A stretch of 63,952 nucleotides of DNA, the filler included, from Thraustochytrium aureum (taxonomy: Eukaryota): NCBI GenBank assembly GCA_012862495.1. It is 5 parts of 4 records of this genome, joined end to end, with 100 filler letters (N's around TTAATTAATTAA, not from the genome) between each part and the next. Parts side by side here need not be neighbours in the genome. Positions count along the whole stretch, not along the records: positions 62,575 to 63,952 come from BLSG01000358.1; 4 more parts are not named here. One strand, 5' to 3'. Below are positions 1 through 63,952 of this stretch, one piece after another; the first letter of the stretch is position 1; each line of letters begins with the position of its first letter. A program made the translations under genes and the position numbers. The notes beneath the pieces were generated by a model that worked only from the letters and a program-made list of their open reading frames with translations, searched no databases and was not told where the DNA came from.

Positions 1-75
1 GGCGGATCACACGCGCAGAGGCTTTGCGCGAGCTCCTGCCCCAGAACCTCAGGGTGGCGCGGTGCATCTTCGCAG

Positions 76-1131
76 CTACTCCACAGCCACAACGGCAGGC
101 CGCACCAACCGCACGTGACACAGCAGGCGCTGCTCGCGCTTCAGCGCCTGTGCTTGCCACGGCAGGCAAGCAAGCGCCGCCCGAAGCTGGGCATTGCAGA
201 CAAACCCGTCAAAGCGCCCGCGGAGGAGGGATTCGTCCCCAGCCGCCAAAACCGTCGCGTCCACGAAAATTGGAGACGTCGTGTTCACCGGCGCCCAAGC
301 TGCTCGGACACAATCAAAGTCACCACGCGGCCGCGCCAGCAACACGCGTTGGCCTTGCTCGTCCCTGCCGCGGAACGGCCAGAACTGACCGCCGACCACC
401 TTGGTGGGCTCGTCCACGGGCCGGAGCCACGGCGCCGCAACGATAACAAAGGTGACGCGCTCATCCAGCGCAAACGTGTCGAGGACAAGCAGCTCGTCTG
501 GGATGTCCTGGAAAGCCGATTCCTCATAGAGCTCGTTAAGGACCGCGCTCCAGGCGTTCCCACGCTCGGCGAGGCCGCCGGGGAACGAGATGAAGCGCTG
601 CGGCCTCGTCACCCAGCCAGCCGGCTCGTCATGCAGATGCACGAAAGCTCGACGCGAAGCGAGATCGACGGGCACGATGACTACGGCTTTGGTCCTTATC
701 TCCGGCAGGCTGCGGCCAACGGGCAAGAACGTGTGCTTGACGCCACGAATGTCGAGGTAGGCGATCTCGTCGCCGTCGTCGTGGTTTGCCATAAACCTAG
801 CTCCGGCGCTGAAGAACGCCCGCTGCGCGCTTGTGATCATTTCATTGCGCAGGTCGGCTCGACTGAGGTGGAGGAAAGGTTTTGCGTGGGTCGCGCAAGT
901 GCGAACGAGCTCATCTTCGTAGCTCGACCCGGCGCGGTCAGGCGCTGCCGAGCGAACGCGGCGAAGGATCACCTTCCCCTGGGGCCTAGCGCCCGCCCGT
1001 GGCCTCGACGCTGCGTCAATCATTGCCAATCTGTTGTTGAGCAAGCAACCAGCTTTGGCGCTCTGATGGCGCCGTTCGCAGCTCTCGGCGTTTGTAGTCT
1101 GCTTCCACACACCGCCAGCGAATGGCCCCAC
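76..1131 (-). CDS. Putative Nudix-fold hydrolase with a degenerate Nudix box; start uncertain
   Basis: SFPGGLAERGNAWSAVLNELYEESAF resembles GX5EX7REUXEEXGU and is preceded by beta-strand-like KAVVIVPV...RAFVHLH. Confidence 0.55.
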   Translation of the reverse strand: MGPFAGGVWKQTTNAESCERRHQSAKAGCLLNNRLAMIDAASRPRAGARPQGKVILRRVRSAAPDRAGSSYEDELVRTCATHAKPFLHLSRADLRNEMITSAQRAFFSAGARFMANHDDGDEIAYLDIRGVKHTFLPVGRSLPEIRTKAVVIVPVDLASRRAFVHLHDEPAGWVTRPQRFISFPGGLAERGNAWSAVLNELYEESAFQDIPDELLVLDTFALDERVTFVIVAAPWLRPVDEPTKVVGGQFWPFRGRDEQGQRVLLARPRGDFDCVRAAWAPVNTTSPIFVDATVLAAGDESLLRGRFDGFVCNAQLRAALACLPWQAQALKREQRLLCHVRLVRPAVVAVE

Positions 1132-2640
1132 CTGGCTTTCGTTGCCTCGAGCAGCCTGCGGTTGTCAAAGTCGATCCCGATACTCGACCGACCGGCAGAC
1201 GGCCAGGGGCATGCAGTGCGTCAGTATTGGGGCTGCTTGATTGATGGAGCGCAATTGCTTAGACCTTGCGTCGACTTCGAGAAAGCCCTGCCCGTGACGG
1301 CTGGCATGTAAGCAGTACCCGACCGGTATGCACAGGCTGAAAGCCCCCACAGCCGCCCCGGTATGCACGGGGCGAAGGCGCTCTACGGCGCCCCGGCAAC
1401 CGGCACCGTCCATTACAGTCCATGAGGATTGGTCTGTGTGGATCGACTCGAACGACCAAAAATGTTCGCCGCGCGAGGGCGACACTTGAAAATACACCAA
1501 AACTGCCACCTCGACACTGCCTCGAGTCCTCGGGTAGGCTGCCTGCTTCTCCGAGCCCTCCGCCACTTTGCCGGCTCCGTCCAGCGGCAAGCACGGTTCA
1601 TCAGCGGCAGCGCACCGGCCCCTTCGAAACGGCCTTCCGGCCGGCGCAATCGAGCCTCTCGCAGAGTGTGATTGCATGGACGAGCTGCCAGACAGACCTC
1701 AATCTTCGTCGTCAGTCCGGGCGTTCCTCTACGCTTTCAAGACGCTTGATTGTGCTGGCTCTGATGACACTGACGACGCGATGAGCAGCGCATCGCACTG
1801 GTTGGATTCGCTGCCGGCGGGCAACCGGCCGAGTAAGGTACACCTTCGTGAACCGGTTGGCTACGGTACCTTAGAGTACTCGTACTAAGTAGGTACCTCC
1901 TCGCGTCGAAGAACACCTCTCAGCGTGGAATGGGAGCAAACAAATCCGCTGCACCTTGGGCCTTTCTCTTGAAATACAAAAGAAATCACCCCTGCCTGTC
2001 ACTGAAAAAGAACCTCAGACACGACACGACTCGGCGCCGACGGAAAAACCTCGTCAGGAACGGGGTACTGTGACGTGAATGCGCGAGGCACTCCTGTGAC
2101 GCCCTCCAATCCGGCAAGGCTTTACCATCCCAAGNNNNNNNNNNNNNNNNNNNNNNNNNNNNNNNNNNNNNNNNNNNNNNNNNNNNNNNNNNNNNNNNNN
2201 NNNNNNNNNNNNNNNNNNNNNNNNNNNNNNNNNNNNNNNNNNNNNNNNNNNNNNNNNNNNNNNNNNNNNNNNNNNNNNNNNNNNNNNNNNNNNNNNNNNN
2301 NNNNNNNNNNNNNNNNNNNNNNNNNNNNNNNNNNNNNNNNNNNNNNNNNNNNNNNNNNNNNNNNNNNNNNNNNNNNNNNNNNNNNNNNNNNNNNNNNNNN
2401 NNNNNNNNNNNNNNNNNNNNNNNNNNNNNNNNNNNNNNNNNNNNNNNNNNNNNNNNNNNNNNNNNNNNNNNNNNNNNNNNNNNNNNNNNNNNNNNNNNNN
2501 NNNNNNNNNNNNNNNNNNNNNNNNNNNNNNNNNNNNNNNNNNNNNNNNNNNNNNNNNNNNNNNNNNNNNNNNNNNNNNNNNNNNNNNNNNNNNNNNNNNN
2601 NNNNNNNNNNNNNNNNNNNNNNNNNNNNNNNNNNNNNNNN

Positions 2641-3138
2641 GGCTCCCATGAACGGCGCGAGTTGGCGCTGGTCGGAATCATGGTAAAGCGCAAGAGGGAA
2701 GAGCGCGCGAGAATAGAGCGCGCCAAGGCCCGAGCGCGAACGCTGGCGCGAATTGAGTGCAACAGCGAGGTGTGCCCGATTTGCATCAATGCCGTTACCC
2801 CAGGCAATGCCATAGTTACGCCTTGCGGCCACGTGATGTGCGCTCTTTGTGCGGTCAAGTTACTAATTCCAGAGCGCTACGGCCAGGAGGCCCTCTGCCC
2901 GCTCTGCCGGAGCAAATTCACCAGCGACTTGCGCGAGGAATTTGAGCAAATCGAACCGAAGCCGACCTCGGACCCCGACCCGGCAAGCGAGCCCGGGCGC
3001 GGATATGGCATGGACAGAATTTTCGAGGCAACGCTGCAAATACCTGCTGCTAGTTCGACGACCGCGATTGTCGTTGAGGACGATCCACCCCTTTGCCCCT
3101 CTGTCGGAGACGGCAACCGACCCAGACTTGACGACTGA
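2641..3138 (+). CDS. C3HC4 RING finger protein (probable E3 ligase), possibly 5'-partial at the gap; C-terminus may extend to 3277 via a frameshift
   Basis: CPIC-x13-CGH-x2-CALC-x15-CPLC RING signature; frame is open back to the gap, first ATG at 2680. Confidence 0.85.
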   Translation, partial: GSHERRELALVGIMVKRKREERARIERAKARARTLARIECNSEVCPICINAVTPGNAIVTPCGHVMCALCAVKLLIPERYGQEALCPLCRSKFTSDLREEFEQIEPKPTSDPDPASEPGRGYGMDRIFEATLQIPAASSTTAIVVEDDPPLCPSVGDGNRPRLDD

Positions 3139-3284
3139 ACAAGCTACGAACGGCGAGGCAGGCGAGGTACTGCGCGACGAAGGCGAGGTTTCGAGCCTCA
3201 AGCGGTCGCGCGACCACATGGGGATCGGCGATCATGTGGACATGGGTAGGCCGGCGATGCTACAGAGGCTGCATTGAGAGCAAG

Positions 3285-3388
3285 TTTGAACGAGCGACCC
3301 GCCTCGGTGGGAGCGACGTTTTGAACGAGCGACCCGCCTCGGTGGGAGCGACGTTTTGAACGAGCGACCCGCCTCGGCGAGAGCGACG
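3285..3388. repeat. 35-bp tandem repeat, about 3 copies, no spacers
   Basis: TTTGAACGAGCGACCCGCCTCGGTGGGAGCGACGT starts at 3285, 3320 and 3355 (third copy slightly diverged). Confidence 0.95.
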
Positions 3389-4041
3389 CAAGGTTCTGCA
3401 CAGTCGGCATGGCGAGCATGTCAAGGAGAGGAATAGTTTCGTCTGGATGGTTTTGGACGCTGCGGCCAATCCACACCTTGCTCTGGCGGTGTACCCAACC
3501 TGGCGAACGCGGCAAGCAGATTTACCGCTTGCTGCTTGAAAAGCATCGTGGCGGGTTTTCCTTGCTTGATTCCTTGATTAGGAAGCTCGTCTTTCAAGAT
3601 CAAGAAGGAAAGAAAATCCACCAACAAAATGGACGAAACGAGAGGGCCGCGCGAGAAGGGCGGCTGCGGCTCAAGAACAAACAGCGCGGTGGAACTCTCC
3701 ACGCAGGTGCCCCATGCCTCGCTCGCTTCGGAGCGAATGCGACGGCGCAGCCAAAAGAAGCAAATTTTTCTGCTTGCTCCGTGCTTGCTTGATTAGCTCG
3801 CCAAAGTTGTTCAAAAGTTGTGTTTGGTGAAGTCAGATGTCTCTCGTAGTCAAGGTTCCAAAGCCCGGGCCGCGCTTGGCCGTCGTTGGAGCGGCGTGAC
3901 GTCCAGCGAGCACCAAGACACGCTTGCACAGAACGAAGGCACAGCGGGCATCAGGGAAAACCGCATCGGCCGAAAAGCTCGGCATGTCATGTGGCGCCAA
4001 CAGCGGGGACTGGTAGAAAACTCGCCAGACAAGCGTTCCCT

Positions 4042-6647
4042 TCAGCGCTCGTCGTCGTCTTGGTCAGCGGTGAGCAACGCCACGATGTCGTCGCTGCTGC
4101 GGCTCGTAGAAATCGAGCCTGTCGGCGAGATGCCGCCCCCAGCCCCGCCTTGCAAGGCGTCGCCCAAACGCGCCCCCGGCGACGAGTCGTTTGGAGCGGC
4201 CGCCGGGCCGCCACGCTGAGGCGGCACAACAGGGGTGGAAAGAGAGTCTGACGAGCGGTGGCCGTCGTCAACGTGCGAAACGCGCCCGTCTGCACGCTTC
4301 GACCTTGCTTCGTCCGTGCCGGGCCTGACTGCCGGCCTATCAGCTCCTTTGTTTGTCGCGGCGCCCCGGCCTGCTCTCGCGCCCGTCGCGCTGATTGTGC
4401 GACTCGGCACGCCGGTACCAGCGCGCCCCGCAGGACCCGCAGGACCGTGCATCGCGGTCTGGTAATGCTGCGGGTGCTGCTGGAAGTGCACTGGGTACGG
4501 GCTATGGGCGCTGTTGGGCCCGTGGACGACCATAAGGTGGTGCTGCTGGCCATGCGCATGGTCCGGATGGGGTTGGTGATAGCGCACCGGAGTCGCCTGG
4601 CTGGGCGAGATCGCGATTTGGTGGCCCCTCTCGTGCTGCTTTGCGCGCTCCCCACCGACTGGCTCGTTTTGATGCGCAGTTGTAGCGTATGGCACAGCGA
4701 CTGCCAGCTGCGGCGAAGGCGTCCCGGCAAAGCCGTCGTCGCCCATGACAGGGCGAGTCGGACTATAGAACGGCGCGTCGAGCGGCCGCAGAATCATCGG
4801 GGACTGCGGGCCAGCGTACGGGTGGTGGGGGTAGTGGTGGGTAGTACCCCGAGGTTGGGGACAGCATGGGGCCGCCGGCGCCATTAATAAGGGGCCCCTG
4901 CTGATGCTGCTGGTGCTGCTGGTGCTCGAGCTGCTGCTCTTGATGATGGAACCGCGTGTCCGAGCTCAGCGGCGGGATACCGAAATCTTCGGGGCCACTC
5001 AGAAACGGCGCTTGCATAATTGGGCCCACCACCTCTGCCAAGCGGCCCTCGAGCCAGTTGATGGTTTCCGCAACGCGAACTCGCTCGCTGGGGTTGCCCC
5101 TAACGCACGATTCAACCACATTCAGGGCCTGCCGCGGAAAGCACGGCGCCGCCAGGTCGAGCATGGCCGCCGAAAGCGCCTTGAGCATGGGGTCCGAGGA
5201 CTGGCTGCAGAGCTTGGCCACGCCAATGAAGGCAGGGTCCAGGGTGGGGTGAAACTGGCCATTCGGCCCCGTGCTCTGCGCGGCTGCCCAGAGGGGCTGC
5301 CCCAGCGTTGTGGCGATTGTCTCGAGCGTCTCTCGCGCGCCCCACATCAGCGCGCGGTGGTGCACGGCGTGGGCGCGATCTAGCTTGAGCAGCGTGAGGA
5401 GGAGGTCGTGCCAAAAGTCGACTTGGAGCCCGGCGACGCAGCCGACCGCGCAACTTATTGCCAGGTCAACCGAGGTGGCGGCCGCCACGGTCGCCACGAC
5501 AGCCCACAAGTCACTGACGGCGCGGCGCACGGCGTGGCGCGTGTCGTCCCAGTTTTCGAACTCGAGCCATGCTGGCGTGGTGTGCCCTTCCGGGCGCGTG
5601 CTTGCCCAAGCGAGGATGGCCTGGTCGTTCCCCGCAAACCTAGCCAGTACCCTCTTCGCCTCGGGCAGCCAAGACGAGAATACCCCCAGCGCGCCATGCA
5701 GCGTGGGGTTGTTGGCGCAGCAGCCGTGACCAGGCCTGCCGACGCGCGAATTGAGGGCGACCCCCCCATCGTTGATCTGAGGGCCACGGCTGACGAGGCC
5801 TGCCGCTCGCTCGCTGTTGAGCGCATTGCGAAATGCTGCAAACTGCTCTTTGGGAATGTTCGTCTCGCGAAACTTGCCCTTGCGCTGGATTGCAGAGTAC
5901 AGCGCGCACAAGGGGGCCTTGCTGTGCGTGTAGCTCATTAGTTTGTTGCAGAACGCTCGGAAGCGGCCGCGGGACTCCTCCGACTCGGTCAGGTTGGACT
6001 GCAGGCGCTTGCCCACCTGAGTGATTCGGCACTTGGCCAAGTCCAACGGGGCCGGGAGCGCCACTGCGATGCCCATGAGGAAGAGCACGATAATGGCGTA
6101 CCCGGCCCGCTTTTGGTCTTCGGCGCAGCGGCCGGCCTCAGGCTTGAAGCCCCAGTCGAAAAATTCTTGGAATACAAACCATGGCGGGAGAGCTTGGGCC
6201 ACAGTAGCCAAGTGCTGGATCAAGTCCTCCTCAAAGGCCCATTCTTGGCCTTTCGCGCTCCCTTCGCTAACGACTGGCCAGGCTTCGGCCAAGTGCGCTT
6301 CGTGGCGGCGCTCGGCTGCCTGGCTTGTGCTGCTTGCCGTGCGCTCGAGCTTGACCGACTGCGTTGCTTCCCTTCTGCGCTTGCTGCTCGCTTGCGCCGC
6401 CTCATTTTGGGCCGCGGGAGTCAGCGCTCCGGGGGGCTCATACCCGGCCTCGTGCGGCCGGCGCCCTTGCGCTGGCGCCGCGCCCGCGTCCTCTGCCCCT
6501 CCCCTCGTCCCGCGGCCCCCGCCGCAGCCTTGGTTGGGCGCCGCAGGGCCGTCGTCCGCTATTCTCGCGGCCGCCGCCCTCGGGCTTCTTCTGCTCCCAC
6601 TTGGCGCACCAGGGCTTTTCTTGCCGCCGCTCGCGCTGCCATACCCC
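4042..6647 (-). CDS. Large uncharacterised protein with kinase C-lobe-like motifs and a Q/H/P-rich low-complexity tail; probable frameshift near 4830-4860; start not identified
   Basis: Frame of ORF 4763..6292 stays open upstream to about 6647; AVSDLWAV and CVRGNPSERVRV motifs; ORF 4042..4884 continues the H/Q/P-rich tail. Confidence 0.55.
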
Positions 6648-6669
6648 TACTATTGCTGTTGCCGCAATA

Positions 6670-6703
<34 letters not shown>
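6670..6703. repeat. (GCT/CAG)n microsatellite
   Basis: About 11 GCT units; similar tracts near 15037, 29733-29820, 31534, 40880 and 50593. Confidence 0.9.
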
Positions 6704-6704
<1 letters not shown>

Positions 6705-8269
6705 GCACGGCGCCCGTGCTGGTTGGCCTCATAGGTCGTCGTCAGCCTTCCTCAACGGGCGGCGAGGACCTGGGCTTACTGGCGCTCGCTGACCATCACC
6801 GCCGTCGCGTAGTTGGTTGGAACCCAGCAGCAGGTACCTGCTCGCCGCTCGGCTCGCGCTCGCTCCTTCTTCACCAGCTGGAGGCACCTTTTTNNNNNNN
6901 NNNNNNNNNNNNNNNNNNNNNNNNNNNNNNNNNNNNNNNNNNNNNNNNNNNNNNNNNNNNNNNNNNNNNNNNNNNNNNNNNNNNNNNNNNNNNNNNNNNN
7001 NNNNNNNNNNNNNNNNNNNNNNNNNNNNNNNNNNNNNNNNNNNNNNNNNNNNNNNNNNNNNNNNNNNNNNNNNNNNNNNNNNNNNNNNNNNNNNNNNNNN
7101 NNNNNNNNNNNNNNNNNNNNNNNNNNNNNNNNNNNNNNNNNNNNNNNNNNNNNNNNNNNNNNNNNNNNNNNNNNNNNNNNNNNNNNNNNNNNNNNNNNNN
7201 NNNNNNNNNNNNNNNNNNNNNNNNNNNNNNNNNNNNNNNNNNNNNNNNNNNNNNNNNNNNNNNNNNNNNNNNNNNNNNNNNNNNNNNNNNNNNNNNNNNN
7301 NNNNNNNNNNNNNNNNNNNNNNNNNNNNTGCTCGCTGTTCTACTCCTCGCTGTTCTCTTGAAAGGCAGAGGCCGGCCGCTGCTCTCTGCTGCTCTCGACA
7401 TCCAGCAACGCGCGCGCGGCAACCGTCGAGGGAACGCACGGCTGGCCGGGCTCTCTCACAAAAGCCCAGGTGTACGCGCGCCCCTCCCTCCCGTGGGCTT
7501 CGGAGAGGAGCTGCGGCTGGCCCCTCTCACGCGGGGTGAGAGGGGCAAGCGCAGCGGGAAAATTCGCAAGTTCGTTCGCTCTTCTGCTCCTGCTCCTGGT
7601 CTCGAGCAGCGAGCGCCCTCTTTCGACGTGCCAGCAACTGAGTGCGAAGGACACGAGATGGAGAGGGACTGCCAGTGCCAGTGGGGCGGGCCGCAAAGGA
7701 GAGCGCGCTTTGCCGTCGGCTGCCTCTACCAGCTGGAGCAAGGAGGATCCCCCCTTTCGGCTCTTCTACAGAGAGAGTCGAACAATGCGGCGGGGAGAGG
7801 CCGGCGCCAAACAAGGAGGGACCAAATTGCAGTTCAGACGTTGCCACTCTACCTAGGTAGGTACCCACCGGTCCAGCAGCCGCCCGGCAGCCGCCGCGCA
7901 GACTCTTGAACGGGCTGCCTCACTGGGTTCAACTTCCAAATTTGCCCAGAGTAGTTTCGGTTTGCGACACCAGTCTTGCCTCCTCCCGCGGTGACTGCCC
8001 ATGTGAGAGCCCGGCTGATGCGCTGCAAAAGGAGCCCAGTGGTGACTTGGCGGCGTTCTTACCGTCAAGTAGACCGGCGTCCGTCGCGCGGCGTGGCGCT
8101 CGGCTGGCTGCTCTCTCTAGAGCTGCAGCTAGTTGCAGCTAGCGCCGGGTCCTTGGTTTGGTGGCTGCTGCAGCTGCAGCCACGCACTGCGCTTCAAGTA
8201 CCCTGCGCACTGTTGAGGAGCTGTGACGTGTTCTGCTGTGCATGCCGCTGCCAGCCAAACAACCAAACA

Positions 8270-8276
8270 GCCAGCG

Positions 8277-8310
<34 letters not shown>
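8270..8310. repeat. (GCCA)n microsatellite
   Basis: agccagccagcc run; related tracts at about 21900-21990, 25143-25180 and 37846-37920, several close to gene 5' ends. Confidence 0.85.
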
Positions 8311-11300
8311 GGGTGCCGGCAGCGCACGGCGCCACGGCGTTGCGCGGGCGCAGGGAATCCCGGTTCCTGCATCGGCGTGTTTCGTTCTCGGCTGAGGCTG
8401 TAGAGCTGCTGGCCAGACGCTCAACGGCACGGTGATTTCGACCAGCAGACGGGTCTTGCAGCGCTGTCGTTTTGGCCTGTGGAGGGTTTTATCTGTCGTC
8501 GTTGGACGACGCTACCATCACCATGATGATGGATGGCCGGCCAGGTCCAAGTGCAACTCGTGATTCTCTGGTTTTTAAAATTTCGGACAGGGCGCCCGCC
8601 TCTGTGGCGCATGCACGCAAGCCACCCTGCCGCGCTGCACTAGCTCGGCGCTGGCGGTGCCGGACTGTCGCTGGAAGCAGCGAGAGGACGGGTTGAGGAG
8701 CTGAGGTTGTCGACGTCCATCGGTTCGTGGGTTGCGCCACGCGACACTGCGGTCGGTGGTCGGTAAATTGAGTTTGGACTNNNNNNNNNNNNNNNNNNNN
8801 NNNNNNNNNNNNNNNNNNNNNNNNNNNNNNNNNNNNNNNNNNNNNNNNNNNNNNNNNNNCCTACTCTACCCATACCCACGCACAAGAGCGAGCTATACTG
8901 CCGAGCCGGTCTCGTGCAACCGGTGCAGGGCGGCTCGCACCGGCACCAGGGCGCACTCCGTCCGGCAGCGCTCAAACCACGTGTCAGCAACCAACCAGTT
9001 GAATGCGATCTCGCCGCAAACGCTGCTACTTCGGCCTTGACCACTCGTGCTGTCCCCTCCCTCCACTCCAGCCAGTCACCCCACCCGGAAGCAACTCGAG
9101 GTCTGTCCTCCCGGAAAGCTGTGAATGCGCCCTGGAAAAACAGAGACCAGAATTCAGAAAATGTGAGGGCGAATCGAGGGCCAGTCACGCGGTGCGTACT
9201 CATTATTTTCGACACCCCTTCCTCCTGCCGCGCGGCTTTGTTGTTGTCTTGAGAGCGTTTCCGCCGAAAGCGCCGCTCGGTTTCACTCCGCGAAACCTCG
9301 CAGCTTCTCCGGTCCGAATCGTGCTCTCTCAAGCGAAGGAACTCGGCGTTGCGTGGAGAAACGGCCGGTAACCGACACTCTTGCAAAGTTCTCACGGCCT
9401 CTCGTCTCGTGCAGCCACGGCCGAGTGCTGAGGGGGAATGTTGTGTGAGGCGGGTGTCGAATTGGTGGCATTCGTAGGTCCTCATGGCCTCTTCCAGCCC
9501 GCACATGGAAGGTGGTCGGTCCTGTTGATCGCCGAGCCGCGCTGGCGGTTGGCGCTGCTGCGTCCCAACCCCACGGGGCGTAAACGACCCGCCAAGGAGG
9601 AACGCGTCGCAAAGTAGGCCTGCTGGGCGTTGCAAATGTAGGAACCGTTCTCGGCTTTTGATTCAGAGCTCGATGGCAACGGCGCTCGGAGGCAGCGGCA
9701 TTCCATCTGACGCTGTGCAAGAGTTTCGAATCCCTCCGCACGAGGTTGCCCGCGGTCCTTACGGCGGCCTCCTGCACGAGGTTGTTTGCGGTCCTTCCGG
9801 CGCCCCGGCCCGACGAGCACGTCTCACAATCCACTTCCGTGGACCACGTCTCATAATCCACTTCCGTGGACCGGTAGACTGTCTGGGACAGCAATGTTGC
9901 CACGCGGGCTCCCGGCTGCCAGGCCTGGGATATGATGAAGACTGCGTCTGGGGCCAGTCGCCAAGAGCAAGGAGGACCCTCCTTGCCAAGAGCTACGGTG
10001 CACCGACGCCTCCGCGTGGCCAGTGCCTGCTGCGCCCAAGCTTTTGAAGAAAAACTACAAGAAGGCGACGACACTCGCGCGTTCTGCGCGATGTCGTTTG
10101 TTCCCAAGCAACGAAAGGCACGTCTACATTTCAGTGCACGCCGTTGTCTTGATAAAGTCGGGTGGGTCATGGCGCACAACGTTGACAGAATCCCTGCAGC
10201 CATCATGGCCAGATGCTAAACGACGAATAGCTTGTTCTCATCTCCAGCAGCAACCACTCAAAACAGAACTTGCACAGTGAAAAACCCCCAAGACGCGACA
10301 CCACCCGCTCGTGCGCCCTCTCGAAATGGCGCGGGAGACATACGTGAGGAAGTGCGCTACTGAGAAACGTATTGCAAACAATTGACGTTGGTAAACCAAG
10401 CCCGAGGGTGCCTGCCGTGCGCACTCAAAAACAAAACCAACGACGTACGCAATCCGATCGCCTTCTTCCCTGCGCTCAATCCAACCCAATCGAGCAAATA
10501 CCACCGTGATGCCGCCTTGCCGACGGCTGCGCCTCTCCGTTCCTCGACTAGCCCAAGTCAGTAGGTACGGTATGGTTGGAAAAGATAGGCGACGACACCG
10601 GCGCAGAGAGTCCTACCGTGGAGAGTTCGCGGCCGACAGAGTGATCAATGGCCACGAGCGCCAAGGGCCGCAAACGATCCAACGAGAGCCGACCAGTTCA
10701 TGCAACCAAGGAGGATCCATCCACCCCCCTCGGTGCAATCGATGACGCTGGGCTACCGCCCTCAACTCGTCAGCCTTCATCCAACTTGCCCACGTTCTCG
10801 CAATGCGTCGTTTTGGCTGCTGTGGCCTGCAATCCTCGACCAACTCGAAGGCTCGATCGACTCGAGTCGACCAGAGAGGAGGATCCATCCCTCTGCGCCC
10901 TCGGCCAAGACGAGAAGCAGAAGCAGGAAACAGCAGGGTCGCAGGTTGGTCGTAGGTATCGTGAGCAGAGCGCGCGCAAGGAGAGTGCGTGATCAGGAAA
11001 GAGAGGTGAGAGGAAGCGTCTGTCCTGCTGCTGCCGCTTGGCGGCCGCCACAAGACAGGCCGTTTTGTCCACCCGGCCCGGCCGGCAGAAAGACTTGCAA
11101 GATCTGCGCGTGCACGGCATGTCTTGCAGGAAGGCGCGTCTTACGTCTAACGTCCTCCTTGGTAGAGAACTCACAGCGCCAGCCCTCTCGCTTTTCTGGC
11201 CGCTTGATTTTCAACCAAGGAGAGGTCGGCCGCTCTGCTGCCGACGCCTGCAAGGGCGAGAACTTGATCAAGATGAAGGCCATGAGTCAGTCATCCGCCC

Positions 11301-11742
11301 GCACGTGCCCAGCGCTGCTGCGCACTCTTCGCTTGCTCGCTTGCTCGCTGACGACCTGCAGGGCTCCGCGGCCAGTCTCACGAGCAGACTCATCACGCGG
11401 TCTGCCCAGCCTGCTAGTGCCGGGCAAGCGCCTGGCTGGTCGTGCGCGTCCCCCCAGACCCAAGGCAGACGGGCGGGCGAGCTCTCAAGCGGCGGGATGT
11501 GCCAGCGCGAGGCCGCAAAGAGCTAGCCCGCGCAACAGGCGAGCGCGCTGCGTTCGCCCCTTGGGTCGTCCGCTGCGCGTTGGTCCCTCAGCCGCCCAGG
11601 CAGGCCTCGTGTGCGTTTAGCGCCGCTCGCGCTTGCGGCCGCCTTTCCGTCCGCGGCGTGCCAACCCCGACCGCGTCGTGAGGGATCTGGCAACATCCCG
11701 CGGCAACTCGAACCGCACCGAAACAAGCCTCTCTCTCTGCGC

Positions 11743-13514
11743 ATGGCGCTGCTCGAGCAGGTCACGGTGCTCAGGAGCGGCGCTGTCGCGCCGAGGCCAT
11801 CGAGCTCGCTATCGAACGCCCTGGACGGCGGCGTCGCAAGCGACGAGGCCGGAGACCACGTGCTGTGGTTCGACGGGCGCCAGGTCGGGTTCGCTTGCCT
11901 GAGCAAGACCCGGGCGGCCGAGGCGAGCGTCGCGCTGACGCTCGACGTTGCTGTACGCCACACCTGCTGGCACGAGCCTTTGGGATACGTCGCCGTTGCC
12001 CTCCCGCGGCGCGTCGAGGTGTACCGCGTGGTGGCTGCGCCTTCGCAGGGCGCCGCCAAGGCAACCCTTGCGCTTGCCTTCTCAGTGCTCCAGGAGCTCC
12101 GGGGGCTCGTGGGGCTTTGCTGGCGGCCCGCGAGCCCGCGAGCCGAGCTCCTCGTTGCTTACGAAGACGCCGCGTGTACGTGGTGGGCCAGGATGGCGGC
12201 GCCACGGAGCTGCCGCCACTGGCGATGGGCCCCGAGCAGCTCACTTGCGCTGCGTGGTCGAGCGACGGGACACTTGCGCTCGCTGGTGACACTGGCGGAG
12301 CTGTACACTCGTGGCGCGTGGAAAGCAACGAGCGAAACCCCGCGGGCTGTGCTCAGCGCGTGCACTCTGTCACCACAAACACGGCCTCCCGCTGGTCGCA
12401 CTTGCTCGTGGCCAGGGGCAGCGCGTCCTTGCTCTCGTTGGGTCCAGCCCTGGCGTCCGGGTTAGCTCGAGCATTGCCAAAGCAAAGCAGGCCTCAACGT
12501 CGCTGCACAGCTATGGAATCCGCGACGCGCTTTTCAACGTCGGAGGCAACTCGGCTGAGCTGGCTTTGCAAACCGAATCAAGGGCGTCTGCGTCGCCAAG
12601 CCTTCTTGCCCTAGTCGCCGCGAACGATAAGGGCGCGACCCAGCCCGCCGTGGCAGAAATAGTCGCGGAGCGTGCGCCCGCCGTTCGTCCACTTGTGACA
12701 GTCGTGGGCGCTGCAGAGCGGGTAGGGTCGCCGTCGCCACCCAGGAGCGGCGGAATCCTAGCATCACTCCTCGCCGTCAACCAGCAGTCGGCCTCAAGCC
12801 CAGCGCCCCAGCCGCCGCAGGCGGCCATTGCGGGGACCAGGGCTTTGACAAGCAAGCCTGGCGCCACGTATTGGCTTGACCAGGGCCCGAACGCCGCTGC
12901 AGCTGCGACGGAATTACCTGCCATGGACGACGGTTCCCAGCCCGGCTCGGAGCTGAGGCTAGCCGCTGCGTGTCGCTGTGGCGCCCTGATTGCCATTTGC
13001 CACAAACGGGGCGGCACGAGGGACCAAGTCCTCGTCGCATCTTCAGACGGGCGGGTTGTCGACCGCCACAAATGCGGCGACGGCGAGCGCGTTCGGGGCG
13101 TTCGCTTTGCGAGCTGCGGCGGAGCCTCCGGGTCGTGTCACCGCGTCCTCATGCTACTCACTGCAGCACAAGAATCCGACGCGCTGAACGAGGCAAGCGC
13201 TATCAAGAAAGCAAACGAGGGTGGCCTGGGGCCGTCGCCGTTTTCTCTTCGCGGAGAAGCACAAGGACCCGACTCGCATGCTTTTGCTTCGCGTCTTCGG
13301 TGTGGCACAAAGGCCAGGAGTCTCAACGGCCACCGGGTGCATTCCAGAGCGCGACACTTCCGGCGGCGGTTTCCAGCAGGTCGTGGCTGCACTCGAGGCT
13401 TTGGAAGCTCGGATGGGAGAATTGGGCCGCCAGGTACAAGACTCGGAGGCGCGCATCATGGCGCGGCTCTCTGCCATCGAAACGGCGTTTCTCTGCGGCA
13501 CCGCGCAGCGCTAG
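11743..13514 (+). CDS. WDCP (C2orf44)-like WD-repeat and coiled-coil protein, broken by about 3 frameshifts
   Basis: VLRSG...NAL...VLWFDGRQV and LTCAAWSSDGTLALAGDTGGAVHSW resemble the WDCP N-terminus as I recall it; C-terminal heptads VVAALEALEARMGELGRQVQDSEARIMARLSAIE; pieces lie in ORFs 11611, 11865, 12311 and 13221. Confidence 0.6.
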
Positions 13515-14228
13515 CTNNNNNNNNNNNNNNNNNNNNNNNNNNNNNNNNNNNNNNNNNNNNNNNNNNNNNNNNNNNNNNNNNNNNNNNNNNNNNNNNNNNN
13601 NNNNNNNNNNNNNNNNNNNNNNNNNNNNNNNNNNNNNNNNNNNNNNNNNNNNNNNNNNNNNNNNNNNNNNNNNNNNNNNNNNNNNNNNNNNNNNNNNNNN
13701 NNNNNNNNNNNNNNNNNNNNNNNNNNNNNNNNNNNNNNNNNNNNNNNNNNNNNNNNNNNNNNNNNNNNNNNNNNNNNNNNNNNNNNNNNNNNNNNNNNNN
13801 NNNNNNNNNNNNNNNNNNNNNNNNNNNNNNNNNNNNNNNNNNNNNNNNNNNNNNNNNNNNNNNNNNNNNNNNNNNNNNNNNNNNNNNNNNNNNNNNNNNN
13901 NNNNNNNNNNNNNNNNNNNNNNNNNNNNNNNNNNNNNNNNNNNNNNNNNNNNNNNNNNNNNNNNNNNNNNNNNNNNNNNNNNNNNNNNNNNNNNNNNNNN
14001 NNNNNNNNNNNNNNNNNNNNNNNNNNNNNNNNNNNNNNNNNNNNNNNNNNNNNNNNNNNNNNNNNNNNNNNNNNNNNNNNNNNNNNNNNNNNNNNNNNNN
14101 NNNNNNNNNNNNNNNNNNNNNNNNNNNNNNNNNNNNNNNNNNNNNNNNNNNNNNNNNNNNNNNNNNNNNNNNNNNNNNNNNNNNNNNNNNNNNNNNNNNN
14201 NNNNNNNNNNNNNNNNNNNNNNNNNNNN

Positions 14229-14473
14229 AAGGCTTTGATACCGCTCTCGGCATTGCTCGCGCAACAGCTTCATGCGCTCCATTTTGATTTTAAACTGCTC
14301 CGAGCCTGCAGAGGCCGCTCCCGCCAGCTGTCGCGGTTTGCTTGCAGCGGCAGAGCCTGCCGATGGCTGCTGCCCCGCTGCGCCTCCGTCGGCAGGGCTG
14401 TCCCCTGAAAAGGCACATAGAGCAGAAACGCGACCACCGCCACACCGAGCACGCTCAGCCACAGCGGGTGCAT
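14229..14473 (-). CDS. 5' fragment of a probable type II membrane or secreted protein running into the gap
   Basis: MHPLWLSVLGVAVVAFLLYVPF signal/anchor; a second frame continues ...EQFKIKMERMKLLREQCRERYQSL into the Ns. Confidence 0.4.
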
Positions 14474-15458
14474 CGTTCACCGCCTTGCGTCCCGGGCTCG
14501 CGCCGCGCCCACCGCCGGCAGCGATCTCGCAGGCCGCTCTCGCCCCGCCCGATCTCGTCCGCGGCGACTCGCGGCGTCCGCAGGCCAGCCGTGGCGCCAG
14601 GCCCACGCCTCGCGACGCGGCGGGCCAAGCCAATCAATCGACTCTCCTCGGGCCCCTTCCCACCTACCTTCCTTCCTCCCTTCCCTCCCTCCCTCCTTCC
14701 TTCAACCTCTGGGCCAAGATCAACCCGAGAGCAACAGGAATTCGGCAGCCGCCCGCCGACCGCAGGACCGTCCGCCGTCTGCGCTCTGCGCTCGCCCGCG
14801 GCGCTCGCTCTCCTGCTGCTGCTCTGCTCAGCTGCTGCTCGCTTTCCTTTCCTTCGGCTTCAATCAAGTTGTTTTTTTGTCATCAATCAAGGTGATCACC
14901 TCCAGCCAGACACCAGAGTACTTACTTCGTGGAGTTGAGGCCTACTTTCCTCGCCACGGTCGCGTTGTTCGTGGTTTGGCTGCTCGGTTTGTTTCCCCGA
15001 GGGCGCGGCCGCTCGCGAGGAGCGCCGTTCTCCCCAGCTGCTGCTGCTGCTGCTGCTGCTGCTCTTCTGCTGCTCCGCTGCTGCGTTGGAGCAGGAAGAG
15101 CTCAATTCTCCGCCTCCTGAGCGGTACCACACGTACTAGTAGGTATGGGGCAGAAAAAACCACCGTTCGTGCCTGCCTGACTCATGAGCGAAGGGGGCGT
15201 GGGTTCGGAGCAACTTGCGTGGTTCTGCCGCGGGATTGGGCGGCTTTTCTTTGGTGTGCGTTTGCTCGTTTTTGTGCTTTGGGGTTTGCCCGAGTGTGGC
15301 GCAGGCGTTGGAGCAGGCGCCGGAGCAGTCCCATCTCGGCGCGGCGGCGTCGTGCTGGCGCGCCTGGGCTGCGGAGAGGACGCGCGGAAGGACGCGGCGG
15401 GGGCGTGGCTGGTTTGGGCCGGCCGCGAGGGGCTTTGGACCCCGGTGCTGGGCGAGGA

Positions 15459-16386
15459 ATGACGGTCGCGGGGTTGGGTCGGAAGATGAACCCCGACGAG
15501 GCACTCGCGAACGAGGCGCGACGCGCGGACGCCGCCGCTGTGAAGGTGCTGCTGTTTGGGAAAGATGGCTGGATCGGTGGCATGATCGTGCGGATTTTGC
15601 AGCGCCACGGCGTTGCGGTGGAACTGGCGAGGAGCAGGCTCGAGGAGCGGCAGGACGTCAGGGACGAGCTGGACGTGGTGCGCCCCACGCATGTCGTGAA
15701 TGCGGCGGGCGTGACAGGGAGGCCAAACGTGGACTGGTGCGAGGACCACAAGATCGAGACCGTTCGGTCCAACGTGATCGGCGCGCTCAACCTGGCCGAC
15801 CTTTGCGCGGCGCGGGACGTGCATCTCACTGTCCTCGCAACGGGATGCATATACTCGTACGACGCCAGCCACGCGCAGGGGAGCGGGCGCGGGTTCTCCG
15901 AAGAAGACGCGCCGAATTTCTCGGGCTCCTTTTACTCGAAGACGAAAGGGATGGTCGAAGCGATGCTGCGGTGCTTTCCGCGAACGCTCATCTTGCGCTT
16001 CCGCATGCCGATTCGGACGACCTGGCGCCGCGCAACTTTATCACCAAGATATCGTCATACGAGCGCGTGGTCAACGTGCCCAACTCGGTGACTGTTCTGC
16101 ACGACCTCCTTCCGCTCGCACTGCTCATGGCGCTGCGCGGCCTGGACGGCGTGTTCAACTTTACCAACCCGGGGACGATCTCGCACAACGAATGCCTCGA
16201 GCTCTACAAGGAGTACATCGACCCCTCGTTCGTGTACGTCAACTTTTCCCTTGAAGAACAGGCCAAAGGTCCTCAAGGCACCGCGGTCCAATTGCGAGCT
16301 GGATTGCTCCAAGCTGCTGGCTGCCGTTCCAGACGTGCACGTTCCCCGAGCCGAGCAGGCGGTGCGGGCCGCGTTCGCGCGGATGC
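15459..16386 (+). CDS. UER1: NRS/ER (UER1)-type bifunctional NDP-4-keto-6-deoxyglucose 3,5-epimerase/4-reductase (rhamnose synthesis); two homopolymer frameshifts; 3' end in gap
   Basis: GKDGWIGG, PTHVVNAAGVTGRPNVDWCEDHK, ATGCIY, GSFYSKTK, PRNFITKI, VVNVPNSVTVL, NFTNPGTISHNE, APRSNCELD; frameshifts at about 16012 and 16266. Confidence 0.93.
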
Positions 16387-16991
16387 NNNNNNNNNNNNNN
16401 NNNNNNNNNNNNNNNNNNNNNNNNNNNNNNNNNNNNNNNNNNNNNNNNNNNNNNNNNNNNNNNNNNNNNNNNNNNNNNNNNNNNNNNNNNNNNNNNNNNN
16501 NNNNNNNNNNNNNNNNNNNNNNNNNNNNNNNNNNNNNNNNNNNNNNNNNNNNNNNNNNNNNNNNNNNNNNNNNNNNNNNNNNNNNNNNNNNNNNNNNNNN
16601 NNNNNNNNNNNNNNNNNNNNNNNNNNNNNNNNNNNNNNNNNNNNNNNNNNNNNNNNNNNNNNNNNNNNNNNNNNNNNNNNNNNNNNNNNNNNNNNNNNNN
16701 NNNNNNNNNNNNNNNNNNNNNNNNNNNNNNNNNNNNNNNNNNNNNNNNNNNNNNNNNNNNNNNNNNNNNNNNNNNNNNNNNNNNNNNNNNNNNNNNNNNN
16801 NNNNNNNNNNNNNNNNNNNNNNNNNNNNNNNNNNNNNNNNNNNNNNNNNNNNNNNNNNNNNNNNNNNNNNNNNNNNNNNNNNNNNNNNNNNNNNNNNNNN
16901 NNNNNNNNNNNNNNNNNNNNNNNNNNNNNNNNNNNNNNNNNNNNNNNNNNNNNNNNNNNNNNNNNNNNNNNNNNNNNNNNNNNNNNNNNNN

Positions 16992-18366
16992 CCGACGGCC
17001 TCCGAACTCGCTCCGACGTGCGTGTGCTCAAAGTGGCGGCGGCAGGCGAGCTGGTACTGGTTGGAGCTGACCAGGTCGACGATCTCGTCGATGGCGGGCT
17101 TTTGCGACGCGCCCATTTGGCGAGTGAGGACGCGGCGCATGTTGGCTGCGCCGTAGGTCTTGAACGGGCACCCATGATGCTCGTTCGAGTTGGCTGGTTG
17201 CACGCCGAGGATGATCTTGGCGCACGAGTACGGTCGGTAGTCGGCGCGCTTGCCCTCTTGCCCGTAGGTGTGGCGAATGGCGTACGCGTACTTTTTCTGG
17301 AAAACGTCGGCCGGCGTGGGCTTCTTGGCAAACTCGGTCTGAAAGTAGCGCAAGCAGTCCTGCATACTGAGTCCGATGCCCTTGAGGTACAGCTGAAACT
17401 GCAGCCGGGCGTGATACTTGAGGTGGTGTTCGCGCTTCATGGCGAAGTGGACCTCGCGCATGCACATCGGGAACGACTGCGCAAACTGGTCCAGGTTGTC
17501 GGCGCGAATCTCCTGGCCGTGGCCTTGCTTGACCTCCACGCCAAACTCTGGCCCTACGTAGGCCGTCTCGAGCATCTTCAGGATGGGGCGAATGCGATCC
17601 TCCTGCCGCACGTAGGGCAGCGAGCGGAAGGCGACTGCGAGCATGCGCGACAGGGTAGAGCGGAAGCGCGACACGAGGATGCTGATCAGGTCCGTCTCGG
17701 GCACGTACGCAAACCCCTTGTGCACGTACACTGAGCGCCGTGACACGAGGTCGAGCACCTCTGTGAACGACACTTTGTAGTGCTGCACGCTCTCAAACGG
17801 CTTTTGCAGGGCTGCGGACCCCCCAGCGGCAGCTTGCTTTTTCAGCCGCAGCGGCTTGGTGGCCATGTACACGTCTCGCAGCGCGTCCGCGTGCGTGCGT
17901 AGCTCCTTGGGTGCGATCGGTTCGTATCCCAGCTCGTTTTCGGCCATGAACCGCTGCACCTCGGCCATGTCGCGCCGCTTCTCAAACCTGTGCTTGAAGA
18001 GGAGCATTTCGAAGGCCAAAAACCGCTTGCGCAGGTCTTCGCTCGCTGCGAACGCGAGGCGGAGCACCCAGTGCGAGATGTTGTCCTGCTCCTTCTCCTC
18101 GTCTGTTTTAACTTCGAGGTGGGTGTTTCGCATGGCTTCCTCAAGTTTTTTCATCGTGTGGTCCACCGGGTCCCCTCTGTTCATCGAGTTCTCCGCCGCG
18201 CTCAGCACCCGGAGCCGAGCGATCGCTAGAGCTTCAAAGTCATCGAGCGAAATCGCGCTGGAAGGCGGTTCGCTGTACAGCGTCAGAGCGCTCGGCCGGG
18301 GCCCTTGCTGCTCTCAAGAATAAACCTCCCGCCGCCGCCGCCGTTCTTCCGCCGCCCGAACTCCAT
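16992..18366 (-). CDS. PRIM2: DNA primase large subunit; frameshift near 18300; 3' end in gap
   Basis: MEF start, LYSEPPSSAISLDDFEALAIARLRVL, DNISHWVLRLAF, FPMCM, HHLKYHARLQFQLYLKGIGL, YAYAIRHTYGQEGKRADY, HGCPF Fe-S cysteines. Confidence 0.96.
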
Positions 18367-19559
18367 CCTCCCGTCGCTCGGCAACCAACCAAGCAGCGAN
18401 NNNNNNNNNNNNNNNNNNNNNNNNNNNNNNNNNNNNNNNNNNNNNNNNNNNNNNNNNNNNNNNNNNNNNNNNNNNNNNNNNNNNNNNNNNNNNNNNNNNN
18501 NNNNNNNNNNNNNNNNNNNNNNNNNNNNNNNNNNNNNNNNNNNNNNNNNNNNNNNNNNNNNNNNNNNNNNNNNNNNNNNNNNNNNNNNNNNNNNNNNNNN
18601 NNNNNNNNNNNNNNNNNNNNNNNNNNNNNNNNNNNNNNNNNNNNNNNNNNNNNNNNNNNNNNNNNNNNNNNNNNNNNNNNNNNNNNNNNNNNNNNNNNNN
18701 NNNNNNNNNNNNNNNNNNNNNNNNNNNNNNNNNNNNNNNNNNNNNNNNNNNNNNNNNNNNNNNNNNNNNNNNNNNNNNNNNNNNNNNNNNNNNNNNNNNN
18801 NNNNNNNNNNNNNNNNNNNNNNNNNNNNNNNNNNNNNNNNNNNNNNNNNNNNNNNNNNNNNNNNNNNNNNNNNNNNNNNNNNNNNNNNNNNNNNNNNNNN
18901 NNNNNNNNNNNNNNNNNNNNNNNNNNNNNNNNNNNNNNNNNNNNNNNNNNNNNNNNNNNNNNNNNNNNNNNNNNNNNNNNNNNNNNNNNNNNNNNNNNNN
19001 NNNNNNNNNNNNNNNNNNNNNNNNNNNNNNNNNNNNNNNNNNNNNNNNNNNNNNNNNNNNNNNNNNNNNNNNNNNNNNNNNNNNNNNNNNNNNNNNNNNN
19101 NNNNNNNNNNNNNNNNNNNNNNNNNNNNNNNNNNNNNNNNNNNNNNNNNNNNNNNNNNNNNNNNNNNNNNNNNNNNNNNNNNNNNNNNNNNNNNNNNNNN
19201 NNNNNNNNNNNNNNNNNNNNNNNNNNNNNNNNNNNNNNNNNNNNNNNNNNNNNNNNNNNNNNNNNNNNNNNNNNNNNNNNNNNNNNNNNNNNNNNNNNNN
19301 NNNCCCGTGCCTTCGCTCCTCGTGGCGGTGTGCCCATGTCGCGGCGACGATCGCACCTGCTGCAAACGCGCTCTCGCCCCAGGTTGAGGACAGGCCTGAG
19401 CGAGCGGAGCTGAGCTGACCGTGGCTGCCTGTGACCGCGTGGCGCCGTCGAGCCCAGCCGCAGACCACCAACTTGCGAGCTTGTGCGCGCCGCCGCCCCA
19501 ACGGTCTTCCTTCCACCGGCAGGCGGAGCGGTCGCCGAGTCTGTGCCGCTGCAGCAACC

Positions 19560-20051
19560 ATGGGGGACGTGGTGCGGTTTGCCGAGCGTGGCACGCCGCG
19601 CAAGTTGCTGTACGTGTTGGTTGTGGCTACGGCCGTGCTCGTGGCTGTGTTCGGCGTCGTCGTTTGGCAGACGATCGAGCAGCCTGGCGATACCGCGGCG
19701 CAGGTTTCGTTGTACATCGTGATGGGATTCGTGTTGTTGGTGATGCTGTCTCTCCTCTTCGCCGTGTCGTCCTTCAGCGTTGTTCTCAACTCCAAAGTGC
19801 TCCGCTTTGGATTCCGAACGGCGTTGCTCAGGAAGAGCGTGCCATTGGACCAGATTGACTCGGCAGAGGCGACAACCGTCTCGTGGATGTCATACGGAGG
19901 CTGCGGCGTCCGAATGAAGAGCTGCAGCGATATCGGGTACATCGCCGACTCTGGGGAAGGCGTGACCATCTGCCTCCGCGGGGGCAAGCGGTACACGTTC
20001 AGCTGCGAGGGATCGAAGGAGCTCGTGGCCCTACTGCGCTCGAGCGCGTGA
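19560..20051 (+). CDS. Two-TM membrane protein with a C-terminal bacterial PH-like domain (YGGWGIR-type family)
   Basis: Two hydrophobic helices, then RKSVPLDQIDSAE...YGGCGVR...GEGVTICLRGGKRYTFSCEGSKELVALL. Confidence 0.7.
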   Translation: MGDVVRFAERGTPRKLLYVLVVATAVLVAVFGVVVWQTIEQPGDTAAQVSLYIVMGFVLLVMLSLLFAVSSFSVVLNSKVLRFGFRTALLRKSVPLDQIDSAEATTVSWMSYGGCGVRMKSCSDIGYIADSGEGVTICLRGGKRYTFSCEGSKELVALLRSSA

Positions 20052-20303
20052 TTGAATTAGGTTGTTCAATACCAAATGCAGCTAAGGAAGTTCAATACCA
20101 AATGCAGCCAAGGAAGATACAAACAATTTGCAAGGCCCGGCGAGGACAGCTCGCGCGGTCGGTACATCGAGAGACTGCAGTGCGTGCAAAAGCGGCCGCC
20201 GCGACCACACCACCCCAAAATCACGCCATCCGTGCGTTCTGCGGACGAGGCGACCTGGCACTACTACTACTTGTTCTCTCGCGTGCTTGAAGGGCCGATA
20301 TCC

Positions 20304-21296
20304 TCACCATAGCAGCATCCAGGAACCGACAAGGTCAGATCGGACGAGCGAACCGATCTCCATCACGAGCGAGTACGGGACGATGGGGCTGTTCGCGGAA
20401 AACCGCCCCGAGTTCTTCAGTTTCTCGTCTTTCGGAACAAGCGCAAGCGAGTTGGCAAACATCCTGGAGCGGTAAATTCCAACGGGCCGGGACACGGCGC
20501 GCTGGATGACGCCTTTCTCCAGCCGGGTCTTCTGCACGATGACGTCCTTGGTTGGCTTGTCGTTGATCCGCTCGAGGCACACGTACGCATGAAGGGAGAT
20601 TATCTTGAGAGCATTGGCCTTGCTGAGTTGCTGGCCCGCGTGCATGACGTCGTGCAAGAAAATCGTGTCGCCTTGGATGGTAGCCAGAACGCGCTTCCAC
20701 TTGCGGAAGAGCTTTTTCGTCGTCGTCCGCCACAGCAGTGGGCCGTGAAAAGACACGGCAAGGGGAGAGGCCCCGGTGACTTCGCCCGACTGCACCGCTT
20801 GGGCAACTGGCAAGCTCTCCTGCTCGCACGTTGGACTGGACTGGGCCGGCACAGGAAAGGCGACTGGAAGTGCGTCTTGGGCGTTTCGCAAAGCCGTTGC
20901 CGCGTCCGAAGCGAGCCCTGAGCTTGCCCCACCAACAGACGCGGACCGCGCTGATTGGTCTCTTGCGCTACGACTGCAGGCAGATACGCCGCCAGCACGT
21001 GGAGCCGACGTCGGCGCCGCCTCCGCCGCGCGCTCGGTATGGGCGCTGGCGAAAGACTGGGCTTCAGCGCACTCTGAACAAAGGTCCCAATTGCACGTGC
21101 GGCAGCCCACCATGCGTTTCCCCGGCGAGGCATTTGCGTCACAGGCATCGCACGAAAAACTGCCGCGAGCCAGAAACCCCACAAGGCCGTGTCCTCGAGG
21201 GCAGGTTAGCGAGGTGTCCGAGGCTTGGTTCGCGGAGGGAGTCGCGCGGCCAGGGGCCGGCGCGCTTTCGTGACTTAAAATGACGGGGTTGAGCGG
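20304..21296 (-). CDS. ZZ-like zinc finger plus PH-domain protein, 5'-partial
   Basis: CPRGH...CDAC...CRTCNWDLCSEC; PH-like FHGPLLWRTTTKKLFRKWKRVLATIQGDTIFLH; frame open to the gap. Confidence 0.7.
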   Translation of the reverse strand, partial: PLNPVILSHESAPAPGRATPSANQASDTSLTCPRGHGLVGFLARGSFSCDACDANASPGKRMVGCRTCNWDLCSECAEAQSFASAHTERAAEAAPTSAPRAGGVSACSRSARDQSARSASVGGASSGLASDAATALRNAQDALPVAFPVPAQSSPTCEQESLPVAQAVQSGEVTGASPLAVSFHGPLLWRTTTKKLFRKWKRVLATIQGDTIFLHDVMHAGQQLSKANALKIISLHAYVCLERINDKPTKDVIVQKTRLEKGVIQRAVSRPVGIYRSRMFANSLALVPKDEKLKNSGRFSANSPIVPYSLVMEIGSLVRSDLVGSWMLLW

Positions 21297-21901
21297 NNNN
21301 NNNNNNNNNNNNNNNNNNNNNNNNNNNNNNNNNNNNNNNNNNNNNNNNNNNNNNNNNNNNNNNNNNNNNNNNNNNNNNNNNNNNNNNNNNNNNNNNNNNN
21401 NNNNNNNNNNNNNNNNNNNNNNNNNNNNNNNNNNNNNNNNNNNNNNNNNNNNNNNNNNNNNNNNNNNNNNNNNNNNNNNNNNNNNNNNNNNNNNNNNNNN
21501 NNNNNNNNNNNNNNNNNNNNNNNNNNNNNNNNNNNNNNNNNNNNNNNNNNNNNNNNNNNNNNNNNNNNNNNNNNNNNNNNNNNNNNNNNNNNNNNNNNNN
21601 NNNNNNNNNNNNNNNNNNNNNNNNNNNNNNNNNNNNNNNNNNNNNNNNNNNNNNNNNNNNNNNNNNNNNNNNNNNNNNNNNNNNNNNNNNNNNNNNNNNN
21701 NNNNNNNNNNNNNNNNNNNNNNNNNNNNNNNNNNNNNNNNNNNNNNNNNNNNNNNNNNNNNNNNNNNNNNNNNNNNNNNNNNNNNNNNNNNNNNNNNNNN
21801 NNNNNNNNNNNNNNNNNNNNNNNNNNNNNNNNNNNNNNNNNNNNNNNNNNNNNNNNNNNNNNNNNNNNNNNNNNNNNNNNNNNNNNNNNNNNNNNCGAGC
21901 G

Positions 21902-21941
<40 letters not shown>

Positions 21942-22631
21942 CTAGCCAGCCTAGCCTCCTGCCTGCGTGCCTGCCTGCGTGCCTGCCTGTTCGCGCGCGC
22001 GCGGGCGGGAGTCCTTGCGCAGCTCCGGAGGCGTCAAGTGACTGTGACAGCTGAAACTCGAAGCAGATGCATCTATCTGTTCGACGGAGGTGATGCCTGT
22101 CTCGGGAGACGAAGCAGGAGAAAAGTGGAAAAGTGGAAAAGAGGCGTTCAGGTGAGAGTTGGTGGCACGACGACCGCAACGCGAGCGCTGTTGGACTGCT
22201 GCGTTGGAGGCCTGCGGGCGGGCACCCTGGCAAGCTGGACGAGGAGAGAAGGCGGCGGTGCGCAGTGCGCGCTGGGGAGGGAGGTGGCCTCGGCCGATAG
22301 CGTGGGTTAGGTTGCCCGGGCGGGGCAAGCTATCTATCTATCTATACCTCGACTACGCGGGCATGTAGAGGTGTACCGGAAGAGGCGCGGCGGAGGCGCG
22401 AGCTGAACGCGTGGACGTGTCGGTGGTTTGGTGCTCTGGCTCGACGAGGGGCGGCGCGCTCGAAAGACGATCCTGTTCGAAGCACGCCGACGGCCAAGTG
22501 GCGGCCGGGCAGCAAGCTCGCACATTGTGTTAGGTAGATGTCGAGCAGACTGCCCGTCGTGGCCGCCCGAGCCATGCAGTGTGCGCAGCGCACGCTTCGA
22601 CGCCGCAGGAGGAGCGAGGCCGAAGACTCGC

Positions 22632-25104
22632 TCAGCCTTGCAGAAGGCGCTGCACGACGCGGGCAACGTCACCGTCAAGCGCCTGCAGCAGGTTGACGTT
22701 GGTATCCACGTCCAGGAAGCCCATGTCAGCGAGCGCCCTGAGCTCCTCAGACCACCGCGAAAGGCGGCCGTCGTACGTAGGAGGCTGGGCCGGGACAGCG
22801 ACCGGGGCCGGCGGAAGCGGCGGCAGCGGCACCACGGCGGCGGGCGGGGCTTCCTCCGAAGCGCGGTCCTTCACAGTGACATCCACCCAAAGCCGGTGGC
22901 CAAAGCGCTGCTGGTTGGGCTCGGACGTCATGAGGCGCCAGTATCCCACGTAGCGACCCGGGCGGTCCGACGCGACGAGGTCCACCGAGACGTCCACAAC
23001 GCTGCCGGCCGCCAAGCTCGGAACAAGAACGCCGTTCTGCGGACCGCCCATGCGGTCGCCCCCAACGTTGACGAGGCGCGAGCCGGCGGGCCAGTTGGTG
23101 GGGCCCGGGTTTTGGATGCGCCAAACCTTGGTCATCGACGCGCCGGGCTCAACGAGCGAGCCGTCCGACAGAGACATGTCCGCGATAAACTTGGCGCGCG
23201 GCCGCTCGGGCGGCGAAAGCATGCTTGGGCGCAACATTCGCCGCGGCGGGCGTCGGCGCCGCGCGGTCGCGGCCCACAGCATGCTCGGAACCTTGCCCTG
23301 CGAAACTGGAGCCCCCGAGCGCCGGCGGTCTCCTCTTGGGGCTGCTCGGCAGCTGCGGCGGCGGAGAACTCATCGGTGCCGGCCTTGGGCGCATTGCCCG
23401 CGCTGCTCACATTGCCGAACGACTGCGCCTCGGCGCACTCGGCGCAAAGGTCCCAGTTGCANNNNNNNNNNNNNNNNNNNNNNNNNNNNNNNNNNNNNNN
23501 NNNNNNNNNNNNNNNNNNNNNNNNNNNNNNNNNNNNNNNNNNNNNNNNNNNNNNNNNNNNNNNNNNNNNNNNNNNNNNNNNNNNNNNNNNNNNNNNNNNN
23601 NNNNNNNNNNNNNNNNNNNNNNNNNNNNNNNNNNNNNNNNNNNNNNNNNNNNNNNNNNNNNNNNNNNNNNNNNNNNNNNNNNNNNNNNNNNNNNNNNNNN
23701 NNNNNNNNNNNNNNNNNNNNNNNNNNNNNNNNNNNNNNNNNNNNNNNNNNNNNNNNNNNNNNNNNNATCCGTGTCGGACTGAACCCCGTTGCCGGTGTCG
23801 CGCAGGACAACGACAATCTCGCGCGGCGTCTTCTTCGGGTGCGTGATTTTCAGGAACGGACCGTACCGCTCCTCAAAGTCTCCCGTGGCCTCGCAGACAG
23901 AGCACAGGTCAAAGTCCTCGATGATAGCCGACTTCCAGCGCACGCCAGCGATGTACTCGCCGGCCATGGCGCCAGCCGCTCGTGAGGCCAGCTTCTTCGC
24001 GCTCGTGTCGCAGCCGTCGCAGAGCACGTGGCGGTGGACCACGACAGGCGCGCTGGCGGGCGGCGTCGCCTCCTTGGGCGCCGGCTCCGGCGCCGCGCGC
24101 TCGGGCTGAGGCTCGCTGCGGGGCTGGCAGCAGGCATGCGCGAGGACCTGAAAGAGCTCGAGCGTGAGCGGGGCCAGCTCAAGAAGCTGCGGCGCGGCGC
24201 GCACCAGCTCGGACAGCGCGGCCAACACGTCTCCGGCGTGCGGGAACGTGGCCGCGAGGCAGCTGCCGGGCCCGCGCTCGGCCCGCGCGCGAGCGACGTC
24301 GACCACGAGGTCGGCGACGGCTGGGTGGCTCAGGAACTCTTGCACCGCGTTGACGGTGTCGCGATTCTGGAGCACGCTGGCGACGCGCGCCACCAGGTCG
24401 GACTCGTCCGAGGCATCCGTTTGCGCGCCTTCGGTGCCCTGTTGGTCCTTCGAGGCGCGGCGTTCGTCGCCGTGGCTTTGGCCGTGGCTTTGGTCTTGCT
24501 CTTGCTGCATGGCGCGCCCGATCGACGACCCGAGGCTGGCGATCTCGCTCACCACAGCGCGCTGCACATCCTCAGAGGCGGCGCACTCTGCGAAGGTGCT
24601 GATGTGCTGCATCAGGTTCGCCCCGGTCGCGTGCGAAATGAACGCGTTGGCCAGGTTGTCCCAGTCGCAGGCTGAGAATTGGCTCGACGACTCGTCGTAC
24701 CCAGCTTCGCTGTGGAACTCAAAGTCGTCGGGCATGCCGCGGCTTTCGTTTGGCTCGCTCGCACCACCGTCCGAGGCGCTGGCCGAGACCTTGGCCGTGT
24801 CTTGCGCTGCTTGGTCCTCCGCGCCGGGGTCGGTTGACTCATCATCGTCATCATCGTCGCTGTGGTGGTCGCCGGCGTCGTCGTCGCCCCCCTCGTCGTT
24901 CGCGGCGCTGCAGTTGCTGGCGTCGGCCTCCGTTGCATCGCCGTCGCGCTGCTCGGTTTGGGCGGCTGCAGACCCTTGGTCGGTCTCCGCGTCCGCAGGC
25001 CCGGTCTCCGCGACGGAGCCCGCCGCGCTCATGTTGTCCGTCTCCACCATGAGAAACTCATCTTCCGAGCTGGCATACCCGTCCTGCCGCTTCGCGCCGT
25101 CCAT
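22632..25104 (-). CDS. NBR1-like selective autophagy receptor (ZZ, ZZ, FW/Ig-like, UBA); internal gap and one frameshift
   Basis: VHRHVLCDGC...DFDLCSVCE; NWDLCAEC; FW domain KFIADMSLSDG...KVWRIQNPGPTNWP...YVGYWRL...FGHRLWVDVTV; UBA LADMGFLDVDTNVNLL. Confidence 0.88.
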
Positions 25105-25998
25105 CGCGGAGCGCCTTGCGGAACGTGCCTCGCACTCCGACAGACAGCCAGCCAGACAGCCAGCCAGACAGGCAGACCAGCCGGCCCTTTCCCCCGCTCC
25201 TCGACCTCGCTGCGCGCGCTTGCTGCCCAAAGCCAAGCAAGCGCTCGCCGGTGGTCCTCTCCTCGCGCTGCTCCTCCTCCTCCTCCGCTGCTCCGCTTGC
25301 TCCTTCGCGTTCGGTGTCTGCCAGCCTGCTGGAGCTCTCCCGATCCTCTCGCTCCTGCCTGCCACCTTGCCGCCCTATGAAAGCGCCGCCCTCACTCTGT
25401 GCGAGGAGGAAGCGAAGGGAAGGAAGCGACGGGAGCGCCGGTCTTCCTCAGCGCGCTGTTGGTGGAGCGGCCTGAGCTGATGGCGGCGAAACTGTCGCTT
25501 GCGCCTCTGGGGCCCGCACCGTGTGACAGTGAGGGCTGGCCGCCTCTGTCCCGGTCGCTGAACGCCTCTTCCTCTCCCAAGTCGAACGCAAGAGAAGCGC
25601 GGATTTGCGTGACCTTGGCATCGACACTTTCGCTTGGAATGGAAGAAGGCCTCGGCGGAAGCGCGTGGAGCTTCCTTCGGCGAAGGCCTCAGGCCTTCTC
25701 GAAAGTTCACCGGCCTTCCTCGACGAGGCCGCACTCGTGGCTGCGCTTCTTGCAGCTTCGCCTGCCTGCCAAGGCCCTCTTCGACGCTCACTTCGACGGC
25801 ACTGGCGGCGGGCATCGGGGAGAGTCCGCGCGGTGCCGCGAGCGGCTGGAAATCGCCCCGGGATGAACTAGATGGGCGGATTGGGAGGGCCGCCGCGCGG
25901 AAATGTCCGCGCGGCAGGTTTCTGGGAGAAAAGTGACGGTATGATTTCTTTCTTTCTGTCTTGCTTGCTTTCGTTCTCTCACGAATGAGGTCGCTCGG

Positions 25999-26551
25999 CT
26001 ACGGCGCGTCGCCGACGGTCAGGTTGAGCATGAGGATCGTGGAGAGCGCGACGATGTTGACGAGGCCCAGCAGCATGGGCCCAAACTCGTCGTGCACGAC
26101 AGCGTCGCGGTGGCGGATTCGCTTGCCGCGCCAGTAAAAGGTGCCCAGCGCGTAGACGCAAAAGAGCATGGCCACGGGGAGCATGATCATCCCGATGAGG
26201 TGCGCCGCGCGCTCGCCGCGCGAGGTCTGGGCGGGCGTCGTGAAGCCCAGGAGACCGGTCGCGCCCGTGGCTATGACGACCGCCATGTGCAGCCAGTTCA
26301 AGTACGTGCGCTCGTTCGCGAGAAACTGCTTCGGCTCCACCTTGAGCGGGATGCTGGAGAACGCGTCCGTGGTGCGAAACCAGCCCCCGCAGAGCCAGTC
26401 GAAGAAAGAGCCGTCGCCGCCGCCCGCCTCGCGCATGAGACCGCTAGGCGCCTTGGGGCCCGCGGAAGAAATCGTGCCATACCCGGAGTGGCGAGGTGCT
26501 GCCTGGGCGTCGATCAGGGACGGCCGCGGCTTCATCAAGTTGAGGCCGTGC
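25999..26551 (-). CDS. Vacuolar transporter chaperone (VTC) DUF202 membrane domain; probably the 3' part of a larger VTC subunit cut at the scaffold end
   Basis: IPLKVEPKQFLANERTYLNWLH followed by three TM helices and YWRGKRIR. Confidence 0.88.
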
Positions 26552-26595
26552 NNNNNNNNNNNNNNNNNNNNNNNNNNNNNNNNNNNNNNNNNNNN

Positions 26596-26607
26596 TTAAT
26601 TAATTAA
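26596..26607. other. Artificial scaffold linker (stops in all six frames)
   Basis: TTAATTAATTAA with 44 N on each side. Confidence 0.97.
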
Positions 26608-27129
26608 NNNNNNNNNNNNNNNNNNNNNNNNNNNNNNNNNNNNNNNNNNNNCGCTGCACTCGAACGAACGCTCAACCTGCGCTCGCACTGCGCTCGACCT
26701 GTGCTCGCGCTGGCCGCGTCTGCACCTGATGCGTGTCTGCCAATCGCGCCTCGCGCTGTCCTCGGAGAGTCCTCTGCAAGATTCGCTCGAGCGGCTTCGC
26801 GGTAGCGAATCCACTTCAGGAAAAATCTGCCCCTTCTACCCCGCGCCGCCCGCAGCCACGTCACGAGCCACCCAATGTGACGAGGGCAATCCACTTTAAG
26901 CGCACGAAGATTTCGATTTAAAATTGTTCTTTCGTCACCAGGGGAAACCAAGTGACTCTGCAGACAGCCGGCGCGTCTCGGGGGGGAGCCCAGCCTTCGC
27001 GAGTCCGGGGAGGTATCGCGTCAGGTAGGGAGCTCTGTGACGTGGAGGTGGCCCCATTTCGTGAGTGAGTTGACCGAGGGCGCGGTCGTGCGGCAGAGCG
27101 GCGTCGCGCCCGGCCGGCAGCGGAGGAGG

Positions 27130-29358
27130 ATGCCCCGCAAAGCGTTGCTCGCGGCGACGAGCGCAGGCCGGCGCAGCGCCTCTGCAGAATGGCGCCGACG
27201 AGGCCTGCGCGCGCTGTCGGCGCCGTTCTCGAGCGGCGCGCTGCAGGGCGTGAAGGGCGGCTCTTTCGGTGGCGGTGGCCGCGGCGCCCTGGGACTGCCT
27301 GCCTCGCGCGCCGACGCCGCGGTGCTTTGTGGCGAGTGGAGGTGCTGCAGCGGCTCGAGCGCCGTGCCTCGGTACGCGAGCTCGTTGACGTCGGATAACG
27401 CGGTGGGCGCGGCTCCACGGGCGACAGTTCAGAAGGCCACTCTTGACCCCGTCGCTGCGGCGATCACGGCGGCGAGGCTCGCCCGTGAAAGCCTTTTGAG
27501 GAAAGATCGCGGTGCTCACGCTGCTAGCATCAAAGCGTTGCAGAGCTGCACAGCGGGCGCTGTAACGAGAGTTTTGCGCGTCTCGAGCAAAGCACGAGGA
27601 CACGTAAAGCAACTGGCCATCCTGTTGTTGGAAGACAGGGCGTTTTGGAAATCGCTGGACCCGAGCCAGCTTTGCACTGTGGTAGTAGAGCTCGCCACCC
27701 TTCGGCGCCTCGGCGTCCTGGGCGAGCTGCCTCGGCAAAGGCTGGAGCTGCTGCGAGTGTGTGTCGACGGTGCGTCGTCGTCGCTTAGCGTAAGCGAACT
27801 GGCGATCGTGCTGCGCTCCCTTGTCGACCTCAAGCTCCATGCGGGAAACCGCACCTGGTCCAACCTAGACAAGCGCTTGCAAGATCTCGAAACAGAAGGC
27901 GATCTACAAACTGCATCGGGCATCATGTGGGCCATGACGCGGCTCGGGCACCGCCGTGCGTCACCCAAGACGCTGCGCACCCTAGAGAAGATATTCGTGG
28001 AGCAGGCTCCCAAAAAACGGGGCGACATCTCGAGCCTGTGCATCGCCGTATGGGCCTCGGCAAAGCTGCACCACCCCATCTCCAATGCGCTGTGGGGGAA
28101 CGTGCTGGAGCAGTTTGAGCTCAATCCAGCGTCGTTCAAGCCCATCGACGTCGCCAACGTGACGTGGGCAATCGCCAAGACGCGGTCGCCCGTTGCTGTG
28201 GAGCTGGGAAACAACCTCGACGCGTACCTCCTCGAAACGCTGCCAAAGTTTCGCCCCGAGGAGCTCATGATCACGATCAGGTCGCTGGCCAAGACGCGCG
28301 ATCAGCTCAGGCCAGACCTTGCCTTTGCTTTTGAAAACGCACTGCGAAAGCGGACGACGCGGATAAACGCCAACTGTCTGGCTGGCTCGTTGTGGGGGCT
28401 CGCGCGCGTCAACGCAGAGCCGAGCTTTGACTTTATCCGCGAGGTCGAGGCGGCGGCGTTTCGGCTCCTGCCAAGTTTTAACCCCCAAAACTTTGACAGC
28501 GTGCTGTACGCCTTTGCGCGCTTCGAGTACGTCCCCTCTCCGGCGTTTTGGGACAGGTTTCAGGAGTTTGCCTTGTCCCGGCTGCACGAGTTTGACGCGT
28601 CAAGTGTGGCAATTACGTTTTACGCGATAGGCAAGTTGCAGCTCGTGCCTTCACCGGCGTTTCTCGCGAGCCTCCAACACAAGTCGCTCGAGGCGCTCGA
28701 GGCGCGAGGGCACAAGCGCGACTTTTCCAACATGTTGTGGGCCTTTGCGGAGATCGACCACAACCCTGCAAACCCCGTGTTCTGGTCGCGCTTTGAGTCC
28801 GTCGTGATCGAGGCCATCCCGGGCTTTGACGAGCCCGCTCTCGTGAGCACGGTCGGCGCGATTTGCCACTTGCGCATCACTTTCAGCGACAAGTTTTGGA
28901 GCGCCTTCAACGCCGCGATACTCGGCCTGCTTCCCGCGTGCCGCCACCCGAACTCTGTGGTGCTAATCGTCGCGGCGTATGCAGGCCTCCGCGGGCACAC
29001 CGCTGACCTCCGCCTTGTCGCTGCGGTGCAGCAGGCCGCCAGCGCCAACTTTGGCGCGCTCGCGCCGCACCAGATCATTGACCTCGTCATCAATACGTTG
29101 TCGCTCGCGAGCGGGGACCTTGAGCCAGGTTTTTTGGAGGAGGCCCACGATGCCATTCTCTCGAGTTCAACGCAACCCGCAAGGGAGGACATCTTGCGTC
29201 TTTTGGGTGCGTACGAGAAGTTTCCGGAGGCGGCGCAGCGTGAGCATCACCACTTCATCGAGTACATATCGCGCCTCGCAGGCGGCGACGTCTTGAGCGC
29301 CAGGTTTGGGGCGCGCATTGCGGAGAGTTGCCAAGCCGATGCGGTGGTCGAACTGTAA
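27130..29358 (+). CDS. Helical-repeat RNA-binding protein (OPR/HPR/FASTK-like) with a putative mitochondrial presequence
   Basis: Repeats of about 37-38 aa such as FKPIDVANVTWAIAK, FNPQNFDSVLYAFAR and DFSNMLWAFAEIDHNP; R/S/A-rich N-terminus from ATG 27130. Confidence 0.8.
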   Translation: MPRKALLAATSAGRRSASAEWRRRGLRALSAPFSSGALQGVKGGSFGGGGRGALGLPASRADAAVLCGEWRCCSGSSAVPRYASSLTSDNAVGAAPRATVQKATLDPVAAAITAARLARESLLRKDRGAHAASIKALQSCTAGAVTRVLRVSSKARGHVKQLAILLLEDRAFWKSLDPSQLCTVVVELATLRRLGVLGELPRQRLELLRVCVDGASSSLSVSELAIVLRSLVDLKLHAGNRTWSNLDKRLQDLETEGDLQTASGIMWAMTRLGHRRASPKTLRTLEKIFVEQAPKKRGDISSLCIAVWASAKLHHPISNALWGNVLEQFELNPASFKPIDVANVTWAIAKTRSPVAVELGNNLDAYLLETLPKFRPEELMITIRSLAKTRDQLRPDLAFAFENALRKRTTRINANCLAGSLWGLARVNAEPSFDFIREVEAAAFRLLPSFNPQNFDSVLYAFARFEYVPSPAFWDRFQEFALSRLHEFDASSVAITFYAIGKLQLVPSPAFLASLQHKSLEALEARGHKRDFSNMLWAFAEIDHNPANPVFWSRFESVVIEAIPGFDEPALVSTVGAICHLRITFSDKFWSAFNAAILGLLPACRHPNSVVLIVAAYAGLRGHTADLRLVAAVQQAASANFGALAPHQIIDLVINTLSLASGDLEPGFLEEAHDAILSSSTQPAREDILRLLGAYEKFPEAAQREHHHFIEYISRLAGGDVLSARFGARIAESCQADAVVEL

Positions 29359-29787
29359 ACAACCAGCAATTTTTTTTTTAAACACAGCAACCGTCGCCAC
29401 AACCCNNNNNNNNNNNNNNNNNNNNNNNNNNNNNNNNNNNNNNNNNNNNNNNNNNNNNNNNNNNNNNNNNNNNNNNNNNNNNNNNNNNNNNNNNNNNNNN
29501 NNNNNNNNNNNNNNNNNNNNNNNNNNNNNNNNNNNNNNNNNNNNNNNNNNNNNNNNNNNNNNNNNNNNNNNNNNNNNNNNNNNNNNNNNNNNNNNNNNNN
29601 NNNNNNNNNNNNNNNNNNNNNNNNNNNNNNNNNNNNNNNNNNNNNNNNNNNNNNNNNNNNNNNNNNACTTGATCAAGAAAGTACTGGTACGAACTTGAAG
29701 GAGGAGGCAAGCAGAACCGGGCAGAGCACGTGGCAGCAGCAGCAGCGGCAGAGCACGTGGCAGCAGCAGCAGCAGCAGCAGAGCACG

Positions 29788-29821
<34 letters not shown>

Positions 29822-29903
29822 GTATCTACGCCGCTGTCGGCGAAGACTGCGTTGGGCGCTCTGTTTTTTTCTCGCTCGAGCCGGAGGAGAGCATTGCAGG
29901 GAG

Positions 29904-30467
29904 ATGAGCGCGAACGCGACCGCGACTGCTGCTGCAGCTGTTGATGTGAGTGATGGTGCGGAAGTGGATCGCAGCAGTGAGGTGGGGACCAAGCGATTGC
30001 GAGCGGCCAAGTTGGTTGATCTTCACTCCGAGTTGATGCGTAATATCCTTGCCTTCGTTGGGCCTCCGCAGGTGTTTGTCGTGACTCGCCACGACACGAT
30101 CAGTAGGGCATCATCACACTATGGGGAGGATGATGATCCGTACGAGATCAGTACCTCGTTGCGCTACTTTGACAACGAGTTGTCCGCCTTGCGGTTTTGC
30201 GTGGACATGAATGTGGAGGAGTACAACGCGTACTTTTCCGATGACGACGACGAGGAGGAGGAGGAGGAGGAGGAGGAGGGCGGCGAGTCCAGCAAGTCGG
30301 CTGACATCGTGAAGACTGTCAACACGGCCCCGACAAGTGAGCTGGAACGATTGCGAGCGCACAGTGAGTTGATGCGTAAGAAGTTCCAAGATCGCTTCGA
30401 ACATTATACTACGCCCGGCGGCCCCTCATACTTCACGTGCAAAGCGATAGTAGTTCACAGCTTTTAA
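29904..30467 (+). CDS. Small F-box-like protein with an acidic tract
   Basis: KLVDLHSELMRNILAFV resembles an F-box start; poly-D/E run. Confidence 0.55.
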   Translation: MSANATATAAAAVDVSDGAEVDRSSEVGTKRLRAAKLVDLHSELMRNILAFVGPPQVFVVTRHDTISRASSHYGEDDDPYEISTSLRYFDNELSALRFCVDMNVEEYNAYFSDDDDEEEEEEEEEGGESSKSADIVKTVNTAPTSELERLRAHSELMRKKFQDRFEHYTTPGGPSYFTCKAIVVHSF

Positions 30468-31533
30468 TCCCAGCGGAGTACGTAGAGTAACACCAAACAA
30501 ACTACTGCTGGTAGTCCAACGACGTCACAACCCTAACCCACTTTGTAAGGAGTGAGGATGAATCCGGACAGGAGCCCCATGCTTGGTTTGGTGTCCTCTG
30601 GCTCCTACCAGCTTGTGCGACGCGCCGCGGTGCCTGGCTCCAAGCCCATGTTCTCGTTGGAGGTGCAGAGGGTGCTCCCCACCGCGTACCACAGCGTTGA
30701 AGAAGACGTCAATGACGCTTATGGCCGCACTGAGGTCCCTGTTCCAAGTTGAGGTATCCGCCCCGATTGCAGCTGGTCGTGTGCCGCGTGCCCGAAGTAG
30801 CGCGCGTCTCCGCGCTCACTACGAGGCGTGCGACAACGCCTGAGGCCTGATGCGACGCGGTCGTCTGGATCTGCATAGCACGGGCAAGTGTCTTGAGACT
30901 CGCGCCAAAAAACTCCTGCTGCTCCAACCACCACGCGTTATACCAGGCATATTGCCGGAGCCCAAGGAGTTGGCTGGGCTCCACACCATGTCATAAACCA
31001 TACGTGACGCCCTGTCACAATCACAACGCGCATGAAGGCTTAAAAAGCAAAGCAAAAGCAATCCCCGAACTGCATCGCGAAGAGCGGGCAGAAGAAGCGC
31101 GGAAACCGCGGAGCTGCTGAAGGAGTAGCAGCCAGTAGCGCAGACAAGCCCAAGGAGCGCTAGTAGAAGACGCGTGCGCGACGCGCGCAGGGGAGCGCCC
31201 TCGCAGCCCGCGCTTTCCAGTTCTGCCCCCAACCAAAACAAAGCCCGACCAAACCAAACGCTTCGCTGGCGAAGGCTAAACGGTCTGGGCATGTATGTGG
31301 CAAGCCACGCGCCGCGTCCATGGCCAGCCGGGGTGAAGCAAGCAGGCCCCAAACAGAGCAGCAAACAGAGCGGCAAACGCCGCGCGAGGCCCTCATCAAG
31401 GTAAGTGAGTACCTTGAGTACGCGGCAAAAATGGTCTACTAGCGTTGACGAGGAGAAAAGAAATCAACAAGCCCTTCGAAGGAGGAGGAGGAGGAGGAGG
31501 CCAGCAGACCCGCAACGCGGCAGAGCACGCGGC

Positions 31534-31572
<39 letters not shown>

Positions 31573-31614
31573 CGGCGGAGGGCGCGGGCGGGCGTGAGCT
31601 GCTGCGGCGGAGGG

Positions 31615-34112
31615 ATGGGCGACGGCGTGGTACTGGGCCCGCTGGCAGTGGAGGAGCGGCTGCGCCGGCTCGGCGCCTGGGTGAAGGTGCCGNNNNNNNN
31701 NNNNNNNNNNNNNNNNNNNNNNNNNNNNNNNNNNNNNNNNNNNNNNNNNNNNNNNNNNNNNNNNNNNNNNNNNNNNNNNNNNNNNNNNNNNNNNNNNNNN
31801 NNNNNNNNNNNNNNNNNNNNNNNNNNNNGTGCAAGTACCTCGGGGTGTCACAGGACGAGCTGGATGAACGCTGGGAAGAGGGGTTTGCGCATGTGCCGTG
31901 GCTGCGGATGGCGTCCGAGGAGGAGGGGTTTGATCGAGAGGTGTGGATCGCGAGGGTGAGGATGCCAGATATGCCCAGGACGACTGTTCTTCAGCAATAC
32001 CCCGGGCTCCTCACGCGGGCGCAGCGGATGGAGGCCTCGAACGGGGCCTACGACGACGAGCCGTCTTTAGAACGCGCGCGCGCGAAGCTGGCAACGCGCC
32101 TCTCATCATCAGAGATGCCGGCAACCCCCCACCTCGAGGACGCGCCAGACGAGAGCGAGGCACTAGACTCGGACCTGTGCGACACCGCGCTGCATTTAGA
32201 CGACGACCACGTTAGCGATGACTTGGTGCCAGAGCTTTCAATCGAGACCGGAAAGCGGGGCGCCGATGCCGACCCAGACCCCGGTCCCGGTCCCGATCCC
32301 GGTCCCGGTCCCGATGCCGATGCGCACGCGCCCCGCCGCCGCAGCGTCGGTGGCAACAAGCGGCGTCGCGGAAATGTGCGCTACCGCAACGGGAACGCCG
32401 CTGACCAGGACGCGGCCAATAAAGTCGAGGTCGCGCGCGGGCTCATCGGGCAGCTGGCGGCGCTCCGGCTCAGCCCCGAAGTCCTGTATCAACTTCTGGG
32501 CAAGGTCTTCCCATTGAAAGAGGCTTGCAAAGCCGTCGCCAAACATGTCGGCAGAGAATGCATCGGTTTCAAGGACAACGTGCTCGTACCGTGGCAGCGC
32601 GAGCGCGAGGCCAAGAACAAGCGCAAGGGGCTGGCTGCCTACGCGGGACCCAATGGGCGGCTCGATTTTCACAGCGAGGCAGAGTACAAGGCGCGAATGG
32701 TGACTTTCGCTCCAGCGTGCCTCGGTCTCTTGGAGGCTATGTCGCGCGGCAAGCACAAGGACGCCACGTCCATTGTGGTGCTGGCCTTTGACGCTATGTT
32801 GCGCAACAAGTTCCACTCGGGGCGGTCGGGGAACACGACGGCTTTTTTCGAGATCACCGTCCGAGACTCGTTCCTTCGGCGAACGAGCAACTTGAGCATG
32901 GTAGGCCTCGAACACGACGCCCGACGTTCACTTGGGTTGTACCCGTCCTCCATCCGCGTCCTGGAGAATGCCGTCAGCGAAGCTCGCGCGAAATCGCCGA
33001 CCGGCAAGGGTGAACTGGGGACCTGGTTTGACCGCGGCCCGCCCGCCATGGCTTCCCGAATACAGGGCAAGCTAAACAAAGCCGCAAGATCCTTTGAAAA
33101 GAGGCATCACGACACTGCCATACCGCACCTCGAGCAGCACATGCAAGCTTTGGACGACTTGCAGGACCCAGCTTCGCTCGACATGCACGACCCGCTCGGG
33201 ATGCACGAGTCGATTGCACAGCACTTGCCCGACCTGCAGCTGCCACAGGAGCTGGAGCACGAACGACACGAGCTGAACCGACGTGATGAGCACGAGGACG
33301 ACCTCAGGCAGCGACAACACCAAGAAGGGCACCACCACCTGCAAAAGCATCAGCGTCACGAGCATGACATGGGCGGCATGCAATCCTCGCAGCACCAGCA
33401 CCAGCATCAGCACCAGCACCAGCACCCACACCAGCACCCGCACGCGCATCAGCACAGAGACAGAGGCGGGCGACCAAGTTTGGACGACAGCCCAGGACAG
33501 CACCTGGACGATCTTCACGAGCATCAGCGCAACCGCGACCTCGAGGACGATCACGGGCTCGACCTCGCTCTCGCTCACAGTCACAGAGGCAGTGGGCCAG
33601 GGCAATCTCAGCAGCATCACCACCATGACCAGGACCTGGATTTGGGCCAAGAGCACGAGTTGGACCAGCGCATTGCGGATCACGAACATGACCAGGTGCT
33701 CGAGCAGCACCACCACCAGAACGGTCTCCATGGCCACCACATTCATCACGACCACCTCGAACTTCACGAGCACTCGCTTTCGCACGAGTCGGCGCACGAT
33801 GGCACACATCATCACCATCATGAGCAGGCTCCGCACCCGTTTGACTACGATCACGAGCAAGTGGTACTGGAGTCTGGCACTGGTTCTTTGGATGGCGATG
33901 GCGCAGAGCAGCGGAGAGTGCACGAGCAGAATCTGGAGCTTTTGGCCAACTCTACAACAGCGAATCTGGACGACGGTCTCGACGTTCTGCCCGGCGGTCC
34001 GGACCACGACGAGCAGGTAGTGCACCAGCTCGGGATGGACGGCTCGCTGCCAGATCGAGGCATTCCGCACAGGCGGATGGCGGGTCTCCACCAGCAGCAT
34101 CGCGAACGGTAG
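31615..34112 (+). CDS. Uncharacterised protein with a globular middle region and a long His/Gln/Asp-rich C-terminus; spans a gap
   Basis: 755-aa ORF after the gap; likely 5' part MGDGVVLGPLAVEERLRRLGAWVKVP from 31615; basic NLS-like KRRRG. Confidence 0.7.
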
Positions 34113-34264
34113 ACACCCCCGACTAGCCCAAGGATTCAATGATTATTTATACCATCTTAGTTGTAAGCTGCTGCGCCAGAGATTGCGCACTTGATCAAGA
34201 AGAGCTGCGCCAGAGCCGCTCAGGGAACAAGAAGCGAGAGCTTGCGAACTTGAAGGCGGCCTTG

Positions 34265-37200
34265 CTAAGCTGCGCCAGAGCCGCTCAGGTTGCTCGATGC
34301 CCTCGCACAGAGCGCAGAGGCGATAACCGCAACTTGCTGCTCCGGCGGCTGGACCAGGTCGCCGTAGGCCTGCTGGACGAGGTCGCTGTAGCGCTTGTAA
34401 TCGGCGGTGAAGCGGTTCCGCAAGGCCTCCATAATTAACACGAGGACCGACGGGTTGGCTACGGCGTGGTCCCGGATCGAGCTGCACATCGAAGTCAGGG
34501 TCGACTGGAGCTCGACCTCCGAGAGGCTCTTGAGGGTCGCGGCGAGCTCGGCGCGTGGAATGTGGATTCCAAGGTCTGGGACCGTCACTGTGCCAGACAC
34601 GAGCGCCGTTGCGCGATCAAGGAAGGAGTACAAATCTGGGAAGCCGTCTCGGAGGAGCGTGGAGAGCAGGTTGTCCAGCGCCTGGTCGCGCAGCCGCTTG
34701 GCGCGCTGGTGCTGGCGGTCCAGCGCCGTCCCGCCACGCGGCGGCTCCATCGTCACGGAAAAGAAGTGGTAGTTGTCGATGCGCACAAGGTCGGGCAATC
34801 CGGACCTCGCGGCGTGCGGCACGGCAACAGTCTCGACCCAGTCAAACGCAGCTGCGACGACACGCTGCAAGCCTTGCCCCACGACGCTACGAGCAAAGGT
34901 GGGCGTCGTGGAGATGGGCGCCTCGCCAGGGGTCGCGTCCGCCACGGCGCAGTCCCAGAGCGCGACGACCTGGTCGACGAACCGTGGCAGCTTGCGGAAC
35001 GGAGCTGCGACAGGGTTGGCGCGCAGGTCGGGGCGCGTCGCGCCTAGCGTCTGTANNNNNNNNNNNNNNNNNNNNNNNNNNNNNNNNNNNNNNNNNNNNN
35101 NNNNNNNNNNNNNNNNNNNNNNNNNNNNNNNNNNNNNNNNNNNNNNNNNNNNNNNNNNNNNNNNNNNNNNNCGCGTCGCGCCTAGCGTCTGTATCTGGTC
35201 CTCGATGGACCTGTTGAAGGCGGCCCGCAACTTGGCCACTACGCTCTGCGGGCCATGTGCGAGGAGCTCGCGGAGCAAGTGCGAGTCCGCTCCGTAGGAA
35301 ATCGCGCGCGTCTCGACGTGCGCAGACATGAGGATCACCTGGGAGATGTCGCCAGCCGACGTGTCAATAAGGCGCACGAGCCCGCCGAGCAGGTCGCCCT
35401 TGCGCACAAAAATCTCGTTGAGCGTGGACTCGCGCCCGAGCATGGCTTCGTCGTCGTCCTGAGCAGGCTCGCCAAGAATGCTGGCCAGCGAGGTGAGGGA
35501 GGTGGTCGACACGGGCATCGCGCCAGCGAGGCCCCAAAAGGCCGTCTCCAGGAACGACTGTTCGTCGAGCACGAGCGGCGCAATTTGGTCGAGGCAGTGG
35601 GCGAGCACGGTTGCCCCAGACAGAGAGGCGGCGGCCAGGTTGCCGGTCTGCGCTCTGGCGAGATGGATTTCCTGTTGCGCATTGCCGGGCAGCGCGTCGG
35701 GCACCGAGTCCAGTCTGTACGCTTCGGGGGGCACGCCATGGCCGGTGCCGGCGCGCTGCTGCTGGTGCTCGAAGCTGGCTATGGCGCGGCGCCGGTTGGT
35801 GACAGAATCGAAAAAGTCAGCGAGCACGTCGCCGTAGGCGCCACCAATGTGCGTGACGTACACGGCGAGCACCTTGGTCAGCCCCTCGTGGTCGAGCTGG
35901 CGCAGGGCGCGCACGAGCGCGCCGTAGGGGTGCAGGTGCTCGTGCATTGTTTGGCGGCGGCGCAAGAGCGGCAAGCCCGAAGGGCCCGGGGCCATGGAGG
36001 CCGCTTCGGCCCGGAACGCTTCCGCAATATCTTTGATTCGAAAGGTGACGAAGCCATGTACCTGCGAGCAGAATCGCTCAATGAGGCCTGCGAGCTCGTC
36101 GATCCTCTCGCGCACCGCGGCGAGGAACGCCTCTTCCGGGAAGAGCGAGTCGGCGGCGCTCGCTTTGGCGTCTTGCTCTGCCGCCAGGCGCGGGTTGGCT
36201 GCCGACCCGCTGGCGGCGTCGAGCTTGGCGCGCAGGTGAGCCCGTCCCGTGAAGGCGAGCTCCAGCTCGCGGCCAGTACACGCGAGGCGCTCGAGAGCCG
36301 GCATGGCCCCTTCGGGGACGGGCTGGCCAAGCTCGACTTGCTGCGCGACCTGGCTGCGCAGGATGGACTCGAGGTCGGTGAGCACGGCCATGGCCTCGCG
36401 CGTGAGCGAGTAGTGCGACAGCAGGCGAGCGAGGTGGACGCGCAGGGCGTCGTGGTTGTTGGCTTGGACCTGGAGCCGGTTGTTTTCGTGCTCGATCTTG
36501 TGAATGTCTTTGCGCATGGTGCGCAGTTCGTGGTTGTAGTTTGCCATCCACAAGTCCATGCCGTCGAGCTCGTTGTAAACGGCGTCGAGCTGGTCGACCA
36601 GGGTTGCGATCGGGTCGGCGCCCTCGACCTGTTCCCGCGTCTCCCACTGGCGGAGCGTGTCGCCCGTTTCGTCCTCGAGGGCCTGTATCCGCGAGGCGAG
36701 CTTGTCGACGAGCTCGCCTGCGCCGTTTTCGAGCAGGCCTTCGGCGGCCAAGACGTTGAACAGTTCCTCCTGCTCTTGGCGATTGAGGAGTTCGGTGCTC
36801 GACCGCTTGCTCGGCGCGCCGGCGTTGCCCAATGAGCTGGCGCGCGAGCGCGAGGAGCCCAGGCTCTCGGTGTCCGAGTCGGAGAGCTCTGAAGCGGTGT
36901 CCAGGTCGTCCGTGGCGGGGTCGCCGGGCAAGTTGCCTCGCGGAGAGCGCGAGTCTGCGAGGAAGGGGCAGCGCTGAGCGAACCGCGCGTCCAGGGCTTG
37001 CAGGCGCAGCTCGGTGAGGTTAAAGTTGGGCATGCTGGGCGTGAAGCCAAACATGCGTTCGCACAGTTGCATGAGCGTGAAGGCGACGAGGGCTTTCTCT
37101 TCTGCAGAGCCGAGCAAAACGCAGATGGACGTCTTGCCCTGGATCCCTGCTGCGAGCTCGATTTTCAACGCGGCTGGGTGGCTGGCCAGGGCGTTGGGGA

Positions 37201-37663
37201 AGGGCATCATGGGCTCCGCATCGAGGACGCGGAGTTGGTGCACCGGGCTAGAGGAGCGCACGGACCATCGCTCGAGGTTGACGAGGTGAAGGTTGAGGCT
37301 GTCGCGTCGCGCATCGCGGCTCTTGGAGACGACAAGGATTTGCTTGGTTGTCTCCGCGGCGGAGCGAGCGCCCCTGCGCGGCTTGAGGGCCTTTGCCAGG
37401 AAAACGACCTGCTCGCTGGCTTGGTCGCCGCCAAGCAAGCCGTCTTGCTGCACTTTCATCAAGATGGTGTGCTCCGACTCGCTCCACCAGTCCGCGGAGC
37501 TGGCCAGCTCGCCGTTGCCGTCGCCGCTGGACCCCAGGCTCGACAAGCTGGACCTCCTCTTCAGCACTTTGCCGCCGGCCTGCAGCCGTCTGCTCAGCAG
37601 CGCAGAGCCTTGCCGCAGGAACCGCTTGCCGCCTCCGCGCCCGCTCCCGTCCGCCGCCGACAT
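34265..37663 (-). CDS. SEC3: Exocyst complex component Sec3/EXOC1
   Basis: N-terminal PH-like region, coiled coil ELDGMDLWMANYNHELRTMRKDIHKIEHENNRLQVQANNHDAL, C-terminal VRIDNYHFF and YKRYSDLVQQAY. Confidence 0.88.
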   Translation of the reverse strand: MSAADGSGRGGGKRFLRQGSALLSRRLQAGGKVLKRRSSLSSLGSSGDGNGELASSADWWSESEHTILMKVQQDGLLGGDQASEQVVFLAKALKPRRGARSAAETTKQILVVSKSRDARRDSLNLHLVNLERWSVRSSSPVHQLRVLDAEPMMPFPNALASHPAALKIELAAGIQGKTSICVLLGSAEEKALVAFTLMQLCERMFGFTPSMPNFNLTELRLQALDARFAQRCPFLADSRSPRGNLPGDPATDDLDTASELSDSDTESLGSSRSRASSLGNAGAPSKRSSTELLNRQEQEELFNVLAAEGLLENGAGELVDKLASRIQALEDETGDTLRQWETREQVEGADPIATLVDQLDAVYNELDGMDLWMANYNHELRTMRKDIHKIEHENNRLQVQANNHDALRVHLARLLSHYSLTREAMAVLTDLESILRSQVAQQVELGQPVPEGAMPALERLACTGRELELAFTGRAHLRAKLDAASGSAANPRLAAEQDAKASAADSLFPEEAFLAAVRERIDELAGLIERFCSQVHGFVTFRIKDIAEAFRAEAASMAPGPSGLPLLRRRQTMHEHLHPYGALVRALRQLDHEGLTKVLAVYVTHIGGAYGDVLADFFDSVTNRRRAIASFEHQQQRAGTGHGVPPEAYRLDSVPDALPGNAQQEIHLARAQTGNLAAASLSGATVLAHCLDQIAPLVLDEQSFLETAFWGLAGAMPVSTTSLTSLASILGEPAQDDDEAMLGRESTLNEIFVRKGDLLGGLVRLIDTSAGDISQVILMSAHVETRAISYGADSHLLRELLAHGPQSVVAKLRAAFNRSIEDQIQTLGATXXXXXXXXXXXXXXXXXXXXXXXXXXXXXXXXXXXXXXXXQTLGATRPDLRANPVAAPFRKLPRFVDQVVALWDCAVADATPGEAPISTTPTFARSVVGQGLQRVVAAAFDWVETVAVPHAARSGLPDLVRIDNYHFFSVTMEPPRGGTALDRQHQRAKRLRDQALDNLLSTLLRDGFPDLYSFLDRATALVSGTVTVPDLGIHIPRAELAATLKSLSEVELQSTLTSMCSSIRDHAVANPSVLVLIMEALRNRFTADYKRYSDLVQQAYGDLVQPPEQQVAVIASALCARASSNLSGSGAA

Positions 37664-39069
37664 CCCTGCCGGTCCCGCCCGCCAGCCGCGTCCAGCCGCC
37701 CCGCCCGCGCCGCGCTCCTGCAGGGTGGACGCTGCCTTGGCGAACGGGGCGACCTGCTGCGACGAACAAGCCGAGTTCGTTCACGCGCGCTCATGCAAGA
37801 CGCGACGATGTTTCGCGAAACGGCTTCGGCCTCGCACGGCCGCGCTGGCTGGCTGGCTGGCCTGGCAGCTGGCAGCTGGCCTGGCAGCTGGCAGCTGGCC
37901 TGGCCTGGCAGCTGGCCTGGCGGCCCGCTGGTTCGTGGGCCTGCTGGTTTTTCGTGGGCTCGTTGGTTGGTGCGATCTACGGTTCGCGATCTTTCGGGGC
38001 GGGAGGCACTCGGTTCGGGATGCGGAGGTCTCGGCGGGCGATCTCCGCGGCGCATCGACAGGAGCCGAGCGGAGCGGCTCGGACGAGCTGCTCCGTTGAT
38101 TCTCGTCTCGAGATCCACTCGGGATCGATCTTGTGTCGCGTGTTCTTCTTTTCTTCTTCCATCAGCGTAACCGTTTACAAGAAGCGATTTCTCGAATTCT
38201 CTCGAGCGGATCTGCAAAATGGACCCAACATAGCGNNNNNNNNNNNNNNNNNNNNNNNNNNNNNNNNNNNNNNNNNNNNNNNNNNNNNNNNNNNNNNNNN
38301 NNNNNNNNNNNNNNNNNNNNNNNNNNNNNNNNNNNNNNNNNNNNNNNNNNNNNNNNNNNNNNNNNNNNNNNNNNNNNNNNNNNNNNNNNNNNNNNNNNNN
38401 NNNNNNNNNNNNNNNNNNNNNNNNNNNNNNNNNNNNNNNNNNNNNNNNNNNNNNNNNNNNNNNNNNNNNNNNNNNNNNNNNNNNNNNNNNNNNNNNNNNN
38501 NNNNNNNNNNNNNNNNNNNNNNNNNNNNNNNNNNNNNNNNNNNNNNNNNNNNNNNNNNNNNNNNNNNNNNNNNNNNNNNNNNNNNNNNNNNNNNNNNNNN
38601 NNNNNNNNNNNNNNNNNNNNNNNNNNNNNNNNNNNNNNNNNNNNNNNNNNNNNNNNNNNNNNNNNNNNNNNNNNNNNNNNNNNNNNNNNNNNNNNNNNNN
38701 NNNNNNNNNNNNNNNNNNNNNNNNNNNNNNNNNNNNNNNNNNNNNNNNNNNNNNNNNNNNNNNNNNNNNNNNNNNNNNNNNNNNNNNNNNNNNNNNNNNN
38801 NNNNNNNNNNNNNNNNNNNNNNNNNNNNNNNNNNNNNNNNNNNNNNNNNNNNNNNNNNNNNNNNNNNNNNNNNNNNNNNNNNNNNNNNNNNNNNNNNNNN
38901 NNNNNNNNNNNNNNNNNNNNNNNNNNNNNNNNNNNNNNNNNNNNNNNNNNNNNNNNNNNNNNNNNNNNNNNNNNNNNNNNNNNNNNNNNNNNNNATTTTA
39001 TTCATCTGCGTGAGGCTAGCTAGAGGTAGATCATGCCTTAGGCCTCCTGCAACCAAATGGGAATGTCGA

Positions 39070-39140
39070 GTCCTAGTGGTTTAGTGGTAAAATCCAACGT
39101 TGCCAACGTTGGGCCCCGGGTTCGATTCCCGGCTGGGACA
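39070..39140 (+). tRNA. tRNA-Gly (GCC)
   Basis: Cloverleaf: acceptor GTCCTAG/CTGGGAC, A-box TGGTTTAGTGG, anticodon arm CAACG-TTGCCAA-CGTTG, B-box GTTCGATTC; followed by T-runs (Pol III terminator). Confidence 0.96.
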
Positions 39141-39879
39141 TTTCTTTTTGCCTTTTTTTTCTTCGTTCCAGAAGACGTGGACGACAGGAGTGGACCGAAA
39201 ACGGCGCTAGCTTCAGCCCCGGCGACCCCGACTCCGACTGGCCGAATTCCTGAAGGGCAACGCAAACAATCCGTCAAAACACTCCGTCCGAACAATCCGT
39301 CCGAACTATCCGGGGAGAGCTGCACGAAACCTCCCCGACAAAAAAAACTCAGGTTACGCGTCAGCGCTGCTGAAACGCCAGGAGTTCGGCGTAGCGGAGG
39401 ACTTTGCAACAGCAACCACGCATGCATCGCAGGCGATTTTCGAGGTATTCCGACTTGCCGACGCGGTCAATACGCGGGCCATCCCTCGGATTGACATGTG
39501 TGCACGGGAACAATGAAAGCACTGAAAGCTTGCTGCCTCAGCTCGTGTGGTGTGATGCGCAGCCTGGGCCGAGCCGCGTCGCACGTAGTGTTGCACTTGC
39601 GCGCCAGTGCGCGTGTCGCGTGAGTTGCTTGTGCTCGGCGCGAAGGAAAAGTCTGCGAAGCAGGATGTGGTGGGAATCGATGACAGAGTTGGAAGAATAG
39701 GTACCAGTTTGGGAATTTACCAGAAGTAAGCACTGAGTAATGTATGTCGAAGTGGTGTCGCTTTTACGGGCAACAGCAGCCTCCGGACTATCGAATGGGG
39801 AGGAGTAAAATTCAGCGATTGCAGGATCCAGATCAAGAGCAGGGCACAGAGTTTGAACAAAATACACGCTCGCGCCTCC

Positions 39880-40873
39880 TCAGGGGGACGAACACGAGAC
39901 AGAGGCAGCGTCTTCGGTCTTGACACTGCCCGGGCAGGACGGCGCTGACGCTTCCGTGGGGCCGATGCAAGCCCCACTTGCCTTCCAGCCATCCTCACTC
40001 ATCTCGCGCTGCTTGTCGCTAATAGCCTTGGCGGCCTCTTCCTCCGAAAAGAAGGTGCCGAGGTACTGGACTTTGCCAAGCTCTGGGATCCACACGCGGG
40101 CGATCCACTTGCGGTCGCGCTTGTGCCAGGTGACGCCCTTGTACTTTGACGTAAACTCCGCCTTCTTCTTCTTCTTCAAGGCGGGCGACTCGAGTTCCTC
40201 GTCGTCGCGCGTCCGCTTGCCCAACGAGCTCATCACACCGAGGCCATATGCAGGGCCCAGCTGCTTTTGCTGCTGCTGCTGCTGCTGAAGGGCTAAGAGC
40301 TGCACAACTGGGATCGTAGTGAGGCCTCCTGTGTGGGTCCACGGCAGCCCTGGTTCGGCCGGCGCTGACGGCGCTTGAAGCTGCTGCTGCTGCTGCTGCT
40401 GTTGTTGAGCTTGGAGAAAGGAAGCAAATTGCTGCGTCTGCTGAACCTGCTGCAAGAGCCATTGTTGCTTTTGCTGGTTTTGCAGTTGCTGCTGCTCGAG
40501 GATCGATGGCGATAGAGGGGCGTTGGTTCCACCAAGCAGGTACGACGCTTGCTGGCTTGATGCAATGTTGACCGGCGACGGCCCTGGCGCTTGCGATTCA
40601 CGGCCTGGCTCTGAAGCGAGGAGCAGCGAGGGGACCTGCTTGGCGGCAGAAAAGGGAGCCGAGGCCGAAGACTTGGAGAGAAGCTGAGCCAGCATGCTCT
40701 GCGCGGCAGTCGGGGAGCTCAGGTGCGCGATTTCTCCAGCCCGCTGCTCCTGAAAATTCGGCATCAAGCTGTTCTGGTGTGACAAACCGGCGGCCGGAGC
40801 CGCCCTCAAACCGTACAGGAAATCCAGGGTTGACGAGGAGCCAAGCCCCACGGGCTGCATGAACTGCGGCTGT

Positions 40874-40907
<34 letters not shown>

Positions 40908-40997
40908 GCACGAGCAGCTGCTGCTGCTGGCGCTGCTGCTCAGCCGCAAGCCAGCCCCCTGGTACCGCTCAAATCCGGGGATCTGCACCGTGCTCAT
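39880..40997 (-). CDS. AP2/ERF-domain transcription factor with Q-rich regions; probable frameshift near the 5' end
   Basis: SKYKGVTWHKRDRKWIARVWIPELGKVQYLGTFFSEEEAAKA; NLS KKKKK; candidate ATG at 40997. Confidence 0.9.
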
Positions 40998-43182
40998 CTT
41001 GTGCCAAGGCGGCCCTGCGCCTTCTGACGAGGGAGATCGCACGCCGTCTCGACCCCTGCTCCTCGACGCGCGTTCACTCGCCCACGCGGCCTCTGCGACT
41101 CTGGCACTCTTCTCAGCTCGTCGTCGAGGGGGGAAGTTTGGTGTCTGGTTGACGCCCGCACGCAGGTAACCATCGCCGGTAAACCACATGGAACAGCGCA
41201 TTGCAAGAACCTCTGAGCGAGAGCGAATCCCCCCCCCAGGGCCCCGCTGGGCTGAGACTCAGGCGACCAGTGCAACTTGTTGCACCTGCTCGAATCCCCG
41301 TTCCCCGCCTCCTACATCCTCTTCCCGAAAGGTCTTGACAGGGTACTTTTTTGGGTCCTTGCAACCTACGGCTTCCGTCACTTGGAGCGGCGCTTGAAAC
41401 ACCTAATGTGAGGCGCCTGCTTCTGGCTGCTTGTCAATCCCAGCAGGCAACGGCTCAAAGCAGGGGCGCAACATGCCAAGCCAGCAGGGTGGAGGCTGGA
41501 GTTTGCTCTCGAGATGCTGGACAAGTCTACCTGCTGGGGGCCCCGTCCGCCACTCCGCAGTCAACTCGTGAAGAACGACCACAAACCTCAGAACCTCAGA
41601 GCATGTGCTGCGAAAGCTGCAGCAGAATCCCGCTCACACTCTCCCGCAGCGGATGCGCCGAGCGGTCTTGGTGCAGTTTCGTGGTAGGAGCAAGCAGGAT
41701 AGGAGTCACCGCTCGCGAGGGAACGAGGAGGCGGCGAAAGGCCCCGCGCAGCCGCCTAGGAGAGTGCGCGGTACTGCGACCGGACAGCTGCGGCCTGGCT
41801 CGCGCGGCCACGTCGCTTCGCACTGCGGCGACACCGCACACCATGGTTTTCTTTCCTCCTCGGCGCGCGGCGGGCGTGCGAGCAAGTGGCAGGCGCTCGA
41901 GCGTGGCCGCCTGGGCCTCCTCGCGTCCTAGCGCGTTGCAAGTGGAGGACGCGGCGTGGACGGCACCAGCACTCGCGCGCTGATGCGTGAGCGCGAGCCT
42001 GCGCCAGGCTGAGGCTGCAGGCTGCGAGGAGCGTCACGACGCTCACTCAGCGCAGAGGATCCGGCTTGGCGGCGGCGCGAGCTGCGTGCGACGCTGCCTT
42101 GCGTATGGGCCGCCGCCAACCTCATTGCCAGTCATCGAAACCTCCAGATGGATTCGGTGAGAAGATCGCCAGTCGGACGGGCGGAGGAAGGAGGGTCCAC
42201 CGTACAGCCACTGCTGCGTGGGTTCCGTTGGCTGCCAGCGCTTGCTTGCCCTTCGCCGACCGGGGCAAGGAGGCGGTCTGAATTTCTGTCTGAAAACTCG
42301 CTGCGAGTCTGTGGGGTCTGAGGGTGCCCCTTTGTTGTGAGGTATTCCGAAGGCAGGAGCTCGTGATCAGGGACACTTTGTTTTGGCTGGCGCTGGTCAA
42401 CGGGAACAGGAAAGACGCCGCTGGTTGTTGGGGCGGCTCCGAGGGAAACGGCCTCAGGTGCGAAACGAAAACGTCAAGTGTGAGAGAAATGACACGAAAA
42501 CGTCAAGTGTGAGTGGCAACTCCCCACCGCAGAAGACGCTCGGCCAGCGCAGTCGCCGACAGCTAACGCCGCTTGAGGAGTTCACGGGAAAACCGTAAGG
42601 CACGGATTGGCAGCCAACGCCGCTCTTGAGTGCGCTGTCGACAATGAACCCATTCGCAGGACGACTGCTGTCCATCACTCACGTGCCCGACATATTTTAT
42701 ACTGGTAGTGAAGCAAGGCGCAAGCAAGTCTTGAGGCCCGCTTGTTTCTTCCTTTTCAAGAAAGAGCAAGGTTTGCGAGGCCCGACTCGTGCTCGCCCGC
42801 CTGGCATCAACTTTGAAACAGGATCGATTGCCTTTCCCTTCATCTTCTGCAACATGCAGTCACATCCCCTCGTGGCGTAGGGGAGTGCTTTAGAGTACCG
42901 CCAAAGAGGGTAAGTACTCCACCACCAACCGAACGCACGCGCAGAGTGCGCCCTAACGCCGCCGCAGCCGTGCAACTGCGTATGCACATCATGCGGCTGT
43001 CGTGCAAAAGGCGGCGCACGTCCTGTGTTTCGCAATCGCAGTGACGGAATACATCAGGGTACTTGCTCCTCACTCTCACGCGTCGCCCGCTGATGGACGG
43101 AGGGAGGATCAACGAGCCCTTGCCGCCCGCCTACCTACTGACGGAGGACGGACACGGGTGCCGGCTGGCAGAGCCGGCCATT

Positions 43183-43232
43183 GCCAGCACAAGATGTTCG
43201 CCAGCACAAGATGTTCGCCAGCACAAGATGTT
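43183..43232. repeat. 17-bp tandem repeat, about 3 copies
   Basis: GCCAGCACAAGATGTTC at 43183, 43200 and 43217 (last base differs). Confidence 0.9.
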
Positions 43233-44079
43233 GATGAGTGGTCGTCGAATCTGTTCTGAATTCTGTTCGCGACGCGCCTTCCAACTGGATTCTGATGCCG
43301 TCGTTCTCTGTGGGACGCCGAAGAGTACATCGAGTGCTCCTTCTCTTTCTCAAACAACGCGACCAATCACTCATCGTTCGTCTTGGTTGGTTAGGCGTTA
43401 CACGAAGCAGCACGCCGCCCTCGCTCAAGAGGAGCGCTTTTCTGCCCGTTCACTTGCACCCTCCAATTGCACGAGAGGGCGCGCGAGCGTTCTCACAAGG
43501 CGGCTCTACGACCTCGCCGCCGACTCCCCATTGCGGCAATGTGCAGCCAACCTCAGGTCCACAAGCCGCCTCCCCCGAGAGAGCAGACGCAACCTGGATT
43601 CTTCGTTCTCAAGAAGCAGCAAACCGTGGTCGGGCCCGACGCCTCCCCTGGCAAGAGGGGCGCCTGCACACCCCTGACTGCAACTCAGCACGGTCGTTGA
43701 AACGATATCTACCCGCACCGCGGAGGGCTGCAAAGACCGCCCTCCCCTGTTGCAGCTGGCGACATCTCCGATGTCCGAGAAACAGTTGAACCCGAAACAC
43801 CCGCTCCCACACCAGCAAACGCGGCGCCCCCTTTCCAGCCCTCTCTGCAGCCGAGCGTACCGGAAGCTGAGCTTCAGGCGATGAAACCTCTGCGAAAGGG
43901 GGCAGCGCGAGGTTGTCGGCGGGCGGAGGTTCGGCACTTGCCCGAGAACCTCCTACCTTTTACCTTTCCAGCCAAATGTCGTGGGTCCTCATGTGTCTCT
44001 CACTTGGGGCCCTGAGGAAAATGAAATTGGTTCCAAGTCAGCCTTAGCTTTTTTTTCAAGGGGTACGCTTTTTTTCTGC

Positions 44080-44547
44080 GCAAGATGCTGGCCGAGTGCC
44101 CGCGACCTGCAGCAAGAGGAGCCGCGTGCAACCTCGGAGCAGAATGGCCTCCTCGGCCTTCGGAAACGCTGCTGGGAAAAGGCTGACGCTGACAAAAGCC
44201 CTGGATCGCGCAGCCACTTCTGTGGTGCCAAGGACAACCGACCGAACGCCAGCGCGAGAAACCCGAGAGTCAAGCTTGGGCCAACGTCATCCCGCGAAAG
44301 GTGCTAAAAGCTGCTGTTCTGCGCCAAGGTGTCGGGCAAGTGCAGCGACTTGCAGCAAGTGCAGCCGCGTGCATCTCGCGGATCCCCAGCCTCGGAGCAC
44401 AAAGGCCTCCTCCGCCTTGGCAAAAGCTGAGGCTGACATGCCCTGGATCGCTGCCACTTCTGCGGTGCCAAGGACAACGGGACCGAACGCCAGCGCGAGA
44501 AACCCGAAAGTCAAGCTCCGCCCTCTGTCCAATGTCATCCCGCGAAT
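44080..44547. repeat. Degenerate tandem duplication (about 230-245 bp) at the 3' end of the LCCL gene
   Basis: Shared blocks GCCCTGGATCGC, GGTGCCAAGGACAAC, GACCGAACGCCAGCGCGAGAAACCCGA and GTCATCCCGCGAA each occur twice. Confidence 0.85.
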
Positions 44548-46295
44548 AATGCCATGTACCGTTGCCGTCCGCGACGAGGTGCTCCTCCAAGAGGATTACT
44601 CCGTTCGCCGTCAACCTCGTGGCCGGCCTCAGGTTGGCCTCGGCCGCGGGGTCCGGGCCCAAGTTGATGAGACCCCTTCGGCCACTTGGACTGTGACGCG
44701 TGCCCCGCGCCGCACTCTCACCGAGCCACAGAGCCGCAAGACGCTCCGCTCCCCAAGGCTCACCTTGCGCCTCGGCGAGCGCGCGGTACTCGGTCAATAG
44801 CTCGCTGCTGCAGCCCAGGCGCTCTTGCGCGACGCTCTCGTCCACCCACGCGAGCGACAGCAGCGTCTCGTTGTTTCGGGCCGCGGCCGCCCAAAGGAGC
44901 AGCGGAGCCGGCTCGGCGGCTGCCTGCTGCTGCGCTTCCACAGGATCGAAGAATGACGCCGCGCTCCAAACGGTGACTCCGTTCACGAATGAACCGAGCA
45001 GCGCTGCTTGCCAAATGATAGAGTACCGCCACTTGGGCTGGCCCTGGAAAAAGACGACGCCAGCCAGACCCAAGAAAAAATGGTGCAGATGGAACGAGAC
45101 CAGCTCGGCACGAGCGACGGAGATCGCCAGTGCGAACGTGCCGAGCGCGGCGCAAAAGAGCGCCACGGAGGCCCCGTGCCCCGCGCGAACCAGGAGCAGG
45201 CCTTGTGCCGCGATCAGCGGGACGCCGACCGCCACGAGGATCGCAAACCCGGCGATCAGATCGGGCCGGGAAAAGACGTCTGCCGTCAGCGTAATGTCAA
45301 AGCCAAGCTCGGTCAGGTGGTCCATTCGGATCCCGATCCAGAAGGGCACAAAGTAAAACACCAAAAGGTCCACAGGGGCGCGCCGCGGGCTCGGGATTGT
45401 GACGCGCCCTGAAACCCTGTACAGCAGGTAGCTGATCGGGAGCAGCACAAAGAACAGCTTGGCCGACTGCTCGTTCACCTCGAAGATCATCGCCTGCTCG
45501 TTCAGCCACCACGTTGAAAGGTACATCCAGCCCTCCACCACGAGGAACAAGAACGCCTCGACGCCGCGCGGGCGAACGACCACCACGAAACCGGCAAACG
45601 CGATAAACGCCCAGAGGTCGATCCACGGCCGCACCGTGTTGCAGCGCGAGCTGCTCACCGCGCGAAGCTCGAACGACTTTGGGAACCACCCACTCGCCTG
45701 CGTGCTGACCGCGTTCTCTGTGCTGTTCAAGAACGCATCCTGTGGCCCTGCAAGCCGATATGCTGCACAGCCGCCGCGCGAGTGGGATATCAGCCCGGCG
45801 TGGATTGCGCTTGCGCAGACCCTGCTTGACGCCTTGTAGGGCCCAGCGCCCCAGACTTGATCAGAGTCTCCGCAGAACCGTGAGCATCGGATGGGAACCC
45901 ATGTGTCGCTCTCGAAAGGGCGGCACTGCTCGCCCAGCAGACCGCAGTCCTCCGCGTCAGCGGGTGCCAACCTCTGCCCGCACGAGACTGGTATCGGGGG
46001 GCCGAGCTCTGTCGCCGCGTTCCAGTCCAGCCAGAGGAGCGCCCAGTAGACCCCGAGCACGACTGCCGCATACGCCCACAGCACCTTGCAAGCCGCGCCC
46101 CGCCGCACGGGGCGTAGCCCCGCGGCCTGCTGCGCGCCATCCTGCTCTTGCGCACCGCCTTCCAGCTCCGCGACACGCGAAGCGCCCGCTTTCGCTGCGG
46201 CGACTTGCCCTTCGTCGTCATAGAGGCCAAATCTCGCGCTCGGTTCAAAAGCGCGACTACGGCGTCCGTGCCCCACGCCGTCTTCTCGAGCACCG
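44270..46295 (-). CDS. LCCL-domain multi-pass membrane protein, 5'-partial; C-terminal frame uncertain
   Basis: VWGAGPYKASSRVCASAIHAGLISHSRGGC LCCL motif; multiple TMs; FHLHHFFLGL. Confidence 0.85.
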
Positions 46296-46562
46296 NNNNN
46301 NNNNNNNNNNNNNNNNNNNNNNNNNNNNNNNNNNNNNNNNNNNNNNNNNNNNNNNNNNNNNNNNNNNNNNNNNNNNNNNNNNNNNNNNNNNNNNNNNNNN
46401 NNNNNNNNNNNNNNNNNNNNNNNNNNNNNNNNNNNNNNNNNNNNNNNNNNNNNNNNNNNNNNNNNNNNNNNNNNNNNNNNNNNNNNNNNNNNNNNNNNNN
46501 NNNNNNNNNNNNNNNNNNNNNNNNNNNNNNNNNNNNNNNNNNNNNNNNNNNNNNNNNNNNNN

Positions 46563-46633
46563 TGTCCCAGCCGGGAATCGAACCCGGGGCCCAACGTTGG
46601 CAACGTTGGATTTTACCACTAAACCACTAGGAC
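46563..46633 (-). tRNA. tRNA-Gly (GCC), identical second copy
   Basis: Exact reverse complement of 39070-39140. Confidence 0.96.
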
Positions 46634-47103
46634 TGACACGTTCGTACCTTTACCAGCTGGTTGAGCGATCATGCGAAGTGGAATTACCTATCCGATTCAT
46701 GCTGTTCTTCTCTGCTGAAGTCTGTCTGTGCTTGCTTGAAAGATCAATCGAGTCAGCGCACTGCTTCACTGCTTGGCTTGTTTGTGCTTGGAGCCGGCCA
46801 AAATGAATCGTGAGGGGCCAAGTCCAGCTGATCTCCTCGACATCCGATCAGCAAAGAATGCACCTTCTGCGATGATCTGCGATTGATCTGCAAGGTTGCA
46901 TTCCTCTCTTCGTTCATCTCATCTCTCTTCGATTCAACTGCCAGTGAAGAGCCCCAGCAGACCTGCGAAGACCCCGAGTCGCAGCAGACCCCAAGTCGCA
47001 GCAGACCCGCAAAGACTTACTACCTACATACAAACCCGGCGCTTCGCAGTGCAGCATACGGCAAGCAAGTGCAGCACGTTGGGAGAAAGCGACAGGGAGG
47101 AAA

Positions 47104-47901
47104 ATGACTCGAGTGAAGGCTCTGCTGGCTGCCCTAGTGGCGTGCGCGTTCGTGTCCAAGGGCTCTGCCGCCGCCACTGGCGCCGAGTCGCAAGGCACCC
47201 TCGTCCAACAAATCCAGGACAAGCTCGTGAGCACCAGCCCGGACTGCACCACATTCGGGCTGTGCTTTTTGAAGACAAAGGACAACTGCTGCTCGCAGAC
47301 CACTCCGAACGGGTCGCAGTTCAGGTGCTCCTCGTACACCTTGAATGGCGTCCTGTCAGTGTGCGGTTTCTGCTCGTGCCCGACCGCATCGAGGACGCCG
47401 TTCAGCTCTGCCGCTCCCCAGACCGCTGCCCTCGTGGAAACCTCCGTCTTTGACACTGACGAGCACCACGTCAACCTCATCCAGAACGATTCGCTGGCCA
47501 CTGCCGCGCCAGTGGCCGCCACGGCGGCGCCGACCGCTGCCGTGCCTGCTACGGCATCGCCGAGCTTGCCGGACTGCACCACACTCGGGTTGTGCTTTTT
47601 GAGGTCCAGGGACAACTGCTGCAGGCAGGTCACTCCCAATGGGTCACAGTATAGGTGCACTGCGTACTCCCGGAATGGCTTCCTGAATGTATGCGGTTTT
47701 TGCACGTGCCCGACCGCATCGAAGACCCCATTTACCACGACGCTCGCCCCGACGGCCCCCGTCACCTCCATGCCGACCCCCAGCTTCACCTTTCCACCGG
47801 TCCCGGGCAACATCATCTTTCCCCCGACGCCAAGCGGCGCGGCATCTTTTGGTGTGGGGTCTGCTCTGGCCGCCGTGTCAGTTCTGGCAGTTCTGGGCTA
47901 G
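47104..47901 (+). CDS. Secreted, probably GPI-anchored protein with two 8-Cys modules and S/T/A/P-rich linkers
   Basis: Signal peptide; CTTFGLCFLKTKDNCC...C...VCGFCSCP repeated twice; hydrophobic C-terminus. Confidence 0.85.
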   Translation: MTRVKALLAALVACAFVSKGSAAATGAESQGTLVQQIQDKLVSTSPDCTTFGLCFLKTKDNCCSQTTPNGSQFRCSSYTLNGVLSVCGFCSCPTASRTPFSSAAPQTAALVETSVFDTDEHHVNLIQNDSLATAAPVAATAAPTAAVPATASPSLPDCTTLGLCFLRSRDNCCRQVTPNGSQYRCTAYSRNGFLNVCGFCTCPTASKTPFTTTLAPTAPVTSMPTPSFTFPPVPGNIIFPPTPSGAASFGVGSALAAVSVLAVLG

Positions 47902-48381
47902 CTCCAAATCTTTTTTCTTTTTTCCTAGCTGTTGCTTTTTGGCCGTCACGGACGTCTCGTGTCAACAGCACCACTGTGCTGCGCCTCTGTTCTGATCCCC
48001 CGCGCTCATGCTGGCTCTGTGTTGTGCATGTGCATCGTATACTACTTACCTCAAGAGGCAAGTCCAATCGATTGGGGTTCCTTCCAATCGACGACGGGTC
48101 GGTTCGGTTGCTCCGGCCCGCATGTAGATTTGCCAGTTTTCGCGCGAAAGTGAAGAGAAGGTCGCGCTTGTCCCACTTCCAGGCCTATTCTTCTCTTCCT
48201 TTTGTCGCGTCCCACATGAAACTCGAGGAAGAAGAAGAGAGTAGAGCGCCAAAACTGCAGAGCAGCGCCCCATCAAGCAGACCCCGATCGCCCCTGCCGA
48301 AGACCCGAATCGACTCAACCGTAGCGGAATTGCGCCGAGCAAGCCCACAGGACGCCAGAACGAGCAGCAGCAGCAACAACA

Positions 48382-48780
48382 ATGTTTAACAAGTCGCTTC
48401 TCCTGGCGCTCGTCGTCTCCGTTTGCACCTTCGCTCTCGGCTCGGCCACCGAGGCCGCGGCGGACGCCGGCATCGAGCAAGCGCTCAAGAACAACATTGT
48501 GCAGCGGCTCTCGTCTAGCTCTAGCGTGGCCCAGGAGTCGTTGAACTGCATTAGCCTTGGTCTCTGCTACGTGCCGACGACAAACGACTGCTGCTCAGAA
48601 TCCAATGGAGGCACGACTACCAAAAGGTGCGTGTCGGCCACTGTCAACGGTGTGAGCACTGTCTGCAGCTTTTGCTCGTGCCCCAACTCATCTACTCAAG
48701 GGTTTAACGCCGCGCCGTCGGTCCGCGCCAGTGTCTTGCTCGCCCTCGGTGGCCTCGCAGTGGCTCCATTCATGATTTAA
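48382..48780 (+). CDS. Secreted, probably GPI-anchored paralogue with one 8-Cys module
   Basis: Signal peptide; CISLGLCYVPTTNDCC...RC...VCSFCSCP; hydrophobic C-terminus. Confidence 0.85.
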   Translation: MFNKSLLLALVVSVCTFALGSATEAAADAGIEQALKNNIVQRLSSSSSVAQESLNCISLGLCYVPTTNDCCSESNGGTTTKRCVSATVNGVSTVCSFCSCPNSSTQGFNAAPSVRASVLLALGGLAVAPFMI

Positions 48781-49454
48781 CTGGGATCTATTGGCGCTCG
48801 CGCGCGAGCGTTGAGCGGCCGAGTTCGCCTGGCCAAAGAAACCAACTCTTCTGCGATTTCCGCACCGCATCTTCGGCTTGTCATCGCTGTGTTTTCTTGA
48901 CGCTGCCGCAGCACCTTGGTTCCAAGCCCAACGCCGTGCACACTCAACTGTGCAAGAGCAGCCGTGACGGCCAGCAGCGCAGGTCGCCGTCTGAACAGCC
49001 CTGTTGAGCGCGCTCCCGGACAAAGCGCTCTCCCGAGACGTCAACGACCCTGCCAGCCAGACCAGAACCTGAAGGTTCACCTTCACCTTTGNNNNNNNNN
49101 NNNNNNNNNNNNNNNNNNNNNNNNNNNNNNNNNNNNNNNNNNNNNNNNNNNNNNNNNNNNNNNNNNNNNNNNNNNNNNNNNNNNNNNNNNNNNNNNNNNN
49201 NNNNNNNNNNNNNNNNNNNNNNNNNNNNNNNNNNNNNNNNNNNNNNNNNNNNNNNNNNNNNNNNNNNNNNNNNNNNNNNNNNNNNNNNNNNNNNNNNNNN
49301 NNNNNNNNNNNNNNNNNNNNNNNNNNNNNNNNNNNNNNNNNNNNNNNNNNNNNNNNNNNNNNNNNNNNNNNNNNNNNNNNNNNNNNNNNNNNNNNNNNNN
49401 NNNNNNNNNNNNNNNNNNNNNNNNNNNNNNNNNNNNNNNNNNNNACTCGGCACA

Positions 49455-50453
49455 ATGGCGCCGCAAAGGAAACGCGCGGCGCCGCCCAGCAGCGCGCAAC
49501 CAACCAAGGCAAGACGGCGCCGCGCTGGCGGCGCAAAGACCCTCTTGCGACCAGCTGAGCAACCCGTTGGGATTGCGCAGCGTGACGCGCGCGTTGCCGT
49601 TGTTGTGCGCAGCCACAGCCCAGCGGCAGGCGGGCTGGAGCGCGTCGTTCAGTGGGTCAAAGACATCAAAGTTGGCCCGCTTTCGGCTCGCGCCGACGTC
49701 TGGGTTAGCATCGACGCGACCAAGGCGCACGGCAAAGCCACGCGAGCGCGCGTCGAGGCCGCGATCAAGGAGGCAGGGCTCGAACCGGCGAGCGACATCC
49801 GCTTTCACGAGTACACCGAGCAGGACATGCTTGACGCTTACCCAGTGCTCGAGAAAGAGATGCGCGTCCACCCGATGCTCGGCCTGATCCGCGAGTTTCG
49901 CACGGGAGTCTATTCGCTCGCGTGGGGCTTCCACAGCGAACCGCTAAACCTCTGGTACCAGGCGCTCCCGCGGGACGAAACCGGGACCAAGCCCTATGCG
50001 CACGTGTGGGTTTTAGAGGATGACGTTGGCTTTAGTGGAGACCTGTCTTGGCTTGTCTCGCAGTTCGACGATTCCGCGGACGATCTGATCGCAGACGGAA
50101 TCTATCACGTGCGCGCCAATTGGATGTGGAGCGAGATGGTTTCCGCGTCGTACAAGGCCTCCATCCCGCTCCGCGCTCGCCTCCACGCCCGCGAGCACGT
50201 CCAGCGCGTCTCTGGCCGCTTGTTGGATCACCTTGATCGACTTGCGCGCGAGGAGGGCTTCGTTGGCTGGAGCGAGCAGGCCACGCCATCGGTGTGCCAC
50301 TTCTTGAGGCTGCATTGGTCGCAGTTTCCGCGCCACCTGGTGGGAACGCCATTCTCTTGGGATGGCCGCGTCACCCGGGCACAGTGGGACCAATACCTCA
50401 ACGGCCGCAGCCCACGCCCGAAGCGGAAACTCTACCACGCGCTCAAGTGGTAG
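49455..50453 (+). CDS. Putative GT-A-fold glycosyltransferase-like protein (DUF3405-like); start may lie in the gap
   Basis: YAHVWVLEDDVGFSGD DxD-like motif, EHVQRVSGRLL, WSE...PSVC, LYHALKW C-terminus. Confidence 0.65.
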   Translation: MAPQRKRAAPPSSAQPTKARRRRAGGAKTLLRPAEQPVGIAQRDARVAVVVRSHSPAAGGLERVVQWVKDIKVGPLSARADVWVSIDATKAHGKATRARVEAAIKEAGLEPASDIRFHEYTEQDMLDAYPVLEKEMRVHPMLGLIREFRTGVYSLAWGFHSEPLNLWYQALPRDETGTKPYAHVWVLEDDVGFSGDLSWLVSQFDDSADDLIADGIYHVRANWMWSEMVSASYKASIPLRARLHAREHVQRVSGRLLDHLDRLAREEGFVGWSEQATPSVCHFLRLHWSQFPRHLVGTPFSWDGRVTRAQWDQYLNGRSPRPKRKLYHALKW

Positions 50454-51653
50454 GTAAAGAGCGCGCCGCCCGTTGGATAGATGGTCGCGATTGAATTGAG
50501 GTTGTTCGTTTCCACGCGGTTGGTGGGACGAGGACGCCACCATCGAAGCGCGAAGCCCGCGCGCGCTGAACCACCATCGATCGAACACGGATTGCTGCTG
50601 CTGCTGCTGCTGCTGCTGCGGTGGCGCGTCCCAGCTCGTCATATCGCGCAGCTCTGTTCTGTAGGGTGGCTCGAGTCTCGCGCGGAAGGAAATTACCGAC
50701 GAAAGCACCGCAGGTAGGTACTTACCTAGAGGTACCCGCATTGACTCTTGTGCTTGCGCGTGCCACGCACCGCGCCGCGCTCTGGACATGCTCCTCGTGT
50801 TTTTGTTGTTCATCGTGTTTTGTTGTTCATTGCTGCATCGTGGGCCAGAGCGGCACAAGTCGTGCCCGGGCTTTCCTCGGTGGCCCACAACCTCACCTCT
50901 GCAGTCTCGCAGTCTTGCAGTGCGTGTGCTGTTCGGTTCCCCCGAGAGTGCGAGGATGAGGCCAGGCGCTTCCGAGTCGCTCGGCCGTGGCACTCCCGAG
51001 TCCCGAGTCGTTCCATTATTCTTGTGCTGCTGAGAGGGAAGGAAATGCACCAGTTGAGAATCACACCGCCCAGTGTATGCCTGGATGCACTCCACGCTTA
51101 GTACTCTGCTAGTACTCTACTAGTACTCTTCTCCTTCGAGCAGAAAGCAGAAATCAGTCAGAAGGCCGGCCTGCTCTGCTCTGCTTACTCCTTGTATGAG
51201 TTGAGTGATGAAGGAAGGGCAGACCGCGAAGCGACTCCGAGGCAGGCAGGCCAAGGCCGACTGCGCGCGCGCGCGCGCAAGGGACGAATCGGCAACGCGC
51301 CAGCTGCAGGAGCGGACAGCGCGCGCGAGACCGCTGGGACGGCTCGACAAGCTCGTCCCGGTTGTCCGCGCGACCCAAGGGAAAATAAAGCGAACGCGCA
51401 CGAGCCTGTGAGGAGTGCAGCGCGTTGNNNNNNNNNNNNNNNNNNNNNNNNNNNNNNNNNNNNNNNNNNNNNNNNNNNNNNNNNNNNNNNNNNNNNNNNN
51501 NNNNNNNNNNNNNNNNNNNNNNNNNNNNNNNNNNNNNNNNNNNNNNNNNNNNNNNNNNNNNNNNNNNNNNNNNNNNNNNNNNNNNNNNNNNNNNNNNNNN
51601 NNNNNNNNNNNNNNNNNNNNNNNNNNNNNNNNNNNNNNNNNNNNNNNNNNNNN

Positions 51654-54461
51654 GAGTTTCTCCGGCGCTCCGAGACGACGGACATCGTCGTCGGCGCCGC
51701 CTTTTCATCCGTAAGCATCCCGCTCTCGACGGTCGCAAGCGTCCAAGGCAGGCCCTCGGTAAGCTATGCGTCAACATCGCCAGAGCTCAGCCACAGGCTC
51801 GAGGGTTCCAGCCTTTTCACGCGGCCCGTTCCGTCAGACACCGAGACTGCCCAAGTCCTCTGTACGCTCTTACAGAGCCTCAAGGTCGCCAACGTCGCGC
51901 TCTTGTTCGTGGACGACGGGTACGGGCTCGGGTACCGTGACTCGATGTCAGAGAGTTGCGGCAAACGCAACATCGCCGTGCACCCGACGAGCTTTGACGC
52001 CGACTCGCCCGCCTCGATCTCGTTCGCGCTCGACTTTGTCCAACAGCGGCGGCTCAACATAATGGTGGTCGCTGGATTCGACGACGCAGTCGGCACAATA
52101 CTAGACCGGGGCACAGAGATGGGGCTGACCGGCCCAGGCAAGCTGCTCATCTTCAGCGACGGGGTCACCAATGACAGGCTCAAAGCCTATCTGCGCGATC
52201 GCCGAGGCAGCCTCGCGGCGCGCCAGGCTATCGAGCACGCCTTTCGAGTCCAGCCGAGCGGGGGCTTCAACGGCGCCAACTTGCAGCGCTTCTTGCACGC
52301 CTACGAGTTCGATTGGCCAGACCACATTGGCTACCTCAACAAACACATTCCCGAACTTGCGCGGCCGGGCAATGCCATCCTGAACCGCACCTTCTTCCGC
52401 GACTCGGTGGCTATAGCCAGAGAGTTTGCCCCCTTCGCCTACGACGCCGGCGCTGTAGCGTGCCGCGCTCTCGCAGCGGAAGCCAGGACCGTCGCGCAAG
52501 GCATCAATGCAAACTCAGGGGGTAGAGCGACCCAAGCAGACGACGGCGAGCTGCCGCTGCCAAAGACCCGGGACCCCGCCGAGGCGGGCGGTAGCGATGG
52601 CCGGGCTCTGTACGACTTTATCGTGAACGACTCTTTCGAGGGCGTGTCTGGGACAGTGCGTGTCGACCCAGAAACGGGAACGCGCGAGCTTTCGACGGCG
52701 ATTTTCTCCCTCCAAGGCTTTACCACGAGCGAGGTCCCGGGCGACATCCCTTCGGTCCAGGTGCGCAAGGTTGGGTTTTGGGTGGATGCAGAGTGGCGCA
52801 TAGGACTGGCGTTAGGGGCCGAGGCGGACCTGCCAGACGTCCCCCCCAGCGTTGACTTCAGCACAGAGCGCAACTTTGTCAGCACCGGCCTCAAGATCGC
52901 GTCAATGGCGTTGTCCAGCGTCCTCATCCTCGTCTGTGTCGCCCTGATCGTGTACACGTGGAAGAACGCTTCACGCGCATCTTCTCTCGCGCGCAGCCCA
53001 CCATCCTCATCATCTTCCTCGTGGGCCTTATTCTGTCGACCTTTTCGACCTTCTTCATCGGCGTCGACGACCTCGATCCCGACCTTTTCCCGCCCCAGTT
53101 TCTCGACTTTAGTTGCATGGCGTTCTTCTGGCTCTGGTCCCTCGGCAACGCCGTAACCTTCTCCGCGCTCGTGGTCAAGCTGTACCGCATTTGGCGCATC
53201 TTCTCAAACCGCGCGCTTCGCCGCATCAAGATCACCAACAACGACTTGTACCGCACAATCGTGGTCATCTGCTCCATCGACTTGATCATCCTCACTGCTT
53301 GGAGCGCGGTGTCGCCGATGACGTTCACCACGGTCGTGCTGAGGAGCGACATCTACGGCAACACGGTCGAGAGCTACGGGGACTGCGCGTCGGAGAACAC
53401 GGCCCCTTTCCTCGCCGCAGTCGTCGCCTACAACGTGGCCCTCTTCGTGGCGGGTGTCATCTTCTCCTACAAGGTTCGCAAGGCGGACTCTGACTACCAG
53501 GAGAGCCAATGGATCACGATCTCGCTCGTCTCGCAATGCCAGATGTTTATGCTTGGCGTGCCGCTCATTTTTGTGTTCGGCGCCGAGAATACGGAAGCCC
53601 GCTTCCTCGTCACCTTTTTCGTTGTCTGGCTCAACAACGTTCTGATGGTCGCCGTCCTCTTCGGCCCCAAAGTGCGCGCCGTCGCCAAGAACCTCAAGCA
53701 CGCCGCCAGCGCCAACTCGTTCACGAGCACGTCGGCCCGCCACGTCGAGGACCTGATCGTGCGGGCGACGTCGACCCTGGCGCGCGCAACACGCCCGCAT
53801 CAACGCGGAGCTCGATTCGATCCTTTGCGAGCAGCCCTCCGACAGCCCCAAGCGGCTCAGCATCGGCTCGGCCACCTCGGTGCTGGACCTCTTCAGCCTG
53901 CGCAGGTCTGCGTCGAGCCGTATTGTGGTCACTGTGCGCGACGCCAGTACGCAGTGGACTGCCTCCGACGCTTCTCGCGCCGCGGCCTGCGGCGGCGGCG
54001 GCGAAGGGCCCGCAGACAATGCCGTCAACCAGGGTTGCTTGTCTTGTGCAAAGCCTTTGCCGCCGTCGTCCAGCCGCCGCGTTGCCTTCGCTGTCGATGA
54101 CCAGGAACCCGACCCGCAGCCGCGCACGCAGCCGCGCAAGCAGAGCCTGCAAGCGATTCCGCTCGTGGACAACTTTGTCGACACTGACGACGCCAGCTCT
54201 GCGAGCGGCGCGGACTCCGTCTCAACCTCGCCGGTCAACGTCGACCTCGTGCCGCAGAAACCGCTGCTCGCTTCGTCAGCTCACTCGGTCTCGTTCAAGT
54301 CGCTCACTACGAACGACCGGGCGGTGGGCGGGCACAGCTCTGCCAGGGCTGGCGAAGAATGCGACTCGAACTGCAGCCAAGCGACGGCGACGGCGCCTGC
54401 GGGAGGGCGTGTTTCGCCTGGCAGCGTAGAGGACGCGGACGGCGCCCTCACACTGCAATGA
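51654..54461 (+). CDS. Class C (GABA-B/mGluR-like) GPCR: Venus-flytrap domain, 7TM and long tail; 5'-partial; frameshifts near 52965 and 53790
   Basis: VGAAFSSVS, SYASTSPELS, FTRPVPSD, DDGYG, FAYDA, FEGVSGTVRVD; 7tm_3 motifs AQP, FSALVVKLYRIWRIF, YQESQWI, LFGPK. Confidence 0.92.
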
Positions 54462-54560
54462 TGCGCTCGCTCGGTTCGGTTGTCAGTGCGAGGGCGGTGA
54501 TGCGCGGTTCGGTTCGGTTTTCAGTGCGAGGGCAGTGATCCGCTCGCTCGGTTCGGTTGT
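54459..54560. repeat. Imperfect 38-39-bp tandem repeat (about 2.6 copies) starting at the GPCR stop codon
   Basis: TGAT(G/C)CG...CGGTTCGGTT..TCAGTGCGAGGGC units at about 54459, 54498 and 54536. Confidence 0.85.
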
Positions 54561-54990
54561 TTGGCCTTGACAGCCTCGTGTATTTGGCTGGCTGCCTGGC
54601 GGTCAAAAGTGGGCTCATATGTTGCCTCCATCGCGACATGTACTCAATTGTTTGTACTCTTTGTTACTTTTTGTCTCATTCTTCTTGTTGATCGTGTGCG
54701 CGGTTCTTCGCTGCACGGACTCGCTCAATTAAAAGCGCGGTCGACACGCTTTCAAGAACCCTAAACTCGTCGCGTTGCCAGGCACGGCCGCAGGCAGCCA
54801 GGGTCTGGTACCTGCGAGTCCTCCAGCCAGAGTCAGCGCGCGCGAGTCCGCTGGACGACGGATCCGACACGCCACTTGACGAAGCGAGACAGCTCGCTCG
54901 CAATCGTCTAAAGCTGGATTGGAAATTGCGAGCTTTCGTTGTAGCTTGTTCTATCAAACGGACGGACGGCTCTGGCCCGCGCTGTTTTGC

Positions 54991-55470
54991 TTAGTCGGTC
55001 TCCGCATAGTCGGTGATAACCTCAGAGTCCATGGCCTTGGTCACAACTACCTTGACGTCCTTGCCGCCCGCCAAAGCGGCGCGCATCTTGGGGCCAAGCT
55101 CCTTGTCCGGCGAGTTCTCGTCCGGGCAGGACAGGTCCTCGCGGGTCTCACCATTCTCGTCCATCAGGCTGCAAAAGCCGTCGTCCGAGATGTCGAGCAG
55201 GTCGTACTTGGACACGGTCACGAACGGCGCAGTCATGTTGTGCGAGGTCGGCGAGATATCGACCTTCTTGGCACCGGTAAAGATGTCAAGGCCGGTGATG
55301 TTGGCCTTGGCGTGACCGTGCTTGCCAGTCTTCGAGGTGGTCACCTCGATCACCTTGCAGGGAAAGCCCTTGAGGAGGACAATCATGCCCTTCTTGACCT
55401 CACCAGCGCGGATCGGGTAGACCTTCTCCCCGGCCTCGCCGCCCTTGCCCGCAAACTCCTCGTCCGACAT
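54991..55470 (-). CDS. EIF5A: Translation factor eIF5A
   Basis: MSDEEF start; hypusination motif TSKTGKHGHAK; GLDIFTG. Confidence 0.97.
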   Translation of the reverse strand: MSDEEFAGKGGEAGEKVYPIRAGEVKKGMIVLLKGFPCKVIEVTTSKTGKHGHAKANITGLDIFTGAKKVDISPTSHNMTAPFVTVSKYDLLDISDDGFCSLMDENGETREDLSCPDENSPDKELGPKMRAALAGGKDVKVVVTKAMDSEVITDYAETD

Positions 55471-55650
55471 TCTGCCGACAAAAAAGAAGAAACCTTGCCT
55501 GCTCACCGCGCTCCAGTCAGCCCGCCGCAGCCCTGCCAAGCATCAACGACGCCAACCACCACCACCAATGACAACAACAACAACAACAACAACCGGCACA
55601 ACGAAANNNNNNNNNNNNNNNNNNNNNNNNNNNNNNNNNNNNNNNNNNNN

Positions 55651-55662
55651 TTAATTAATTAA
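55651..55662. other. Artificial scaffold linker
   Basis: N44-TTAATTAATTAA-N44. Confidence 0.97.
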
Positions 55663-56701
55663 NNNNNNNNNNNNNNNNNNNNNNNNNNNNNNNNNNNNNN
55701 NNNNNNGCGCCCGACGCGAGCGTCGACCCGCTCGATGGGCTTGCGCCGTGCGAGGCGCGGCCCGTGCTGGGCGTTGTTCAGATCTGGGTCGCAACTGGCC
55801 ACCGCCGGCGAGGCCTCGCGCGCCGCACGCTGGACACGGTGCGCGCACGCCGTGTACGGCTACGCCGTTCCTCGCTCTCGCGTGTGCTACTCGCAGCCCA
55901 CCAGCGAGGGCGCAAGACTGGGCCTCGCCTTCGCCTGCAGCGGAAGCCGCGCGAGCGACCGTCTCATGGTGTACTACCGGTACTCTTTATGGATGCATCC
56001 TCTTGAAACCCGGCCGACCTTGTTCGTTTGTTCACCGATGATCGACGAGCGTATTTCGAGCGCTCTTCAATCAATCCTTGATTGAAATTCATGAAGAAAA
56101 AGCAGTTGAGAAAAGGAAAAGTATAGCCGTTGGGCGCCTCCAGCGAGCTCGTGTGCCAGCTTTGGCGCGCAAGCGTTTTATTCATCCAGGAGATGCGCGT
56201 CGTTACGCGTGGCCACCGCTCTCGTGAATGAATTAGCTGCGTCGAGTGCGCCGCTGTGGCTGTGGGTCGACGAACGAGGGTTGGTAGAATGTGTCCGAAG
56301 CCCGTCAACGCTCACGCCACGGCGCAGAGACCACGGAGACGGCGCAACGCATCCAAAGCCATGCTAAGCGGTTGGTCTCAGTCGGTCAGCGCGGGAAGAA
56401 GGAGAAGCGGCTTGCGTATCGGAGGTCGGTCTCAGCGGCTCTCCAAGTGTCGTTGAGAAAGTCTTGCTTCCTATCATCGTCGTCCATGCCCTTTCGAGCA
56501 AGCAATCTCTCTGCGCGAGTCGCGTCGCGCGTGGCTCGTGCGCCCAGGTGCGCGCCACTAGAGGGCAAGCGCTCGTGGCGTGCAGCGCAGGACCGCGAGA
56601 CCTGGACAGAGGCACAGGCTAGGCGAGGTGGAGCAGTCGCCCTTGTAGACACGGTGAGGCGCTCCAATAAGTAGAGCAGCGCTGCTGCTGCTCACAGCAG
56701 C

Positions 56702-59322
56702 ATGGCCGCCGTGACGCCCGAGACGAGCTCAAGTCGGAAGCTTGGGGAAACAATCCTCGACAAGGCGAAAACGAGCGTGTTTCGGACGCATCGAGGGAAA
56801 GGCGAAGACGAGGCGACGCCAGGCCTGGTTCAAGCCAGCGAAGAGAGGAGCGAGAGGCGTGGACAACTTGCAAGAATGGAATGTATTACTGGAGCCATCC
56901 ACCCGGAAAGCACATTTGCAGTTGTTTGGTCGCTGTTCACGATGCTGCTCATCATGTATGGGATGGTGATGATCCCAATGCGCATCGCTTTCAAGCTGGG
57001 CCAAGAGTCAACCTCCTTCGTATTGTGGATAGACATCATGGTTGACTTTTTGTTCATCTTTGACATGCTTGTTCAGAGCAAGCTCGCCTTCAAGTCGAAC
57101 ACGAGCGACGAGTACGAGTTTAAACTGCACAAGATTCGGTGGAAGTACTTGCGGACGTGGTTTGTCGTTGACTTGGTAAGTGCATTGAATGGTTTGCGCT
57201 CCCGCGCAGGAATCAGGGGTTCCGAGGCGCTCGGCAGCACGACTGGCATGGTGCGGCCGCTTTGCTTGGCTCGGCCCACTCGCACTGGCGCTGACGCCAC
57301 CCCCGGGAAAAAAACAACGTACCGTAGGTCTCTGCGTTCCCCTTCGACTTCATTCTCCTCCTCACCTCGGCGGGCGAGCAGCTCATCGTGACCAAGCTAT
57401 TCAAGACGTTCCGGCTCATACGAGTCGCCAAGCTCGTCAAAATCTCGCGGCTTCGCGCCATCATGACGAACATGCAGGACCAGATGCTGGCGTTTAGCAT
57501 CAACCCAGGCGTGAAGCGCATCTTGGAGACGTTTGTTCTGGTTTTCTTCCTGTCGCACTGGACCGCGTGCTTGTGGTACTTTGTATCGGCGTCTGCGCTT
57601 GACGATGGCAACACGGAAACCTGGGTGTTTGCGTACATGAGCGAGGAGAACCTGGTGGACGAGATCTGGCCATTGTACGTCGCGTCGATGTATTGGTCAG
57701 TGAGCACGTTGACGTCAGTCGGGTTTGGCGATTTTCGGCCGCAGAACAGCATCGAGAGGATCGTGGCCATGGCAGCGTGCCTGGTCGGGGCCACCGTGTT
57801 TGGGTTTGTGATCGGCCAGATGAGTTCGATGGTGGCCGACCTGAACCAGGCGTCGTTCCAGTTCCACCGTAAAATGGACTCGATCAACTCGTACCTCAAC
57901 TATCGCAAGGTCCCGAGCCGGCTGCAGCGGCGGATCCGGCGCTTTTATCGCTACTACATCAGTAGGAAGCTGCTCTTTGACGAGCGGCAGATCCTCGACG
58001 ACCTAACGCACGGGCTGCGCGTGGAGCTGAGCATGTTCCTCACCAAGGACGTGTTGAAGGGCATCCACATCTTCAAGGAGATCGAAAACCCGGCGTTCAT
58101 GGCCGCGATCGTGACGATGCTCAAGCCCTTTTCGGCGGCGCCAGGAGACTTTATCTTGCGCAAGGGCGACGTGGCCCAGGAGATGTTTCTCATCGTTCGC
58201 GGCTCTGTCGAGGTTCTCTCTGAGGGCGGCATAGTGTACTCTGTGCTAAACGCGGGGCAGCACTTTGGCGAGATCACGTACATGACGCAGGACGAAGTCG
58301 AGGAGCGGCGGGCGTCGTCGGTGCGCGCTGTGTCGCACTGCGACCTGTTTTCCTTCTCAAAGAAGGACATTGCAGAGGTGTCGAGAAACTTCCCCGAGGT
58401 GTACCGACAGATTTTGCGCGCCACTAGCCATCGCATGGCCGTGGCGCGAAACCTGAGAACGCAGAAGAAGGCGCGGAGAATGGCCACGGGCTTGCAAGAG
58501 AATCCCTTTGAGGCGATGCCTGAAAACCCGACAGGGACGTTGGTTTCGCCAGTGAGTGGCGACGGGGAGACCACGGGAATGAGGGCGGGGTCGCAAGAAT
58601 ACCGCCATGAGCCAACCTCACCTGCACCTATGTCAAGCCGAAAGTCCGGATCAGTGCCCGACTACGCTGTCTACAACGCAAAGGTCAAGTCTCGCACGAT
58701 GGCGACGCTGGACAGTCGGCGGGAGGGGAAGGCCGCTTTGACAAACTCGAAGCGGCACGGGCGGAGCCAAAAGTTGGAGAATGGCAGCACGCGGTCGTTG
58801 GGCACAATGCATCTCCACTCCAACTTTAATCTCAGTTCCCTCCCGACGGGTCGTAGTTCCGGTCCAGCGCTTGCTGGGAATAGCTCTGGCACGCCGCGAT
58901 CGCAGACCTCGCAGGGGTCGTTTTCTTTCAATCTGCCGCACGGGGGCGCTGTTGGCTCGACCTCGTCCGAGTCTATTTTTTGCGAGCGCACGACGAGAGA
59001 GCATGAGTATGAGCGTGGTGGACGTGTCGCATCTCGCTGGAGAGGTCGAGNNNNNNNNNNNNNNNNNNNNNNNNNNNNNNNNNNNNNNNNNNNNNNNNNN
59101 NNNNNNNNNNNNNNNNNNNNNNNNNNNNNNNNNNNNNNNNNNNNNNNNNNNNNNNNNNNNNNNNNNNNNNNNNNNNNNNNNNNNNNNNNNNNNNNNNNNN
59201 NNNNNNNNNNNNNNNNNNNNNNNNNNNNNNNNNNNNNNNNNNNNNNNNNNNNNNNNNNNNNNNNNNNGGAGGGAAAATCCAGCATTTACCTAAGGAACGG
59301 CGCGAAGCGGCTTGCTCCCTAG
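56702..59322 (+). CDS. Voltage-gated K+ channel with a cyclic-nucleotide-binding domain (KCNH/HCN-like); one intron; 3' end uncertain across the gap
   Basis: IHPES..W, YLRTWFVVDL|VSAFPFD, S4 FRLIRVAKLVKISRL, pore YWSVSTLTSVGFGD, C-linker, CNBD GQHFGE...RRASSVRA. Confidence 0.93.
57176..57327 (+). other. GT-AG spliceosomal intron (152 bp)
   Basis: GTAAGT donor at 57176, CTGAC branch-like site near 57291, TAG acceptor at 57325-57327; splicing restores WFVVDLVSAFPFDFI in frame. Confidence 0.88.
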
Positions 59323-59607
59323 GGCGGCGAGCGCAGGAGGGGCGAGCCCGAGCAAGGCGCCCTAGAGTACTCGAACAGACGTTTCCAGCATCTTGGCGGA
59401 TGCTGGAAACGTTTTTTTGTAATTGAAAGTGAATGGCGCGCTGGGCCGAGCCGGGCGGCATCGCTGGGCCGAGGCGGACGGCATCGCAGCGCGCAACAAG
59501 ATGTCGTCCAGCTCGGCCCAGCGCGCTACAAGATGGGGTGGGGTGCATCTGCCACTAAGAGTTGCTTGTTGCCAAAAATCGATCAGTGTCAATTTGTTGC
59601 GGCGGTT

Positions 59608-60765
59608 TCATTTTGTGACTGCCTCGAGTCGCTGCTTGCGGGCTACCTGCGCCCTATACTGGTCCAGCTCGCGGTCTTTGACGAGTCTGTGAGCATCCAC
59701 GACAGCCTCTGGGGAGAGCTGCAGGTCCTGCGCGGGCGCCGACTTGGACTCGGCCTCATCCTCGGCCAGGCCGTCGTCCGAGCTGGCGGCGCACTCGGGG
59801 CCTTCCTCTGCATTGGCAGCGCCAAAGTAGTCGGCAAGGACCGAGCGCCAAGCGTCGGCGATCTTTTGGGGCGGGGATTCTGGCGTCAAGCCGGGCGGCA
59901 TTCCGATCTTGTCCAACTTGTCGCGGCCGGGCGCGACGATGATGGGCTTGTTGGGGTCCACGTAGGCGGAGCGCTTCTTCTCCGTCCCAAAGGCAAAGTG
60001 GCTAAGGATCGCGCGCATGTAGGTGAGCGCGTTCTTGTCCTTGGGGCTCACGAACACGAGCCCGGCGCCAGCGGCGCAAGCGGCGTAGCGCAGCGCCTGC
60101 GACAGCGCCTTGCGCTTGAGCCCGTCCTCGCTCTCAAGCGCGTCGTACTTGGTCCCGAGCACGACGATGGGGACGCGCTTGCTGACAGCTCGGATGGCTT
60201 TGGTCCACTTGAGAGCGTCGTCGAACGCGTTCGAGGGGCGCGAGAGGTCCACGGCGACCACGACGCAAAAGCTCTTCTCCCTCTCGCGGGTCAGCACGAC
60301 TGGGACTAGCTCCTTGAGTTGCTCCCCGCCGCCGAGCTCCCAAATTTGGCACAGCTGACGCGCCCCTGTCGAGCTCGTCCGTCGCCCGAACGTGTACTCG
60401 AGCGCAACGGTGGGCTTTGGCTTTTCTTCTGGCCCCTTGGCAGGGTTGAGAAAGGTCGTCACCGCGGTGGTCTTGCCAGCATATTTCGCACCCACCACGA
60501 GCATAAACGTTGACTCTGCCGTCTCGGCCGCCCCGGGCGCTGCAGCGGCCCCAGCGAGCCCGGTCTTGGCGTCCTCGTCTTGGTTTCCGTCCCCCTCGGG
60601 GTCTCCGGGCCCCTCCGCCTCCTTCGCCTCCGCGGCTTTCTCGCCTCGTTTCGCGGCCTCCAGCTCTCGCTTGGCCTTGTCCCTGGCCTTCTCGATGTGC
60701 GCCCAGACATCGGGCCTCTTTGCCGTGCCGGCGTCGCTTCGCTTTCGCGCCGCGTCGGAAACCAT
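59608..60765 (-). CDS. DYNC2LI1: Cytoplasmic dynein 2 light intermediate chain (retrograde IFT)
   Basis: P-loop GAKYAGKTT, PKPTVALEYTFGRR, QIWELGGG, VDLSRPS, IVVLGTKYD, VDPNKPIIVAPGRDKLDKIG. Confidence 0.93.
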   Translation of the reverse strand: MVSDAARKRSDAGTAKRPDVWAHIEKARDKAKRELEAAKRGEKAAEAKEAEGPGDPEGDGNQDEDAKTGLAGAAAAPGAAETAESTFMLVVGAKYAGKTTAVTTFLNPAKGPEEKPKPTVALEYTFGRRTSSTGARQLCQIWELGGGEQLKELVPVVLTREREKSFCVVVAVDLSRPSNAFDDALKWTKAIRAVSKRVPIVVLGTKYDALESEDGLKRKALSQALRYAACAAGAGLVFVSPKDKNALTYMRAILSHFAFGTEKKRSAYVDPNKPIIVAPGRDKLDKIGMPPGLTPESPPQKIADAWRSVLADYFGAANAEEGPECAASSDDGLAEDEAESKSAPAQDLQLSPEAVVDAHRLVKDRELDQYRAQVARKQRLEAVTK

Positions 60766-60994
60766 CTCGCCTCGCCCGTGCGCACGCAGGGCGCAGCCAG
60801 CTGACCAGGCCACGGGATGGCCGAGCAGGCGCCAATGCCGACCTTCCTTCTTTCCTTCCTTTCGCACGGACTCGCGCACTGACTTGGCGGCGCGGCGCTC
60901 GCCACTGGCGCAGCATCTGGGCAGCTTCTGGCACGGATGCGTAACGGTAANNNNNNNNNNNNNNNNNNNNNNNNNNNNNNNNNNNNNNNNNNNN

Positions 60995-61006
60995 TTAATT
61001 AATTAA
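60995..61006. other. Artificial scaffold linker
   Basis: N44-TTAATTAATTAA-N44. Confidence 0.97.
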
Positions 61007-61701
61007 NNNNNNNNNNNNNNNNNNNNNNNNNNNNNNNNNNNNNNNNNNNNGAGTGGCCCCGAGTGGATCGGCCTATTTCGCCGAAAACCGCGAGTGATTC
61101 GCGGTGTACACCAGCTGTGGGGCCAGGTGTGGGGTGGGGAAGCAGTTTTCGCCTTTTTTCGGCGGTTTAGAAATGAGGCTCTGTGGGGCAATGCGCGGCT
61201 ACTGTGGGGAGTAGATTCTCCGAGGAGGCCCTAGGCGATTACTACGGAGGCTACCGGGTATTTACGGCGGTGAGGAGATTGGCGAGGCGCGGGCTGGTTT
61301 CACCGGGGGTTCTGCGTGGAGGCGCGATTCGCTTTGTTCTGCGTTCGTTTTCGTTTTCGATTTTTTTTGAAGTATTTTGTTCCGACGATCGGGTGATGAA
61401 TCACTGATGTTGACTGATCGCATCGCATGGATTGATCGCAGTCTGATGAGGTCATGATTCGCATGCGTGCCACGTACCACTGTTCCGATCTTGATGATGC
61501 CATGACGTGACAGACGTGAGTAGTGGATCATACGCGGGCATGAGGATGACGACAACAAGGGATTCTTCAGATCAGCCCTTGTCTGCCAGGACGGATTGGA
61601 GCCGCCAGTGGAGCGGCCGGCCGGCAGTCCCCCATTGACCGATTTGCAGCGGTCGGCTGCTCGAGCGACGCAGAGCCAAGTCGGCGCGCGGTGACTTGGA
61701 A

Positions 61702-62474
61702 ATGGACGTCTATGACGCACAGCCGTGGACCGCCGAGGCGCTCGGCCCCCTCTGGGATGACCTGTACTTGCTTGTGCCTGTCTACATGGTCTGCGTAGCA
61801 GCGCTGCGGCGGGTGGGCCCGTGGCGAGTGAGCGAGACGCAGAGCAAGTCGTACAAGTTCAACGCCGCGTTTTGGAAGCCCATCATGATCGCCTACAACG
61901 TTGCGATGACGCTGTTCTCGTTCGTGTGCTTTGCAGGCATGGCCTACGTCGTCCTCGTCAAGCAGCAGGGCGAGTTCGCGGGGCCGGACTGTCAGGCATA
62001 CGACAGGCAGCCGCTGTTCCGAAACATCGTGTACGCGTTCTTCGTGAGCAAGTTCGTCGAGTTCGCGGACACGCTGTTCCTCATCGTCAAGGGCAAGCCT
62101 GTGTCATGGCTGCACTTTTTCCACCACTGCGGCGCAGCAATCAACATGGGCCTGTTATCGCGTAGCGGCATGGAGGCGACGTGGTTGTTTGTCTTGCTGA
62201 ACGGGTTTGTGCATACGGTCATGTACACATACTACGGCTGCGCCCTGGCGGGGGTCCGCCTGCGCGGCAAGTCGCTCATCACGGTCATGCAGATCGCGCA
62301 ATTCCTCCTCGGGCTTTCCGTGTTCTGGCAGTACAAGAACGTCACCTGCTTTAGTCAGAGCACGCCGCTCATGTTCACCTTTTGGTACACTTACACGTAC
62401 GTCGGCATCGTGCTGCTCTTCTTCCTCAACTTTTTCGCGCAGAGCTACGTCATGCCGCGCAAGACAAAAGCGGA
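61702..62474 (+). CDS. ELO-family fatty acid elongase (delta-9-elongase-like); stop codon cut by the scaffold end
   Basis: SKFVEFADT, VSWLHFFHHCGA, LNGFVHTVMYTYY, ITVMQIAQF, FFLNFFAQSY, lysine-rich ER-retention-like tail. Confidence 0.92.
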
Positions 62475-62518
62475 NNNNNNNNNNNNNNNNNNNNNNNNNN
62501 NNNNNNNNNNNNNNNNNN

Positions 62519-62530
62519 TTAATTAATTAA
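62519..62530. other. Artificial scaffold linker
   Basis: N44-TTAATTAATTAA-N44. Confidence 0.97.
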
Positions 62531-63088
62531 NNNNNNNNNNNNNNNNNNNNNNNNNNNNNNNNNNNNNNNNNNNNGATGTTGAAAGCGTCAGCGCCGAAAG
62601 AACCTTCTCACTCCTCTGCAAAAGTCTGCGTGAGCTTGCCTCGAGGTGTGGCCTTTGCGGCCTTGCGCCGTTCTCTGATGCAGAGAGACCCGACCACGAT
62701 TCCTTTGCAGACACGGAAGCAATGCATGTTGTTAAATGGATACCCTGTTGCGGACATGCTTTGACGCGATTGCTCGATTGCAACCAGCGATTGTCTGCAC
62801 CGTGTCGAAACTTACTTGCTCCGTCTGCGGTGTTGCTAGCCCAGCGCTTTACTGTCGGCGCGGATGCTTTCGTTGAAGTCCGGTCCGGGTGCCACCTCTG
62901 CCGCGTTTTCGTTTCTTTGAACAGTGCTCAGTCGCCTGCACCGCCAACGCCATGCTGCGCTTGGTGTTGCGCTTGGTGTTGCGATTGTCCTAGTCAGACG
63001 TTCGGGGACTGCGACATGTGGTCTCCGGGGTCCTCCTCGCTGTTGAGGCTCTGCTTGACGCCTACTGAAACTCTAGAATAAGAGTTCA

Positions 63089-63480
63089 ATGAATGAAGGA
63101 GATCACCAGCAGTTTTTGATCAAGAATGAGAGCGCTAATTTTCTGAACCATTGCGGTGTTGGGAATCAAGGCAATCAACCATCAACTACATCGCTCTTAA
63201 CGCCGGCTTTGCAGTATTCCTATCACCGTTCACGAAGCTCATGCTTCGCCCCACCCGTGAAGAAATGCGCTTGAATCGCGGAAAAAAACATGGCACTGCC
63301 ACACCGGCTCTACGCCCGAAGGCCATCTTGTTGTGGCGATTCGTCTCGGTCGCTAGCGCGGCGGCCGGAATTGCCCTGATTGCTACGAATGCCAAGAATT
63401 CAGCCCACATTGCCTATGGCGGCGCTCTGCTCGGTTTCAGCATCGCTGCGTTCGTGTACACGCTCAAGAGACCACATTGA
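63089..63480 (+). CDS. Small hypothetical membrane protein; possible frameshift near 63140-63150
   Basis: ATG at 63089; ORF 63151..63480 has 2-3 hydrophobic helices. Confidence 0.4.
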
Positions 63481-63738
63481 AAGAATAACAAATGATTCGT
63501 GATGCTTCACGAACGAGGAAAGCCACGAATGTTTACATTTGCATCGAGCTGCATGCGGCTGGGTTGGAACGAACACAGTGAACTAAACGAACATTTTGCA
63601 CTTAAAACTCATGTTCGCTAAGGTGGTTTTTTGAAACGAAATGCTCCAGAAGGAATCGACGCGCCAAAAAGCAGCACGTGCAACATTTGCAGCAAAGCGG
63701 CGTGCGCCGCCCTTTGGCTTGCTCGCCCAAGCCCAGCC

Positions 63739-63952
63739 ATGTTCAAACCCGGATCGTTCTTCAAGAGCAAGTATGGCTTGGCCAGCAGCACCCTGCGGCT
63801 CTGGGCAGAGCAGCGACAGGACCTCCGCGTCGTCCGAACGCCCGGCGGGAAGCGCATGTACCACGCCGGCGACATGGACCGCATTCTCGGCTGCGACGGC
63901 GCCACGGCCACCGCAGGGGCCCGCGACGTCATTTACGCCCGCGTCAGCTCCG
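63739..63952 (+). mobile_element. tnpA: IS607-family transposase TnpA (MerR-like HTH plus serine recombinase), 5' part only, truncated by the window end
   Basis: My translation from ATG 63739: MFKPGSFFKSKYGLASSTLRLWAEQRQDLRVVRTPGGKRMYHAGDMDRILGCDGATATAGARDVIYARVSS; TLRxW...RTPGGxRxY HTH precedes the catalytic YARVS. Confidence 0.9.

Follow-up and report, generated by a model that had tools for sequence, protein, structure and literature searches.

The 5' end of an IS607 element of the Fanzor2 clade in a Thraustochytrium aureum assembly, with a nuclease frame likely overprinted on tnpA

A transposase fragment and its putative left end

The window analysed here, a stretch of 63,952 nucleotides from the Thraustochytrium aureum assembly, consists of five contigs joined by artificial N44-TTAATTAATTAA-N44 spacers at 26552–26651, 55607–55706, 60951–61050 and 62475–62574. 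Because the spacers are artificial and join separate contigs, gene order across them is meaningless, and the treatment of the window as one scaffold in an earlier, sequence-only reading is corrected accordingly. The element described below lies at the end of the last contig (or of its part inside the window), a piece of 1,378 bases that follows the fourth spacer (62575–63952).

A stop-free frame of 71 codons runs on the plus strand from an ATG at 63739 to the window end (63739–63951), encoding the peptide MFKPGSFFKSKYGLASSTLRLW...RTPGGKRMY...DVIYARVSS. The frame had been noted from the sequence alone, and we found no stop before the window end. GC3 rises from 0.56 ahead of this ATG to 0.87 within the ORF. 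The top NCBIfam match was NF033518 (transpos_IS607; E 2.5e-7, 30.4 bits, profile positions 4–64 of 187); as the window end truncates the protein, this score falls far under the cut-off of 110 bits set for the whole protein. Residues 11–49 (63769–63885, plus strand) resemble a MerR-like winged helix-turn-helix (HTH; Pfam MerR_1, E 0.0019, below the cut-off), and YARVSS follows at residues 66–71. Ser70 of this motif (codon AGC, 63946–63948, plus strand), whose column is aligned across relatives, is the predicted nucleophile; from established serine-recombinase knowledge, we take it to be the catalytic residue. A MerR-like HTH placed N-terminal to the catalytic motif is a trait of the IS607 family, and the earlier assignment of an IS607 TnpA architecture, with Ser70 at 63946, is borne out by the NF033518, MerR_1 and YARVSS matches.

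In a search of 1.84 billion entries, 54 representatives matched the 71-residue peptide at E ≤ 0.001. We scanned 30 matches (29 of these representatives and protein P0002), and 23 of them contained a resolvase domain located after the stretch that aligned to the HTH. Two database proteins among the 30 (P0038 and P0050) were TnpA-TnpB fusions, possibly prediction artefacts. Only one of 28 candidates for longer homologous proteins matched, a tblastn search of a phage collection gave just six weak HTH-like matches (best E 0.04), and a second copy of the element was absent within the window. Two other families were considered and rejected. A Tn3-type resolvase or invertase has its Ser near residue 10 and a C-terminal HTH, whereas the Ser found here stands at residue 70 behind an N-terminal HTH. 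A MerR or BldC regulator, or an excisionase, is at odds with YARVSS after the HTH, and the IS607 profile scored 30.4 bits against 22.5 for BldC. On the grounds of the open frame, the profile match, the homologues and the tree described below, the ORF is almost certainly the N-terminus of an IS607 TnpA.

Related DNA (<95% identity) was present in two Logan DNA runs, X1 and X2 (shares 0.07 and 0.05), as short pieces of the 5' part only, none reaching beyond 63879; the same search listed no RNA run. Two variants in run X2 over 63747–63828 alter five tnpA codons; four of these changes are silent, against an expected 23% (p = 0.012). An X2 contig aligned over 63556–63776 and was preceded by 163 unlike letters, that is, a different left flank; an X1 contig aligned from 63563. 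The putative left end, placed from this single X2 contig of depth 4.8, lies close upstream of tnpA and agrees with the earlier proposal that the left end of an element is present here. The putative left end and 5' leader occupy 63558–63738 (plus strand) and are conserved in X1 and X2, the exceptions being 21 nt inserted at 63656 and one 1-nt deletion. The leader contains an imperfect direct repeat of 18 nt (63568–63603), and a near-perfect inverted repeat (63557–63567 versus 63727–63738) joins the left end to the bases just 5' of the tnpA ATG. These repeats may be TnpA sites; the inverted repeat could also serve in autoregulation as such a site, or form an mRNA stem.

The predicted crossover (core) dinucleotide is the CG at 63556–63557 (plus strand), placed from the start of the X2 alignment, a single comparator, and from the right ends of relatives. 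These ends read AAGCG in L022, L023, L024 and L026 and AAGCA in L001; in L023 and L026, a weak inverted match that begins with CG was also present 151 and 199 nt, respectively, 5' of tnpA (13 and 11 of 20; next best 10). The family is characterised by ends that share a 2-bp core and lack terminal inverted repeats and target duplications. IS607 elements exchange DNA across this core, and their TAM matches the target (PMC6188088, PMC10690162). Together with the CG shared by the left junction and four of the five right ends, this points with modest confidence to a CG core rather than GG. Although TGGG occurs at 63560–63, a left end of the TGGG type known from CboIStron was set aside, as the X2 match reaches 63556. 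The exact 23-nt left-end pattern had no match in JGI metagenome contigs.

The 1 kb upstream of the element contained no Pfam family above the cut-off, and Atlas scores there were <0.9. A 79-aa ORF with two hydrophobic segments (63241–63480, plus strand) ends 76 nt before the putative left end (CAI 0.49, no family, best Atlas score 0.86). Short pieces at 62582–62672 and 62939–62976 are common with run X2 (<95% identity) and may represent a second repeat; they had no Pfam hit, and a plus-strand frame of the region reads SVSAERTFS, which we take to resemble the hAT C-terminal motif.

Relatives and the overprinted nuclease frame

Scans of viral, metagenome and GTDB contigs yielded 255 related loci. 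TnpB lay downstream in tandem in 25 of the 30 loci most similar to the 71 residues, and the other five were cut short. Nine of the ten nearest loci carried a downstream DPG TnpB (Fanzor2 type), the tenth being cut short; the Glu-ZnF-Asp arrangement, with Glu six residues before the zinc finger, was present in eight, and DPG alone in a ninth. Both features are Fanzor fingerprints (PMC10711439). Judging from these loci, a Fanzor2 nuclease gene very probably follows the tnpA fragment. No RuvC, zinc finger or right end of this copy was found, nor a TnpB remnant anywhere in the window. A mimivirus-style divergent TnpB upstream was considered and rejected, as none of 18 Fanzor2-type queries matched the window below E 0.1. 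The original suggestion of a Fanzor2/TnpB element holds for the nearest relatives, which carry a Fanzor2-type TnpB downstream, while this copy's own nuclease would lie beyond the window. The accompanying statement that the nuclease is not visible is right for the RuvC part but not for the N-terminus, since the +1 frame that encodes the relatives' nuclease N-terminus is present and open here. The right ends of all five relatives that were folded, each singly, had z scores of −2.0 to −6.9; RNAalifold on six aligned right ends gave no consensus structure.

The tree comprised 104 rows (88 of 174 dereplicated loci, namely the top 45 and every third, with 13 proteins and three fragments); L001 was left out because its YARVS motif is broken. 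The fragment, whose best identity was 49%, fell in a nine-row clade (SH-aLRT 99) with L022, L023, L024, L102 and a protein of the choanoflagellate Microstomoeca. This clade is nested in a 41-row clade (support 100) that contains proteins of Diversispora and Scutellospora (Glomeromycota) and L182, which adjoins an NCLDV major capsid gene. Of the 19 GTDB rows, 17 fell outside the 41-row clade and two inside, both on contigs of 2.0–3.5 kb. The phylogeny, which the earlier reading had proposed as a check, thus puts the fragment with the eukaryote/giant-virus type and not with bacteria, a placement that is provisional because the query occupies 35% of the tree columns. L102 (1,994 bp) and L103 (3,478 bp) are elements of the eukaryote/virus clade on short contigs in bacterial MAGs and are possibly misbinned.

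In the nearest loci, the TnpB ORF (577–624 aa) opens within ~40 nt of the tnpA start, in the +1 frame. Bacterial IS607 loci were added from three phylum samples, giving 345 loci in total; the TnpA core was intact in 286, and dereplication at 85% reduced these to 202. TnpB was in +1 relative to tnpA in 105 of 108 tandem Ealt elements, and 71 of these 108 had zero +1 stops over 155 codons (mean 1.4 stops; 10.5 expected). The expectation was computed from each element's own TnpB codon use; this replaced a synonymous-shuffle null because shuffles keep the shifted codon use and understate the effect. Split by source, these open elements comprise 25 of the 33 viral, 29 of the 35 metagenome and 17 of the 40 bacterial tandem Ealt elements. 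The frame was open in none of the nine canonical and none of the 13 divergent controls; the canonical set is small and includes a locus (L079) that is probably misclassed. A further 72 of the 202 TnpAs were unclassed, and 34 of them were also +1-open; of the 43 with no intact TnpB seen, 17 had an open +1 frame. FW and WF motifs occurred in the +1 frame of 83 and 68 of the 108 elements, versus about 16 and 12 expected.

Divergent tnpA/Fanzor2 pairs made up 24 of the 255 loci (L002–L018 and others, AT-rich viral); they have no open +1 frame and keep an N-terminal WF motif. The overprinted motif profile matched two of 13 divergent, non-overlapping Fanzor2 N-termini at E < 1, against one of 260 shuffles, and hhalign of the overprinted region with the divergent N-termini gave a probability of 66% (E 5.6e-5). 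Neither the profile of the overprinted region nor that of the divergent N-termini matched ApmFz2 (9B0L) in the PDB. In the relatives of the query, the Fanzor2 frame overlies tnpA in +1. Within the available parts of the IS607/Fanzor literature, overlap was at most partial or unspecified, and we found no description of a full +1 overlap of tnpA and nuclease.

The +1 frame of the window is stop-free from 63641 to the window end. At 63773, 34 nt past the tnpA ATG, the Tyr12 codon (TAT) and the G after it create an ATG. An ATG occurs at the same Tyr in the five nearest loci (L022, L001, L023, L024 and L102), where it opens TnpB ORFs of 577–624 aa. By this correspondence, 63773–63952 (plus strand) likely encodes the first 60 residues of an overprinted Fanzor2-type nuclease, with ATG 63773 as its likely start. 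TAT encodes this start-forming Tyr both in the window and in all five loci; the host genes use 8 TAT to 35 TAC, and the L022 TnpB 0 TAT to 12 TAC. The product for TAT retention over the six sequences is 7e-4, these sequences being related. For the window alone, the ATG together with the open frame has a p of about 0.05, and the chance of a stop-free +1 frame is 0.29 under host codon use and 1.0 under synonymous shuffling; taken alone, the open frame is weak evidence. The X2 variants alter four of the five affected +1 codons. An upstream ATG at 63641–63643 (plus strand) is in the same +1 frame and might be an alternative start if transcription begins before it; the 21-nt insertion at 63656, the same in X1 and X2, is in frame with this ATG.

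The context of the tnpA ATG is G at −3, T at +4; that of ATG 63773 is A at −3, G at +4. By the Kozak rule, the tnpA ATG is weaker than the second ATG, and their order fits leaky scanning; the A and G at ATG 63773 are not independent evidence, because they are dictated by TnpA residues. Given the rest of the reading, we somewhat favour leaky scanning as the route to the nuclease. The +1 frame might instead be reached by ribosomal frameshifting or from a separate internal transcript, or ATG 63773 might be incidental; we hold this to be a minority possibility, though one of some weight. The frame is open in bacteria too, to which scanning is not applicable, only 5 of 29 GTDB loci possess a usable +1 ATG within 60 nt, and the two TnpA-TnpB fusions, if they are not artefacts, would be in keeping with such an alternative. 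Against it, a usable +1 ATG within 60 nt is present in 25 of the 46 tandem loci from viruses and in 20 of the 31 from metagenomes, 60 of 69 +1 stops (in loci with two or fewer) precede the HTH Trp, and TAT is retained at the start site.

Host and integrity of the element

An eIF5A gene on the second contig (54994–55470, minus strand) is 82% identical to that of the thraustochytrid Hondaea fermentalgiana, in support of the protist host proposed earlier. As this is one gene on a different contig, it links host and element by co-assembly only. Other single-ORF host genes are an ELO-family elongase (61696–62472, plus strand) and a dynein light intermediate chain-like GTPase (59611–60879, minus strand). 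The tnpA ORF had a GC3 of 0.87 and, with an index trained on four host genes, a CAI of 0.72; the host genes ranged over 0.77–0.86 and 0.67–0.78, respectively. CAI was 0.36–0.61 in the 12 nearest relatives and 0.43–0.49 in flanking frames. Composition, which had been proposed as a check on bacterial contamination, is therefore host-like for this ORF. On the 62575–63952 piece we found no recognised host or viral gene. We consider it probable that the element resides in the host nuclear genome.

The element might alternatively lie on the DNA of a giant virus or mirusvirus (free or integrated), or of another eukaryote, that was co-assembled with the thraustochytrid. Its contig is short and unlinked to host genes, close relatives lie on IMG/VR contigs (L001, L182 beside the major capsid gene, and L200 in a giant-virus bin), and mirusviruses and nucleocytoviruses have been reported in co-culture with thraustochytrids. 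However, the ORF is closer to the host genes in codon use than any of the 12 relatives, the contig lacks a recognised viral gene, and we regard a viral or foreign source as unlikely. A bacterial contaminant contig bearing a pro-Fanzor IS607 element is highly improbable. L102, the sole GTDB row of the nine-row clade, does come from a Bacteroidetes MAG, and DPG/Ealt, often with the overprint, is common to cyanobacterial elements; yet L102 and L103 are contigs of 2.0 and 3.5 kb, the former with little beyond the element, 17 of the 19 GTDB rows lie across the 100-support branch, and the codon use of the ORF fits the host. A TnpA-only, internally deleted or decayed copy, truly of IS607 origin and with no working nuclease after it, would find parallels in near matches that break past the HTH (P0004, P0006, P0009 and P0035) and in the TnpA of L001, which is without the VSS motif. 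In the copy studied here, by contrast, 71 of 71 codons are intact, the motif is present, codon use is host-like, silent changes predominate relative to X2 and the +1 ATG is retained; moreover, TnpB is present in each of the 30 nearest loci whose flank is long enough, and we doubt that the copy is of this kind.

The fragment is a genuine 5' part of a Fanzor2-clade IS607 element. As for the whole, it is reasonably likely that the last 397 bases of the window are the start of a thraustochytrid-resident IS607-family transposon of this clade, with the nuclease and omegaRNA following.

Proposed mechanism and relation to known systems

By analogy with characterised IS607 elements, TnpA would bind the element ends via its N-terminal HTH, and would excise and insert the element by serine recombination across the 2-bp core (predicted CG) without target duplication. 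The nuclease–omegaRNA complex would cut empty sites beside a short TAM ending in the core, with the element being restored by repair; the template for this step is RNA-guided cleavage of empty sites and their subsequent repair (PMC10690162, PMC13565253). The element is expected to continue into a Fanzor2 gene and an omegaRNA right end. As in its relatives, the nuclease frame would overlie tnpA in +1 and open at ATG 63773, so that transposase and nuclease would be translated from one mRNA, through leaky scanning beyond the weaker tnpA ATG. A wider reading, which is tentative and which we ourselves find doubtful, joins these points: an active, host-adapted IS607/Fanzor2 family in thraustochytrid nuclear genomes might insert at CG and express transposase and nuclease from one mRNA via two AUGs 34 nt apart. 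The overprint would have been born in bacterial pro-Fanzors, would have created the Fanzor2 N-terminal extension de novo, and would have pre-adapted only this IS607 clade to scanning eukaryotic ribosomes; mimivirus-type elements would later have turned their genes divergent and lost the overlap.

Comparison with known systems draws on the available parts of the cited papers. The canonical elements IS607, IS1535 and CboIStron share the TnpA domain order and YARVSS and provide the mechanistic template (a 2-bp core, absence of target duplication, and a TAM linked to the target site), but have a GG core (PMC6188088, PMC10690162) where CG is predicted for the query; none of the nine canonical-TnpB elements sampled has the open +1 frame of the query's relatives. 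Cyanobacterial pro-Fanzor IS607 elements carry a DPG and Ealt TnpB in tandem behind tnpA (PMC10711439), often with an open +1 frame, and stand across the 100-support branch from the query clade. IS607/Fanzor2 elements have already been described in eukaryotes, stramenopiles included (PMC3673617, PMC3627910, PMC10711439); the stramenopile IS607-like sequences include those of oomycetes and Ectocarpus, and most eukaryotic ones are fragments (PMC3673617). These IS607EU-type elements (ACa-1/-2, ISvMimi and CRv-1; PMC3627910, PMC3673617, PMC13565253) have the same HTH-first serine recombinase TnpA, and the query's nearest relatives likewise pair TnpA with a DPG/Ealt TnpB; the query differs in its labyrinthulomycete candidate host and in being known from its 5' 397 bases alone.

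Fanzor2 activity is established (PMC10530073, PMC10432273). The mimivirus Fanzor2 ApmFz2 (L79 of Acanthamoeba polyphaga mimivirus, PDB 9B0L) was the best PDB match of the full L001 ORF (E 3.5e-26). It has an N-terminal extension past the TnpB core and a GGG TAM (PMC11832414, PMC10530073), whereas the ends of the query clade suggest CG. The divergent Fanzor2 loci (24 of 255) differ from the query's relatives in having no overprint, and their N-termini match the overprinted motif weakly. We found no labyrinthulomycete or thraustochytrid IS607 or Fanzor case in the literature searched, which covered few subscription papers; "IS607" was absent from thraustochytrid papers among the matches listed, and six taxon names did not occur in the available supplementary files of PMC10711439 and PMC10530073, which may give accessions without names.

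If the reading is correct, the range of IS607/Fanzor2 elements would extend to labyrinthulomycetes, protists that are cultured industrially, and the element would provide an RNA-guided nuclease of compact size whose TAM is predicted to end in CG. How the second gene of a bacterial two-gene transposon is expressed in eukaryotes, and why the pro-Fanzor clade alone crossed over, are two questions to which the overprint suggests a testable answer; to this case the window contributes a 5' fragment only. As a caution, cloning a Fanzor2 gene from the first ATG that follows tnpA may leave out ~200 N-terminal residues. Two observations on relatives concern the nuclease without its transposase. At L001:4001–4591, TnpA is without the VSS motif and the overprinted 577-aa nuclease frame is intact, as if the nuclease outlives the transposase. 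In G006, the giant-virus bin with L200, four TnpB matches were found versus one TnpA match, suggesting non-autonomous nuclease copies.
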